A DNA stretch of 63,494 bases, filler included. It is 7 parts of 7 records of this genome, joined end to end, with 100 filler letters (N's around TTAATTAATTAA, not from the genome) between each part and the next. Parts side by side here need not be neighbours in the genome. Positions count along the whole stretch, not along the records: positions 22,777 to 35,164 come from SRR31147125_7390; 6 more parts are not named here. One strand, given 5' to 3'. The translations under genes were made by a program, and so were the position numbers. Shown in pieces: positions 1 through 63,494 of the stretch. Below the pieces are notes generated by a model. The model was not told the origin of the DNA and did not search any database. It worked only from the letters and a program-made list of their open reading frames with translations. Positions within the stretch are counted from its first letter, which is position 1. The number at the start of each line of letters is the position of its first letter.

Positions 1-6
1 TCACGA

Positions 7-33
7 GATCCTCGGGTCAAGCCCGAGGATAAC
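7..33. repeat. REP/RPE-like palindrome (ATCCTCGGG-TCAAG-CCCGAGGAT)
   Basis: Perfect 9-bp arms at 8-16 and 22-30; a related copy lies in the opposite orientation at 7759-7785. Confidence 0.6.
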
Positions 34-110
34 AGCACTCTATTTACAAATGCGACAACCCTTCATCTACAGATTTAAGCAAACATTATTATGTACGGCT
101 AATAAAGCAA

Positions 111-974
111 TTAATATTTCTTTACCATCTCATATTGACATGCCCACGATTCAAAACCTAGACTATTCAATGCATTTTTTAAATCGATTGCTTCTTTTGG
201 AAGATTTATTGCGACAACATCATTACCCTTAATCTTTGTTGAAGCAAAAGAAATGAGATCTTCGTAGATACCATCTTTACGGAAAATATCCTTTACTCCT
301 ATACTTGCAATTCTTCCACGATCCGGTGTGAAAACTATGTATCCCGCAACAACTCCATCAATCTCGGCAATGTAAGAGCTGACATTATTTTGCGCAGAGA
401 TAATTGCATCCCATGTATTTTGCCAGCATCTTTGATAATCATCAAATTCTAATCCAATTTCACAACATTCACGAGCTGCAACTTTTTTAAATTCAAGATT
501 CTTACTATTTGCAAATTTTATTTTAGCCTTTTCAATCTTGAAACAATCAAGTTCACGCAAAACCTCAAACCCTGATTTTTTGTAGAGATTAATCGCCTTT
601 TTATTATCGCGCAAAACCTCTAACAAATATTGTTTTGCACCCTTTTTAACAACAGCCTTTTCAGCAATTTCGAAAACTTCTTTTGAAAGCCCACCACCAC
701 GAAATTCTGGAACGATTGCCGTTCCCGAATCATATGCTGTAGGCACCCCATCAAATTCTCTAAATCCATTTAAGAGAAAACCTATCATCTTTTCATTTTC
801 AAAAATACCAACAGAAACATCAGGCAGATAACCATTTCGAGTTTGAAAAAGGTTGAGTTGATCTATAGTCATATCGATTGAAACTTGATAGTCACCGAAG
901 GCCGCATTCCAACAATGAAAGAGTTCATAAAAATCTTTATCGGTCAGCGTTCTGTAATTAATCGAATGATTCAT
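111..974 (-). CDS. Tandem GNAT family N-acetyltransferase
   Basis: GNAT motif A (PEFRGGGLS), NKKAINLYKKSGF and a second degenerate GNAT half; GGAGGTG RBS favours the ATG at 974 over 1028. Confidence 0.8.
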   Translation of the reverse strand: MNHSINYRTLTDKDFYELFHCWNAAFGDYQVSIDMTIDQLNLFQTRNGYLPDVSVGIFENEKMIGFLLNGFREFDGVPTAYDSGTAIVPEFRGGGLSKEVFEIAEKAVVKKGAKQYLLEVLRDNKKAINLYKKSGFEVLRELDCFKIEKAKIKFANSKNLEFKKVAARECCEIGLEFDDYQRCWQNTWDAIISAQNNVSSYIAEIDGVVAGYIVFTPDRGRIASIGVKDIFRKDGIYEDLISFASTKIKGNDVVAINLPKEAIDLKNALNSLGFESWACQYEMVKKY

Positions 975-1165
975 AACACCTCCTATTAGATTTTTTTGAT
1001 AATCTAAAACACCTATACCAAACCTCACAATTTAGCAAAAAAATATTCACCCCAAACCGATTTACAACCCCTGGGGTTGAAGAGCGGTTTAAAAACAGGG
1101 GGTTACACACTCCAAAGTGGAATTAGGTTCTTGACCAATGTTCAACAATCATTTAAAAACACTTC

Positions 1166-1957
1166 ATGACTTCTTATTTAATTGTTGGGGTAGCTTCCAT
1201 TTTTACTGCAGGGCTCACACTCTATTCAGGTTTTGGGCTTGGGACCTTGCTCATGCCTATTTTTGCGATCTTCTTTCCTGTCGAAGTTGCTATTGCGGCG
1301 ACAGCTGTTGTTCATGCAGCAAACAATGTCTTTAAAATATCTGTCGTTGGAAAGCATGCAGACAAATCGCTTGTCCTCAGGTTTGGCATACCCGCAATTT
1401 TTGCAGCATTTATTGGAGCGTATGTTCTCGGCTATGTATCAAGCTTTGGCGAAATTGTAAGATACTCAATTGGACCACGTACAGCAATAATTACTCCGAT
1501 CAAATTAGTCATGGGCTCACTCATGATGATCTTTGCACTCTTTGAACTCCTTCCAAAATTAAAGAAGATCAAATTCGATAAAAAATACTTATCACTCGGA
1601 GGCATATTGTCGGGGTTTTTCGGCGGGCTCTCTGGCCATCAAGGTGCACTTAGATCAGCATTTCTTGTAAAAGTAGGTGTCTCAACAAAGGCCTTTGTTG
1701 GAACAAATGCATTCATCGGATTCATGGTAGATTTTGCAAGAATTATCACCTATGGATACATGCTCTTCATGGCAAAAGCTAAAAGCCCTATAGATGGTAA
1801 TCAGTGGCCACTTATCCTAACCGGCATTCTATGTGCGTTTATTGGCGTAATGATTGGAAAGCGTTTTCTTCACAAAATAACAATGTCTACAGTACAAACC
1901 TTGACTGGTATTCTGCTTTTCGGAATTGCCCTAATTCTTGGAAGTGGCATTATTTAA
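1166..1957 (+). CDS. TSUP (TauE/SafE) family transporter
   Basis: Multi-TM protein with SGFGLGTLLMP and GFFGGLSGHQG repeat motifs. Confidence 0.8.
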   Translation: MTSYLIVGVASIFTAGLTLYSGFGLGTLLMPIFAIFFPVEVAIAATAVVHAANNVFKISVVGKHADKSLVLRFGIPAIFAAFIGAYVLGYVSSFGEIVRYSIGPRTAIITPIKLVMGSLMMIFALFELLPKLKKIKFDKKYLSLGGILSGFFGGLSGHQGALRSAFLVKVGVSTKAFVGTNAFIGFMVDFARIITYGYMLFMAKAKSPIDGNQWPLILTGILCAFIGVMIGKRFLHKITMSTVQTLTGILLFGIALILGSGII

Positions 1958-1960
1958 CAC

Positions 1961-4900
1961 TTATTGGTTATCCTCAGGAAGACGAGCATAGATAAAATCG
2001 TCAACTCTTATAAGCTCACCCAAGACCTCAAATGCTTCACTCATCTCTTCCTCACCACTAAACCGAGCTCTAATATCTCCGGGCTTACTAAAATCGATAT
2101 CACTACGCTGATAGATATCCCCAAGCAGCCCTCTCAAAGTACCATCTGAATCAGTATCTAAAGTTACAATCTCAAACCCCTGCTTTTCGAGCAACTGAAT
2201 AATCTGGTCTTCATAGTCTGCAATTATTGGTGATATCTTAATAAGAATATCACCCCCAGGCTTGACCAAACTTGCACCATAGAGAACAGATATCATATTT
2301 GGGATAGCATCGAGCATTGTAACACGAGAAAGAGTACGCCTTTTGAGTTTATCTAAACCTGTAAAAAGGACGCTTGCACCATTTAAACCGTTTTGATTAT
2401 AATGAAAAAGAGTGAGTCCTATTTGTGTTAAATCCCCCACTTGTCCTATTTCAATTGGAGAACGCAGGCTAACAACCTCTTGATGAATTCCAAGTAGGTG
2501 ATAACTGCTAAATTGATCTGCAAGCGCTCCCAAAGAGTATCCGGGCATTCCAAAATCCAACCACGCTGGGTTGTTAGTCGAATCAACATCACCCCAGAGC
2601 ACTCGACCTCCATGATCAAACCCTGAAATCAGGCGTCCTATTTCAGAATCGCTATCGAGTTGACTATTCGAAATCTCACCTCTTTGAAGTTTAGAAAGAA
2701 CCATCTCTGCTGCATCCCTCATTTTTACAAGCATCTCCTGAGCTGCCTCGCCCAACAGTACATCCCTTGAACCACTCCCCTGCGGGCCTTCTAAGCCATC
2801 CCCACCTTGTTCAATCAAAGCTCTTAATCTTCGAGCTCTCTCAATACTCTGATATAGTGGAGCACTTGAAACATCATAAGATCCAACTCCCCTACCTTCC
2901 TCCTTTGCAAAAGCAGCAATCTCTCCTTCATAAATTATTTCAGAAGCTCTAGGACCACCCACAACAACTCTTCTAGTCGTCGATTGTTGTTCAGTTAAAA
3001 CAATATCACCCTCATTAATATGAAATATTATTTGGGTAGTTGGTTCACCTCTAGGTTCTACCTCTTCATCCCTATCTGAAACTACTTCAACTCTCCATCC
3101 CATCGATTCAGCATATTCAACTACTGTTCTGTTACCAATTGGATCTCCTTCACTTACCCTTGTTGGATCTTCGCGATAGAGCTCCCTACCATATTTTGCA
3201 GCCTTTTCAGGAGGCATACCCTTTCCATTATCTTCAAATATCAGCTTAACAACGCCGCCACTATCATTTTGTTCAACTCTTAGCTGAAAAAAAGGAACTG
3301 CAATCCCAACGGGTTCTTTTGCAAACCTGATCGCATTGCTAAGCATATTGGTAACCATAATCTCAACTTTATGGAGATCAACATGATCTGCGAATGACAA
3401 ACCTTCAAGCCTTACGCCACGAATTTTCATCCGTTTTTCCGAGGCCAAATGAGCATATTTCAAACCTACTCCACCAATTACAGAATCTAGGGCCGGGATA
3501 ACTCCAAATAGAGCCTGCATTTTCAAAATAACGGAATCGATATTCTCTGCTAACTGTATACTCTGAAACGAATGATGTAACGGGCTCAAAAGATTGTGTC
3601 GAAGCTCCCTTATTTCTATGGCCTGCCTTGAAGCTTCATCCAACTCCTGAAGCACTTGCTCAGATTCTTTTAAAATAGCATTTAACAATGTTAGCTGCGT
3701 CTCAATTACTCCCAGCAGTTCCCCGCCTCTAAAACCGCTTTCTAAAGCATACCTTACATGAATTCTTGTAGAAGAATAAGCAGCTTTCCAATATGCAATT
3801 CGATCATCGATATTATTTAAAACAGGTCCCACAGCGAGAAGATCTACACCTAACTCATCTTCGACTTGGACATCGCCATTAGAAGGTTCAACGAGTCTCT
3901 TTCCTACCTCAACTACAACCTCTTTTTTATACCCACCCTCTTCACCTTTTATCATTTCAATCCATCCTGTGCCTCTAGCAACACTTTCTCTAAAACCAGG
4001 AACACTTGAAACATCATGAAGTTCTGGCATACCTTGATACGCGATGGACAAAGACATTGGAACCATTAGTCGTTCATAACCTTCTGGAGACTCTTCACTT
4101 AAAACTGGCTCACCATATAACTTACGCAATCTTTCGTTACCGCGCAGATATCTATCATAGAGTTTTTTATCACCTTCATCTTCTGACATTCCCAAGATTG
4201 CAGTAGACTCGGGAATCCAAATAGGCAACCTAACATCACCACCTTTGGCTTTTGCCCTCGCAGGAACAAGCCCAACCCTAACTCTATCTTGAACGTGCCT
4301 TAAGATTTCCTCAACAGGAAGATCCTCAGAACTACCATAAGATCTTACTCCAAAGCCAAATATTATAGTATCACCCTTTAGTGCAATTTCAGGTGGTGGT
4401 AGACCCAAATCAGCAAAAGCTCTTCTAATATTATCCATGAAGAGATGGTATTCCGCATCAGCAGTTCCAGGTTCAAAGAGATACTTATCGCTTCCAGTAC
4501 CGGGTCTAACAGCGCTAAAAAAATCATACATATAATCAACGTCTGCCGTACCCAGATGGGTTAACTCATCACCTCTCTTGACAAGTTGAACTTCAAAAGG
4601 ATGAACCCTCTCTTCGCCAAACCTTCCACTAAATCCTTGCTGGTAACGAATATCTCTTTGGGCATAAAATGTAACATAACTTAAAAGACCAGAGAGATCT
4701 TGAAGAGCTTTACGAAATTCACTTATTTCAGCCACACTCAAGGGTTCTGCTATTTGATTGTTTGCAGCTAATGAAATCCTATTCATTAAACCAAACAAAC
4801 TATTAAAAAGACCCGATTCTGGGTTATTAAAAATACCTGCTGTATGACTTGGTCTTGTCCAGCGATAACGACTTGCATATTCCAAAGTCTCATCATCAAT

Positions 4901-6634
4901 CGGCTCATTTCCCAAAAGATGAGGAACATGTCTAGCCGGAGGGGCATAACCGACCCCAGCATCAACCATTCTATCAAATTCTTGTGCTAACTCTAAATCT
5001 TCAGGGCGATCGCTAGTTGAATAGACAATCTGCAATGGCGCGTCAGGCAGATGCCTACCAGACCTAACCGCATCCGCTTCTGATATAGATTCTAATCTTC
5101 TTCTACGATCAAAAAATGAAGTCATTCCTGAAAGACCACGAATCTCACTTTCAACATGTGTTCTAATGTTTTGTTCGTAGTTTACGAGCTGACGACTTCT
5201 CTCTTGAGCATCTTCTATTGAACGATATTCATCTGGACCATCTTCAAAACCTTCTGGTCTTCCAATCCTTCTAAAACCAACAGTTATTACTGGAGTAAAA
5301 GCTGCTGCCTTCTCTAAAATTGCCTCCCAACCTTCTGGCTTTTCTTCTCTAATTCTGGCTTCGGTTCGCTCTTTTAGATAGATTGAGTATAAACCGAGCT
5401 TTCCTTCCAACTCTCTTGCACTCGCCCAATCACCTATTATCTTAATATTTGTAGCTCCCTCACGACTTACAGTTCCCCACAAATGTCTTTCATCAGTAAC
5501 ACCCCTACTGGAACGTTCAAACATTTCACGAAGCAATTTGATATGCTCTACTAAAAGATAGTCTCCATATAAATCTGAAACACTTTTATTAGCACCACTC
5601 ATATTGAGCATAACAATAGTTAAACTCAATTCTTCCCTATCAAATAACCGCTGAACCATCTTCTCGGAACCTGCATATTTACTAATGCCATCTTCAAGAA
5701 GCTGCTTCTCCAGATCAAGATGCATTCGCTTCGTGGTTGAAATAAAAATATCTTGGACTTCGCCAACTTTTAGTAAAAATATTTCTATAAAACGTTCAGC
5801 ATCATTTTCCCCTAAAATATCTACTAATCTTTTCTTGAATAAATCGGTTCTTTCCTGGAGGGTTGGTCTTGCAAAGGAATCATCTATAGCTCTATTTATC
5901 GTCTCTTCTTGCTGAGCATCTAGATCTAATTCAGAAGCGACTGCTTTAACTATTAATGTTCGATAACTATCCTTAAGAGCGGCAAGCTTTATACCAATAT
6001 CTAACAAAATAGCTTTAGCATCATCGATAGACAGGCTTCGAACCAGTGCATATTTCAAACTCTCACTTATTTGATCATATATTTTTTTAAACTGCTCAAA
6101 ATTCTGATCTAGCCTCGTCTGCAAGGCTCCACTTCTTAAACCTCCCGGAAGAGCAAGTATCCTACTTCCAGAACTAACCAAACTAATCAAACCAGCTAGG
6201 GTTGGATTCTGACTACCTGTTAATGCAATGGCTCCTCTATGAACAGCTTCACTTGTCGCTTCACCCTGCAAGGAATCAAAGGGTCTTTCTAGAGTAGCTT
6301 GCACTCTATCAGCAGCATCTAGTAATCCTGATATGGAACCCACAACTCTCTTCCAGTTTCGTGATAGCGCTTTGGCAGCTGCAATCTGCTTTTGAACACT
6401 ATCAATACCAGTAACATCAGGAAGAATTGTCGAGAAAATATCAGGAGCAGAATGAACAGAGTCATATCGTTCTTCGCCACTGGCATTTGGTGAATCTCCA
6501 CCTATTCTGCCTGGAACCAATCCAGGAGCAGTTTTATAAGCCCCAGGTTGAAATATTTGACCTTTCTGTTGAGGAGCCACACCAGTTTTTACAGGAGTGA
6601 CTACCCTAGGTCTAGTTTTACCGCTAAAAGCCAT
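1961..6634 (-). CDS. 1557-aa orphan multidomain protein with a histidine-kinase (HisKA/HATPase_c) module
   Basis: H-box-like ELRHNLLSPL, N-box NMLSNAIRFA, G1 FEDNGKGM; possible degenerate GGDEF-like segments and a C-terminal MTase-like LVKPGG; AAGGA RBS. Confidence 0.6.
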   Translation of the reverse strand: MAFSGKTRPRVVTPVKTGVAPQQKGQIFQPGAYKTAPGLVPGRIGGDSPNASGEERYDSVHSAPDIFSTILPDVTGIDSVQKQIAAAKALSRNWKRVVGSISGLLDAADRVQATLERPFDSLQGEATSEAVHRGAIALTGSQNPTLAGLISLVSSGSRILALPGGLRSGALQTRLDQNFEQFKKIYDQISESLKYALVRSLSIDDAKAILLDIGIKLAALKDSYRTLIVKAVASELDLDAQQEETINRAIDDSFARPTLQERTDLFKKRLVDILGENDAERFIEIFLLKVGEVQDIFISTTKRMHLDLEKQLLEDGISKYAGSEKMVQRLFDREELSLTIVMLNMSGANKSVSDLYGDYLLVEHIKLLREMFERSSRGVTDERHLWGTVSREGATNIKIIGDWASARELEGKLGLYSIYLKERTEARIREEKPEGWEAILEKAAAFTPVITVGFRRIGRPEGFEDGPDEYRSIEDAQERSRQLVNYEQNIRTHVESEIRGLSGMTSFFDRRRRLESISEADAVRSGRHLPDAPLQIVYSTSDRPEDLELAQEFDRMVDAGVGYAPPARHVPHLLGNEPIDDETLEYASRYRWTRPSHTAGIFNNPESGLFNSLFGLMNRISLAANNQIAEPLSVAEISEFRKALQDLSGLLSYVTFYAQRDIRYQQGFSGRFGEERVHPFEVQLVKRGDELTHLGTADVDYMYDFFSAVRPGTGSDKYLFEPGTADAEYHLFMDNIRRAFADLGLPPPEIALKGDTIIFGFGVRSYGSSEDLPVEEILRHVQDRVRVGLVPARAKAKGGDVRLPIWIPESTAILGMSEDEGDKKLYDRYLRGNERLRKLYGEPVLSEESPEGYERLMVPMSLSIAYQGMPELHDVSSVPGFRESVARGTGWIEMIKGEEGGYKKEVVVEVGKRLVEPSNGDVQVEDELGVDLLAVGPVLNNIDDRIAYWKAAYSSTRIHVRYALESGFRGGELLGVIETQLTLLNAILKESEQVLQELDEASRQAIEIRELRHNLLSPLHHSFQSIQLAENIDSVILKMQALFGVIPALDSVIGGVGLKYAHLASEKRMKIRGVRLEGLSFADHVDLHKVEIMVTNMLSNAIRFAKEPVGIAVPFFQLRVEQNDSGGVVKLIFEDNGKGMPPEKAAKYGRELYREDPTRVSEGDPIGNRTVVEYAESMGWRVEVVSDRDEEVEPRGEPTTQIIFHINEGDIVLTEQQSTTRRVVVGGPRASEIIYEGEIAAFAKEEGRGVGSYDVSSAPLYQSIERARRLRALIEQGGDGLEGPQGSGSRDVLLGEAAQEMLVKMRDAAEMVLSKLQRGEISNSQLDSDSEIGRLISGFDHGGRVLWGDVDSTNNPAWLDFGMPGYSLGALADQFSSYHLLGIHQEVVSLRSPIEIGQVGDLTQIGLTLFHYNQNGLNGASVLFTGLDKLKRRTLSRVTMLDAIPNMISVLYGASLVKPGGDILIKISPIIADYEDQIIQLLEKQGFEIVTLDTDSDGTLRGLLGDIYQRSDIDFSKPGDIRARFSGEEEMSEAFEVLGELIRVDDFIYARLPEDNQ

Positions 6635-6674
6635 TTTAACTTCCTTTAATTATGCAATCTTCTTAAGTAACTAT

Positions 6675-6701
6675 TTATCGGAATAAACGAGCTATCGTTG
6701 C
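6675..6701 (-). promoter_or_regulatory. Putative sigma28(FliA)-like promoter GCAAC-N15-CCGATAA
   Basis: Minus-strand TCCGATAA is 7/8 to the sigma28 -10 (GCCGATAA), about 40 bp upstream of the 1557-aa ORF; the -35 is non-canonical. Confidence 0.4.
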
Positions 6702-7018
6702 GATTTTTCTTACTTTTTTGGAAAAAGGCGTTGTCATACCGACAACAATATTGGGATAATGCAGATATGGCATACTTATACTTAATTATATATAAATATG
6801 CACTCTCATATACTATATATTAATTTATATTTAGCATATTATTACTTAAAGATACTTTACAATCATTATATAATACATATTTAAACATTAATTAAATTAT
6901 TTTATATATTAATAATATTATTTGGTGTCTAAATATATATCAAAGACTCTGCTTGATTTATTTGTCTCCTATGCTAGGTTCACGACACTTAAAACTAACA
7001 AGTGACAACGGAGGAGAT

Positions 7019-7321
7019 ATGGCATCAACAGTAGACGAAATCACAATTAATTGGTCAGATCCAGCAGATGGAACACAGAAGGTCAAAGAATTAAAAAAAG
7101 AGGTCCTCACCAAAGGTGCCTGGACAACAATCATGTTTCTCTATCAAGAACTGAACAATAAAACTAATGAATTTGGTGAACCAAAGATTCGTATCCAAAG
7201 ATACCAAAAAAGAAACGATGTCTATATTCCAAAAAGCAAGTTCAACATAACAAACGCCAAGCAGGGATATCAGATTATTGATATCATCAAGAAATGGTTT
7301 CCTGACAAACCAGAAGCCTAA
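7019..7321 (+). CDS. Conserved hypothetical protein (~100 aa)
   Basis: GGAGGAG RBS before the ATG at 7019; basic, globular-looking sequence (KGAWTTIMFLYQE...RYQK). Confidence 0.65.
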   Translation: MASTVDEITINWSDPADGTQKVKELKKEVLTKGAWTTIMFLYQELNNKTNEFGEPKIRIQRYQKRNDVYIPKSKFNITNAKQGYQIIDIIKKWFPDKPEA

Positions 7322-7412
7322 GAGTGTTCAGCCTGACAACGGTTTAATAAAAATAGTCGCAACAATATAACTGAAATAGCGATATCTTACTATATAGAAA
7401 GGAGATATCGCT

Positions 7413-7745
7413 ATGATTACATGTGGAAATCATAAATCTGAAATTCCATTTTCAGTTGGAGATCAAAATTATCTTTTTCATACACATCAATGGTGTGAAA
7501 ACGTAGACCTTCTTGGAGAGGAGAGATTTGTTCGTCACTGGATTTCAACAACGGAAACACCAAATTCAATAAATCAACCAGACGCTCACTACATAATGTC
7601 TGCACCTGTTTCTGAATTTAAAAGTATCCCAGAGAGTTATTCTTTTATAATTAAAGACCTAATAGCAGATCACTTTCCAAACCTAACTTGTGATACGTCA
7701 CTTTTCAGTGAAGATGCTTCTATTTTTACAAATAAAATCAGGTAG
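7413..7745 (+). CDS. Hypothetical protein
   Basis: AAGGAG RBS; 110-aa ORF followed by a terminator. Confidence 0.55.
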   Translation: MITCGNHKSEIPFSVGDQNYLFHTHQWCENVDLLGEERFVRHWISTTETPNSINQPDAHYIMSAPVSEFKSIPESYSFIIKDLIADHFPNLTCDTSLFSEDASIFTNKIR

Positions 7746-7758
7746 TCTTTTTAAAACA

Positions 7759-7785
7759 GTTATTCCGGGCTTGACCCAGGATGAC
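7759..7785. repeat. Degenerate REP/RPE-like palindrome
   Basis: GTTATTCCGGGCTTGACCCAGGATGAC resembles the reverse complement of 7-33. Confidence 0.5.
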
Positions 7786-7792
7786 ACATTAA

Positions 7793-7828
7793 AAAAGCCG
7801 GATAGCTTATTGAAGCTATCCGGCTTTT
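7793..7828. terminator. Bidirectional intrinsic terminator
   Basis: AAAAGCCGGATAGCTT-ATTG-AAGCTATCCGGCTTTT perfect stem between convergent genes. Confidence 0.85.
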
Positions 7829-7844
7829 ATTACGAATAATAGTC

Positions 7845-8588
7845 TTACTTAGATTTTCCCTGATTCGCAACAGACGCCATTGCGGCTTCGATTGCTTCTT
7901 GGTCACCTAGGTAATAATGTTTGATTGGTTTCAAATCTTCGTCCAATTCATAAACTAATGGAACACCGGTTGGGATGTTTAACTTCAATATCTCTTCATC
8001 AGAGATATTATCTAGATACTTAACCAAAGCTCTCAAGCTGTTTCCATGAGCCGCAATCAAAACTTTCTTTCCCGATTTGATTGAAGGTGCAATTGTTTCA
8101 TGCCAGTATGGCAAGAAACGATCCACTGTATCTTTCAAACACTCTGTCAAAGGAAGATCGCTCTTATCCATATCCTGATATCTTGGATCTTTGCCTGGAT
8201 ATCTATCATCACTCTCTTCAAGTGCTGGTGGTGGAGTATCGTAACTTCTTCTCCAGATTAGAACCTGTTCATCACCATACTCTTCAGCAGTCTCTGCCTT
8301 ATTCAAACCCTGCAAAGCACCATAATGTCTCTCGTTGAGTCTCCAACAACGATTCACTGGAATCCACATGAGATCCATATTATCTAATGTAATCCAAAGA
8401 GTTCTAATGGCTCTTTTCAAAACAGAAGTATATGCAACATCGAATGTAAAACCTTCATCTTTCAAAAGCTGACCTGCTCTATTTGCCTCAGTCAAACCTT
8501 TTTCAGAAAGATCAACATCCGTCCAACCCGTAAAACGGTTTTCTTTGTTCCATGTGCTTTCACCGTGTCTTAACAATACTAATTTCAT
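7845..8588 (-). CDS. gpmA: 2,3-bisphosphoglycerate-dependent phosphoglycerate mutase
   Basis: [32 protein letters not shown] motifs. Confidence 0.97.
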
Positions 8589-8657
8589 CTCGCCTCCTTA
8601 TATAAAATGCGGCACCCGACTTACTAGCGCTAAAGCTCTTTGTCAACGACTAACATA

Positions 8658-9074
8658 CTATTTAAGTTTTTTCCCCGTACTAACTCTGACCAATTCACCA
8701 ACAGCTACACCTTTTGTGCCAACCAACATGTCAGCAAACTTACTAATTTCGCTGCTTTTCCCCTTAAGCATGATAACCTCAAGACAGTTATCGTGATCAA
8801 CATGAACATGCATTGTTGACGCAATCAAATGCCCATACTCATGCTGAAGGTCTGTAATCTTGCTCAAAAGATTCCTCTGATGATGATCATAAACCATCGT
8901 TATCGTTCCGCAGACAGTTTCATCACCCTTCCACTCTTCTTTCACCATCTCTTTTCGGACAATATCACGAAAGGCTTCCGAACGATTCTCGTAACCTCTC
9001 GTTTCAAGAATCTTATCAAATTTATCCGAAAGTGTTTTTGGAATTGAAACACTAAACCTCACCAAATCAGACAT
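8658..9074 (-). CDS. nikR: Nickel-responsive regulator NikR
   Basis: RHH N-terminus (RFSVSI...NRSEAFRD) and YDHH...HVHVDHDNCLEV metal site. Confidence 0.93.
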   Translation of the reverse strand: MSDLVRFSVSIPKTLSDKFDKILETRGYENRSEAFRDIVRKEMVKEEWKGDETVCGTITMVYDHHQRNLLSKITDLQHEYGHLIASTMHVHVDHDNCLEVIMLKGKSSEISKFADMLVGTKGVAVGELVRVSTGKKLK

Positions 9075-9087
9075 GACGCCTCCAAAA

Positions 9088-10194
9088 CTACTTGAACTGG
9101 TTAGGACCTGGAATCCACTTATTCTCTATATACCACTGAATTGTTCCAGGGAAACCATCATCAAACGATTTATTTTTGAAGATATACCCAAGATCTCTAA
9201 GCTTTTTACTAGAATAGTATCTATGACCAATAAAGTAGCTATAGAACTGTCTTTCAAAGTGTGGAACAAAAATAGGATCAAGTGAATATTTCTTCTGGAG
9301 CTTTAGCCACTTCTTCTTCACCCAAGGATTTAGAATTCGGAGCATCAGACCGCTTGTCAGAAGCATAAATTTTCCATAGAGATCTATCAAAATATGTGGA
9401 AGTGGAATTGTAAATTTAAACATATTCCTAATTCCAAAAGCATGACAAAGCTTACAAGCAAAATTTCCTGAATACATAAACTCTTGATCAGCAATGTTAT
9501 AAACCTCACCAAAGGCCTTTACGTTCCCAAGCGAAAAAATAAGCGCTCTTGAAACGTCATCAACATGTGTAAAGGTGAGTTTTGAACCGCCTCTGATATA
9601 TGGATAAAAAGGCAATCTCAGGAATTTAAAAAAGATCGGCCAAAAGAAGAAGACTCCTGCAATGTAGATACTTCCTGGCCCATAAATAGCTGAAGGCCTG
9701 AAAACCGTGACCTCGATTCCTTCTTCCTTTGCTATTCGCCAGACTGCATCCTCGCCCTCTTTCTTACTCTTAGCATAATTATTTATCGGTTTCTGAGGGT
9801 GGTTTTCGTCACCCGGAAGATGTTTCAAAGTCCCATAAATATCTGCCGACGAAACATGAACAAACTGTTTTACACCTTTTGAAGCCGAAACCTTTAAAAC
9901 ATTCTCTGTTCCAAGTACATTTACACGCCTCAAAACGTCTATATCTGCTGTCAAATCAAAAAGAGCCGCGCAATGAATAACATAATCCACGCCATCAACA
10001 GCTTTTTCAATTTCTACCCTATTTAACAAATCGGCATAAACGGTTTCAGCGCCCATCTTTTCAAGTTCAGACATGTCTGATCCGTGAATATCTGTAGCTC
10101 TTACTTTAAAGCCCTGATCCAGCAAGTCTTTTACAACATGCCGCCCCAAATATCCGGCTGCGCCATTAACTAATACTATGCAATTCTTATCCAT
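9088..10194 (-). CDS. NAD-dependent epimerase/dehydratase (extended SDR, 3-beta-HSD-like)
   Basis: GAAGYLG Rossmann motif, YAKSK catalytic motif, RPSAIYGP. Confidence 0.85.
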   Translation of the reverse strand: MDKNCIVLVNGAAGYLGRHVVKDLLDQGFKVRATDIHGSDMSELEKMGAETVYADLLNRVEIEKAVDGVDYVIHCAALFDLTADIDVLRRVNVLGTENVLKVSASKGVKQFVHVSSADIYGTLKHLPGDENHPQKPINNYAKSKKEGEDAVWRIAKEEGIEVTVFRPSAIYGPGSIYIAGVFFFWPIFFKFLRLPFYPYIRGGSKLTFTHVDDVSRALIFSLGNVKAFGEVYNIADQEFMYSGNFACKLCHAFGIRNMFKFTIPLPHILIDLYGKFMLLTSGLMLRILNPWVKKKWLKLQKKYSLDPIFVPHFERQFYSYFIGHRYYSSKKLRDLGYIFKNKSFDDGFPGTIQWYIENKWIPGPNQFK

Positions 10195-10205
10195 TGTTCT
10201 CCCAT

Positions 10206-10982
10206 TTATTTCGTTTCTGTTCTCTTTGCAACCAAGGCAGCTCCAAGAGCACCGCTAAACTGGGGTTTATCCAAAACTTTGATATTTTTACCCAAATACT
10301 TTTCCAACTCTTTGATAAAAACTCTGTTCTGAGAAACGCCGCCAGTCATATAAAAAGGCCCAACTCCTTCAACCTTTTTCGAAATCAGAGTTGTTCGCTC
10401 TGCAATTGTCCTATACAAACCCAAAGCAATTTCTTCTTTTGACTTTCCAGAGGCAATCAAAGGAGCGACATCAGTTTCAGAACAGACACTTGTGACTTGA
10501 GATTCTTCCTTGTTCTTTAATGCCAATTCAGACAACTCTTTGAAACTCATCTTAAACTGCGCAGCAATCAACTCAACAAGATTTCCAGCTCCTTTTGTCA
10601 AATGATCATTCATTGCAAAACTCAAGATCGCTCCATTTTTGTCAATCTTAATCACTTTCGTGTCATTTTTCCCAATCTCAATGACAGTTCCAGCATCTTT
10701 TGAATAGTGATGAGCGCCAAGAGCATGACAAGTGATATCTGTTACAGAGTCATCTATACCCATAATCTGGCTTCTACCCTTCCCAGTGGAAATCGCTCTA
10801 AACTTTTCTTCCCCCGAAAAAGCCTTCTTTTCCTTCAACTGTCCGACCAAAAACTTGGCTGTCTCCCTGGCCGATTTACCAGTATCTGCAATCAATCGCT
10901 CAACAAGATTATCGTTCTCATCAATACAGACCAATTTAGTGGCATATGAGCCACTATCAATACCCAAGTAGAACTTCTTCAT
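10206..10982 (-). CDS. BadF/HgdC-family CoA-dehydratase activase-like ASKHA ATPase (degenerate)
   Basis: YLGIDSGS, DITCHALGA, TGGVSQN, PQFSGALGAAL; the canonical MNDKCAAGTG is replaced by MNDHLTKGAG. Confidence 0.75.
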   Translation of the reverse strand: MKKFYLGIDSGSYATKLVCIDENDNLVERLIADTGKSARETAKFLVGQLKEKKAFSGEEKFRAISTGKGRSQIMGIDDSVTDITCHALGAHHYSKDAGTVIEIGKNDTKVIKIDKNGAILSFAMNDHLTKGAGNLVELIAAQFKMSFKELSELALKNKEESQVTSVCSETDVAPLIASGKSKEEIALGLYRTIAERTTLISKKVEGVGPFYMTGGVSQNRVFIKELEKYLGKNIKVLDKPQFSGALGAALVAKRTETK

Positions 10983-11214
10983 TGAAAACCAACTTTCTCC
11001 AACAGGCAATTTGAACTTCAGATATAATCCAAGAGGACACTAATAGAGCTTTTAAGCCGACAAATCAATGATTAATTGGGAGAATATCAGGCTATTTTAC
11101 AAAATCCATAACCCTTTCAGACAGTGAAAATGTTAAGAGAAACTAGTATCAAAAAACAATCGCTTTTTAATAAAATCCCTGTTATTTCACCATCTCATTT
11201 CAAAAAGGACAAAA

Positions 11215-12456
11215 ATGGAAACGACTAAGCAAAGAAATTACTTTATTCAATTTATCTATCTTCTATCCGCCGCATTCTTCGGACTTGTCAGTTATCCTTT
11301 AACAAGAACTTCAGCAGCACCCTATTTCAACGAGGCATTTGGTTCCGAGAACCTTTCATATGCAATGATAGCGTCAGCCTTGCTTGCCATTTTTGTTGTT
11401 ACGATCTACAACCGCCTTGCAAAGAAGTTCAAGTTAATCCCTCTATGTATTGGTGCAATGCTGGTCATAATCGCGATCACTGTCGCATTTGGCTTCCTCA
11501 TGGGAGACCACCCAAAATGGATGGCACTACTCTACTATGCGTGGTCGGATGTCTATATATTGATCTTGGTTGAGCAATTCTGGAGCATCTCAAATACAAT
11601 ATTCGATAAAAAATCAGCAAAAAAATATTATGGGATTCTTTTAACAGGTGGTTCTTTGGGAAGCCTAGTTGGAAATGCGTTAGTCACGAAACTTGTTGAA
11701 CCAATAGGTGCAGACAACATGATCTTTCTCTGCGCCCTCTTTCTTGGTCTTTTTGTACTCTTTATTGCACTTTTTAATAAATCAATTTCTAAAGAGACTG
11801 AACTAAAAGCTAAATTCAGAATAGAAAAAGATCTCGCAGAACACTCAAAAGCAGGTGGGGCATCACTACTCATTAACAATAAATATGTCCTCTTAATAGC
11901 TTTTCTGGTTATTGCGGTTCAACTCTATATCAACAGTGTCTACTTTATCTTCAATCGTTATCTAGATGCGAATATTCACCATGTTAATATGCAAAGTGCT
12001 TTATACGGAAAGGCTTTTCTAATCATACAAGTTGTAACAATTATAATGAGTGTGGTCATCACTCCACTGGCTTTAAGATTTTTGGATGTTGCCAAGACCC
12101 ACTATGCAATTCTATTAACGACTTTAGGGCTTCTCGTTGCAGCACTAATCAACCCAAGTCTGACATTGGTTGGTCTGCTATTCGTTGCAGCAAAGAGCTT
12201 TGACTATTCAATTTTTAGAGCTGCAAAAGAAATGTTTTACTTACCACTCCACGTTGCAGAAAAATTCCAGGCAAAAGCTTTTATCGACATTTTTGGATAT
12301 AGACTCTCTAAAGCAATTGCAGCGGTGGCAATTCTCCTGATCGGAAGAGTTTTCCAGTTAAACCTATTCTTCCTAGTGGCATTCAGCCTGGCACTCTGGA
12401 TAACAATCACAATTCTGATTTTGATCAGATACAAGAAAATCGATAAACCACTGTAA
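11215..12456 (+). CDS. NTT/TLC family nucleotide (ATP/ADP) transporter-like protein
   Basis: About 12 TM segments; QFWSISN...AKKYY and DYSIFRAAKEMFYLPL...KFQAKAFID family motifs. Confidence 0.75.
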   Translation: METTKQRNYFIQFIYLLSAAFFGLVSYPLTRTSAAPYFNEAFGSENLSYAMIASALLAIFVVTIYNRLAKKFKLIPLCIGAMLVIIAITVAFGFLMGDHPKWMALLYYAWSDVYILILVEQFWSISNTIFDKKSAKKYYGILLTGGSLGSLVGNALVTKLVEPIGADNMIFLCALFLGLFVLFIALFNKSISKETELKAKFRIEKDLAEHSKAGGASLLINNKYVLLIAFLVIAVQLYINSVYFIFNRYLDANIHHVNMQSALYGKAFLIIQVVTIIMSVVITPLALRFLDVAKTHYAILLTTLGLLVAALINPSLTLVGLLFVAAKSFDYSIFRAAKEMFYLPLHVAEKFQAKAFIDIFGYRLSKAIAAVAILLIGRVFQLNLFFLVAFSLALWITITILILIRYKKIDKPL

Positions 12457-12566
12457 ACCTTCAATTTATATGTCATTTTTTTGCCGCAAAGGGTAGAGTT
12501 ACACCCCTCTTCTCAATCTTAACTTATTGTAATTATTAGGCAATTCAACCGAATTATATGGTCTAA

Positions 12567-15125
12567 TTGTTGCTTAATAATCACATTCATATGATTACTA
12601 TAAAAAAATCACAATTGGCATTTTTCGCCTTTTTGCTACTATTTGTTTTTTCATGTAGTGGTTCCAACAACCCATTAACCCAATCAGATGATAATATTGA
12701 CTATCAAGCTACTGCTGACTCAGATGGTGACGGCATTGATGATAACAAGGACAACTGTCCTAATGCGTACAATGCAAACCAAGAAGATTTTGACCTTGAT
12801 GGAATTGGCAATGTTTGTGATTCAGAAGACAATCTTTTAAACACAACTAATGGTGAAGAATCAGAAAAGAATGATAAATATGAAGTAGATACCGAAGAGA
12901 CGAAAAACATTAACATCTCTCTTTTTGCAGGACGTTACACATGGATAGGCAACAAGAAGGGTGTAACCACAAACAAGTTCATAAGTGATTCAAATATATC
13001 TCTTTACGACTCAATGCTTTCAGAGTGGCCTGACGAACTTATCACAGATATTGCTTTTAGCCAAACCGATTCAAATACTCCTGCCAGAACATCTCGAATT
13101 TATGCAGTCGAATTTCACAAAAACTCTGAAACATCAAAAAAATATTTATATTTTCTACAAGGTAATTGTGGTCTAAAGCGCCTAAACATAGAAAGTGGAG
13201 AAATTCAATTCATCGCCATGAACACCTGCATAGGAGGCTCTGACGATGGCCTCGGCACCAATGCAACAATTAATTCAGCATACGATCTAGCAATAGCTGA
13301 CAGAGACTTCAACACCTTGGGAATTAAAAAGGGTGACATTTTGATTCCAACTCCAGGTGAACACTCTGTCAGGAAAGTACGAATTAGCGAAACTTCATCT
13401 GGCCCAGTCTCATTTGTAAGCACATTAAACCTACCACAAATAGAGTCTCCATACTTTCTTTCGTACAAAAACGGAAAAATATATCTTCTAACACAACCAA
13501 CTAGTAGTTCTTTTCAACTTTCATGTGAAACCCTTTTCACTATAAAAGAAGAAAACAACAAAGTTGTAGTTGAAGAACTGATAACCCAAAATGAATTACC
13601 TGCTCGATGTGGAGGTTTAGAAATAATAGAAAATACTGATCGTCCCTTTGATAATAACAGTAATATTGTTGATGGAAATAATATTTTTATCAGTGGGAGC
13701 AAAACTCTTGCTCACTTCAACGATGAGGGGACCTTACTAGGTAAATTCACTAGCGTAGAGATCCCCAATTATCCATCCAATCCCATAATCACTCCAAGTG
13801 GAGACGGAATAATCCTTGGTTATCGCAGAATTATCAAGGTTCCCTTTCCTATAAATGATCAAAGTAATTTTGAGGAAATTGCTGGGAGTAAAACTGAGTG
13901 GGATTGGCGAGAATTTGATATTTTATGGCCTACTCTAAAAACTTCTTCTGACGCAAGGTTTTGGTATATTCAATCACTAGCATTGGACCAGGATAATCCA
14001 AGCATCTACATTGCTGATGATATAGTAAGAAGAATCGATTTTACTGCAGGGCAAAAAAACATAGATAGTGAGCTTTGCGAACGATCACTCCCCGTTGTTG
14101 GGATTCCCAACATATCTTCATTTAAGAACTCAACTTTTGGTGACGGAACGGATCCATTTCAGGCCAGATTTGCACTTGCATACAGCCTAATGTATCATTC
14201 AGGCAGCAACGAAACAGCATCACTATTAATTGATGACCTCAACCATCACGCTCTCAGAAAAATTGATCTAGATCCTGAATCTTATAATTTTAAAAAGATT
14301 AATACTCCTCTGAAAGGAAGTGACTTTTCATATATCTACAACTCCTCCATTGACTCAAATGGAGACCTTTATTTCATGAAGGCAGTGGTCCCCAATAGCA
14401 TATTGAAGATGAGTGGCGACCCGCTAGGATTACATGGAGAAGCGAATCCAAATACAGAAATCGAAGTTTTCTTTTCTAATAGCGACGTTTCAAGCCTTCC
14501 ACTACAACAACCATTCTCACTCTCTGACTTCGCCATAATGAATGATTACATTTACATAACCGATTATAAGAATAATATTATTATCAGAACAGACCTACAA
14601 AAAAGCTTTATCGAGGTCTTTGCAGGACAAATCGGAATTTCCGGAAGTTCAGCTTTCAACACGGTAATACAGCCTCTTGAAGCACTATTTTTTAAACCCT
14701 CAATAATTAAAGCGATCGATGGAAAGCTTTACCTCGCAACAAATGGGACCTTCCAAATCAGCGTTATTGAATTCGCTGAGAATGGGTCTGCAACAATCAG
14801 AAATATCGCAGGTTGCGGTATATCTAAGCACGCAGATGGTATAGGTTCAGATGGCTGTTTTCATACAATTACAGATTTTTCATTACTAAATAATGAATTA
14901 ATTATTGTTGATGCTAGTGACAGGACAGTAAGAAGTCTTAACCTTAACTCACTAGAACTTAAAACAATCGCAGGATATCCAGGAAGATATTATTACGAAG
15001 ACGGAATAGCAAGCCAAGCAGGTTTTGTCCTACCAAGCTCAATTGTTTGCATACCAGAAATGGAAGGATGTTTTATCGGTGAACAAAATGCGATCAGACG
15101 AATTGATATTTTCAATGTGGAATAA
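12567..15125 (+). CDS. Lipoprotein with thrombospondin type-3 repeat and NHL-like beta-propeller repeats
   Basis: Lipobox FVFSC; DSDGDGIDDNKDNCP...DGIGNVCD; repeated IAG...DG.G..A.F motifs; the real start may be the ATG at 12591. Confidence 0.7.
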   Translation: MLLNNHIHMITIKKSQLAFFAFLLLFVFSCSGSNNPLTQSDDNIDYQATADSDGDGIDDNKDNCPNAYNANQEDFDLDGIGNVCDSEDNLLNTTNGEESEKNDKYEVDTEETKNINISLFAGRYTWIGNKKGVTTNKFISDSNISLYDSMLSEWPDELITDIAFSQTDSNTPARTSRIYAVEFHKNSETSKKYLYFLQGNCGLKRLNIESGEIQFIAMNTCIGGSDDGLGTNATINSAYDLAIADRDFNTLGIKKGDILIPTPGEHSVRKVRISETSSGPVSFVSTLNLPQIESPYFLSYKNGKIYLLTQPTSSSFQLSCETLFTIKEENNKVVVEELITQNELPARCGGLEIIENTDRPFDNNSNIVDGNNIFISGSKTLAHFNDEGTLLGKFTSVEIPNYPSNPIITPSGDGIILGYRRIIKVPFPINDQSNFEEIAGSKTEWDWREFDILWPTLKTSSDARFWYIQSLALDQDNPSIYIADDIVRRIDFTAGQKNIDSELCERSLPVVGIPNISSFKNSTFGDGTDPFQARFALAYSLMYHSGSNETASLLIDDLNHHALRKIDLDPESYNFKKINTPLKGSDFSYIYNSSIDSNGDLYFMKAVVPNSILKMSGDPLGLHGEANPNTEIEVFFSNSDVSSLPLQQPFSLSDFAIMNDYIYITDYKNNIIIRTDLQKSFIEVFAGQIGISGSSAFNTVIQPLEALFFKPSIIKAIDGKLYLATNGTFQISVIEFAENGSATIRNIAGCGISKHADGIGSDGCFHTITDFSLLNNELIIVDASDRTVRSLNLNSLELKTIAGYPGRYYYEDGIASQAGFVLPSSIVCIPEMEGCFIGEQNAIRRIDIFNVE

Positions 15126-15166
15126 CTTCTGAAACAGAATGTGATAACTGTTGATACCTAATGTTG

Positions 15167-15646
15167 CTAATAACCCGCTCTATTAATAAAAAGTCGATTT
15201 ACGAGAAGTGTTCCAAGTTTTCCTAGGTCTATACTAATGCCCGCTTCTGTTATAGGGTCAACACCAGCGTAATAGCCAATGTCAAAGTTTATTGAAAATA
15301 TAGAGTGCCAAATTCCAACTCCAATAAATGTTTCAACACCGGCAGCGACATCATCTGGTTTTTTGAAAAAGAAGCCTCCTTTGAGACCTCCAAACACATC
15401 CATACCGACTGTGCCAAAACGATATCCTATTCCAAAATTGATCGTGTGGGGATTACTGTCTTTTAAAGCAAAATCCGCGACAAACAGGGAGTGACTAGCA
15501 GTCCCCCTTTCCTCAGTATGGCGAGCTAGAAGATCATATCCTACTCGTCCACCGTAAGTCATTCCAGCAGACCCATAATTTATATAAGGCTCAACTCGCA
15601 ATGAAGAATAACCACCACCCATAAACACAACCTCCGATACATACAC
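15167..15646 (-). CDS. Hypothetical protein, outer-membrane beta-strand-like
   Basis: Gly/aromatic alternating strands (FGIGYRF, FDIGYY); start codon uncertain. Confidence 0.45.
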   Translation of the reverse strand: MYVSEVVFMGGGYSSLRVEPYINYGSAGMTYGGRVGYDLLARHTEERGTASHSLFVADFALKDSNPHTINFGIGYRFGTVGMDVFGGLKGGFFFKKPDDVAAGVETFIGVGIWHSIFSINFDIGYYAGVDPITEAGISIDLGKLGTLLVNRLFINRAGY

Positions 15647-15832
15647 ATTATGCGACTAGAAGGTTTTATGCAAGTCCTTTTGAAAAAGGTTACTCTGTCA
15701 TCCTTGTGAATCTGCCCTCTGCTGTCCGGTTAATATTAGCTAGAACTCTATAAACTTATCGTAGATGTTGTATTTCATAAGAATTGATCTAGTTGAAACA
15801 TAGAAACAAGACGTTAATTGTTTACAAGTATT

Positions 15833-15858
15833 GTCATTGCGAGCGAAGCGCGGCAATC
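15833..15858 (+). repeat. REP-like element GTCATTGCGAGCGAAGCGCGGCAATC at contig end
   Basis: Widespread ATTGC...GCAAT palindromic repeat type; it coincides with the assembly break. Confidence 0.5.
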
Positions 15859-15958
15859 NNNNNNNNNNNNNNNNNNNNNNNNNNNNNNNNNNNNNNNNNN
15901 NNTTAATTAATTAANNNNNNNNNNNNNNNNNNNNNNNNNNNNNNNNNNNNNNNNNNNN
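15859..15958. other. Artificial contig spacer
   Basis: N44-TTAATTAATTAA-N44 (stops in all six frames). Confidence 0.99.
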
Positions 15959-17401
15959 ACCCTGCGGGCGGGTGAGATACATGCACTTATGGGTGAGAAC
16001 GGGGCTGGGAAATCTACGCTTATCAAGGTTATCACCGGTGTGTATCAGCGTGACGGCGGGAGTGTGAAGCTATTTGAGGATGAGGTCTATCCTGCTTCTG
16101 TGCTGGAGGCGGAGAGCTATGGTATCAGTACGGTTTTTCAGGAGGTCAATCTGGTGCGTAATCTTTCGGTGGCTGAGAATATTCTGCTCGGTCGTCAGCC
16201 AAAGAAGTATGGCTGTCTTGACTGGAAAGAGATAAATGCTCATGCCAGACGTGCGCTTGCCAGGCTCGGTATTGCCGATCTTGATGTAACGATGGCGTTA
16301 TCGGAGTGTTCTATGGCAGTTCAGCAGATGGTTGCGATTGCTAGAGCGCTGGATATTGATGCGAAGATTCTGATTCTGGATGAGCCTACATCGAGTCTGG
16401 ATGAGAAGGAAGTGGAAGCATTGTTTGCTGTGATGAAAAAGTTGAGAGATGAGGGTCTGGGGATTGTCTTTGTTACGCATTTTCTCGGACAGGTCTATCA
16501 GGTATGTGACAGGATTACTGTGTTGCGTAATGGCAGTTATGTCGGTGATTATGATATAAAGGAGTTGCCGAAGATCAAACTTATCTCGAAGATGCTCGGT
16601 AAGGATACGGCTGAGATTGAAAGTCTTGTGCTCAAGGGGCGTGAGCGGGATCTGTCTGGGGCTGAAGAGTTTCTGTGTGCTGCCGGGCTTGGGCGTACAG
16701 GAGCGATTGAACCGCTGGATGTTACGATAAAAAAAGGTGAGATTGTCGGTTTTGCCGGGCTGCTTGGTTCGGGGAGGACTGAGTCGGCGAGGCTGCTCTT
16801 CGGGGCTGACAGCAGGACTTCTGGAAGTGTGAAGGTTGTTGGGAGAGAAGTAGGTCTTGATTCACCGCAGGAGGCTATCAGTAACGGTATTGGGTTTTGC
16901 TCTGAAGACCGTAAAGGAGAAGGGATTATCCCTAATTTGTCGGTGCGGGAGAATATTGTGTTGGCGCTGCAGGCAAAGAGAGGGGCTCTGCGTAAGCTGA
17001 AGAATTCAGAGCAGAATACTCTTGCTGCTAATTATATCAACGCTCTGAAAATCAAGACACCTTCGGCTGATACTCCGATAAAGAATCTCTCTGGCGGGAA
17101 TCAGCAGAAAGTGCTCCTTGCACGCTGGCTGGCGATTCAGCCGGAACTGATCATCCTTGATGAGCCTACTCGTGGTATTGATATCGGTGCAAAAGCCGAG
17201 ATTGAAAAGTTGATCAACAAACTGAGTGATGAAGGGGTGGCTGTACTCTTTATCTCTTCCGAGCTGGAGGAGGTGGTGAGGATTTGTGACAGGATTAATG
17301 TGTTGCGTGATAGAAAGAAGGTTGGTGAGCTTGTGGGTGAGCAGATAGATGAGCAGCGGATAATGCGGGTTATTGCTGAAGTGCAGGAGGAGAGGGTATG
17401 A
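15959..17401 (+). CDS. ytfR: Sugar ABC transporter ATP-binding protein, YtfR-like (5' truncated)
   Basis: GENGAGKS, LDEPT twice, LSGGNQQK; the frame is open from the contig edge. Confidence 0.85.
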   Translation, partial: TLRAGEIHALMGENGAGKSTLIKVITGVYQRDGGSVKLFEDEVYPASVLEAESYGISTVFQEVNLVRNLSVAENILLGRQPKKYGCLDWKEINAHARRALARLGIADLDVTMALSECSMAVQQMVAIARALDIDAKILILDEPTSSLDEKEVEALFAVMKKLRDEGLGIVFVTHFLGQVYQVCDRITVLRNGSYVGDYDIKELPKIKLISKMLGKDTAEIESLVLKGRERDLSGAEEFLCAAGLGRTGAIEPLDVTIKKGEIVGFAGLLGSGRTESARLLFGADSRTSGSVKVVGREVGLDSPQEAISNGIGFCSEDRKGEGIIPNLSVRENIVLALQAKRGALRKLKNSEQNTLAANYINALKIKTPSADTPIKNLSGGNQQKVLLARWLAIQPELIILDEPTRGIDIGAKAEIEKLINKLSDEGVAVLFISSELEEVVRICDRINVLRDRKKVGELVGEQIDEQRIMRVIAEVQEERV

Positions 17402-18399
17402 GTGTTGCCGGAAAGAAAGAGGCAAACAGGCTGCTCTGGCCGGTTGTCGGGCTGGTACTCCTCTTTCTCTTTAATGGAATATATGGTGAAGGGTTCTTTA
17501 AAATTGAGGTTATGAACGGTTACCTGTATGGAACAACTATTGATATTATCAATCAGGGTTCCAAGGTGATGCTGTTGGCGATCGGGATGACTCTGGTTAT
17601 TGCAACTGGCGGTATCGATCTTTCTGTCGGTTCGATTATGGCTGTGTCGGGTTCGATTGGAGCTTTGCTGGTCAATGAATCTGATTACTCCTTTGCTCTG
17701 ATAATAGTTATTGCTTTAGTGGTGACTACTCTGGTCGGGATGGTAAATGGTCTGCTGGTGGCGTATATCGGGCTGCAGCCGTTTGTGGCAACTCTTATCA
17801 TGATGGTGACGGCTCGTGGAGTTGCGCTGCTGATTACCAATGGATTTATCTATACTTTTGAGCATAAAGCTTTTGTTTTTCTCGGTAATGGGCACTTTCT
17901 GATGCTGCCGTTTACTCTGACAATTGTGTTGTTGGTGGCGATTACAACTGTATTTATTACCCGGAAGACAGCTGTCGGAGTCTTTATTGAGTCGGTTGGG
18001 GATAATGAGAAAGCCAGCAGGTTTGCGGGAATCAATACCAGAAGAATCAAGATGCTGGTCTATGGCTTCTCTGGATTCTGCGCTGGGATTGCCGGATTGG
18101 TCGCGACCTCAAATATCAAGGCGGCAGATACTATCAAACTTGGTGAGTTTATGGAGCTTGATGCGATCTTTGCTGTCGTGGTCGGTGGAACAGCTCTCAC
18201 CGGCGGTAAGTTCAGTATTGTCGGTTCACTGATCGGTGCTCTGCTGATTCAGACACTTACAACGACTATGTACTTCCTCGGAGTACCACCTGAGATTACT
18301 ACTGTGCCAAAGGCAATTGTGATTATTTTGGTATGTCTCTTGCAGTCGGAAGAGTTTAGGAAAATGGTAGTGGCTATAGTCAGGAGGTCTGAAGCGTAA
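17398..18399 (+). CDS. ytfT: Sugar ABC permease, YtfT-like
   Basis: GMTLVIATGGIDLSVG, ELDAIFAVVVGGT. Confidence 0.8.
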   Translation: MSVAGKKEANRLLWPVVGLVLLFLFNGIYGEGFFKIEVMNGYLYGTTIDIINQGSKVMLLAIGMTLVIATGGIDLSVGSIMAVSGSIGALLVNESDYSFALIIVIALVVTTLVGMVNGLLVAYIGLQPFVATLIMMVTARGVALLITNGFIYTFEHKAFVFLGNGHFLMLPFTLTIVLLVAITTVFITRKTAVGVFIESVGDNEKASRFAGINTRRIKMLVYGFSGFCAGIAGLVATSNIKAADTIKLGEFMELDAIFAVVVGGTALTGGKFSIVGSLIGALLIQTLTTTMYFLGVPPEITTVPKAIVIILVCLLQSEEFRKMVVAIVRRSEA

Positions 18400-19370
18400 T
18401 GAATGTGATTTTCAATAAAAAGTATCTTCCGCTCTTTGCAACTGCGGTCGTGCTGGTGATCTTATATACCATAGCATCTCTTTTGTATGATGGTTTTTTC
18501 TCTCTGCTGGTTATTACCAATATTATTACTGATAATGCCTATCTCGGAGTGATTGCTATAGGTATGACCTTTGTGATTCTGACTGGTGGTATTGATCTCT
18601 CTGTCGGGTCTGTCTTTGCCTTTTCTACAATTCTGATAGCTTCGATGGCGGAGCAGGGGTATAGCCCGTCATTGGCGATTCTGCTTGCTGTATTATTCGG
18701 CTTTATTTTCGGCTTATTGCAGGGGCTGCTTATTCATAAGTTCAAGATGCAGCCGTTTCTGGTAACTCTCGGCGGTATGTTCTTTGCCCGGGGTGCGGCA
18801 TTTATGGTAAGTATGGAGTCTATCGGTATTTTCAATAACTTTTATGACTGGGTGTTGGATGATCTCAATATCTGGATCAATGAAGAGGTCTTTCTGCCAG
18901 CAAGTACCTTGATCTTTGCTGTTGTCTTTTTTTCTGCACTCTATATTGCTCATCTCAGCCGCTTCGGCAGAAGTATTTATGCTATCGGCGGGAGTGAGGA
19001 TTCGGCACTGCTTATGGGGCTGCCTGTAGGGATTGTCAAAGTATTTGTATATGGGATATGCGGGATGAGTTCTGCTCTTGGTGGGGTGCTGTATACCTTC
19101 TTTACCGGTTCTGGAAACCCTTCTAACGGTGTCGGGCTGGAGCTGGATGTAATTGCGAGTGTGGTGATCGGGGGGACTCTGCTGACTGGTGGTGTTGGTT
19201 ATGTTGTCGGAACATTGATGGGTGTATTTATCTACGGGACTATTCAGTATGCGCTGATGTTTGACGGGAGGCTCAATTCGTGGTGGCTGCGTATCGCTAT
19301 CGGGGTGTTGCTCCTGATCTTTATTCTGCTGCAGCGGGTCTTGTCGAAGAATAATGAGTCGGATTTTTAA
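18399..19370 (+). CDS. yjfF: Sugar ABC permease, YjfF-like
   Basis: GMTFVILTGGIDLSVG, LVTLGGMFFARG, SWWLRIAIGVLL. Confidence 0.8.
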   Translation: MNVIFNKKYLPLFATAVVLVILYTIASLLYDGFFSLLVITNIITDNAYLGVIAIGMTFVILTGGIDLSVGSVFAFSTILIASMAEQGYSPSLAILLAVLFGFIFGLLQGLLIHKFKMQPFLVTLGGMFFARGAAFMVSMESIGIFNNFYDWVLDDLNIWINEEVFLPASTLIFAVVFFSALYIAHLSRFGRSIYAIGGSEDSALLMGLPVGIVKVFVYGICGMSSALGGVLYTFFTGSGNPSNGVGLELDVIASVVIGGTLLTGGVGYVVGTLMGVFIYGTIQYALMFDGRLNSWWLRIAIGVLLLIFILLQRVLSKNNESDF

Positions 19371-19485
19371 GAGTGCTCTCGTACTGAATTATAAAATTAA
19401 GTTTTTAATATATATGTATATGTTGTAGCGGAAATTGGTTTGTTTGTTCTTGTTTGTATTATTTTTATTGAAGGAGTAAATTATT

Positions 19486-20426
19486 ATGAGAAGTTTTGTA
19501 AAAACAATTATGCTCGGTCTTGCTGTTCTTCTTACCTGTTCGGTCGGTTATGCTAAACCGCTTACAGTCGGGTTCTCACAGATCGGGGCAGAAAGCTCAT
19601 GGCGTACGGCTGAGACAGAATCAGTCAAGGAGACGGCAAAAGAACGTGGCATCAACCTCAAGTTTTCTGATGGTCAGGGTAAGCAGGCAAATCAGATCAA
19701 GGCTTTGAGAGCATTTATTGCGCAGAAGGTTGATGCGATTATTCTTGCTCCTGTAGTTGAAACTGGCTGGGAGCCTGTTCTGAAGGCTGCTAAAAGAGCG
19801 CACATTCCTGTATTTCTGGCTGACCGTTCTATCAAAGTAAAAGACGACTCTCTCTACGTTACCCTTGTTGCTGGTGACTTTGTGCTTGAAGCAATCAATG
19901 CTGCAAAGTGGTTGATTGAAAAGACAGGCGGGAAAGCAAATATTATCGAACTACAGGGTACTCCCGGTTCATCTGCAGCTATTGATCGTAAAAAAGGTTT
20001 TGCAGATACTATCGCTGATCAGCCTGGCATGAAGATTATTGCTTCGCAGAGTGGTGACTTCCGTCGTTCAAAGGGTAAAGAAGTAATGGAAGCACTTCTC
20101 AAAGTCTATGATAATGTAGATGTAGTATTCGCACATAACGATGATATGGCTATCGGGGCTATTCAGGCTATTGAGGAAGCAGGCATGAAACCTGCAGAAG
20201 ACATTCTTCTTGTCTCTATCGATGGGGTAAGAGGAGCATTTGAAGCTATGGTTGCGGGTAAGCTCAACTGTACTGTTGAATGTAATCCTTTGCTCTCATC
20301 TCTGCTCTCTTTGATGCGATTGATGATCACCGTGCGGGTGAGAAGCTTCCTAAGAAGCTAGTCGTTGAGGAGGGTGTATTCCCAATGGAAACAGCTGCAG
20401 AGGTAATCGTTACTCGTAAATACTAA
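19486..20426 (+). pseudogene. ytfQ: Galactofuranose-type ABC substrate-binding protein (YtfQ-like), frameshifted near the C-terminus
   Basis: VGFSQIGAESSWR, AHNDDMAIGA. After CNPLL the homologous tail FDAIDDH...TRKY* continues in another frame to 20426; removing one CT from the CTCTCT tract at 20305-20310 restores it. May be a sequencing error. Confidence 0.75.
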
Positions 20427-20460
20427 GATTTAGTGTTATACCTGACACGACAAAGAAGTA

Positions 20461-20494
20461 AGAGGTAGACCGTCTTTACTGACGGTCTACCTCT
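20461..20494 (+). terminator. Intrinsic terminator
   Basis: AGAGGTAGACCGTC-TTTACT-GACGGTCTACCTCT perfect 14-bp stem followed by ATTTAT. Confidence 0.8.
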
Positions 20495-20571
20495 ATTTAT
20501 ATGAAAATATTATTGAGAAATGGTGGGAATATAATCGAAAATGATTGTAAATATCGAGATTGTGTGCTTGT

Positions 20572-20738
20572 TTGTGATTGTTTTGTGCTAAAAGATCAAA
20601 AATAATCACAAATTCACATTAATTTGATTGACAAAGCGAGTTTTATGGTGTAAATTATAAGTGTGATTGAAAATGATCATGTTTTTAGGCTGCTTTGAGT
20701 GCTAGTGGTTGAGATTATGTTTATTGTGATTGTTTTGT
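20572..20738 (+). promoter_or_regulatory. sigma70 promoter flanked by 15-bp direct repeats (candidate repressor operators)
   Basis: TTGACA 20628-33, 17 bp, TAAATT 20651-56; TTGTGATTGTTTTGT at 20572-86 and 20724-38. Confidence 0.55.
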
Positions 20739-20809
20739 AATTGAAATTGCTTGAGTTTTGTTGAATTACCGGTTTGCGTACTGGGTTGAGTTATTGAGGA
20801 GGATTTGTC

Positions 20810-22132
20810 TTGCAGAATATATTGTCTGATTTTGATAGAAGTATCAGAGCGGCAGAGATTGAGAAAAGAATTAGCGAAGAGAAATTTGTACCTGCTGCAG
20901 TCAGGGCAGTCAATACACATATACACACCTTCTATTCATATAATGTAGAGGGGAACTCTCCAACAGAGGTATTGTATAGAGCGAAAAAGGTCGGCATGGA
21001 AGTTGCCGGTATTGTTGATTTTGATGTGCTTGATGCTATGGAAGAGGTCTTTACTGTGAGTGAGCAGCTCAAGTTGCGTGCGGTAGTGGCGCTTGAGAGT
21101 AGAGTCTATGTTGCTGACTATGCAGAGCGTGATATCAACTCACCAGGCGAGAGTGGGGTCTGTTACTTCATGGGTACTGGTTTTACCAGAATGCCTGAAT
21201 TCGGAACAGCTGCTCATAAGACTCTGCAGTCTATGCGTACTGGGGCGAGTATTAGAAATGTGCAGTTGCTTGAGCGTCTTGCTGATGTACTGGCACCGCT
21301 GAAGATAAGTTATAAGAATGATGTCTGTACATTGACTCCTGCTGACAATGCTACAGAACGTCATATACTTGAGGCGCTCGACCTCAAGAGTAGAGAGATG
21401 TTTGCTGGGGAGGAGCTGGAGGAGTACTGGGCTAAGAGGCTTATGCTTCCTGAATCAGAGGTTAGAGTGCTTCTTGGGCAGACTGCAAAGTTCCGCAATA
21501 CTATTAGAGCAAAACTGATGAAGCGTGGTGGGGTTGGTTATAAACAGCCGGATGAAGATACTTTTCCACCTCTTTCAGAGGTTGCTGCTATGATCAGTGA
21601 GCTTGGGGCGCTGCCATGCTGGGCATGGGTGGATGGTTTCTCTGACGGTGAGAGTGATGCGGAAGAATTATGTGATTATATGGTGTCTGTCGGGACTAGA
21701 GCGATTGCTATCATCCCTGAGAGAAACTGGCATTTTGAAGAGCCTGAGCTCAAGGCGAAGAAGCTGCAGAAGCTGGCTGAGTTTGTGGCGGCTGGTAAGA
21801 AGCGCAATCTGGTGATCACTGTCGGGACTGAGATGAATAATTATGGGCAGCCGTTTGTCGATGACTTTGCTGCACCGGAGCTGGCACCATATGTCGAAGA
21901 TTTTCTTGCTGGAGCGTATACCTTATATGGGCACACTCTGCTTGAGCGTGCTGCAGGCAAGGGAATTATGAGTCAGTGGGCAGTGGATACCTTTGGTGAT
22001 GATTATGCGGCATGCAATGAGTTTTACAGGAAACTTGGTGAGGCTTCGGCTGATCCTGAGAATGATGGTGCGAAGCTGGCTGGGCTTGAGTCATATACAG
22101 ATTTAGATGGTATAATAAATGTCTTGAAGTAA
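20810..22132 (+). CDS. PHP domain-containing protein
   Basis: NTHIHTFYS, GIVDFD; GAGGAGG RBS before the TTG start. Confidence 0.75.
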   Translation: MQNILSDFDRSIRAAEIEKRISEEKFVPAAVRAVNTHIHTFYSYNVEGNSPTEVLYRAKKVGMEVAGIVDFDVLDAMEEVFTVSEQLKLRAVVALESRVYVADYAERDINSPGESGVCYFMGTGFTRMPEFGTAAHKTLQSMRTGASIRNVQLLERLADVLAPLKISYKNDVCTLTPADNATERHILEALDLKSREMFAGEELEEYWAKRLMLPESEVRVLLGQTAKFRNTIRAKLMKRGGVGYKQPDEDTFPPLSEVAAMISELGALPCWAWVDGFSDGESDAEELCDYMVSVGTRAIAIIPERNWHFEEPELKAKKLQKLAEFVAAGKKRNLVITVGTEMNNYGQPFVDDFAAPELAPYVEDFLAGAYTLYGHTLLERAAGKGIMSQWAVDTFGDDYAACNEFYRKLGEASADPENDGAKLAGLESYTDLDGIINVLK

Positions 22133-22225
22133 TAAATGTAGCAGTTGTTGTTGTTAGAGTAGTTTAAAGTTTGCGTGGAAAATATGGATATAGGTTGCTG
22201 CTTATATCAGGAAAGGATTTGACTG

Positions 22226-22676
22226 ATGAATAATGTTTTCTCAATCAAAGACAGAGTTGCGGTAATTACTGGTGGTGCGCAGGGGCTTGGTAGAGCGCTT
22301 GCAGAGAGATTGGTTCGTGAAGGCTGTAGAGTAGTGATCGGTGATATTCAGGAAGAGGTGGTCAAGCAGACTGCTGCAGAGATTCAAGAAGAATTTGGTG
22401 GTGAAGTGGTTGGAGTTAAAGTAGATGTTACTCAGGAAGCAGAGTGTGCAAACCTTATCAATACTGCGATGGAAAAATTTGGTAAAGTTGATATCGCGGT
22501 TGCGAACGCTGCTATTCTGATTGCTGAAGAGATTACAGAAGCTGACGCTGCGAAGTGGGCAAAAGTGATTGAGGTCAACCTCATCGGTTACTTCAACTTT
22601 GCCAAGCAGGCTGCTATTGTTATGAAAAAGGCTGAATCGGGCGCGATTATTCAAATAAACTCAAAGTCTGGAAAAA
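22226..22676 (+). CDS. srlD: SDR, sorbitol-6-phosphate dehydrogenase-like (3' truncated)
   Basis: TGGAQGLG, VNLIGYF, IIQINSKSGK (typical of SrlD). Confidence 0.65.
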
Positions 22677-22776
22677 NNNNNNNNNNNNNNNNNNNNNNNN
22701 NNNNNNNNNNNNNNNNNNNNTTAATTAATTAANNNNNNNNNNNNNNNNNNNNNNNNNNNNNNNNNNNNNNNNNNNN
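22677..22776. other. Artificial contig spacer
   Basis: N44-TTAATTAATTAA-N44. Confidence 0.99.
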
Positions 22777-22849
22777 TAGTGTCATCTTTATGATTTTCCC
22801 ACCAATATTTAATTTCATTAACAAGAATCATAGTATTTTCATTTTTCAT
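22777..22849 (-). CDS. Hypothetical protein, N-terminal fragment
   Basis: AGAAAGGA RBS then MKNENTMILVNEIKYWW..., running off the contig. Confidence 0.4.
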
Positions 22850-22925
22850 TACGATTATCCTTTCTAAGTTTGTATTAATCACAATATTTCTTTTTATATA
22901 TACCTCTAATGCAATGAAACATAAT

Positions 22926-22942
22926 AGCGACTTGAAGTCGCT
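22926..22942. repeat. Palindrome AGCGACTT-G-AAGTCGCT
   Basis: One of four copies of RCGACTTSAAGTCGY in this contig. Confidence 0.8.
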
Positions 22943-22944
22943 TA

Positions 22945-24729
22945 TTATAAGCTTCTGTTCTGCTCTGCCTCTTTCTTTTTCTTTTCACCAAACCTATCAA
23001 CTGTAAGAGGTTTATCAGCAAGACGTTCTTTTTCGTTTAATGTAGTTGACAAATCACGCAATGCACGAAACATTACATTTGATACGTCATTTGATTTTAC
23101 TTTTTCTGTTTGTGAAGTGTTAGCACCAGATGAAACAAACTTTCTATCTTCGTTTTCAATTACTGCTCTTGCATCTTCTAATCTTTCATCATCAAGTTTA
23201 AGTGAATGTATAAAACTGCTTTTACCTTTTATAAATATATCTTCCTTGGAAACAGTATTATTAACCTTTTCACTTTCCTGTAAAAGTTCTTGTTCTTCAA
23301 CAGACATTTCAAATTTTGAATTCAACTCATTAATTTTGGCATTGCTATCGTCAACAGTATTACCGTTAAGCAATGCATACTTTTTATAAGTCTTTAGAAG
23401 ATAAAGTTTATACTTATTATCGTCAGAATCTTTTTTACTGTTTTCAATAATGGTTTCAATACAAATCATACGATTATCTAGGATGCTCCTGTATTCGTTA
23501 ATATCATTATCCTTTATAGGTCTATAGTTAATACTTCTTTTTCCATCTAGTGCAAAGTAAACATCTGTGATACCGTCTGGTGTATCATCACTTGATGCAG
23601 AATTAGAACTTTCATAAATCTCAGCTTTTAAATCAGTTTCTTTTGCAGTATTGTTTCTATATTCAGTTGCATATTTCAAAAGAACGTTAGCCATCCGTGT
23701 GCGTATTTCTCTGTCTGCGTTCTGTCGCTTTTCATTAAGTTTACTTTTGTCACTTACATATTTCCCTGCTTGTTTGGTGTGTTGGTCTAAATAACCCTCG
23801 TAGCTTTTTTTGTAGCCTTCTGAATTTATTAGATTATCGACTGCCTTATCTACAATTGCTTTTGTTTCTGGTGGTAAGTATCTGTACTTTGTACTTCCCT
23901 TGGTCGGAAGTAAATTTACAATATCAATCATATCTTTTGTGCTTTGCTCAATATCATCATCATTCATATACTTGTGCATATCATTCTTTTTGTCGGTATT
24001 TGCATCTTTAAGAAATTCTATGATTTTTCCGCTATCACCTTTTAACTCATTGATGATATAATCTCTATACTCTGTTTTTGTAAACGATAGTTCAGCAGCT
24101 CTCTCGCCATAAACGGCATCAGCGTTAAGTCTTCGTATTTTCTTTAATCTATTGCTAGGTACTTGTTTCCACCCTCTTGGTCTTGTTTTGTCTGTTTTAT
24201 CCCAGACTAAAAAGTGTGCGTGTGGTTGTCCTTCTTTATCGTGGACTGCACCCACCCAATTTAGATTTTCGAGCGGAATATCTAGTTGCTCTGCAATGTA
24301 AGGCATATTTGCTCTCGCCATGATTTCCCAATCTTCTTTTGTATTAAAATCCAAATGATTTGCTGTGCTTTCTCTTAAACTGATAATCATTGCATAAACA
24401 GGAGTATTGTTTAATGAATTAATTTCTCTGCCTATCTCATATATATCTGGTGTCCCATTTGCATCAAAAAGACCGTGTGTATTTTCTCCCTCAACAATTA
24501 CACCAGTTCTATTACCCATATAGTCAACATAATTTAAAGCATGGGATTTGTTTTTTGTATCATTAATGAGTTCTTGATTTTCTTGGTTTCTTGCTTGCGA
24601 TTGAACGGTAACGTGATGCTCACTACCTGTCCTTGTACCAATATAAAAAAGATTATTAGCGGCGTGTTGTTTACCGCCGCTTTGTTTTGTATCTATGAAG
24701 TTGACTTTTGTAATTACATTATCATTCAT
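22945..24729 (-). CDS. MobP3/MobL-type relaxase
   Basis: YIGTRTG and NYVDYMGNR tyrosine motifs, HGLF, IISLRE, WVGAVH...QPHAHF (HUH), KYRYLPPETK. Confidence 0.85.
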   Translation of the reverse strand: MNDNVITKVNFIDTKQSGGKQHAANNLFYIGTRTGSEHHVTVQSQARNQENQELINDTKNKSHALNYVDYMGNRTGVIVEGENTHGLFDANGTPDIYEIGREINSLNNTPVYAMIISLRESTANHLDFNTKEDWEIMARANMPYIAEQLDIPLENLNWVGAVHDKEGQPHAHFLVWDKTDKTRPRGWKQVPSNRLKKIRRLNADAVYGERAAELSFTKTEYRDYIINELKGDSGKIIEFLKDANTDKKNDMHKYMNDDDIEQSTKDMIDIVNLLPTKGSTKYRYLPPETKAIVDKAVDNLINSEGYKKSYEGYLDQHTKQAGKYVSDKSKLNEKRQNADREIRTRMANVLLKYATEYRNNTAKETDLKAEIYESSNSASSDDTPDGITDVYFALDGKRSINYRPIKDNDINEYRSILDNRMICIETIIENSKKDSDDNKYKLYLLKTYKKYALLNGNTVDDSNAKINELNSKFEMSVEEQELLQESEKVNNTVSKEDIFIKGKSSFIHSLKLDDERLEDARAVIENEDRKFVSSGANTSQTEKVKSNDVSNVMFRALRDLSTTLNEKERLADKPLTVDRFGEKKKKEAEQNRSL

Positions 24730-24762
24730 TGCTCTTTACCATTGAATTATCAAAAAAGAAAA

Positions 24763-24898
24763 ACGACTTGAAGTCGTAAAATTTCTGTTTTCAACTTTAT
24801 ATTGCGACTTGAAGTCGCATCTAACGACATGAGTTTCACTCATGCTGCATACTATGTATGCAAGTTAGTTTGATTGTTTTTTTGCGACTTCAAGTCGC
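24763..24898. repeat. Palindrome cluster upstream of the relaxase
   Basis: RCGACTTSAAGTCGY at 24763-77, 24804-18 and 24884-98; CATGAGT-TTC-ACTCATG at 24828-44; TGCATAC-TAT-GTATGCA at 24846-62. Confidence 0.8.
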
Positions 24899-25086
24899 TT
24901 TTCAAAATCGTTGATACGTTTCTTCGGTTTTACAGCTACAGAATTTATATGTTTCAATGCTTCTGATTTATCATAATCAATACTGTTATTATTTTCATCT
25001 AACCAGCAATACATTGAGTAAGTAAAGTTTACGCATTTCAACAATCTACCAGTCTTAGTATCCTCATAATACAATCCTATTTTCAT
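24865..25086 (-). CDS. Hypothetical protein (73 aa)
   Basis: AAGGAG RBS; lies between the RHH gene and the relaxase. Confidence 0.55.
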   Translation of the reverse strand: MKIGLYYEDTKTGRLLKCVNFTYSMYCWLDENNNSIDYDKSEALKHINSVAVKPKKRINDFEKRLEVAKKQSN

Positions 25087-25107
25087 TAAGAACTCCTTAG
25101 TGAAAGA

Positions 25108-25503
25108 TTACTTTTCATCTTTCGTTTTGCCGATAAGTAATTTTGCCGCCTTGTCCTTTGCGTTTGCATGGCTATCATCGAGGTTATATTGAAAGCCCTC
25201 AAATTGGTTAGCGAACTTACTTACAAAGTCAACGAGAAATATCTCTATAAAGAAAATTGATTTCAACGCTCTTGCCAACATCTTACCTAGACGGTTGGCT
25301 GTAGGTGCTTGCGCATCCTCTGCCGCCCTGCGGAGCATCAACTCAATTTCAGTCCTATTGCTCTCTGAATATTCAACAGCAAGTTGCTTGTCAATCAGCG
25401 TATTACAGATAGCATTAACGCTAGTACCTTTCTTGCTTGCCATCTTGTCCAGTATTGCGTATTTTTCATCATCTACCCTTACGGTAACTTGCCTATTAGC
25501 CAT
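25108..25503 (-). CDS. Ribbon-helix-helix relaxosome accessory protein (MobC/Aux-like)
   Basis: RQVTVRVDDEKYAILDKMASKKGTSVNAIC RHH pattern; adjacent to the oriT candidate. Confidence 0.7.
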   Translation of the reverse strand: MANRQVTVRVDDEKYAILDKMASKKGTSVNAICNTLIDKQLAVEYSESNRTEIELMLRRAAEDAQAPTANRLGKMLARALKSIFFIEIFLVDFVSKFANQFEGFQYNLDDSHANAKDKAAKLLIGKTKDEK

Positions 25504-25558
25504 ATTTTACTCCTAAAATGATTAAAATTATACACAAAGCATACCACAAAGAACGCAC

Positions 25559-25702
25559 TATATAAAGAGGTTTCCACAATTTTAATGTAAAATAAAATTA
25601 TATAAAGAGGTTTATTTTACAAAATGAGTTACGTAAAATTCCCCTATTTACTGGCTTTGACAGTAATATGTGAGGCGGTTGAAACTCAACCCTTATCCTG
25701 CC
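25559..25702 (+). other. Putative oriT with RP4/MOBP-type nic site
   Basis: GGTTGA-AAC-TCAACC inverted repeat (25677-91) directly before CTTATCCTG^C (nic 25700/25701); TATATAAAGAGGTTT direct repeats at 25559 and 25599; 10-bp IR at 25587-96/25611-20. Confidence 0.7.
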
Positions 25703-25793
25703 TTTGGTCGTATTTGAGCGAAAAAGTCTTGATTTTTAGGGAAAAAATAGGTAAAATGTAAGTGTAAAACCATATTTTAATATCGGAGTAGTT

Positions 25794-28700
25794 ATGAGTA
25801 GATTTAAAGAGCTGTCCCAGATGTATAAAGATGGGACGATTGGCGAGAGTATCAGAGGCGAAGAAAATATCGACAGGTTTTTAACTTACAGTGGAAAACA
25901 TTACAAACTGGATTTCGACCAATGCCTTTGTGCCTATGCACAAAGCCCAGAGGCTACAGCGTTCGCAACGTATGATGTCTGGAATGTTTATCTGAACAGG
26001 AAAATCATTAGAGGTAGCAAAGCTACTCTATTACCAGACGATAAATCAACAAACGGAGTTAAGTACGTTTTTGACGTAGCCGACACCAAGGGTGCACCCT
26101 TGCCTGAGCATTGGAAAATGCGAGAAGAACATAGGGATGAAGTAATTGCAAAACTGGATAGAGAGTTTGGAATTAAAAGAACCTTTGAACTTGATAACAT
26201 TGAAAATGTTGAAAGTGCCGTTGCACACAGCAATGACCAAATGCGTTTTGCAAACAAAGAAGTCATAAAGAAATATTGTGATTATAACAATGTATCCTTT
26301 TACGATGTATACGATGATATACAGGAATGTAGTAATGAAATAGTTGCAAGACGCTTGGAAATTGATACAGGTAATACATTAGATTTATCAAGAATGAATG
26401 AAGAATACTCCCCTGCTCTAGTAGAGAAAATTTTGAGGACAAGTTCTAACTCTGCACAAGCAGTATTATTAGAAATTGAAAAGACTGTAAAGTCATACGA
26501 AAAAAACAAAGTGAAAGAAAGGAACTTTGAAAATGAAAAATACACAAAAGAAAATAACATATCATCAGAACGAGGACGGAATGATGTACCCGAACATAAC
26601 ACCGCCAGAGAACCACGTGCCAACAACAGCGTTGGGCAAGTGGGGCAAAAAGGCACTGATATATCTACAGGAATATCAGCCGATAGCGGTGGAATATTAC
26701 AGCAAGACAATGGAACTGAATCCGATACTACAGAGAGTGGACGAACAGGCAGCGGAATATCTGATAGCAATAACCAAGAAATTGAAAGAGCAGATACCCG
26801 CTCCGAAGTCGGACAATCCGTTAGTGAAAATACGGTACAACAACCAGATAGCGGAACAAGCAGAGAAACTAATGTTGAGCGAAGTGGTATTTCAGCCGCA
26901 CGTGACGGACAGTCAAGCGTTAGAAGAAATGAACAAATAACTGGTGAGTTTAACGAACAGTTAGAATTATACAAAGGTGTTGACTGGTCTGAAAGTGAAT
27001 GGCAAAACATGTTGACATTCACATATCCAGAAACAGCAATCTTAGCATTTGAAAATGGATTAGATGTAAGAGTTATTGGAAAGGTCGAAGATGATACCTA
27101 TCCATTAACAAGTGTTGAGGATATACAAAAACATTTTCAAGCACAAAGATTAATTGCTACTACAGCACCAGAAGATGTACGTCAAATATATATTGACAAG
27201 AACCATGAGATTACATCTAAAATACTTGAAGATACTATCAAACCCAAAAGGCACAGACGTACTCAACCAGAAATGAACTATGCAAGGTTGCAAGAAATTG
27301 CACCAAAGTTCTTTGATGGTAGATATGACTATCAAAAGATGCAAGCAGGTGATGCAATGATGCCGCTGTCTTTTGACAAGTTGCATTATGAAAGTGAAAA
27401 TGTGGCGGTAATCAGCATTGCACATACCTTTGTGCAAAATGGTGATTTGATGTCTGACCCAGACATGGAGTTAAGAGTTGACTTTGAAAATAAGACGGTT
27501 GAGCCGCTTAGTTTCACTCAACACAGTATGGGAATATATCATCAAGTTTATAATGAAGATGGTACAAAATACAGTCCACAACTTAGAAAGGAACTCAATG
27601 CTTTTTTGTCACAGTGGACAAAAAATATTCAATCACAAGGTTATCAAATTGAAAAAGCATACTACAATGATAAGCTAAAAGAAGAATTAGGAGAGCCGTC
27701 ATTTAATGACCAAGGACAGGAAATAGGATTTGATGTTGCAGTTCAACCAGAGGGCGAAACAGTTACTAAAAATATCTATGAACCTGCAGCAGAGGAATTT
27801 GATAAGCAATTTTACATGGATGAAGTATTGCTTGATGGTAGTAACTTTGAGGGCGGAAAACAAAGAATTATTGATTACTTCGCAGAGAATAGTAATAATT
27901 CTGATAGAGCCGTTTTCTTGAAAAAGGAATACGGAATAGGTGGCGGCACTAAGCATTATTCAAACGGTGTTCAAGGTCATGCTAACCATGACGGTAAAGG
28001 AATATCCGCAGAAGTTAGCTATAGTGATGAACCGATTGAACACTATACATATGCTAAAGCCGCAAAAAGAATAGGTGAATTACTTGAAAATGGCAGGTAC
28101 TTTAAACCAAGATATGCAAGTGAAAAACCCTTAACTGGTAGAGAAAAATTTGCAGTTCAGATGCAAATGGATTTGACACCAGTTACTGAAAGTCGCATTC
28201 CTACGGAAAGATTTGATGCAAATACGATGTGGTCAAATGTACAATGGGACTTTGTAGAAACATACGATTATCCAGAACACGCACGTAACGCATTTAATGA
28301 GGGCATAGAAATACGTCGTATTGGCGAGGGAATGAATGCCTACCCTATTAACTCTTTAGAAGAACTAAATAGGGATATAGATAACAAAGAATTTTTAGGT
28401 AGTGTAGTAAGTGACGATATAAAAGATAGATTTTTTGAACTGCAAGAGCAAGCAAGATTGGAAGATGTTGCCGCTAAATATGCAGAGAAAATAAAAGACG
28501 AGATTGAATCAGAACCGATTGATTTTGTTATCACAGATGAAAGCTATGCAAACACACCGACAAGTAAAAGAGAGCGTTATAATGCCAATGTAAATGCTAT
28601 AAAAGTATTACAAGATATTGAGAGCGGTGAGATTATTGCAACAGATGAAAGCAGAGAAATAATCTCTAAGTATACTGGTTGGGGTGGTCTGCAAGAACCA

Positions 28701-31700
28701 TTTGATGAAAATAATTTATCATGGCAAAACGAGTACAAAGAACTAGAGAGCCTGTTATCTGCAAGCGAATATGCAGATGCTAGACGTTCTGTATTGGATG
28801 CCTATTATACTTCACCACAGATAACGCAAACCATATACGGAGCATTAGAGAAGTTTGGGTTTGATGGTGGAAAAGTATTAGAGCCTAGTATGGGAGTTGG
28901 TAATTTCATTGGTACAATGCCAATGGAAATGAGAGATAAGAGTTTAATAACTGGTGTTGAAATTGATAGCGTATCTGGAAGAATATCTAAGGTACTGTAC
29001 CCAGATGTTGATGTAAACATAAAAGGATTTCAAGATACAAATTTCAGAGATAACCAGTTTGACATAGTTGTAGGTAATGTACCTTTTGGAGAAGTTCATA
29101 TCTATGACAAGGAATATAAAGGCAGAACTTTAATACATGATTACTTTTTCAAAAAGTCAATCGATAAAGTTCGCCCAGACGGTATAATTGCATTAGTATC
29201 ATCTAGCGGCACAATGGATAAAGCCGACGATACTGTTCGCAGATACATATCTGAAAGAACAGATCATGTCGGCTCAATAAGACTTAATGAAGATATGTTC
29301 ACTGGAACAAAAGTGACTACAGATATTATCTTCTTACGAAAAAAAGATAATATCACAGAGCATAGTACAGACTTTACAGAGATTGCAGAAAATGCAGACG
29401 GTGTAAAAATGAATAAATATTTTGTCGAAAATCCTCAAATGATTGTCGGCAAAATGGTTAGCCGTAATGGTAGATTTGGTGAAGAAACTGCTTGTATTAA
29501 TGATGATACTATTGATATAAATACACAGCTTGATAAGGCAATTCATCATTTAACTACGGATGTAGTGATGGAAAAATCACTAAGTGATGTAGAGGAAATA
29601 CCAAAGGAAATTACTGTAGACCAATTACAAGATGCATCCGAACCAACAGTAGATGCTTTCTCAATGGTGATAAAAGACAACGAGTTACTTTACAATAATG
29701 ATGGTGTCTTTGAGCCAGTAAAGAGAGCCAAGACCAACGGAGTTAGATACAATAGATGTAAAGACTTGATTGCAGTAAGAGATAGTTTTAAGAAACTATT
29801 AGATGCTGAAATGTCTAATGAGAATGATGCAATAATTGAAAACGCTAGAGAAGAATTAAATAATTCTTATGACACTTTTATTAAAAATGAAATAAAGCGT
29901 GTTGCAAAAAATCAAGTCCAAGAAGTTGGCATCAACACCGACGTTGTTTCTAAAGACTTTAATATGGATGGTGGTTATCCGTTGATTTGTTCATTAGAGG
30001 ACAAAGATGCGGCAACAGGAAACTATATAAAATCAAAAGTATTTACTCAAAGGACTATAAGTCCCAAAATAAATATTGTTAGTGCTAAAGATTCACATGA
30101 GGCATTGATGCTTTCTTTAAGTGAAAGGACGAAAGTGGATATTCCATATATGGCAGCATTAACAAATCAGACACCAGAAGAAGTAATTAGTGAATTAAAA
30201 GGTGAAATATATCGTAATCCATCAGAAGTAAATAATGATATTCCTTACAGTGGTTATGAAACAAAAAGTCATTACTTATCTGGGGATGTAGTAAATAAAT
30301 TAGCAGTAGCACATCACCATACAGCACTGGATGAAAGTTATAGAGATAACGTAATTGCACTTGAAGAAGTCCAACCAGAACCATTAAAATCTGGTGACAT
30401 TGATATGAAACTTGGTAGCACATGGATACCAGTAAATCACTTCGAGCAGTTTGCAAGAGATATATTTAACTCCCATAGTAGGTATGATGGTGATGTTGAG
30501 ATTGCATTTAATCCGTATAATGCGAGATATGAAATAACAAATAGACCATCTGTATACAACAAAGAATGTTCATACATTTATGGTTTATCCAGTGCACATC
30601 ATAAAAATGGTTACAGAATATTAGAAGATACTTTAAACATGATGCCAACAACGATAACCACAAAAGACAGTGATGGAAATACAATAGTTGATAAAGTTGC
30701 AACAGCAAGGGCGAGAGAAAAACAGGAATTATTAAAAGATAAATTTAAAGAGTGGGTAAGACTTGACTATAACAGAGAACAGGAATTGGTTGATACATAT
30801 AACGGAAAGTTTAACACCTTAGTACCACGTGAATTTGATGGTAGTGGGTATGTATTTCCACACCAAAGTCCGTTTTTTGAATTAAGACCTCACCAAAAAA
30901 ATGCAGTAGCAAGAATAATGCAAACACAAACTTGTTTGTTAGCACATGAAGTTGGTGCAGGAAAATCGGCAGTTATGGCAACGGCAGGACATGAAATGAA
31001 AAGGCTTGGAACTGCTAACAAGGTATTATATGTTGTGCCTAATCACTTAGTAGGACAAATGGCACAAGAGATATATAAGGTTTATCCATCATCAAATCTA
31101 TTGATATTGGATAGCAAGAGAGATATGTCAAAATTGAAAAAAGATATATCACTTGGTAAAATATTAACAGGTGATTATGACGGTATAATCATGGCTCATT
31201 CGTCATTTGACAGAATTGGTATATCAGATGACCTAAGACAAAAAGTCTTACAACAACAACTTGACGAGGTTGTAGATACTCTTGCTGTAACAGATGACGG
31301 AGCAAGAAGAACCGTAAGACAACTTGAAATTGCTCAACAAAATCTTATCAGTCAATTATCAGAATTAGATAACAGACAAATAAAATCAAATGTGCTGAAT
31401 TTTGATGATTTAGGTATTGATGCAATGTTAGTTGACGAGGCACACGCTTATAAGAACGCATTAGTATATACGAAAATGACTGGTGTATCTGGTGTTAGTT
31501 CTTCGCCTAGTGGTCGTGCAAATGATATGCTTGCTAAAGTAGACTTTATGACATCAAATAATAAGAAAGTTATATTTGCGACTGGAACACCAGTATCTAA
31601 TACACTTTCAGAAATGTACATAATGCAAAGATACTTACAGCCGCAGGAATTAAGAAAAAGGCATTTACATTCATTTGATAGGTGGGCATCAACTTTTGCA

Positions 31701-33347
31701 GAGCCAAAGACAGAATATGAAATGGCAGTAGATGCAAAATCATATAAGTCAAAAACTCGGTTGACACAGTTTAACAATCTGCCAGAATTGATGCAGATAT
31801 ATAAACTTATGGCTGACGTACAGACACAAGAATCTTTGAATTTGCCAAGACCAAAAGTAATAGGTGGTAAACCAACGGTAATAACTGTTGAGGCAAGCCC
31901 AGAAGTAAAAAGAGCACAAGAGGAACTAGTTCGAAGATATGACGCAGTACAATCAGGTGGTATAGATAAATCAGTAGATAATCCATTAAAGATAACTACA
32001 GACGGAAAAATGATAGCCTTAGATATAAGGTTAAGGAAACCAGAAACAGAAGATACAGGCGATAATAAAATTGATGCAGTAGCAGATAATGTTCATAAAT
32101 TATGGGAGCAACACGCTGATACTAGAGCGACACAACTTGTATTTAGTGATATAGGCACTCCTAAAACTGATGGCACATTTGATGTGTATAATACTCTTAA
32201 AAAGAAACTCATGGATAAAGGTATTCCACAGGAAGAAATAGCATTTATACATGACTGCAATAATGACAAACAAAAGCAAGATTTATTTGCAAAGGTTCGT
32301 AGTGGTGATGTAAGGGTATTGGTTGGTTCAACTGAAAAAATGGGAACAGGAATGAATGTGCAAGATAGACTTCTAGCACTTCATCATATAGATGTACCTT
32401 GGAAACCAGACCAAATAGAACAACGTGAGGGAAGAATAAAAAGATTTGGTAACATGTTCGATGAAGTTCATATTTTCAGATATGTAACTAAAGGAACATT
32501 TGATGCTTATATGTGGCAAGTTATTGAAAGTAAGAATAAATTCACATCTAAAGTTATGTCTCCAAAACGAGTAACACAAAGAAGTATTGAGAATATAGAT
32601 GCAAGAGCGTTGGAGTATGCAGAGGTAAAAGCATTAGCAAGTGGTAATCCTTTAATAAAGGAAAGGATGGACTTAATGGCTAAAGTCAACAGGCTTGAAA
32701 TGATTAAGCAAGACAGTATAAATATGCTTAGTGATATTAGAGGTCAAGAAAAAAGGCTTGAAGTTGAGATTGCAGGTGGTATAAGTGCAATAGAAAAAAC
32801 ACAGATGGATATTGACAAAAGAAAAGGACTTGAAGATACAGATGATTTTGAAATAGTTATCAACGGAAAAACTATTACAGATAAAAAAGCAGGTGTCGGA
32901 ATATTACATCACACTATCAAAGGAGTGTCGCCAATGAAAGGAGGTGAGTATAAAGACATAGGTGAGTACCAAGGATTTACAATAAGAGTAATGCCGTCTG
33001 GTTTCCATATGGCAGAAAATAAATTGTATCTTGTAGATAATGACTACTACGAATTTGCACAGAGTGAAACCGAAACAGGCACATTTACAAGAATGAATAA
33101 TGTAGCAAAAGGACTTGATAAAAAACTGATAAATCTTAATAAAGAATTGGATTATAGGAAACAAGACCTTAAGATTGTAAAAGATAAAATTGCTACAGGC
33201 TCAACGTTCGATAAGCAAGAGGAACTTGATAAGCTGAAAAAGCGACAAGCAAAAATTGATAAGGAATTGATTAAAACCACCGCAAAAGCAAAGCAAAAGG
33301 ATAAAGCCAAAGATTTAGAAAATAACCCAAAGGACTTAGACCGTTAA
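25794..33347 (+). CDS. Large polyvalent protein: N6-adenine methyltransferase + SNF2/SF2 helicase (DarB-like)
   Basis: VLEPSMGVGNF and GNVPF MTase motifs; AHEVGAGKS, VDEAH, ATGTP, GTGMNVQ and EQREGRIKR helicase motifs; N-terminal AT(Y)DVWN...GSKA ArdC-N-like region; DUF1249-like HTFVQNGDLMSDPDME domain. Confidence 0.88.
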   Translation: MSRFKELSQMYKDGTIGESIRGEENIDRFLTYSGKHYKLDFDQCLCAYAQSPEATAFATYDVWNVYLNRKIIRGSKATLLPDDKSTNGVKYVFDVADTKGAPLPEHWKMREEHRDEVIAKLDREFGIKRTFELDNIENVESAVAHSNDQMRFANKEVIKKYCDYNNVSFYDVYDDIQECSNEIVARRLEIDTGNTLDLSRMNEEYSPALVEKILRTSSNSAQAVLLEIEKTVKSYEKNKVKERNFENEKYTKENNISSERGRNDVPEHNTAREPRANNSVGQVGQKGTDISTGISADSGGILQQDNGTESDTTESGRTGSGISDSNNQEIERADTRSEVGQSVSENTVQQPDSGTSRETNVERSGISAARDGQSSVRRNEQITGEFNEQLELYKGVDWSESEWQNMLTFTYPETAILAFENGLDVRVIGKVEDDTYPLTSVEDIQKHFQAQRLIATTAPEDVRQIYIDKNHEITSKILEDTIKPKRHRRTQPEMNYARLQEIAPKFFDGRYDYQKMQAGDAMMPLSFDKLHYESENVAVISIAHTFVQNGDLMSDPDMELRVDFENKTVEPLSFTQHSMGIYHQVYNEDGTKYSPQLRKELNAFLSQWTKNIQSQGYQIEKAYYNDKLKEELGEPSFNDQGQEIGFDVAVQPEGETVTKNIYEPAAEEFDKQFYMDEVLLDGSNFEGGKQRIIDYFAENSNNSDRAVFLKKEYGIGGGTKHYSNGVQGHANHDGKGISAEVSYSDEPIEHYTYAKAAKRIGELLENGRYFKPRYASEKPLTGREKFAVQMQMDLTPVTESRIPTERFDANTMWSNVQWDFVETYDYPEHARNAFNEGIEIRRIGEGMNAYPINSLEELNRDIDNKEFLGSVVSDDIKDRFFELQEQARLEDVAAKYAEKIKDEIESEPIDFVITDESYANTPTSKRERYNANVNAIKVLQDIESGEIIATDESREIISKYTGWGGLQEPFDENNLSWQNEYKELESLLSASEYADARRSVLDAYYTSPQITQTIYGALEKFGFDGGKVLEPSMGVGNFIGTMPMEMRDKSLITGVEIDSVSGRISKVLYPDVDVNIKGFQDTNFRDNQFDIVVGNVPFGEVHIYDKEYKGRTLIHDYFFKKSIDKVRPDGIIALVSSSGTMDKADDTVRRYISERTDHVGSIRLNEDMFTGTKVTTDIIFLRKKDNITEHSTDFTEIAENADGVKMNKYFVENPQMIVGKMVSRNGRFGEETACINDDTIDINTQLDKAIHHLTTDVVMEKSLSDVEEIPKEITVDQLQDASEPTVDAFSMVIKDNELLYNNDGVFEPVKRAKTNGVRYNRCKDLIAVRDSFKKLLDAEMSNENDAIIENAREELNNSYDTFIKNEIKRVAKNQVQEVGINTDVVSKDFNMDGGYPLICSLEDKDAATGNYIKSKVFTQRTISPKINIVSAKDSHEALMLSLSERTKVDIPYMAALTNQTPEEVISELKGEIYRNPSEVNNDIPYSGYETKSHYLSGDVVNKLAVAHHHTALDESYRDNVIALEEVQPEPLKSGDIDMKLGSTWIPVNHFEQFARDIFNSHSRYDGDVEIAFNPYNARYEITNRPSVYNKECSYIYGLSSAHHKNGYRILEDTLNMMPTTITTKDSDGNTIVDKVATARAREKQELLKDKFKEWVRLDYNREQELVDTYNGKFNTLVPREFDGSGYVFPHQSPFFELRPHQKNAVARIMQTQTCLLAHEVGAGKSAVMATAGHEMKRLGTANKVLYVVPNHLVGQMAQEIYKVYPSSNLLILDSKRDMSKLKKDISLGKILTGDYDGIIMAHSSFDRIGISDDLRQKVLQQQLDEVVDTLAVTDDGARRTVRQLEIAQQNLISQLSELDNRQIKSNVLNFDDLGIDAMLVDEAHAYKNALVYTKMTGVSGVSSSPSGRANDMLAKVDFMTSNNKKVIFATGTPVSNTLSEMYIMQRYLQPQELRKRHLHSFDRWASTFAEPKTEYEMAVDAKSYKSKTRLTQFNNLPELMQIYKLMADVQTQESLNLPRPKVIGGKPTVITVEASPEVKRAQEELVRRYDAVQSGGIDKSVDNPLKITTDGKMIALDIRLRKPETEDTGDNKIDAVADNVHKLWEQHADTRATQLVFSDIGTPKTDGTFDVYNTLKKKLMDKGIPQEEIAFIHDCNNDKQKQDLFAKVRSGDVRVLVGSTEKMGTGMNVQDRLLALHHIDVPWKPDQIEQREGRIKRFGNMFDEVHIFRYVTKGTFDAYMWQVIESKNKFTSKVMSPKRVTQRSIENIDARALEYAEVKALASGNPLIKERMDLMAKVNRLEMIKQDSINMLSDIRGQEKRLEVEIAGGISAIEKTQMDIDKRKGLEDTDDFEIVINGKTITDKKAGVGILHHTIKGVSPMKGGEYKDIGEYQGFTIRVMPSGFHMAENKLYLVDNDYYEFAQSETETGTFTRMNNVAKGLDKKLINLNKELDYRKQDLKIVKDKIATGSTFDKQEELDKLKKRQAKIDKELIKTTAKAKQKDKAKDLENNPKDLDR
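26533..26940 (+). CDS. tnpV: TnpV-family protein nested in the +1 frame of the helicase gene
   Basis: ITY..NEDGMMYPNI...LGKWGKKALIYLQEYQP...LNPILQRVDEQA...RYNNQIAEQAEKLMLSEVVF follows the TnpV pattern; AAGGA RBS at 26519-23. Confidence 0.7.
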   Translation: MKNTQKKITYHQNEDGMMYPNITPPENHVPTTALGKWGKKALIYLQEYQPIAVEYYSKTMELNPILQRVDEQAAEYLIAITKKLKEQIPAPKSDNPLVKIRYNNQIAEQAEKLMLSEVVFQPHVTDSQALEEMNK

Positions 33348-33381
33348 AAGACGGTTTATAAATAAAAAGGAGGATTATAAT

Positions 33382-34230
33382 ATGGATAAGAAAAATTCCA
33401 TAAGAATAGATGAATTATTAGCAAATATTAAAAAAGAGACTGACATAATAGAAATACCAAAATTAAATTTTGAATTTATTAGTGACGATAAGTTAAGCAA
33501 AATGGTGCCTGTAAATAGAGATATGGTTGAAACAATGCTAGCATGCGGAGCAATGCCAGTAGAAATAGGCTCGCACCCTATTAATTATGGAAGTAACAAG
33601 GGTGACTATGTTAGCGTTAATATTAATGAAAATGAAGATATAGAGGAAATAATTAATTATAGTATAAGAAATAATGAATATTTTTATGTTCACAATTCAT
33701 ACAAAGATGGAAAAATGATATCTGAAAATGTAAAAGAAATATCAAAAATAATGAAAGAAGAAAATATAAGTATCGCAGAAATAAAAGAAAGGAGATTAGC
33801 CATAACAAAAAAAGTAAAAGCACAAAAGTCAGTTTCAAACACAATGTCAGAGTTGAATCAAGATGCTGACGGTAAAGTACTCAATAAAGATTCAAAACCT
33901 TATATAAAAACACAGGGAAATTTAGCTAGTGATGTGGAAGTGAAAAAAAGTAAAAAAGGTGAGCTATACTCAAAAGTAATTATTGCTGAAAATCATAAAG
34001 ATGGAACTACCAATTACTATACCACCATTGCTAAAGGAAAACAACTTAACAAAATGAAAGGCTATAAAAAAGGTCAATTTGTAGAAGTTGAAGGCATATG
34101 CAAACTAGAGCCTAAACTTGGCAATGATGGAAAAGCAAAATTAGATGTTACTATGTTCGTAAGCAATACAAAAAACCTTGAACAAAATGTAGAAAAGCAA
34201 AAAGCGCAACAAACTAATCTAGAGAGGTAA
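33382..34230 (+). CDS. Protein with a C-terminal SSB-like OB-fold
   Basis: GNLASDVEVKKSKKG...YKKGQFVEVEG; AGGAGG RBS. Confidence 0.7.
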   Translation: MDKKNSIRIDELLANIKKETDIIEIPKLNFEFISDDKLSKMVPVNRDMVETMLACGAMPVEIGSHPINYGSNKGDYVSVNINENEDIEEIINYSIRNNEYFYVHNSYKDGKMISENVKEISKIMKEENISIAEIKERRLAITKKVKAQKSVSNTMSELNQDADGKVLNKDSKPYIKTQGNLASDVEVKKSKKGELYSKVIIAENHKDGTTNYYTTIAKGKQLNKMKGYKKGQFVEVEGICKLEPKLGNDGKAKLDVTMFVSNTKNLEQNVEKQKAQQTNLER

Positions 34231-34266
34231 TTTACCAATAAATAAATTATAAAGGAGCAATTAAAA

Positions 34267-34631
34267 ATGATTGGACATGTTGATGGGAATTTGACAGATA
34301 AGCCAAAAAAATTAAATCAAAAAAGAATACGGATTTTGTGGCTTGTGGTATGGGTGAGAACAGGGATGGAAAAGAAACTATCTACTATAACCTGTTAGCA
34401 TTTGATGATGATGCAATGGAGGCTTTACTTTCTCTTGACAGCGGTAATCTTGTAAAAGTTGTTGGATTTTACAAAGATAGCACATATGAAAAAGAGGTAA
34501 AGATTGACGGTGTGAAAACAGGAGTAAAGGCAATTGAAATTAATCGACAATTAACAATAATAAAACTTAGTGTATTAAATGCCGGAAACAAAATGGAAGT
34601 CATTTATGAAAGACCAAGAGAGGAAAGGTAA
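34267..34631 (+). pseudogene. SSB-like OB-fold protein split by a -1 frameshift at an A7 run
   Basis: AAGGAG RBS and ATG at 34267; one extra A in 34305-34311 gives GNLTDKPKKIKSKKNTDF, which aligns without gaps to the neighbouring paralogs. Confidence 0.7.
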
Positions 34632-34639
34632 TAAAACTA

Positions 34640-35053
34640 ATGGAACAACAAAAGAATAAAGACAAACAACAATATCCAGACACTTGGACAAAAGTATCTG
34701 GAAACTTGGTAGCAGACCCAGAGGTCAAAACAAGTAAAAAGGATGAGAAATATGCCGAGGCTACAATCATTGATAACAACAGTAAAGACAAACAGGCTCA
34801 TAAGCTGATTGGTAAAGGCAAGCAGAAAGAACAAATGATGCAGTACAAAAAAGGCGATTATGTTTATGCAGAGGGCGGTTCTAAAACAAAGCAATACACA
34901 AACAAAAAAGGTCAAGAAAAGACCGACAGCACAGTCTTTGTTCAAAGGTCAAAGAAATTGGAGAAGAAAAAAGAAAAAGAGCAAAACAAAAAGCAAAACA
35001 AAAAGCAAGGACTTGGCAAAAAGAAAGCGGCAGGAAAAGGATTTGACAGGTAA
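34640..35053 (+). CDS. SSB-like OB-fold protein
   Basis: VSGNLVADPEVK...YKKGDYVYAEG...KQYTNKKG; lysine-rich tail instead of the acidic DDDIPF tip. Confidence 0.72.
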   Translation: MEQQKNKDKQQYPDTWTKVSGNLVADPEVKTSKKDEKYAEATIIDNNSKDKQAHKLIGKGKQKEQMMQYKKGDYVYAEGGSKTKQYTNKKGQEKTDSTVFVQRSKKLEKKKEKEQNKKQNKKQGLGKKKAAGKGFDR

Positions 35054-35068
35054 TAAACAAAACTAACA

Positions 35069-35100
35069 TACACACCTGCAGGTTGCGGGTGTGTACTTTT
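35069..35100 (+). terminator. Intrinsic terminator-like hairpin
   Basis: TACACACCTGCA-GGT-TGCGGGTGTGTA followed by CTTTT. Confidence 0.6.
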
Positions 35101-35164
35101 GGATTCTGCACCTTGCCAACTCGCTTAACCGACAGCTGCGGATTCCATTAGATAAAGAATGAAT

Positions 35165-35264
35165 NNNNNNNNNNNNNNNNNNNNNNNNNNNNNNNNNNNN
35201 NNNNNNNNTTAATTAATTAANNNNNNNNNNNNNNNNNNNNNNNNNNNNNNNNNNNNNNNNNNNN
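35165..35264. other. Artificial contig spacer
   Basis: N44-TTAATTAATTAA-N44. Confidence 0.99.
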
Positions 35265-35480
35265 GGTATTGATGTTGGTGCAAAATATGAAATTTATCAA
35301 TTGATGCTAGACTTAGTAAGTCAAGGTAAATCAATTATTATGGTTTCTAGTGAAATGCCAGAACTTCTTGGGATCACTGATCGTATTGGTGTGATGAGTA
35401 ATGGTAAACTTGCAGGTATTCTTAATACGAAAGATGCAACACAAGAAGAATTATTTAAATTAACGACTAAATATTTATAG
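35265..35480 (+). CDS. mglA: Galactoside ABC ATPase, C-terminal fragment
   Basis: [13 protein letters not shown]...[21 protein letters not shown]; directly upstream of mglC. Confidence 0.8.
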
Positions 35481-35489
35481 GAGGATATC

Positions 35490-36590
35490 ATGGAGAGAAT
35501 TAATAACTATTTCAAAAACTTATTTAGAGACGCTAAAGGCGAACCTAAAGACATTAAAGAAATGCTGATTAATAACGCGATATATTTTGTTATTGGAGCA
35601 ATGATTTTATTTATTATTATTAGAGAACCATCATTTTTAAGTTTTGATGTATTTAAAAACATCTTAACGCAATCAAGCGTAAGACTTATACTAGCACTTG
35701 GTGTTGGTGGGATTATTATTTTACAGGGGACTGACCTTTCACTTGGTAGAAATGTTGGTTTGTCTGCGATTGTGACTGCATCTTTCTTGCAATCATTTAG
35801 TTATGGCGCAAGATTTTACGAAGTGTTACCTGATTGGGTATGGCGCACTAATCAATTAGGTGAAGTTGCTGGGTTCCAATGGTATTTCTATATCCTTGTC
35901 TTACTCTTAGCAATTTTAATTAGTGCATTCTTTAGTGGTATCAATGGTTTTGTCGTTGCGAAATTTAAAATACATCCATTCCTAGCAACGCTAGGTGGTA
36001 GTGTTGCGATTTATGGGATTCTACTTTTATACTTTAATACATCTGATGCAGGTCCACAACCTATTGGATCTCTAGATGAAACCTATGGTTCTTTTGTGGG
36101 TAATCTAAATTTCTTAGGTATGGAAATTCCGAAATTGATTATTTATGCGGTGCTTGCTGCGATTGTCATGTGGTTTGTTTGGAATAAAACAGCATTTGGT
36201 AAAAATATGTATGCAGTTGGTGGCAATCCAGAAGCTGCTAAAATTTCCGGTGTTAATGTCATGAAAACAACAATACTTGTCTACATCCTTGCTGGTGTAT
36301 TATATGGTATTGGTGGTTATTTAGAAGCTGCACGTGTAGGTAGTGCAAATACTGCATTTGGGCTTAATTATGAATTAGATGCGATTGCTGCCTGTGTCGT
36401 TGGTGGTATATCATTTAGTGGTGGTATTGGTAAAATAAGTGGTGCTGTTGCTGGTGTATTAATGTTTACAATTATTACATATGGGATGGTATATTTAGGT
36501 ATTGATGCATATTATCAATATATTATTAAAGGTGTTATTATTGTTGCTGCTGTTGCATTAGACACTAGAAAATATATTAAGAAAACTTAA
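35490..36590 (+). CDS. mglC: Galactose/methyl-galactoside ABC permease
   Basis: QSSVRLILALGV, GTDLSLGR, YELDAIAACVVGG. Confidence 0.85.
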   Translation: MERINNYFKNLFRDAKGEPKDIKEMLINNAIYFVIGAMILFIIIREPSFLSFDVFKNILTQSSVRLILALGVGGIIILQGTDLSLGRNVGLSAIVTASFLQSFSYGARFYEVLPDWVWRTNQLGEVAGFQWYFYILVLLLAILISAFFSGINGFVVAKFKIHPFLATLGGSVAIYGILLLYFNTSDAGPQPIGSLDETYGSFVGNLNFLGMEIPKLIIYAVLAAIVMWFVWNKTAFGKNMYAVGGNPEAAKISGVNVMKTTILVYILAGVLYGIGGYLEAARVGSANTAFGLNYELDAIAACVVGGISFSGGIGKISGAVAGVLMFTIITYGMVYLGIDAYYQYIIKGVIIVAAVALDTRKYIKKT

Positions 36591-36684
36591 TGAACTGATT
36601 TGTACATTAAATGTAAAGGTATTCATTCGAATACCTTTTTTTATTGATTTCATGTATACTAATAAAAAAACAAGGGAGATGTTT

Positions 36685-37587
36685 ATGAAAGCAATTATTT
36701 TAAAAAAATATGGTGGGGTAGATGAACTGGACATGGTTGAGGTGGAAAAACCTAAAATAAAAGAGCATGATATATTGATCAAAATGGTAGCAGCCAATGT
36801 TGCTAGTGGTGATATGCGCTTGCATACACAGGATGCACCTTTTGTTATTAAAATAATCATGTCTTTGATATTTGGCTTTAAGAAGCCAAGAAGACAAATT
36901 AGAGGTATTAGTGGTTCTGGTGTCATTGAAAGTGTAGGATCAAAAGTTTCATCATACCAAAAAGGCGATGAAATATATTTTATAAATTCAATGAAAGCAG
37001 GTAGTTTTGCTGAATACATTGTTTTAAATGAAAAATCGAAGATGGCCATAAAACCTAAAAACATATCACATCAAGAAGCAGCACCACTTGCTTTTGGGGC
37101 GATGAGTGCTTATCATTTCATCAATCACAAAACTATCAAAAAAGATGATAAAGTGTTGATCTATGGAGCAAGCGGTTCTGTAGGCTCTTATGCTGCTCAG
37201 CTTGCCATATACTATGGTGCAGAAGTCACTGCAGTTGCAAGTAAAAAACATCATGAAAAATTGAAGGCTGTAGGTATTCAGCAATTGATTGATTATCAAG
37301 AAAAAGATTTTAGATTAGAAGAGCATACCTATGATGTTATTTTTGATGCAGTCATGAAGATTAACAAAAAATCTTGTCAAAAAGTTTTAAAAAAAGGCGG
37401 TAAATATTACTCAGTTAAAAGTCCTACAAAAGAAGATGTCGTAAGATTATTAGCAATTAATGAAATCATTTTAAAAGGTAAACTAAAAACAGTTATCGAT
37501 CAAGTATATCCTTTCGATGCATTTAGAGAAGCACATGAAAAAGTTTATACAAAACATAAAACAGGAAATGTTGTACTTAACATATGA
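36685..37587 (+). CDS. MDR family NAD(P)-dependent oxidoreductase
   Basis: MKAI...YG, GSFAEY, VLIYGASGSVG; start uncertain (36679 or 36685). Confidence 0.8.
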   Translation: MKAIILKKYGGVDELDMVEVEKPKIKEHDILIKMVAANVASGDMRLHTQDAPFVIKIIMSLIFGFKKPRRQIRGISGSGVIESVGSKVSSYQKGDEIYFINSMKAGSFAEYIVLNEKSKMAIKPKNISHQEAAPLAFGAMSAYHFINHKTIKKDDKVLIYGASGSVGSYAAQLAIYYGAEVTAVASKKHHEKLKAVGIQQLIDYQEKDFRLEEHTYDVIFDAVMKINKKSCQKVLKKGGKYYSVKSPTKEDVVRLLAINEIILKGKLKTVIDQVYPFDAFREAHEKVYTKHKTGNVVLNI

Positions 37588-37657
37588 TTATGAAAAATAT
37601 ACGAATCACATGATAAATAGTGGTATAATCAAGATATGAAATGTTTTTGGAGGCAAT

Positions 37658-38535
37658 ATGATTAAAACAGTAAATTTAACAAAGTATTATAAAAAACATG
37701 CAAGAGGCATACTTGATGTTTCACTGGATATTAAAAAAGGTGAAATATTTGGATTTATTGGACCAAATGGTGCTGGGAAATCAACAACAGTTAGAACGCT
37801 ACTTAATCTAATATTTCCAACGAGTGGGCATGCGACGATTAATGATTTAGATATTATCAGTGATAGTGTAGCCATTAGAAAACACATTGGATATATTCCA
37901 AGTGAAGTCAATTTATATAGTGATATGAAAGTCATAGATTTTTTAAATTATGCAACAACATTTCACGATAAAGTAGATTTAGATAGACAAAAATATTTAA
38001 TTGAATCATTAGAATTAGATGTTTCTAGAAAAATGAGTGAGTTATCATTTGGTAATAAAAAGAAAGTTGCTATTGTTCAAGCATTGCAATCAAGCCCGGA
38101 GTTGTTAATTTTAGATGAACCAACATCAGGCTTAGATCCCCTTATGCAAAATACATTTTTTAAACTTATTCTAGAAGAGAAAAAAGAGGTGCAACCATCT
38201 TTTTCTCATCACACATCTTAAGTGAAGTTCAGCGTATATGTGATAGAGTTGCTATCATTAAAGAAGGACAAATTATTAAAATTGAAAAAGTAGAAGATAT
38301 ACTAAAAGCACGTGCAAAAAAAATTAAACTCAAAACAAAACAACCCCTTAAACAAACAAAAGATATGATTGATTTTAAACACGAGAATAGCCATGTGACA
38401 TTTGTTTATACAAAACCAATTGCTAACCTACTTCAGATGTTATCATCACTTGATATCGAAGATTTAACCATCACTGAACCTTCATTAGAAGAAATATTTA
38501 TGCACTATTATGAGAAACAGGAGTTAAACATATGA
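37658..38535 (+). pseudogene. ABC-2 exporter ATP-binding protein, frameshifted at an A6 run
   Basis: GPNGAGKST, LDEPT. Adding one A at 38180-85 restores RGATIFFSSHILSEVQRICDRV... ending in TGA 38535, which overlaps the next ATG. Probably a sequencing indel. Confidence 0.8.
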
Positions 38536-39335
38536 TTGCACTCATTAAAACTGAATTTAAAAGAAATGCAAGATCACTTTTACTCTGGACTGTGATTGTC
38601 GCAGGTTTAGGTGGCTTGATGTTATTATTATTTCCAGCATTTGAAGATTCATTTTCAGATATTGAACAACTCCTTGATGCGTACCCTCCAGAGTTTTTAG
38701 AAGCTTTTGGTTTAGGAGAAAACGGACTTGATATGTCAACAGTTTATGGATGGTTTGGTGTCGAAGGATATTTATTTGTGACTTTGATTGGTGGTAGTTA
38801 TGCAGCCATCTTAGGAAGTAGTATTCTATCTAAAGAAGAAGATGACAAAACAATAGAATTTCTTTTATCAAAGCCAATAAGTCGTTCTAACATATATTTT
38901 GGTAAAGCCATCGTTGTTCTGATTAACCTATTGGTATTAAATACAGCAGTTAGTCTTGTATTACTAATAGCATTTACAACAATTGGTGATTTTGATTTTA
39001 TCCTTTGGTTTTTATTCTCATATGCGCCATTGATTTTGCAAATTGTATTTGCATCTGTTGCGTTATTTATTTCCATATTTGTGACTAAATCACGCCAAGT
39101 GATGAGTGTTTCATTAGGTCTTTCCATTGGTTTATATGTGGTTGATCTTATTTCGACATTGACAGAAAGCGCTGAATTTTTAAAATATTTTACACCGTAT
39201 GAATACGTCAATGCTATATCAATTATTAACGATCAACAGATTAAACCATTATATTTAATGATATCACTAGTTATTGTTTCATTATCATTAATTGGTGGAT
39301 GGCAATTTTATAAAAGAAAAGATATAGCTGTTTAA
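38532..39335 (+). CDS. ABC-2 type permease
   Basis: SKEEDDKTIEFLLSKPISR motif; 6 TM segments. Confidence 0.85.
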   Translation: MIALIKTEFKRNARSLLLWTVIVAGLGGLMLLLFPAFEDSFSDIEQLLDAYPPEFLEAFGLGENGLDMSTVYGWFGVEGYLFVTLIGGSYAAILGSSILSKEEDDKTIEFLLSKPISRSNIYFGKAIVVLINLLVLNTAVSLVLLIAFTTIGDFDFILWFLFSYAPLILQIVFASVALFISIFVTKSRQVMSVSLGLSIGLYVVDLISTLTESAEFLKYFTPYEYVNAISIINDQQIKPLYLMISLVIVSLSLIGGWQFYKRKDIAV

Positions 39336-39338
39336 AAA

Positions 39339-41996
39339 TTAAAGGTCTGAGCGTTTGCTCAAACCTTTTTCTTTAACTAAATATGCTGTTGGTATATATA
39401 TATGTGTATTTGTGGGTGCAACTTTACTCCCAATTGAAGCAAATGGATGACTAATAGGTTCAAAATCTATATTGTTTAATCCTTTGATTTCTAAATCTTC
39501 AACAAGTAAATCTCGCATGTATAGTGCAGTATCGATATCATTTTCACTACGTACATCTTCAAGAGAATCCCAATAATAGACATAGCTATTAACTGCTACC
39601 GTATAAGTGTCTTGTTGATTGAGTGTGATGCCATCAGCTAGACTATAATGAAGTGATGAACTATCTAATAAAAATGATATGTCATCATAGGTTGCTTCAA
39701 TGAGCCACATGGTATTATCAAACGGGAATATTTCATAAAGTTGTGCAAGTGTGACATAATCACCATCTATAATATTTCCTGTTGATCTAACACCACCTGT
39801 ATTAGAAATTGCGATATCAGCACTAGTCGCACTAACCATCACATTTGTGATCCAATCATATAAATCACTTCGATTATAGACGGTTTCACCAGCGATTGTT
39901 AGATTAACCGTACCTAATTCACTCTTAACAGTTTGTAAGTAAGTCTCAATGGCTTGATCGAAATTTGTACCAACACTTGAAACATAAGCAATCGATACAT
40001 CATAATTAGTAATTGACATTTCAGCAGTTGATATTTCAAAATCAATGACACCAACACCTGAGTTATTACCACCTGCTTGAACAAGCATGAGTGGTGTATC
40101 ACCAGTTCTTGTAATCATACCTGTTTGATTTCTATGCGTGTGACCATTAATAACAACATCAACCAAGTATGTACCATCACTGTCTTTTAAAGTTGCGATA
40201 TCTTGATTATAAGTATAATTTTCAATATCTGACGTGTTACCACCATGAATATTGACAACAATTAAATCTGCACCATCTGATTTTAGATTTCTTCCTAAAC
40301 GTTCAACTGATGCTGCAATATCTAGATCAAAATAATAATCTTGTACTTCAGTATATGCAATCGATTGATAAATATCACCCACATAACTAATGACACCTAC
40401 ATTTACATAGTCTTTTTCGATGATATAGGAAGCATAAACCTGACCATCAACTACCGATAATAATTGATCATTATCATGTTGATAGATATTGGCATTTAAT
40501 AATGGAAAATTTGCTTCACCATTTGATGCGTCTAAATCAAAATAATTAAGTATAGTATCTATACCCCAATCAAACTCATGATTACCGATACCCATCACAT
40601 CAAAATTCATCATATTCATAATATCAATAACGACACGGCCTTCAGTCATATTGGAAACAGCGGTACCTTGAAACATATCACCATTTGCAATTAGTATTGA
40701 ATCATCAACATTGGATTGTAGTTGATCAATTAAATAAGCAGTATTTGATATTCCACCCATACCGTAATCGTCTTTTTCAATATAACCATGTAAATCATTG
40801 ACAGAAATAATTGAAAAATTTAGTGTATCCGGCACATTGTTTTCTTCAATTGATGTCATAATCAGAGTAGCTGTTTGGTAATTATCTCCTGTCAAGTTGA
40901 TAAGATAACCTGTGAGGGTCACTTGCTTAGATATATAATCTTCAAATGATGTAGATTCATTTTCTAAAATAACTTGGAAATCACTTGTATTAAATGTGAT
41001 GATGAACTGGTCGTCTTGTTGACTTAGATAACCATCAAATGAAATATATTTCCCAACTTCAAAAGATGATTGGTAGTCTGCGAGTTCTTCAGCAGTTAAA
41101 TATATGGGGTCTTGTGCTTCGATATATGTTTCATGAGAAATTTTTGAAATAATTGAATCTTGATCAAATGCGATGGACAAACCATATGTAACAGTATGCC
41201 CATAAACAGAGATTTCATCACCAGGTAAATAAGTAGAAGTATCATTTGATTGAATGAATATCATGTCATAGAAGTCACTGATTAATAGTCCATGAGAGGA
41301 AACAGCAACCACAACACCTTCTGTAAAATGTGGAAGTCCAACCTCTGATTGAAGAATATCCTCTATAGATGCTATCTCTTGAGTAACAGTAAAAATATCA
41401 GTGATAAGAATCGTGACTTTAAGATCTTCTTGGTACAATAGATAACCATTGATCATAACATCAGTATCAACATAAGATTGTAGATCTATCATATCTTTAG
41501 CATATGAAAGTGTGTAATCATTTAATGTATATGTATCTTCATTTAAAGATAACATACCTTCATAAGTGATATAATCACCGAGTTGGTATGTATCATCAAG
41601 TGATGCTATACGCTCAGGTAATGTCACAGCAGATCGTAATTCTTGATAGGTTGAGTCTATGATAATGGTGACATCTTTTGCATCCTTTAACATCACTTCA
41701 TCATATGCGATAAAGGAAGTTGCTGTTAGTTGAATGTAATCTCCAATATCAAATGTTTCTAGTGATGTTTCTAAAAACATCGAAAAGTTTTGATCAATTA
41801 AAAGAAAACCATCATCATTTTTAGCGATTGCTTTCGCTTTAATGGTATATGTTTGATTTTCACTAGCTTCACTATAAATATCTTCTAATGATGTGATCTC
41901 ATCAGAATTAATTTGCTCACAAGACGATAATGACATCAATAGAGCAAATAAAAAAAATGCTTTTAATAATTTATACATGGTAAAACCTCGTTTCAA
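39339..41996 (-). CDS. 5'-nucleotidase/metallophosphoesterase lipoprotein with N-terminal OB-fold-like repeats
   Basis: NDLHG, GDMFQG, GNHEFD, GHTH, NTGGVR, FPFDN; lipobox LSSC; the likely start is the ATG at 41978. Confidence 0.85.
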   Translation of the reverse strand: MKRGFTMYKLLKAFFLFALLMSLSSCEQINSDEITSLEDIYSEASENQTYTIKAKAIAKNDDGFLLIDQNFSMFLETSLETFDIGDYIQLTATSFIAYDEVMLKDAKDVTIIIDSTYQELRSAVTLPERIASLDDTYQLGDYITYEGMLSLNEDTYTLNDYTLSYAKDMIDLQSYVDTDVMINGYLLYQEDLKVTILITDIFTVTQEIASIEDILQSEVGLPHFTEGVVVAVSSHGLLISDFYDMIFIQSNDTSTYLPGDEISVYGHTVTYGLSIAFDQDSIISKISHETYIEAQDPIYLTAEELADYQSSFEVGKYISFDGYLSQQDDQFIITFNTSDFQVILENESTSFEDYISKQVTLTGYLINLTGDNYQTATLIMTSIEENNVPDTLNFSIISVNDLHGYIEKDDYGMGGISNTAYLIDQLQSNVDDSILIANGDMFQGTAVSNMTEGRVVIDIMNMMNFDVMGIGNHEFDWGIDTILNYFDLDASNGEANFPLLNANIYQHDNDQLLSVVDGQVYASYIIEKDYVNVGVISYVGDIYQSIAYTEVQDYYFDLDIAASVERLGRNLKSDGADLIVVNIHGGNTSDIENYTYNQDIATLKDSDGTYLVDVVINGHTHRNQTGMITRTGDTPLMLVQAGGNNSGVGVIDFEISTAEMSITNYDVSIAYVSSVGTNFDQAIETYLQTVKSELGTVNLTIAGETVYNRSDLYDWITNVMVSATSADIAISNTGGVRSTGNIIDGDYVTLAQLYEIFPFDNTMWLIEATYDDISFLLDSSSLHYSLADGITLNQQDTYTVAVNSYVYYWDSLEDVRSENDIDTALYMRDLLVEDLEIKGLNNIDFEPISHPFASIGSKVAPTNTHIYIPTAYLVKEKGLSKRSDL
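39341..39370. terminator. Terminator between convergent genes
   Basis: AAAGGTCTGAGC-GTTT-GCTCAAACCTTT followed by a T tract. Confidence 0.6.
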
Positions 41997-42052
41997 GTGT
42001 TTATGTGAATATTATAACGTATATGATAAAAAAATAGTACTTCGACGAAGAA

Positions 42053-42472
42053 CTATTTTTTAGATTCAATATAAGATTTTAAAATATTTAAACTTTGTAA
42101 AGTTTTAGCCTTAAATACATCTTCAGATGCTGGCGGTATATGATCAAAATAAAACTCGGTTTTAACTTTTAGCAATGTGTGATCGCTTTTTGATTTAAAG
42201 ATAAGAATTTGTCGATTAAAGGTTTTACCTAAACGATATGTAAAAACAGCATGATATGGACGGTTATATAATTCTAGAGACTCTTCCATAATTATATGAT
42301 TCTCATAGATAAGATGAATTAAGTGATGCGGTTCAAGATATTGACCAGATATAAGTTTAACATCTAAAAGATTTGGTTGCCATTTATCATAATTGTGATA
42401 ATCGAAATGTGCGTCAAAAACTTTTTCAATCGGTGCATGTATCAATAATTCATGTTCATATGTATACATCAA
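42053..42472 (-). CDS. SRPBCC family protein
   Basis: IHAPIEKVF...KWQPNL pattern. Confidence 0.7.
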   Translation of the reverse strand: MMYTYEHELLIHAPIEKVFDAHFDYHNYDKWQPNLLDVKLISGQYLEPHHLIHLIYENHIIMEESLELYNRPYHAVFTYRLGKTFNRQILIFKSKSDHTLLKVKTEFYFDHIPPASEDVFKAKTLQSLNILKSYIESKK

Positions 42473-42526
42473 ATTACCTCTTTTTCTTTATTTTACCAAA
42501 AAAAGATAAAAACTAAAAAAATGTGG

Positions 42527-44172
<1,646 letters not shown>

Positions 44173-44233
44173 ATATCTGACATATCTTTGATATGATAAA
44201 ATCAAAGTAGGTAGACAATAAAGGAGTAAACCG

Positions 44234-44278
44234 ATGGATAAAATTATTATTTTAGATTTTGGATCACAGTACAATCAG
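44234..44278 (+). CDS. guaA: GMP synthase, N-terminal fragment
   Basis: MDKIIILDFGSQYNQ after an AAGGAG RBS, downstream of guaB. Confidence 0.85.
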
Positions 44279-44378
44279 NNNNNNNNNNNNNNNNNNNNNN
44301 NNNNNNNNNNNNNNNNNNNNNNTTAATTAATTAANNNNNNNNNNNNNNNNNNNNNNNNNNNNNNNNNNNNNNNNNNNN
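44279..44378. other. Artificial contig spacer
   Basis: N44-TTAATTAATTAA-N44. Confidence 0.99.
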
Positions 44379-44425
44379 TCGACTGACTCCGATTAATATC
44401 GGAGGAAGCGGAGAGATCTATTCAT

Positions 44426-44599
44426 GAGAAGGTGTATTTGAAATGTGCAAAAAGATCCCCAAAGCTCCGTAGGAGCGAAATATTTGTAGAATAGCATTAT
44501 CCCCCAAAAACCAAGCGCCGTAGGTGCGACACCTCTAAATATATTATTTTTTCTCACACTTGTGCACCGAATCCACCAGCTGACGGAGAAGGTGTATTT
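44426..44599. repeat. REP-like doublet flanked by 14-bp direct repeats
   Basis: AGCTCCGTAGGAGCGA (44463) and AGCGCCGTAGGTGCGA (44514); GAGAAGGTGTATTT at 44426-39 and 44586-99. Confidence 0.6.
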
Positions 44600-44708
44600 T
44601 TGACAAAATCGTCCTGAAAGATACATTTAACCCCCACTCATTATATTTTATACATTCATAATCAAGAACACAACATCGTTTACAGTAATGTCGTTTCTAT
44701 ATTTATGC

Positions 44709-44737
44709 TTGACAAGGCCAAATAATGGCGATATATT
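44709..44737 (+). promoter_or_regulatory. sigma70 promoter of the R-M operon
   Basis: TTGACA-17bp-TATATT, about 30 bp before the first gene. Confidence 0.65.
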
Positions 44738-44767
44738 ATGAAGTGATTGAAATTCTGGAGATTGTGA

Positions 44768-45346
44768 GTGAAAGTAAAGTTAAAAGACATCGCGGAAATA
44801 CACATGGGTTACCCCTTTAGGAGTCGGCTCGAATACAGGATGAATGGGACCCTAGGCGTGATACAAATGAAAGATTTGTCATCCGCGAATAGAGTTGATT
44901 GTGATACGGTTCAAAGAATCGACCCCTTTACTTTTGATCATAAATATTTTGTTCGGAAAGGTGATTTGATCTTTCGTTCGCGCGGAATGACAAATACGGC
45001 GGCTATTCTTGATAAAGAACCGCACGATGCAATAGTCGCTGCCCCAATGTTGCGAATCAGAGTAAAAAGGGATGTGATTCTGCCTGAGTTCTTGTGTTGG
45101 CACATTAATCAAAAACCTTCTCAACAATATCTCATGATCCGAAGAGAGGGAACTCATGGTGGGATGATCTCGCGGCAAACTTTAGAGAATTTAGAGATTG
45201 ACATACCTTCAATTGAGAAACAAAAAATAATCGTTGAATTAATTAATTTGCATGATCACAGGCAAAATCTTGAAAAAAAACGTATAGAACTACAGAAGCG
45301 TGAGTTAACGACTCTTTTAATGAACATAATAAAAGAAGGAAAATAA
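44768..45346 (+). CDS. Half-size type I specificity subunit (single TRD)
   Basis: KLKDIAEI..G, KGDLIFRSRG, LPEFLCWHIN, IPSIEKQKIIV. Confidence 0.75.
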   Translation: MKVKLKDIAEIHMGYPFRSRLEYRMNGTLGVIQMKDLSSANRVDCDTVQRIDPFTFDHKYFVRKGDLIFRSRGMTNTAAILDKEPHDAIVAAPMLRIRVKRDVILPEFLCWHINQKPSQQYLMIRREGTHGGMISRQTLENLEIDIPSIEKQKIIVELINLHDHRQNLEKKRIELQKRELTTLLMNIIKEGK

Positions 45347-45347
45347 A

Positions 45348-45521
45348 ATGGCAAAAAATAAACCTGTTGGCGACAATGCTCGAGTAGGAGCTGTAAGAAA
45401 AAGATCGCAAGTGTTTAATCCCCAAAATCAGCGATTTGTAAAAAGAGATGCTGAAACGGGTAAATTCATGGATATAAAATCAGATGGCACGCCCTTTAAA
45501 GGCGTTCGCAAGGAGAAATAA
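45348..45521 (+). CDS. Small basic protein (57 aa), absent from the ORF track
   Basis: MAKNKPVGDNARVGAVRKRSQVFNPQNQRFVKRDAETGKFMDIKSDGTPFKGVRKEK; AAGGA RBS; exactly fills the gap between the half-hsdS gene and hsdM. Confidence 0.75.
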   Translation: MAKNKPVGDNARVGAVRKRSQVFNPQNQRFVKRDAETGKFMDIKSDGTPFKGVRKEK

Positions 45522-47081
45522 ATGAACAATAAGATCAAACAAAGTGATATCAACTCTGCGGCCTGGTCAGCTTGCGATACGTTCCGTGGAGTGGTGGATC
45601 CGGCGCAATATAAAGACTATATCCTGGTGATGTTATTTTTGAAATATATCTCGGATGTATGGCAGGCACATTATGATGAATATCAAAAAGAATACGGCAA
45701 TGATCCGGAGCGGATTGAACGACGCTTAAAACGCGAACGCTTTGTCCTGCCGATGATAGAGATCACGGATCCCTCGGATTTGAGTGTTGTAAAAGAACGT
45801 TTCAGGGCTTCTTATCACAGCTTGTATGAACGACGCAATGCGGCCAATATCGGCGAACTGATCAACATCGTGCTTGAACATATTGAAGAAGCGAACAAGG
45901 AAAAGCTCGAAAAAGTGTTCAGGAATATCAATTTCAACTCGGAGCCTAATCTTGGTCAGACCAAAGACCGCAACCGCCGTTTGAAGCAATTGCTGGAGGA
46001 TTTTAATAAAAAAGAATTGGATATGCATCCTTCGCGGGTTAACGAAGATATTATCGGAAGCACCTATATTTATCTGATCGAACGTTTTGCGGCCGATTCC
46101 GGGAAAAAGGCAGGAGAATTCTTTACGCCCTTGAATGTAACGCGTTTGGTTGCAAAATTAGCGCAACCCAAGGCGGGTGATAAGATATGTGATCCCGCTT
46201 GCGGATCCGGTGGTTTGCTGGTTCAAGCTGCTTACGAGGTCGGCTCGGATGATGTTGCGCTATATGGACAAGAATCCAACGGCTCCACCTGGGCGTTGTG
46301 TCGCATGAATATGTTTTTGCATAATTTTGATGCCGCACGTATCGAATGGTGCGACACCTTGAACAGTCCTTTGCTGATCGAAGACGACAAGCTTATTAAA
46401 TATAACTGCGTTGTGGCAAATCCCCCGTTTTCTTTGGACAAATGGGGTGAAGAGAATGCTCAGAGCGATCCATTTAATCGTTTCTGGCGCGGCGTGCCTC
46501 CCAAGAGCAAAGGCGACTGGGCCTTTATTACGCACATGATCGAAACCGCCTTGGAAAAAGAAGGCCGGGTGTCGGTGGTGGTCCCACACGGTGTCTTATT
46601 CCGCGGAGCCCGCGAAGGCAAGATACGCCAGCACATGATCGACGAAAATTTACTGGATGCCGTGATTGGATTACCGGCAAATCTCTTTCCCACTACATCT
46701 ATTCCGGTGGCTATTTTGGTCTTTGACCGCGCCCGCGAAGCAGGCGGAGCCGAAGAAAACCGTAAGGATGTGCTGTTCATTGATGCCAGTAAAGAATTTA
46801 TGCCGGGTAAAAACCAGAATATCCTCAGCGAAGAGTATCTTGAAAAGATCGTAAAGACTTATAAAGAGAGAAAAGATGTTGAGAAGTACGCGCAGATCGC
46901 CACGATCGATGAGATCAGGGAAAACGACTATAATCTGAACATCCCGCGCTATGTGGATACTTTTGAAGAGGAAGAAGAGATCGATATCGATGTCGTCCAG
47001 GCAGAGATCGATGAATTGGAAAAAGAACTGGCAGTCGTAAGAAAGCAAATGGCGGAAAAACTGAAGGAAATACAAAGATAG
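45522..47081 (+). CDS. hsdM: Type I R-M methyltransferase subunit
   Basis: GEFFTP, DPACGSGG, ANPPF, YNLNIPRYV. Confidence 0.95.
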   Translation: MNNKIKQSDINSAAWSACDTFRGVVDPAQYKDYILVMLFLKYISDVWQAHYDEYQKEYGNDPERIERRLKRERFVLPMIEITDPSDLSVVKERFRASYHSLYERRNAANIGELINIVLEHIEEANKEKLEKVFRNINFNSEPNLGQTKDRNRRLKQLLEDFNKKELDMHPSRVNEDIIGSTYIYLIERFAADSGKKAGEFFTPLNVTRLVAKLAQPKAGDKICDPACGSGGLLVQAAYEVGSDDVALYGQESNGSTWALCRMNMFLHNFDAARIEWCDTLNSPLLIEDDKLIKYNCVVANPPFSLDKWGEENAQSDPFNRFWRGVPPKSKGDWAFITHMIETALEKEGRVSVVVPHGVLFRGAREGKIRQHMIDENLLDAVIGLPANLFPTTSIPVAILVFDRAREAGGAEENRKDVLFIDASKEFMPGKNQNILSEEYLEKIVKTYKERKDVEKYAQIATIDEIRENDYNLNIPRYVDTFEEEEEIDIDVVQAEIDELEKELAVVRKQMAEKLKEIQR

Positions 47082-47200
47082 ATAATGTGTTCAAACCATT
47101 TTACCGACGTCGGCAACATGGTCTGTAGCTACTGTAACATATCTTAAAAGCAACTATCCGAAATTTCCGGATGGTTCAAACAAAACAAAGAGGGTGACGT

Positions 47201-47515
47201 ATGAAAGAGAAGACATTGGAAAAACAGCACAAGAAAACATTTGATGATCTAAAACACATCAATGCGGATGATCGAGAATTTTGGTATGCCCGGGATCTGC
47301 AAAGAGCGCTTGATTATTCGCGCTGGGAAAAGTTTTTTCCTGTCGTTGAAAAAGCGAAAACCGCTTGTGATAATTCTGAGCAGGCTGTCGACAACCATTT
47401 TCACCAAATGGTGAAAATGGTCCTTATCGGATCAGGAAGTCAGCGGATTGATAAGCATTTCGTGGAGATGCGCGAGATGGCGACTAGTTTCCCTGTAGCC
47501 GGAGGTCTGTTATGA
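47201..47515 (+). pseudogene. dinD: DinD/BRO-N-like N-terminal fragment
   Basis: EFWYARDLQRALDYSRWEKF...KAKTAC...NHFHQMVKMV.IGSGSQR; ends after a second NHF-like motif. Confidence 0.65.
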
Positions 47516-48369
47516 AAGAGATCATTAAAGCAAACGGTACGGAAATTTCAGTGATTTCATCTTTTGGAAAAGAAGATTTCATATCATTAACAGATATTGC
47601 TAGATATAAGAACCGGCAAGAACCCAAAGATGTTGTAAAAAATTGGCTGAGAAATAGAAGTACTATAGAGTTTCTGGGTATTTGGGAGCAAATAAACAAC
47701 CCTGATTTTAAAGGGGTCGAATTCGACTCCTTTATAGAGCAATCCGGTGCTAATGCGTTTACATTATCACCCAAACGATGGATAGAAAACACCCATGCGA
47801 TTGGCATTGTATCAAAATCGGGTCGTTATGGAGGAACTTACGCGCATAAGGATATTGCTTTTGAGTTTGCTTCCTGGATCTCAGCTGAATTCAAATTGTA
47901 TATTATTAAAGATTACCAGCGCTTAAAAGCGGATGAGAACAGCAAACTTTCCCTTTCATGGAATGTAAACCGCATGATCTCCAAAATCAATTATCGTATT
48001 CAAACGGATGCCGTAAAAGAGCATTTGATCCCGGAAAAAGTAACGGCAAAACAGCGTTCTTTTGCCTATGCCGATGAAGCAGATCTGTTAAATATTGCCA
48101 TGTTTGGGATGACCGCTAAAGAATGGCGAGAGCAAAACCAGGATGCGAAAGGCAATATACGGGATAGTGCGACAGTACAACAATTAATTGTGCTGTCGAA
48201 TTTAGAAAGTATGAACGCGGAATTGATCAATGATAAGATCCCGCAAAGTGACAGACTCAAACGATTAAATGATATGGCGATCAGACAGATGGGGGCATTG
48301 GTGGAAAATGATCATATTAAAAAACTTGAAAAAGAGATAAAAAAAGATAAACCCGAACTTGAGGAATAA
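47512..48369 (+). CDS. KilA-N domain DNA-binding protein
   Basis: DFISLTDIARY, NWLRNRSTIEFLGIWE, GRYGGTYAHKDIAFEFASWIS. Confidence 0.9.
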   Translation: MKEIIKANGTEISVISSFGKEDFISLTDIARYKNRQEPKDVVKNWLRNRSTIEFLGIWEQINNPDFKGVEFDSFIEQSGANAFTLSPKRWIENTHAIGIVSKSGRYGGTYAHKDIAFEFASWISAEFKLYIIKDYQRLKADENSKLSLSWNVNRMISKINYRIQTDAVKEHLIPEKVTAKQRSFAYADEADLLNIAMFGMTAKEWREQNQDAKGNIRDSATVQQLIVLSNLESMNAELINDKIPQSDRLKRLNDMAIRQMGALVENDHIKKLEKEIKKDKPELEE

Positions 48370-48370
48370 G

Positions 48371-50224
48371 ATGGGTGAACAGAAAAAACATAATGAACAT
48401 ATAACAACTTATCTTGATTGGTATTTAGATCTTGAAAATCCTGAATTTGCTTTTATGGTCAAAGGAGATTGGGGAACAGGCAAGTCGTTTTTTATAAAAG
48501 AATATCAAAAAGAGAAACATAATGCTTACAAGTTTGTGAATATTTCACTTAATGGTGTTTCTAATATTGAAGAAATCTCAAAGCAATTTCTTGCTTCATA
48601 CTTTCCCGCATTGAATAATAAATACTCAAATATTATTTTTAATTTAGTAGCGGGAACAGCTAACCATTTTGGATATAATTCGTTATTAGCCAAATTGAAA
48701 TATCGCGACTTTATTGATTCATTAAATTACAACAAGGAAAAGAAATGTATTATTGTTTTTGATGACTTTGAACGTCATTGTTTTAAATCTCATCAGACAG
48801 CAATGGGTTTTATAAATACTTTTATTGAAAAGAATAAGCTTAATGTGATCATTGTATCAAATGAAGATGATATAAATAAAGAGAAAAACAATAAGTATGA
48901 TCTAATAAAAGAAAAGGTTATTGGACAAACTTTAACAATTGATACACCCGTTAAATATGTTTTTGATTTAATACTGGAAGATTTGTCAAAAAATGAAAAA
49001 ACAAGAAAGGCTATCGAGGTTATCAAAAACTACTATGACGTTGTATTTGAAATCATTGAAAAGAGTGAATGTCGAAATTTTCGTGTTATCCGACAAACAA
49101 TACAGAATTTTTCACGATTGGCTGAGCTTGTTGATTTAAAGTATCTCAAAAATGAGACATTTACCGGCAGATTAATAATTATATTTTTTGCTTTTGAAAT
49201 AGAACACAGAATCGGAAAGCTCAATGCAAAAATCTTTGATGAAATTCGGGGAGGTGGATATATCTTTGCGGTCGAAGGAAAAGATGATCGCTATAAAACT
49301 AAAGTTACTAATGAGATGCGAGAAGCATGGGAGATATTGAAAAAATATAATTTTAGCACCCTATACGACACTTTTGTATTTGATACTGCAACCTGGAGAA
49401 AGTGGTTGTTTGAAGGCAATATATCCAAGGATATTATTTTCAAAAATATCGAGAGCAGTAATTATTTTAATAAAGAAACCAATATTTCGAAAATTGTTGA
49501 CTGGATAGATCTTTCTGATGACGAATTCAATCAGGTTATTAAAGAAATAATCAATAAAATTAAAAATCAAGAACTAAGGAATTCATCAGATATATTTTTA
49601 GTATATAACAGATTCCTTTATTTTGGTAAGCACGGCTATGATTTCTCGGAATTATCGACAGGTGATATTAATAATGTTTTTCTAGATTATATTAATGAAA
49701 TCAGCAAGAAAGGTTTACTAGAAGAAGATTACAACTTTTTACACCAAGATTATAGCCCACAAGGCAATGTTGATAAATATAACAATGTAAAATCTAGTCT
49801 CTTGTTAGCAATTCAAAAAGCATCTATGAAAGACGATGAAGTAAGGGCAAACAAAGTTCTTTCTATTATGAAAACTGATCCCAAAAAAGCCGGCAACATG
49901 ATTTGTAAAATAATTGATGAAGATACGGAACAACCTAAAAAATTATTTGAATTTATTGACTCTAATGAATTCGTTGATCGCTATAATGATATTGATAATA
50001 AAGACAAAAGAATAATATGCTATAAAATTAAAGATCGATTCAGAATTATTCATCATAATGAGTGGTTGTTGGATGAAAAAGAATTTATTGAAAAATCAAT
50101 CGAATACATTCAAGAAAGAATTGAAAAAGAAGCATATTCTCCCTCGGTTTTCAACCTTGAACAATTGAAAATAGCGCTTGAAAAAGGTATTGAAATAATG
50201 GAAGCATATGAAAAAAATAAATGA
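48371..50224 (+). CDS. KAP-family P-loop NTPase
   Basis: Walker A GDWGTGKS, Walker B IIVFDDFER, KEKVIG, NFR; GAGG RBS before the ATG at 48371. Confidence 0.8.
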   Translation: MGEQKKHNEHITTYLDWYLDLENPEFAFMVKGDWGTGKSFFIKEYQKEKHNAYKFVNISLNGVSNIEEISKQFLASYFPALNNKYSNIIFNLVAGTANHFGYNSLLAKLKYRDFIDSLNYNKEKKCIIVFDDFERHCFKSHQTAMGFINTFIEKNKLNVIIVSNEDDINKEKNNKYDLIKEKVIGQTLTIDTPVKYVFDLILEDLSKNEKTRKAIEVIKNYYDVVFEIIEKSECRNFRVIRQTIQNFSRLAELVDLKYLKNETFTGRLIIIFFAFEIEHRIGKLNAKIFDEIRGGGYIFAVEGKDDRYKTKVTNEMREAWEILKKYNFSTLYDTFVFDTATWRKWLFEGNISKDIIFKNIESSNYFNKETNISKIVDWIDLSDDEFNQVIKEIINKIKNQELRNSSDIFLVYNRFLYFGKHGYDFSELSTGDINNVFLDYINEISKKGLLEEDYNFLHQDYSPQGNVDKYNNVKSSLLLAIQKASMKDDEVRANKVLSIMKTDPKKAGNMICKIIDEDTEQPKKLFEFIDSNEFVDRYNDIDNKDKRIICYKIKDRFRIIHHNEWLLDEKEFIEKSIEYIQERIEKEAYSPSVFNLEQLKIALEKGIEIMEAYEKNK

Positions 50225-50237
50225 AGAAAGTACCTAA

Positions 50238-51455
50238 ATGAAAAATATTCCGAATAATTGGAAATCCTTAAAGCTCAAAAGCTTAATTACTCAGGGGGTA
50301 AAGAATGGGTATTCACCTAATTGCCCTGAAGAACCAAATGGCAGTTGGATATTGAGCTTAGGAAACTTAGCCGAAAATGGTTTCGATGCCACTCAAGCTA
50401 AACCAGCCCCCAAAGATGATAAAAGAGTAGATGATTTTCTATTAAAACCTGGTGATTTTCTGATTAGTCGTTCTAATACCCTAGATAAGGTTGGCAGGAC
50501 AATATTGTTTCGTGGTGAAATTAAAAACTGTTCTTATCCTGATCTGCTCATGAGATTTCGCGTTGACGAAACCCAAATAGCAAATGAGTATTTGGAAGGA
50601 TATTTAAGAAGTTCAATTGTAAGAAGATATATCCAAGAATGTGCTTCAGGAACAAGTAGCAGTATGGTTAAAATTAACAAAAAAGTGGTCGAAAAAATAC
50701 CAGTTTTACTCCCTCCTCTTCCGGAACAACACGCAGTAGCCGATATTCTATCCACCTGGAATGAAGCGATTGAGAAAATGGAGAACATAATAAATAAATA
50801 TGAAAATAAACTGAACGGATTGTATCAATATTATTTTACTCCTAATAAGGCAAATAATAAATACTGGGGAAAAACAAAAATAAGTGAAATTCTCAAACAG
50901 AGAAATAATCAAATTTTACCGACTGAAAATCAACCCTTATATTCATTAACAATTGAAAAAGGTATAACTGAAAAAACTGATAGATATAATAGAGAAGCAT
51001 TAGTAAAAGATATTAGTAATAAGAAATATAAAGTTGTTTACCCCAATGATATTGTGTTTAATCCAGCTAATCTTCGCTGGGGAGCAATTTCGCGTTCACA
51101 AATCTCACATAGAGTTGTTGTATCACCAATTTATGAAGTTTTAATGGTTAATAATGACAAAGTCGATATTGATTTTATTAGTCATCTTTTAACTTGCCCA
51201 AGACAGATTGGAATATACTCAACAAAAACAGAAGGATCGCTTGTTGAGCGAATGGCTGTAAAGCTTGATGCATTTTTATTACTTGATATCCAAATACCCT
51301 GCGACTTAAAAGAACAACGGGAAATTTCAGGTGTTTTAAATAGAGCTCAAAAGGAAATTGATTTATTAAAACAACTAACGGAAAATTACAAACTTCAAAA
51401 ACGTGGCCTAATGCAGAAACTGCTGACAGGTGAGTGGAGGGTGAAGGGGGTATAG
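50238..51455 (+). CDS. hsdS: Type I R-M specificity subunit
   Basis: Two TRDs; LPPLPEQ..ADIL; QKRGLMQKLLTG. Confidence 0.92.
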   Translation: MKNIPNNWKSLKLKSLITQGVKNGYSPNCPEEPNGSWILSLGNLAENGFDATQAKPAPKDDKRVDDFLLKPGDFLISRSNTLDKVGRTILFRGEIKNCSYPDLLMRFRVDETQIANEYLEGYLRSSIVRRYIQECASGTSSSMVKINKKVVEKIPVLLPPLPEQHAVADILSTWNEAIEKMENIINKYENKLNGLYQYYFTPNKANNKYWGKTKISEILKQRNNQILPTENQPLYSLTIEKGITEKTDRYNREALVKDISNKKYKVVYPNDIVFNPANLRWGAISRSQISHRVVVSPIYEVLMVNNDKVDIDFISHLLTCPRQIGIYSTKTEGSLVERMAVKLDAFLLLDIQIPCDLKEQREISGVLNRAQKEIDLLKQLTENYKLQKRGLMQKLLTGEWRVKGV

Positions 51456-51456
51456 C

Positions 51457-51583
51457 ATGCCATTAGAACAAAGTTTATTAAAGCAACAGTCATTTTATTT
51501 TAGTGATTCATTAGATCAAAAAGATTTAATGAAAGCTATCAAAGAAAAAAAACAGCGTTTTTATGTCACAGTCATAAAGATAC
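51457..51583 (+). CDS. Hypothetical protein, N-terminal fragment
   Basis: ATG immediately after the hsdS stop; truncated by the contig end. Confidence 0.35.
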
Positions 51584-51683
51584 NNNNNNNNNNNNNNNNN
51601 NNNNNNNNNNNNNNNNNNNNNNNNNNNTTAATTAATTAANNNNNNNNNNNNNNNNNNNNNNNNNNNNNNNNNNNNNNNNNNNN
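51584..51683. other. Artificial contig spacer
   Basis: N44-TTAATTAATTAA-N44. Confidence 0.99.
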
Positions 51684-51940
51684 CCCCCTTAATTAAGGGG
51701 GACAGTTTGAGCCAGAAGCTCCGCTCGACGGAGATGCAGTCGAAAACGGGGGGCCATTTCTTTCATCAAAAATACAAACCCCGCTCTTTTGGGAACGGGG
51801 TTAAAAATTATCTAAAAAGGGTGTCTTTCGATAACCTAAAGAATGGTATCGCTTCAGGCGAAGCTTCCTTTTCATTTTTTTATTCCCACCTGCGCATTAC
51901 GGATAGCATCTACCCACTGCGTCAGGGAATAGATGCCATC

Positions 51941-53032
51941 CTACCGCACTACCCTTCCCGAACCGGAGCCGCCCATTAAGGCTTCAACCTCGGCGCGCGA
52001 TGAATAATTGAAGTCGCCGTTAATAGAATGACACAGGCACGAACCGGCCACAGCAAAACGGATGGCGATTTCTGCTTCTGCCAATTCCGGTGTATTTAAA
52101 GCGTACACCAAAGAGGCTCCGAAAGAATCGCCGCCACCTACACGGTCAACAATATTTTTAATCTCGTAAGGTTTGTATTCACCGTCAGTCATTGGTGCAA
52201 AATGCGAAAAATCGGTATCAGCATCGTATAACATGGCTCCCCAATTATTGTGAGTTGCCGAAAGGCTTTCGCGCAAGGTTATAGCCACCTTTTTCACATT
52301 CGGAAACTGGCGTACAATTTCTTTGGCTACCTCCGAATATTTATCCACGTCAAGTTGTCCACTTTCAATGTCAGTATTTTCTGCCGAAATTCCGAGTACA
52401 TCATGGGCATCTTCTTCGTTGGCAATTACCACATCAACATAAGGTAAAATTGCCGTCATGGTTTTCTTTGCCAGTTCGTTGGCCGGCGTACCGTTTTGCC
52501 ACTGCCACAATTTTTTTCTGAAATTCAGGTCGCACGAAACAGTAAGGCCTTTTTCTTTGGCCGTGCGCACTGCCACTTCTGCCGCATTTGCCGAAATTTC
52601 GGACAAAGCCGGAGTAATACCTGTAGTGTGCAACCAACCTGCATCTTTCATAATTTTATCCCAGTCGTACGATTCACCATGTGTCATAGATACTGAAGAA
52701 TATTCGCGGTCGTACATTACACGACTGGGGCGTTGATTAGCACCGCGTTCAACGAAGTACAAACCAAAGCGGCCATGTTTTACTTTCTGAATACAGGAAA
52801 CATCTACATCAATTCCTTTCAGAACAATTAAACAAGCTTCGGTCATTTCGTTATCGGGCAAAGCCGTTACAAAACGGGCATTTCCACCCAACATGGCAAT
52901 TGATGAAGCTACGTTTGCTTCTGCTCCGGCAAAAGTAATATCCAGTTTTCCCGGCATACTCTGGCGGAAACGTTGAAAATTCTCGGGACACAGACGGCCC
53001 ATTATTTCTCCAAAAGTTACTATTGTTTTCAT
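51941..53032 (-). CDS. kdgK: 2-keto-3-deoxy-sugar-acid kinase (PfkB family)
   Basis: TFGEIM, GAEANVA, DLNFRKKLW, DRVGGGDSF. Confidence 0.85.
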   Translation of the reverse strand: MKTIVTFGEIMGRLCPENFQRFRQSMPGKLDITFAGAEANVASSIAMLGGNARFVTALPDNEMTEACLIVLKGIDVDVSCIQKVKHGRFGLYFVERGANQRPSRVMYDREYSSVSMTHGESYDWDKIMKDAGWLHTTGITPALSEISANAAEVAVRTAKEKGLTVSCDLNFRKKLWQWQNGTPANELAKKTMTAILPYVDVVIANEEDAHDVLGISAENTDIESGQLDVDKYSEVAKEIVRQFPNVKKVAITLRESLSATHNNWGAMLYDADTDFSHFAPMTDGEYKPYEIKNIVDRVGGGDSFGASLVYALNTPELAEAEIAIRFAVAGSCLCHSINGDFNYSSRAEVEALMGGSGSGRVVR

Positions 53033-53224
53033 ATTCTAAAGAATTAGTCGGAAGACTGAAGACGGAAGCACGAAGTCTTTCTATATCCTGTCTCCGTATC
53101 CGAATCATCTGCTTCTGTTTGTTATTATTTTATATGATACAAAGAAAAGAAAGAAGAATGATTTTGGAATTCTGAAAATTATCTGGTAGTGGCATTATTT
53201 TAACCAAGTACTGAAATTTTCTAA

Positions 53225-53271
53225 AAAAAGGATGGCATCCGTTGCCTATATAACTGGATGCCATCCTTTTT
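53225..53271. terminator. Intrinsic terminator downstream of eda
   Basis: AAAAAGGATGGCATCC...GGATGCCATCCTTTTT stem. Confidence 0.75.
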
Positions 53272-53321
53272 GTATGAAGACAGTTGTAAAAAAAATGAGT
53301 TCACTTATCTATTCCAAATCG

Positions 53322-53996
53322 TTATTTCTTTCTTATCTGAGCTATTAAGGTTGTAATTTCTTTTGCATTTGCAGTTATTGCCTCCCAATTCTCGGCTTGA
53401 ATAAGTGGGCGTTTGGCAATCCATGAACCACCAATGGCAGTAATTAATTCCGACTCAATATACCCGGCAGCATTGTTCATATTTACTCCTCCAAGCGGAA
53501 TAAATTTCAATCCTAAATAGCTGTAAGGAGCCACCATATTTTTCAGGTAGTTGATTCCTCCAATTGGCTCGGCCGGGAAGTATTTCAAAATACGGCAACC
53601 TTGTTCTACAGCACCTTCTAATTCAGAAGCGGTTGTAATACCCGGCGCAAACGATACGCCGTGTTTTTGTGCAGCTTCAACAATACGTGGATTGTAACCC
53701 GGAGCCACTGCAAAATCAACATCCAAACCGGCAATTGCTTTTACCTGCTCAACCGTAAGAACAGTTCCAATTCCAAGGTTAATTTCCGGACAATTCTTTT
53801 TGATAGTTTCGGCAGCTTCCAGAGCAACCGGAGTGCGTAAGGTCAATTCAATGGCGTTAACACCGCCTTCTAACAGCGCGTTTGCCAATGGCAGTGCGTG
53901 TTTTACTTCGTCGATAACAAGTACCGCTATTACCCCGGCATCATCCACTTTTTTAATGATTTCGGGCTTCATTGCTTTTTGTTCTATTGGTAGCAT
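53322..53996 (-). CDS. eda: KDPG/KHG aldolase
   Basis: IELTLRT, GIGTVL, KYFPAE, PLGGV. Confidence 0.92.
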   Translation of the reverse strand: MLPIEQKAMKPEIIKKVDDAGVIAVLVIDEVKHALPLANALLEGGVNAIELTLRTPVALEAAETIKKNCPEINLGIGTVLTVEQVKAIAGLDVDFAVAPGYNPRIVEAAQKHGVSFAPGITTASELEGAVEQGCRILKYFPAEPIGGINYLKNMVAPYSYLGLKFIPLGGVNMNNAAGYIESELITAIGGSWIAKRPLIQAENWEAITANAKEITTLIAQIRKK

Positions 53997-54141
53997 AATT
54001 TTTTGTTTTTCAATTTGTGTTTTACGGACTAAAGTCCTTTTCTAATAGCAGTTGCTCATCCTCAGGCTAAAGCCTGAGGTTATTCAATTGTATGAATGAA
54101 TCAGGTTTAGCCCATTATTAATTATAATTTGACACTGCCTT

Positions 54142-54287
54142 ACTCTACCCTTTCGCCTGTCGGCACTTCCCCTTACAAGGGGAAGCCGCTTTGAACAAAC
54201 GCCAGCAAAGTAACTTAATTTCTCAGGTTCATCCGTCCAACTTTCTCCCCTAATAAGGGGAGATGTCTACAGACAGAGGGGTAGAGT
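54142..54287. repeat. 146-bp MITE/REP-like element
   Basis: Terminal IRs ACTCTACCC/GGGTAGAGT enclose two CCCCT..AGGGG hairpins; a similar hairpin lies at the contig edge (51684). Confidence 0.6.
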
Positions 54288-54306
54288 TACTACTCTCGGT
54301 TCTCCT

Positions 54307-55743
54307 TTACACTCTTACAGTAATTCTCTTTCTCTCCAAATAATCATCGAGTGCCAGGTACGAACAGTCGTGGCCAAGGCCGCTTTCTTTTACGCCGCCG
54401 TGTGGCAGGTAAATACCGTATTTAAATCCGTTTACATGCACCTCGCCCACTTCCAATTCGGTAGTAAATTTCTGAACACGGGCGATGTCGTTAGTATATA
54501 CATAACTCGATAATCCAACTTCGCAATCGTTAGCCATATCAAGCACTTCGTCTTCATCAGAAAATTTATAGATAGCGGCCAATGGACCAAAAATTTCTTC
54601 TTTGAAAATGGTCATGTTGCGGTTAACATTGGTAAAAACTGTTGGTTCGAAGAAATAACCTTTCTCCATTCCTTCAGGGATTTTTCCACCGCATTCCAGT
54701 TTTGCTCCTTCGGCCAAGGTTGTTTCAGCCAGTTTCATCACACGGTCGCGCGAACGGCCATCAACAATTGGTCCCATATCGATTTTTGGGTCGTTACCAA
54801 AACCAACCTGCATTTTTTTAGCTTTTGCAACAAAACGCTCAACAAATTCGTCGTAAACTTTTTCGTGTACCATAATGCGGTTTGGCGATACACAAACCTG
54901 ACCGCAATTCCCAAATTTAAGAGCCGCAAGGTCGTTAACAGCCTTCGTTACATTGGCATCGTCGAAAATAATAGCCGGCGCATTTCCACCCAATTCCATA
55001 CTGAAATGTTTGATGGAAGTGGCTGCCTGCGACATGGCAATTCTACCCGAAACAGATGAGCCAATCATGGTAATAACACGCGGAATTTTGCTTGAAGAAA
55101 GTGTTAGTGCCAACTCCTCATTCGAACCTGCCACAATATTTACCACACCTTTGGGGAAATGGATGCTTTCCATAATTTCGCCAATAAGATAAGCCGAAAG
55201 TGGTGCGTTTGCCGATGGTTTCAGAATAAGTGTACATCCTGCTGCCAAAGCCGGGCCAATTTTAAATCCAAGGTTTAACAGCGGAAAGTTCCAGGCCAGG
55301 TAACCAACAGCAACGCCGGCAGGTTGTTTTATAATCTGGTGGCGGTGCGTTCCGTCCGGGTCGGGAATAATTTCATCGCGGCGGTGCAACATTTCCTGCG
55401 GGTACCATTCCAAAGCATTTACCACAGTTTCGTAATCTTCCATCGCCTGATTATAGGTTTTTCCCATTTCATACATCACAGCTTCACGAATTTCGTGTTC
55501 TCTTAAAATCACTGCATCGCGCAATTTATCCATCCACATTTTGCGGGTGTTCACACTCATTTTCGACCACTTTTTAAAAGCAGCCTGTGCAGCGTTCAAA
55601 GCCAGTTCTGCATCACCTTTTCCACCCCAGGCAATTTCACCAACAATTTCGCCGGTACCGGGACATTCTACTTGTTCTTTTTCGCCGGAAACTGCGTCAA
55701 CCAGTTTTCCGTCGATATACATTTTTTTATATCCGTAATTCAT
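54307..55743 (-). CDS. NAD(P)-dependent aldehyde dehydrogenase, probable 3,6-anhydro-D-galactose dehydrogenase
   Basis: WNFP, MELGGNAP, NCGQVC, EEIFGP; the substrate is inferred from operon context. Confidence 0.75.
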   Translation of the reverse strand: MNYGYKKMYIDGKLVDAVSGEKEQVECPGTGEIVGEIAWGGKGDAELALNAAQAAFKKWSKMSVNTRKMWMDKLRDAVILREHEIREAVMYEMGKTYNQAMEDYETVVNALEWYPQEMLHRRDEIIPDPDGTHRHQIIKQPAGVAVGYLAWNFPLLNLGFKIGPALAAGCTLILKPSANAPLSAYLIGEIMESIHFPKGVVNIVAGSNEELALTLSSSKIPRVITMIGSSVSGRIAMSQAATSIKHFSMELGGNAPAIIFDDANVTKAVNDLAALKFGNCGQVCVSPNRIMVHEKVYDEFVERFVAKAKKMQVGFGNDPKIDMGPIVDGRSRDRVMKLAETTLAEGAKLECGGKIPEGMEKGYFFEPTVFTNVNRNMTIFKEEIFGPLAAIYKFSDEDEVLDMANDCEVGLSSYVYTNDIARVQKFTTELEVGEVHVNGFKYGIYLPHGGVKESGLGHDCSYLALDDYLERKRITVRV

Positions 55744-55745
55744 TT

Positions 55746-56879
55746 CTATTCTTTTAATGCGTATTTCTCAAGGGCTTCTTCATGAAATTCAAAACCTAAT
55801 CCTGGCTTGTCGCTCACTTTTATTTCTCCATTAACCGCAACCATGTCGGTAGTAGTTAATTCTTCGCGCAGACCATTTTCTGTTCTGTCATATTCAAGCA
55901 AACAATTTGGCGTACGTAATCGCCCCGGCATCACGTCTAAGTTAGCAACAAAATGCAAAGCTGCCGAAATTGCAATTCCTGTTCCCCAGGTGTGCGGCAC
56001 TAAATCAACACCGTAAACCGATGCCAAAGTAGCAATTCGCTTGGCTTCTGTAAGACCCCCGGTGGCACAAATATCGGGTTGAGCAATATCAACACAATTT
56101 GTTTTTAACAAAGTTTGAAAGCCAAAACGCATGTATTCGCATTCGCCACCCGCAATCGGGATGGTAGTTTTTGTGCGTAATTCTGCGTACTGGTCATAAT
56201 ATTCCGGAGAAATTGGCTCTTCAAACCAGCCAATGTCAAATTGTTCTACCGCCTGCGAAAGTTGTGCAGCCTCGCGAAGATTATAGGCGTGGTTCGAATC
56301 AATCATTAAAGCAATATCAGAACCAATGGCTTCGCGAACCATTTTCACATATTCAATATCTTCCTGAACGCCCAAGCCCACTTTCATTTTCATGGCTTTA
56401 TAACCTTGCTTCGCGTAGTCTTCGGCTTCCTTTGCTAATTTGTAGCCCAAATCAGAACATTTTGTGTAGTACATTCCCGTCGCATACGGAGTAATCGATT
56501 CGCGCTTTTTGCCACCCAGCATCAGGTGAACCGGCTGCTCCAGAATCTTTCCTTTTAAATCCCACAAAGCAACATCAATTGCACTCATTGCCGAAACCAG
56601 GATTCCACGGCGGGCAAAGTCGAGTGTGCGGCGGTACATTGTGCTCCATACTGTTTCAGTTTCCAGTGGATTTTGCCCCACAACAAACGGAGTAAGATGC
56701 TCGATTCCGGCTTTCACAAGGCTTGCCGGCCCGTAACCTTCTCCCCAGCCAACGTGCCCGCTTTCGCTGGTTACTTTCACAATACAAATTCGTCTTTCAG
56801 CATATTCCCATTGCGAAAAATAAAAAGCCTCGTTCAGCTTATCAGCAACTATATAACTTTCAATTGATTTTATCTTCAT
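55746..56879 (-). CDS. Mandelate racemase-family enolase, probable 3,6-anhydro-D-galactonate cycloisomerase
   Basis: KMKVG, DSNHAY, WFEEP, GGECE, PHTWG; N-terminal FYFSQW as in the Gci/Dci cycloisomerase subgroup (recalled, not searched). Confidence 0.72.
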   Translation of the reverse strand: MKIKSIESYIVADKLNEAFYFSQWEYAERRICIVKVTSESGHVGWGEGYGPASLVKAGIEHLTPFVVGQNPLETETVWSTMYRRTLDFARRGILVSAMSAIDVALWDLKGKILEQPVHLMLGGKKRESITPYATGMYYTKCSDLGYKLAKEAEDYAKQGYKAMKMKVGLGVQEDIEYVKMVREAIGSDIALMIDSNHAYNLREAAQLSQAVEQFDIGWFEEPISPEYYDQYAELRTKTTIPIAGGECEYMRFGFQTLLKTNCVDIAQPDICATGGLTEAKRIATLASVYGVDLVPHTWGTGIAISAALHFVANLDVMPGRLRTPNCLLEYDRTENGLREELTTTDMVAVNGEIKVSDKPGLGFEFHEEALEKYALKE

Positions 56880-56885
56880 CTTCTA

Positions 56886-57899
56886 CTAATTTAATCCGTT
56901 TGAATATCCAAGAATTATACACGCCACAATAATGGTAGCCAGTCCTGCCAACATAATGCGGAAAGGCACTTTAACATCTTTCCATTCGCCCTCGCGGTAG
57001 GCCCAAATATTACTGATGATTAGCGACAATCCAAGCAACATTGGCCAGCCAATAACAGGCCCTATGCTTCCCATTAACGCTGCACCTTGTCCGTAAATTC
57101 CAAGAGCGGCAAACCAGAATAATCCGGCCAGCACCGACCAGCGGAAAGCTTTTGTTCCGAAGGCACCTTTATATGTTGTGTACGATTTATTTTTGATTAA
57201 CAAACTGATGGCGTACAAAGCATTCATTAAAAATGCTCCCCAAAGTACAACCACCCAGGCTGCCAAACTTGAATTATTTGTTGCGGCTCCGCTATTAACG
57301 GCAGCTTCGGCAACCGGCCCGGCATTGGCAAAACCAACATTTAACAAAGCCGAAAGCACACCGCTTAATACGGCAATCAACAATCCAATCTGGAATGCTT
57401 TTCCTTTCGATACACCGGTGTCGGCATTGGTTTCGTTATCGCGTTTTATACCAGCGTAAGCAACAATTACAACACCAATTACAATTATTAATACTCCGGC
57501 AATTATAAAAGGGAATGCAGGCTGCGAAGTAGCATCTCCAATCTGAAACAGCGGAACAATTGAGCCCACTGCCGATGCCAATCCCATTACAATACCATAG
57601 GTTAACGACACTCCAATTTTCCCAACACTTTTTCCGAAAAGTATACCGCCTATTCCCCACAAGAAACCAAATAACATAGCCTTAAAAAGTACTCCGCCAT
57701 CGGTCGAGAAAATAACATTAATTAAATCGGGGACAGTGAAAAATGCCCAGGTCATCGGGAATAAAATCATTGCAATAAAAGAATGTACCAACCACCAGGC
57801 TTCCCACGCCAGCGGTTTGATAAATTTCATTCCCAGGCCAAATGTGCCTTGAAAAAAGCTTGCAAAAATTACTAAGATAAAAGGTAATATTAGTTCCAT
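56886..57899 (-). CDS. RhaT-family sugar/proton symporter
   Basis: WAWEAWW, GFLWGIGG..FG.S...IGVSL, EGEWK; about 10 TM segments. Confidence 0.8.
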   Translation of the reverse strand: MELILPFILVIFASFFQGTFGLGMKFIKPLAWEAWWLVHSFIAMILFPMTWAFFTVPDLINVIFSTDGGVLFKAMLFGFLWGIGGILFGKSVGKIGVSLTYGIVMGLASAVGSIVPLFQIGDATSQPAFPFIIAGVLIIVIGVVIVAYAGIKRDNETNADTGVSKGKAFQIGLLIAVLSGVLSALLNVGFANAGPVAEAAVNSGAATNNSSLAAWVVVLWGAFLMNALYAISLLIKNKSYTTYKGAFGTKAFRWSVLAGLFWFAALGIYGQGAALMGSIGPVIGWPMLLGLSLIISNIWAYREGEWKDVKVPFRIMLAGLATIIVACIILGYSNGLN

Positions 57900-58144
57900 G
57901 GTATTTAATTTTTTACAAAGGAACTACAAAAGCCACTACACGGATTTGTGAAAATTAACTTGTAGTTGCATTATTTTACCCTACTGCTTGCAAACTGAAG
58001 ATTTCGAGGTAAAAATGGAAACTGATAGTGCGGACTTGCCAAAATGATTGCAATAATGAACCACCCTACCACAGAGCAACGGGGAATCAATAGGAATACT
58101 CTTTTTATTCACCACAAGGAGCGGGGAATATTACCCATTAGATC

Positions 58145-58244
58145 NNNNNNNNNNNNNNNNNNNNNNNNNNNNNNNNNNNNNNNNNNNNTTAATTAATTAA
58201 NNNNNNNNNNNNNNNNNNNNNNNNNNNNNNNNNNNNNNNNNNNN
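58145..58244. other. Artificial contig spacer
   Basis: N44-TTAATTAATTAA-N44. Confidence 0.99.
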
Positions 58245-58246
58245 AA

Positions 58247-59113
58247 AACCGCACGCAGTTTAACCGCTTGTTAGCCATAAATCCCAGTGAACGAATTCCG
58301 TTGGGCAATAATGGCAATATATCCATGCGAATCATAGAGCTCATTGCTCCAATCGGCAAGGGCACTCGTGGACTGATCGTGTCGCCTCCCAAATCCGGTA
58401 AAACGCAGCTTTTAGAAGAGATTGCCAACGCGATTCATAGCAGTGAGCCAGATACCCGGATTGTTGTATTGCTGATCGATGAACGACCGGAGGAAGTCAC
58501 CCACTTTCGCCGTAATGTAGAGGCAGAAGTCCTGTCCAGTTCCAATGACCAAAGCATTGAATCACATGTTAATTTGGCAGAACTGACCCTGGCTCACATC
58601 CGATGTGAATTGGAATGCGGCCGTGATGTTGTTGTTCTTGTTGACAGCATTACCCGTATGGCCCGTGCTTTTAACCAGTATGGCACCGGAGCACGGCGCA
58701 CCATGACGGGCGGCCTGGATGCAAACGCACTTGAAATTCCCCGGCGTTTCTTTGGCCTGGCCCGTAATATTGAAAATGGCGGATCAGTGACCGTTATAGC
58801 TACAGCATTGGTGGAAACCGGTTCACGGATGGATGATTATATTTTCGAAGAGTTCAAAAGTACAGGTAACAGCGAAATTGTGCTGGATCGTTCTTTAGCA
58901 GATGCACGGATTTTTCCGGCAATTAATCTACTGGCCAGTGGCACACGAAAAGAAGAACTGCTTTATCAGGAAGACGAAATGGAGTGGCTCTATTCATTAA
59001 ATCGTATGCTGGCAGACCTGGAGCCTAAAGAAGCCATGACTTATATGCTTAAACTTGTGGACAAAGCTGGTACAAATGAAGAACTGTTCAAACAAGTCAA
59101 TCTAAAGCTGTAA
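58247..59113 (+). CDS. rho: Transcription termination factor Rho (5' truncated, somewhat divergent)
   Basis: PIGKGTRGLIVSPPKSGKT, LIDERPEEVT, FEEFKSTGN, SGTRKEELL. Confidence 0.9.
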   Translation, partial: NRTQFNRLLAINPSERIPLGNNGNISMRIIELIAPIGKGTRGLIVSPPKSGKTQLLEEIANAIHSSEPDTRIVVLLIDERPEEVTHFRRNVEAEVLSSSNDQSIESHVNLAELTLAHIRCELECGRDVVVLVDSITRMARAFNQYGTGARRTMTGGLDANALEIPRRFFGLARNIENGGSVTVIATALVETGSRMDDYIFEEFKSTGNSEIVLDRSLADARIFPAINLLASGTRKEELLYQEDEMEWLYSLNRMLADLEPKEAMTYMLKLVDKAGTNEELFKQVNLKL

Positions 59114-59219
59114 ATAACATATACCGGATTGACGATTGCGTGTTTTTCTCACCCCAGTATACATTAAATCATTTCGAATTCAAAACATATTAATCCATTA
59201 TTAAAAAAAGAGGATAAAA

Positions 59220-60101
59220 ATGAGATCCCGATATTCGCTATTATTAGTCATATTATGCTGCTGTATAATCCAGGTGAATTGTTCTTCTGAAAAACAAGTA
59301 AGCTCAAGCATGAACATCATGACATTTAATCTGAGATATAATACGGCTTCTGATGGTGAGAATGCCTGGCCTTTTCGTAAAGATATGGCTGCCAGTATGA
59401 TTCGATTTCATGACGCAGACCTTGTTGGTCTTCAGGAAGCCCTGATCGATCAGATTCAGGATTTAGCGGAACGACTTCCGGACTATGAATGGTTTGGCCT
59501 TGGACGCGACGACGGAAAGCAGGCCGGTGAATTCATGGCCATCTTTTATAAAAAAGAGCGTTTTGAGGTCCTTCAGGATTCGACTATCTGGCTATCAGAA
59601 ACACCTGAAAAGCCTGGAAAAGGATGGGACGCAGCCTGTAATCGTGTTATAACCTGGGGAAAGTTTAAAGATCAAATCAGCAATAAAATATTCTATCATT
59701 TCAACACACATTTTGATCACGTTGGTAAGGTAGCTCGTAAAAACAGCGCAACAATATTATTAAAAAGTATAGAAAACATTGCTAAAACATCTCCTGTTGT
59801 TGTCACCGGGGATTTTAATGCCAAACCAGGTTCGGTACCCATACAGGTTATTACAACCGGGTTGGAAGGAACACCTGGCATAAAATTAAAGGATTCAAAA
59901 CTTCTTTCCCAATATCCGCATCACGGACCGAACGGGACAATAACAAGGTTCCAATCAGCCAATGTCAGCGATCAGCCAATTGACTATATTTTTATTAAAA
60001 ATAATGTGCAAGTGGTGCGACACGGTACTCTTTCCGATAGTTTTGAGGGACGTTTTCCGACAGATCATATGCCGGTGATGGCGGAGATCGTTATTGAATA
60101 A
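59220..60101 (+). CDS. Secreted endonuclease/exonuclease/phosphatase family protein
   Basis: MTFNLRY, GLQEA, NTHFDH, GDFN, IDYIF, TDH; N-terminal signal/lipobox. Confidence 0.9.
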   Translation: MRSRYSLLLVILCCCIIQVNCSSEKQVSSSMNIMTFNLRYNTASDGENAWPFRKDMAASMIRFHDADLVGLQEALIDQIQDLAERLPDYEWFGLGRDDGKQAGEFMAIFYKKERFEVLQDSTIWLSETPEKPGKGWDAACNRVITWGKFKDQISNKIFYHFNTHFDHVGKVARKNSATILLKSIENIAKTSPVVVTGDFNAKPGSVPIQVITTGLEGTPGIKLKDSKLLSQYPHHGPNGTITRFQSANVSDQPIDYIFIKNNVQVVRHGTLSDSFEGRFPTDHMPVMAEIVIE

Positions 60102-60417
60102 AAATGTCATCATGTATAGAAGCAAATTGTTGCCTCTATACATGATAGCTCTTGGCAAGAGATCGGGTAAAATTGCTTCCAGCAGATTCATGCTAAAAAT
60201 GAATTAATATTTACAACCTCTGATTTATATTAAAAATAATCCGCAATCCTGTACTCTGATTCATCATATTCTTATTTCTACCCACTATCCACATAATTAT
60301 ATATTGATATCATATTGTATTCATAATAGATATTTCTAAATCCTAATTCTTGTTAAATCAGCACATTTTCATTATAACAAATTATCACTAAAATTGAGAT
60401 TTCCTTGCTTCTTGACA

Positions 60418-60521
60418 TGTTCGATTTCGAACAGGAATCGTTTGTTATCGTATATTAAAAATGCTTTTTATTAACAAACGAAGCACTATTACAGGGATTA
60501 CAATTATGGTACACTTTATGC
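60418..60521 (+). promoter_or_regulatory. sigma54 promoter with upstream enhancer palindromes
   Basis: TGTTCGA-TT-TCGAACA (60418-33), a degenerate copy 21 bp later, and TGGTACACTTTATGC with GG-N10-GC at 60508-60521. Confidence 0.65.
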
Positions 60522-60586
60522 CTTATCAAAACAACAGATCATGAGTGCAATAAAAAAAGCTTACAATTGAACGCATTACTATTATT

Positions 60587-60656
60587 GGCAGGGGATTCGA
60601 GCGGCGACAGATAATCTGGTTAATGCACTCTGAATTATCATGAGTGTCGGGGGCAA
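60587..60656 (+). ncRNA. Candidate structured 5'-leader RNA
   Basis: GC-rich island in an AT-rich leader; hairpin GCACTC-TGA-ATTA-TCA-T-GAGTGT; GATAAT (60610-15) is complementary to ATTATC (60634-39). Confidence 0.35.
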
Positions 60657-60682
60657 AAATCAGGTAATTAAAGGAAGTAATC

Positions 60683-63016
60683 ATGCTTGAAAATTATCTA
60701 AAAATGACATTCCGAAATATTATAAAATACAAGGGAATCTCAACAATCAATATTGCCGGGCTTGCTATTGGTATGGCGTCATGTCTTTTGATTCTATTTT
60801 TTGTTCAGAATGAACTTAAAAAGAACAAATTCCATAAAAATCATGACACTATATTTCGCGTTTACCAGATTGATCATTACCCGACCGGCGATTTTCCCTT
60901 TAGTAATATTCCCATGCCGATTGCACCTGCCTTAAAAAACAAATATCCCGAAATTGTAGATGCCGCCAGATTTTATCGAGAAACCGTATCCATAAAAAAT
61001 AAAGAAAATCTGTTTTACGAAGAACGATTTTATTATACCGATGAATCCTTTTTTGAAATATTTTCTTTTCCATTAATACTAGGCGATATTCAGCAAGCTC
61101 TATCGGAACCTCATTCAATATTAATCACCGAGAACATTGCGAAAAAATATTTTGGCAAAGAAAATCCAATTGGCAAAAAGCTTCTCATCGATAACAAATA
61201 CACTTTTACTGTTACCGGTATCCTGGCAAATACGGAACAACATTCCAGCATTCACTTTGACTTTTTAGCACCATTTTCATTTCTTGAATCAATAAATTTT
61301 GATACGCAGAACTGGAATTGGGGAAATTCTCAAGCTTATATCCTGCTCGATAAAAACACATCTCTACAATTAGTGGAAGATAAAATTAAAAATCTCCCAA
61401 AAGAACATTCTGAAGAAAATAGTGCCACTTTGCACTTACAACATATAAGTAAAATCGATTTTTACAACCTGACTGGCGAAATGGCGAGCATGAAATATAT
61501 ATACATCTTTACGTTAATAGCTATATTTGTTTTACTTATTGCCTGTATTAATTTCATGAACCTCTCCACAGCCCGTTCTGCCAATCGTGCCAAAGAGATC
61601 GGAATACGCAAGGTTCTTGGCTCCAGGAGAATCCAGCTTGTCAAACAATTTCTTGCCGAATCCATATTTTTTTCATTTATGGCCCTGGTTCTGGCAATCA
61701 TTATTATCGAAGTCGTTAAACCATTTCTTAATATTTTGGCAGGAAAATATATTTCGGCTAATTATTTTGAATCAACTATTTTTCTGAACTTGATCTTTTT
61801 ATCATTAATCACCGGGGTTGTTGCTGGTTGTTATCCGGCTTTATATTTAAGTGCTTTTCCTCCCATCCACAATCTGAGGAGGAAACTCACTGCAAATTCC
61901 GGGGCTACTGTTTTTCGAAGAACCATGGTCATATTCCAATTCTCAATTTCAATCATCTTAATAATATGCACGGGGGTTGTTATTTCACAGCTCAATTATG
62001 TAAAAAATAAAAATCTGGGGTTTAAAAAGGAAAATGTGCTATATGTTCGGATGAATAAAGATATCCAAAGAAATTTTGAATCTATCAGGGAAGCAATCTT
62101 AGGAAAACCTCACATTTTAAATGTAACCCGAACATTCCAAATTCCATCCCATAACAGATTGTCCTCAAATGCAGAATGGGAGGGCCAGAATGCAAATCAG
62201 AATTTATCACTTAATGTAAGCATCATCGATTTTGATTACATTGATACTTTCGGAATGGATATTATTAAAGGCAGAAATTTCTCAAAAAAACTCAAAACAG
62301 ATTCTGCAAACTATATCCTGAATGAGGAAGCAATCCGACAAATGGAAATTGCTTCGCCCATTGGGAAAACTTTTCATATGTGGCGTAATGGAACGATTAT
62401 AGGTATCGTCAAAGATTATCATTTCATGCCTCTTTACAAAAAAATTGAACCACTTGTCCTGACAATAGCACCGGAGTTTTATCGCTATGCTGTTTTCAAA
62501 GTTACTCCAGATGACCTATCTGAAACACTTCATAATCTAACAAAAATATGGGGCACATTTGCTCCGGATTATCCGTTCGAATATCATTTTTTGGATGAAG
62601 ATTATGAAGAGATGTACCGTTCTGAGCGGCAACTAAGCCATTTATTCAAATACTTTGCGGTTCTAGCTATATTTATTTCTTGTCTCGGGCTATTTTACCT
62701 GGCTTCCTATACAGCTGAACAACGCACCAAAGAAATTGGCCTGCGTAAAGTATTGGGAGCTTCTGTTATGGATATCATCTTTCTATTATCGAAAGAATTT
62801 ACAAAATGGATTATGTTAGCGAACATAATCGCATGGCCGATAGCTTATTTTGCTATTTCCAGATGGTTGCTCAATTTTGAATATCGAACAGATATTGGAA
62901 TTTGGATCTTTTTTACTTCAGGTATTCTAGCTCTTATTATTGCCCTGATTACAGTAACTTATCAGGCAATTCGCGTGAGCACCAGGAATCCTGTTGAAGC
63001 ATTGCGTTATGAGTAA
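60683..63016 (+). CDS. MacB/FtsX-type ABC transporter permease (duplicated)
   Basis: INIAGLAIG, ACINFMNLSTARS..RAKEIGIRKVLG, EQRTKEIGLRKVLGAS, NPVEALRYE. Confidence 0.93.
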   Translation: MLENYLKMTFRNIIKYKGISTINIAGLAIGMASCLLILFFVQNELKKNKFHKNHDTIFRVYQIDHYPTGDFPFSNIPMPIAPALKNKYPEIVDAARFYRETVSIKNKENLFYEERFYYTDESFFEIFSFPLILGDIQQALSEPHSILITENIAKKYFGKENPIGKKLLIDNKYTFTVTGILANTEQHSSIHFDFLAPFSFLESINFDTQNWNWGNSQAYILLDKNTSLQLVEDKIKNLPKEHSEENSATLHLQHISKIDFYNLTGEMASMKYIYIFTLIAIFVLLIACINFMNLSTARSANRAKEIGIRKVLGSRRIQLVKQFLAESIFFSFMALVLAIIIIEVVKPFLNILAGKYISANYFESTIFLNLIFLSLITGVVAGCYPALYLSAFPPIHNLRRKLTANSGATVFRRTMVIFQFSISIILIICTGVVISQLNYVKNKNLGFKKENVLYVRMNKDIQRNFESIREAILGKPHILNVTRTFQIPSHNRLSSNAEWEGQNANQNLSLNVSIIDFDYIDTFGMDIIKGRNFSKKLKTDSANYILNEEAIRQMEIASPIGKTFHMWRNGTIIGIVKDYHFMPLYKKIEPLVLTIAPEFYRYAVFKVTPDDLSETLHNLTKIWGTFAPDYPFEYHFLDEDYEEMYRSERQLSHLFKYFAVLAIFISCLGLFYLASYTAEQRTKEIGLRKVLGASVMDIIFLLSKEFTKWIMLANIIAWPIAYFAISRWLLNFEYRTDIGIWIFFTSGILALIIALITVTYQAIRVSTRNPVEALRYE

Positions 63017-63287
63017 AATATGTGAATTAAAACTATTATGATTATAAATAAACAAGAGAAATATAATCCACAACAATCCAAAATTATTGTTAATAAAATT
63101 TTTATATTATAGCATTCTATTTTAAGGAATTTACAGGATAAAAAAACACTTTATTCAGAGAAATAATTTTGGTAGTTATTTAATTTTGTTAAATTAATTA
63201 ACTACTTTCCCTCTTTACTAAAATCCATCTCGATTTTGTAATAATTTGAATGTTTAAACAATATTACCCTTATCGAGGATTCTTTAC

Positions 63288-63494
63288 ATGAATAGACACA
63301 ATCCTTTTTCGTTCCAGAATAATAACATTCAAAATATAAGTATTTTGAATAGGCTTAACCTTCTATTCCTCTTACTTCTTATCAGTTGTTCCAACCAACA
63401 AAAAAACAAAATCAATCCACCCATTAAACCTATTCCCTATACAGAAGCGGAGTTGGTAAGTCAGGAAATCCGGGATACCTATGAAGGTGATTTT
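63288..63494 (+). CDS. Putative lipoprotein, N-terminal fragment
   Basis: GAGG RBS; LLFLLLLISC lipobox; the frame is open to the window end. Confidence 0.4.
   Translation, partial: MNRHNPFSFQNNNIQNISILNRLNLLFLLLLISCSNQQKNKINPPIKPIPYTEAELVSQEIRDTYEGDF

Follow-up and report, generated by a model that had tools for sequence, protein, structure and literature searches.

A probable dual-coding locus: a TnpV-family gene nested in the +1 frame of a giant ArdC-N-like methylase-helicase gene

Long out-of-frame overlaps between bacterial genes are disputed, and most candidates have no homologues. Small out-of-frame genes with starts of their own on the same strand are known from Rz/Rz1 of phage lambda and from comS inside srfAB of Bacillus subtilis; in Rz/Rz1 the embedded frame is, as in the locus described here, +1, and the two products cooperate. 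DarB of phage P1 is a giant fusion of methyltransferase and helicase belonging to a mobile element. The name TnpV (PF14198) was first given in the Tn4451-type clostridial transposons, and to our knowledge no function has been established for the protein, either standing alone or nested. According to the available text of Iyer et al. 2017 (PMC5512222), which deals with polyvalent proteins, ArdC-N domains are often N-terminal and are typical of conjugative elements. ArdC of plasmid R388 carries a member of this N-terminal ssDNA-binding domain family and, in the available text of the report, is linked to overcoming restriction in the recipient during conjugation (PMC7213743). In the stretch of DNA analysed here (the window; 63,494 nucleotides, filler included), bases 26533-26940 are probably truly dual-coding, judging from sequence comparison, with a TnpV protein initiated internally on the mRNA of a giant gene.

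The giant ORF (host frame) encodes 2517 aa on the + strand at 25794..33347, as seen from ORF listing, translation and Pfam. It begins with an ArdC-N-like, putatively ssDNA-binding N-terminal domain (about aa 1-239, 25794..26510), assigned by homology to plasmid heads. Pfam places a DUF6908 domain at aa 498-617 (27285..27644), an N-6 DNA methylase domain at aa 992-1204 (28767..29405), a SNF2/ResIII helicase N-lobe at aa 1695-1992 (30876..31769) and a Helicase_C domain at aa 2134-2219 (32193..32450), all on the + strand. The first-pass annotation had called this gene DarB-like, and the combination of N6 methylase, SNF2/ResIII and Helicase_C in a single ORF does place it loosely in that group. 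It resembles DarB, by description, as a giant methylase-helicase; the closest relatives found are plasmid and ICE proteins with an ArdC-N head. Since the head is ArdC-N-like, ‘conjugative-element polyvalent protein’ is the more exact label. In the polyvalent proteins of Iyer et al. 2017 (PMC5512222), as far as the available text describes them, an N-terminal ArdC-N-type head, LPD-type domains, methylase and SNF2 helicase are likewise joined in one polypeptide. That concept does not include a second gene in the linker, as the giant in the window has, and the words ‘TnpV’, ‘overlapping’ and ‘frameshift’ each occur zero times in the main text of the paper. In R388 ArdC, as given in the available text (PMC7213743), the head is joined to a metalloprotease domain, whereas in the window it is joined to a methylase-helicase, with TnpV encoded alongside.

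The assignment of the window head as ArdC-N-like follows from its homology to heads that match Pfam ArdcN (PF08401), as do five of 16 aligned homologous heads (top E 1.8e-6). W63, R69, D94 and T98 do not vary in the head alignment, and tblastn matches to the head fall under CDSs named ‘ArdC-like ssDNA-binding domain-containing protein’ in RefSeq. The window head itself (residues 1-246) matched no Pfam family, ArdcN included, at E <= 0.01, and the head profile matched no PDB sequence at E <= 1. Neither relaxase nor type IV secretion genes were found among the scanned ORFs of the window, which itself looks chromosomal; a role in conjugation therefore rests on the plasmid homologues. A blastn search of 25794-27600 against plasmids gave zero matches.

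The nested gene was present as the first-pass annotation had described it. An ORF of 135 codons followed by TAA lies at 26533..26940 (+) in the +1 frame of the giant ORF, its ATG being located 739 nt downstream of the giant's ATG; the frame is listed as open from 26527/26533 to 26940, with the 135 aa counted from the ATG. A Shine-Dalgarno-like AAGGA (26519..26523, +) is located 9 nt 5' of the ATG, within the K-E-R-N codons of the host frame, and a TGA stop of the +1 frame (26512..26514, +) lies 6 codons 5' of the ATG. The proposed TnpV identity was borne out by a strong match of the nested protein to Pfam TnpV (E 2.3e-15, 56.9 bits against a gathering cut-off of 27 bits) that covers the full model (1-111 of 111). 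A phmmer search gave 84 relatives in the library, most of 110-140 aa, and the AlphaFold2 model (mean pLDDT 93.1) consists of a beta-hairpin followed by helices. By profile and predicted structure, the nested protein is thus classed as a compact folded member of the TnpV family, with which it shares the full-length HMM match, the size of about 110-135 aa and the order of beta-hairpin and helices. Unlike standalone TnpV genes, the nested gene occupies no DNA exclusively, and its choice of codons serves to keep the host frame open.

Over the same bases (26535..26939, +) the host frame encodes a linker of low complexity and hydrophilic character (about residues 248-382 of the giant), which reads ...ERGRNDVPEHNTAREP...SGRTGSGISDSNNQ...; the letters quoted earlier were reproduced exactly on translation. 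Hydrophobic residues make up 13% of the linker frame but 33% of both the N-domain and TnpV. Fold searches with the nested protein gave no functional lead. Foldseek found no match of the model in the PDB at E <= 0.001, and in a wide VIA-align search the top hit (Z 5.8) was a generic helical match. Searches of genome contigs for related loci with an alignment (A3) and with the protein P0019 gave no relative, nor did a search of metagenome contigs with an alignment of the closest relatives of the window TnpV (A7). A scan for internal promoters counted 10 sites against 6.4 +/- 3.2 in shuffles, an uninformative number.

The same arrangement was found in a comparison set of 21 loci, made up of the window and 20 Firmicutes plasmid loci. 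In 21 of 21, TnpV is in the +1 frame and the host frame has no stop; the nested start lies 171-286 codons inside the giant gene, and the third frame is interrupted by 11-22 stops per locus. The start is an ATG with a Shine-Dalgarno-like motif 5-18 nt upstream in 20 loci and a GTG after GAGAGAAGGA in the remaining one. In every one of the 21 loci a stop of the TnpV frame lies 0-12 codons 5' of the start, and in seven of them within 0-1 codon. Five plasmid nested frames that were tested scored 62-84 bits with Pfam TnpV. Giant genes picked solely via the N-domain (E. faecalis pAT41-b, Carnobacterium and Ruminococcus albus) carry the +1 TnpV ORF in three of three cases, at E 4e-13 to 6e-25 with a custom HMM. 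The open +1 TnpV frame with a Shine-Dalgarno-like motif that had been expected of homologous giant genes is thus found throughout. The SD-like GAAAGG doubles as Glu-Arg in the host frame, from which part of the conservation of this motif could stem.

Among human-gut metagenome loci with a TnpV match, TnpV is nested at +1 in 70 of 77, the giant ORFs reaching 2727 aa; these loci belong mostly to one lineage (92-99% identity). Carriers are plasmids of Enterococcus, Listeria, the Bacillus cereus group and Clostridium, as well as abundant gut elements. From these sequences, nesting is regarded as conserved across classes of Firmicutes; the 21 loci are mutually related, so that they represent perhaps a dozen independent lineages in the tree. 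That sequencing or assembly indels joined separate genes in the window, as the first-pass annotation had allowed, is extremely improbable, given the same architecture in 20 plasmid and 70 metagenome loci, the plasmids being complete. A separate contig of a DNA run also covers 25794-27600 at a word depth of 77, free of differences and gaps, though the window may itself derive from this contig, which is therefore not independent. The Monoglobus and Cohnella giants look frameshifted close to their 3' ends.

The overlap of two open frames is not due to chance. With the TnpV protein fixed and codons redrawn from the giant gene's own usage (20,000 draws per locus), the window gave a mean of 11.4 host-frame stops and no stop-free draw in 20,000. 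Over 15 loci, 8.3-14.9 stops were expected per locus, again with 0 of 20,000 draws stop-free in each. Truly standalone TnpV genes (n=5) contain 4-14 stops in the equivalent frame. The overlap stretch is poor in T (15.7%, against 25-26% in the flanks; 8.8% at TnpV codon position 3 in the window), and the deficit is placed where it matters for the host frame: in 15 nested genes, T at TnpV position 3 before AA, AG or GA codons was found at 0 of 621 sites, against 209 of 1101 elsewhere. The low T content is therefore attributed to selection for an open host frame rather than to an independent cause.

These numbers bear on the reading of the giant ORF as an annotation illusion, in which three genes would follow one another, namely a short one for ArdC-N, tnpV and one for the methylase-helicase, and frame 0 would be open across tnpV by accident. 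One RefSeq record (L016) does show TnpV and an SNF2 CDS that begins downstream of it, and a T-poor region lowers the stop frequency in every frame. However, 8-15 host-frame stops would be expected, yet none occurs in the 21 loci or in any of the 35 distinct gut sequences, T is avoided precisely where such stops would arise, standalone TnpV genes do contain them, and the third frame keeps its stops. An accidental opening is accordingly rated highly improbable. An antisense ORF of 240 aa (26300..27022, -) was considered as a third gene and ruled out; an antisense frame is open in just 4 of the 21 loci, the product of the window ORF gave no credible Pfam match, and its frame is open in the window as a consequence of the low T content.

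Selection differs between the two frames. In eight of eight related pairs, nucleotide differences peak at TnpV position 3 and fewer residues change in TnpV than in the host frame. In one such pair (L004 and L005), 6, 2 and 13 differences fall at TnpV positions 1, 2 and 3, with 5 residue changes in TnpV and 18 in the host frame. Among the 35 distinct gut sequences, variable sites number 15, 10 and 26 at these positions; out of 119 residue columns, 21 vary in TnpV and 39 in the host frame. Identity is higher for TnpV than for the host frame in 90 of 91 pairs, with medians between homologues of 27% and 18%. Since substitutions concentrate at the wobble positions of TnpV, TnpV is the constrained frame. 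The per-frame comparison that had been proposed earlier thus shows purifying selection on the amino-acid sequence of TnpV. Both frames are maintained by selection, the host-frame linker just as a stop-free and hydrophilic stretch.

The same data speak to the view of the nested frame as a relic, that is, an old tnpV engulfed by the fusion of its neighbours, still TnpV-like yet silent. Nested ORFs are frequently non-functional, no RNA run was found to contain the stretch, and in a homologous-protein search the exact nested protein was not present in a collection of 5.8 billion protein clusters. Against a relic, the ORF is complete with start and Shine-Dalgarno motif, and Pfam scores of 57-84 bits are kept across lineages at about 27% identity. 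Most changes leave the TnpV residues as they are but alter those of the host frame, whereas a relic should show the opposite and accumulate stops. A silent frame is very unlikely on these grounds.

A programmed +1 ribosomal frameshift or transcriptional slippage would give another route to TnpV: ribosomes translating the head would slip and produce a fused ArdC-N-TnpV protein of about 370 aa, instead of or besides internal initiation. In-frame ArdC-N+TnpV proteins are on record, namely P0019 (369 aa) and P0087 (408 aa), and a 329-aa ‘ArdC-like’ protein of Listeria pFV4 scores 25.8 bits with both ArdcN and TnpV. A single base missing from an A-run just 5' of the Shine-Dalgarno motif sets the pFV4 form apart from the nested form in Listeria. 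However, the stops of the TnpV frame so close to its start leave scarcely room for a slip, the A7 run of the window sits upstream of the +1-frame TGA at 26512-26514, and a start with a canonically spaced Shine-Dalgarno motif, for which frameshifting has no need, is conserved in 21 of 21 loci. In-frame forms account for just 5 of 77 gut loci, and four of these have a coverage of about 1-2.6x in the contig name and therefore look like indel errors or mutants. Frameshifting is thus considered unlikely, although less remote than the alternatives above. For the same reasons (a one-base deletion in Listeria, and 5 of 77 gut loci with four at low coverage), the in-frame proteins were dropped as independent evidence of a functional link between ArdC-N and TnpV.

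Internal initiation remains the preferred reading. Frame 0 would supply a disordered hydrophilic tether from the ArdC-N-like ssDNA-binding head to the remainder of the 2517-aa methylase/SNF2-helicase protein, and frame +1 would contain an entire gene, whose product is a folded TnpV-family protein of 135 aa. Ribosomes would start TnpV at its own Shine-Dalgarno motif and ATG within the giant's mRNA, so that TnpV would be made whenever the giant gene is transcribed. More tentatively, TnpV may work with the ArdC-N-like head, possibly by binding to it, and the two might both act on mobile-element DNA, protecting or establishing the transferred DNA. The earlier suggestion of TnpV as a chaperone or regulator is conjecture.

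Complex prediction is weakly in favour of binding. For the head (aa 1-245) with TnpV the median score was 0.60 (runs 0.60, 0.59 and 0.81) and the best control 0.00; scores of 0.60 or less were obtained for just 5 of 78 solved complexes, but for all 4 mismatches that passed. Of the 78 solved complexes, 51 attained the mark used, as did 2 of 108 mismatched pairs. The runs, in which alignments were not used, share at least 23% of contacts, with a partner pLDDT of at least 77. TnpV may thus bind the ArdC-N-like head.

Nested and standalone TnpV genes intermix in the tree, where the nested gene clusters with standalone ones that follow serine recombinases or HTH genes. A possible, though doubtful, origin is that the linker was born by read-through fusion of genes for an ArdC-N-type ssDNA binder and a methylase-helicase over an intervening, out-of-frame tnpV, which survived in the new tether. 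TnpV would then be an obligate partner docked on the ArdC-N head, both being made from one mRNA and acting on the transferred strand at its entry into a new cell. Because the two forms intermix, the standalone Tn4451-type TnpV could be escapees or donors.

No earlier description of TnpV nested in a giant helicase gene was found in the literature searched. In contrast to Rz/Rz1 and comS, TnpV belongs to a family that is both old and widespread and is the frame under stronger constraint; over it, the host frame supplies no more than a tether within a protein of about 2500 aa. The embedded TnpV appears to be older and more constrained than its host frame; the larger gene would exploit its alternative frame just as a tether. 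With a recognised embedded family and measurable selection on both frames, the pair can serve as a positive control for methods of overlap detection. The fixed pairing with an ArdC-N-type ssDNA binder offers a first testable hypothesis for the function of TnpV.

The first-pass annotation had also supposed that gene callers discard the nested ORF. This is true of some records only; RefSeq sometimes keeps TnpV and truncates the giant. The notion that RefSeq annotates TnpV solely when the giant is broken was dropped, as the records L016 and L026 are identical at locus positions 801-2000 and yet are annotated differently. Public records thus give either the giant alone, or TnpV and the giant minus its ArdC-N head, even for identical DNA, and from each of these two inconsistent styles one product is therefore missing.

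The window contains a giant ORF of 2517 aa (25794..33347, + strand), taken from the ORF listing and its translation, whose product has the Pfam domains DUF6908, N6 methylase, SNF2/ResIII and Helicase_C. An ORF of 135 aa (26533..26940, + strand) lies within it. The inner ATG is located 739 nt downstream of the outer ATG, and the nested ORF is therefore in the +1 frame, which is closed by a TGA 6 codons before the nested ATG; an AAGGA is found 9 nt upstream of this ATG. The first-pass annotation had placed the nested ORF in the TnpV family, and a Pfam search confirmed this with 56.9 bits (cut-off 27 bits) over the entire model. The host-frame linker that it quoted for the overlap was recovered on translation as the same S/G/D/E/T/R-rich text, with 13% hydrophobic residues (N-terminal domain 33%, TnpV 33%). 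The T content falls to 15.7% in the overlap, which is why a Cys/Ser/Leu-rich antisense ORF of 240 aa (26300..27022, - strand) is open across it. This ORF is without any family match, and the antisense frame is open in just four of 21 homologous loci (the window and 20 Firmicutes plasmid loci); it was treated as a by-product and not as a gene.

Homologous loci were searched by tblastn in 72,556 plasmids with the nested protein of the window and two plasmid versions of it; the three queries matched 10, 34 and 39 records. In 25 distinct records the TnpV match lies beneath a CDS named SNF2-related, helicase-related, LPD25 or pentapeptide protein. Their hosts are Listeria seeligeri, Virgibacillus, Bacillus cereus/thuringiensis/wiedmannii, Clostridium perfringens, C. 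botulinum, Enterococcus faecalis, E. hirae and E. wangshanyuanii. The N-terminal 239 aa of the giant protein alone matched 165 records, 95 of them from Listeria. Five loci were picked via this head domain: Listeria pLM58-55 and pLI100, examined by three-frame translation, and E. faecalis pAT41-b, a Carnobacterium plasmid and Ruminococcus albus pRUMAL02, subjected to a six-frame search with an HMM of library TnpV proteins. A +1-frame TnpV ORF was present in all five. Records of Cohnella and Monoglobus annotated as 'TnpV protein' also proved to be nested in giant ORFs; the Cohnella gene, with 0 host-frame stops, was thus rejected as a standalone gene.

The expectation that homologous giant genes carry an open +1 TnpV ORF with an SD-like motif upstream of its start was borne out in 21/21 loci. 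The offset is always +1, and the nested start lies 171-286 codons into the giant gene. Over TnpV the host frame has 0 stops in every locus, and the third frame 11-22. The start is an ATG with an SD-like motif upstream in 20/21 loci and a GTG after GAGAGAAGGA in the remaining one. The Pfam TnpV scores of the five plasmid nested frames tested were 62-84 bits. The giant CDS of C. botulinum pGA0702E1CS (L012), whose nested start is probably GTG, is called 'pentapeptide repeat-containing protein' in RefSeq, despite having the same ArdC-N/SNF2 architecture with nested TnpV. The library protein P0017 (207 aa) is a tandem pair of TnpV units, of which the first is incomplete.

A metagenome scan with P0087, a 408-aa library protein with ArdC-N and TnpV in one frame, gave 558 relatives in human-gut contigs; 80 of them were retained. 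A TnpV match was present in 77 and absent from three. Among the 77 loci, TnpV is nested at offset +1 in 70, within ORFs of up to 2727 aa; head and TnpV share one frame in five, and two are cut by the contig end.

A host frame open by chance is contradicted by resampling: when the TnpV protein was kept fixed and codons were redrawn from the giant gene's own usage, the window had a mean of 11.4 host-frame stops, and a stop-free host frame appeared in 0/20,000 resamples, as in each of 15 loci. Fusion of separate genes by indel errors, an artefact raised in the first-pass annotation, is discounted by a contig of a DNA run (depth 77) that equals positions 25794-27600 without difference, but is not independent because it is possibly the window's own source, and by the same nesting in 20 further loci. 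The comparison with relatives is the stronger answer to both chance and artefact. TnpV and the giant gene are a real, conserved, same-strand nested gene pair.

A host-frame stop requires a TnpV codon ending in T followed by a codon starting with AA, AG or GA. Across 15 nested genes, 0/621 such sites carry a T, as compared with 209/1101 other third positions; among six genes initially considered standalone, 33/219 do. The five of these that are truly standalone, the sixth being the Cohnella gene, have 4-14 stops in the equivalent of the host frame. The per-frame substitution comparison proposed earlier gave a purifying pattern in the TnpV frame. In 8/8 related pairs TnpV position 3 has the largest number of nucleotide differences, and residue changes are fewer in TnpV than in the host frame; in 35 distinct gut sequences 15, 10 and 26 sites vary at TnpV codon positions 1, 2 and 3, and 21/119 residue columns vary in TnpV versus 39/119 in the host frame. 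Across 91 pairs TnpV has a median identity of 27% and the host frame one of 18%, TnpV being higher in 90/91. Judged from these codon-position, T-avoidance, resampling and identity counts, the TnpV frame is selected for its sequence, and the host frame for staying open and hydrophilic.

The conserved start codon and SD motif at canonical spacing argue for internal initiation, in which ribosomes would start TnpV at its own start codon inside the giant gene. Among other window genes, an SD motif was found at 22/33 ORF starts in a rough count. The main rival is a +1 frameshift yielding a head-TnpV fusion product, since in-frame head-TnpV proteins exist. However, in every one of the 21 loci a +1-frame stop lies 0-12 codons ahead of the TnpV start, and the in-frame forms make up only five of the 77 gut loci, the four with a coverage in the contig name being at about 1-2.6x. 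The in-frame form of Listeria differs from the nested one by the loss of a single base, and the remainder of its giant gene is broken. In L. monocytogenes pFV4 (L029, 2516-3505), compared with the related loci L030 and L031, this base is missing from an A-run immediately before the nested SD; the ArdC-N head enters the frame of TnpV to give a 329-aa 'ArdC-like' protein, and the broken remainder is followed by IS6. The head tblastn found the 'ArdC-like' annotation on many Listeria plasmids.

In an unrooted tree of 19 nested and five standalone TnpV proteins the two kinds intermix; three changes, in either direction, are needed, and the starred branches force at least two. The linker may be the younger reading, created when flanking genes fused by read-through, because the TnpV family also lives alone and hardly any sequence is conserved in the linker frame.

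The first ~240 residues of the giant protein align with heads named 'ArdC-like ssDNA-binding domain' in RefSeq. Pfam ArdcN matches 5/16 aligned heads, not including the window's own, and a head profile found no match among PDB sequences. Iyer et al. 2017 (PMC5512222) describe polyvalent proteins of conjugative elements that begin with an ArdC-N head. The TnpV model (mean pLDDT 93.1) has a beta-hairpin at 10-20 and helices at 36-48, 50-58, 62-87, 96-119 and 126-134; Foldseek and VIA-align searches gave no informative structural neighbour. Because the position of TnpV beside the ArdC-N head is fixed, a complex of head (aa 1-245) and TnpV was predicted, with a median of 0.60 (runs 0.60, 0.59, 0.81; best control 0.00), termed 'weak support' by the tool. 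In calibration this mark was attained by 51 of 78 solved complexes and 2 of 108 mismatched pairs; scores of 0.60 or less came from only 5 of the 78 solved complexes and from all 4 mismatches that passed. TnpV might bind the head, a tentative proposal that we regard as less likely than not.

No description of a helicase gene with a TnpV gene inside it was found in the openly accessible literature searched. 'TnpV', 'overlapping' and 'frameshift' occur zero times in the main text of PMC5512222, as does 'TnpV' in the ArdC-N domain paper (PMC6222260). RefSeq lists some nested ORFs as 'TnpV protein', with the giant gene then shortened or absent. The E. faecalis loci of pEFM9-2 (L016) and pKUB3006-2 (L026) are identical in DNA at locus positions 801-2000 (1.2 kb) and differ in annotation: one record has a single 6291-nt SNF2 CDS, the other a 'TnpV protein' and an SNF2 CDS starting after it, leaving the ArdC-N head unannotated. 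Rz/Rz1 and comS in srfAB are known nested genes, and TnpV and the giant gene resemble them in being a nested pair. Three features are unusual: it is the embedded gene that is constrained and belongs to a family, the host frame is the tether of a giant polyvalent protein, and the arrangement occurs in many plasmids and in abundant gut elements.

On plasmids a MobP2 relaxase gene often lies a few genes upstream of the giant gene. In the window it is directly followed by an SSB-family gene of 282 aa (33382-34230, +) with the SSB domain at the C-terminal end, and then by one of 137 aa (34640-35053, +), consistent with an ssDNA-handling module. Its other neighbours are housekeeping and transport genes. 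The window ORFs scanned included no relaxase or secretion genes, and the locus looks like a chromosomal island. A 168-aa ORF (22226-22732, +; adh_short model positions 1-142 of 195) and a 187-aa ABC_tran ORF (37658-38221, +) each cover only part of a domain and are possibly remnants of genes close to the island. At 45522-51455 (+), the hsdM of a type I restriction-modification system (N6_Mtase + HsdM_N) is set apart from an hsdS-like gene by two others, one for KilA-N and one for a KAP-family NTPase.
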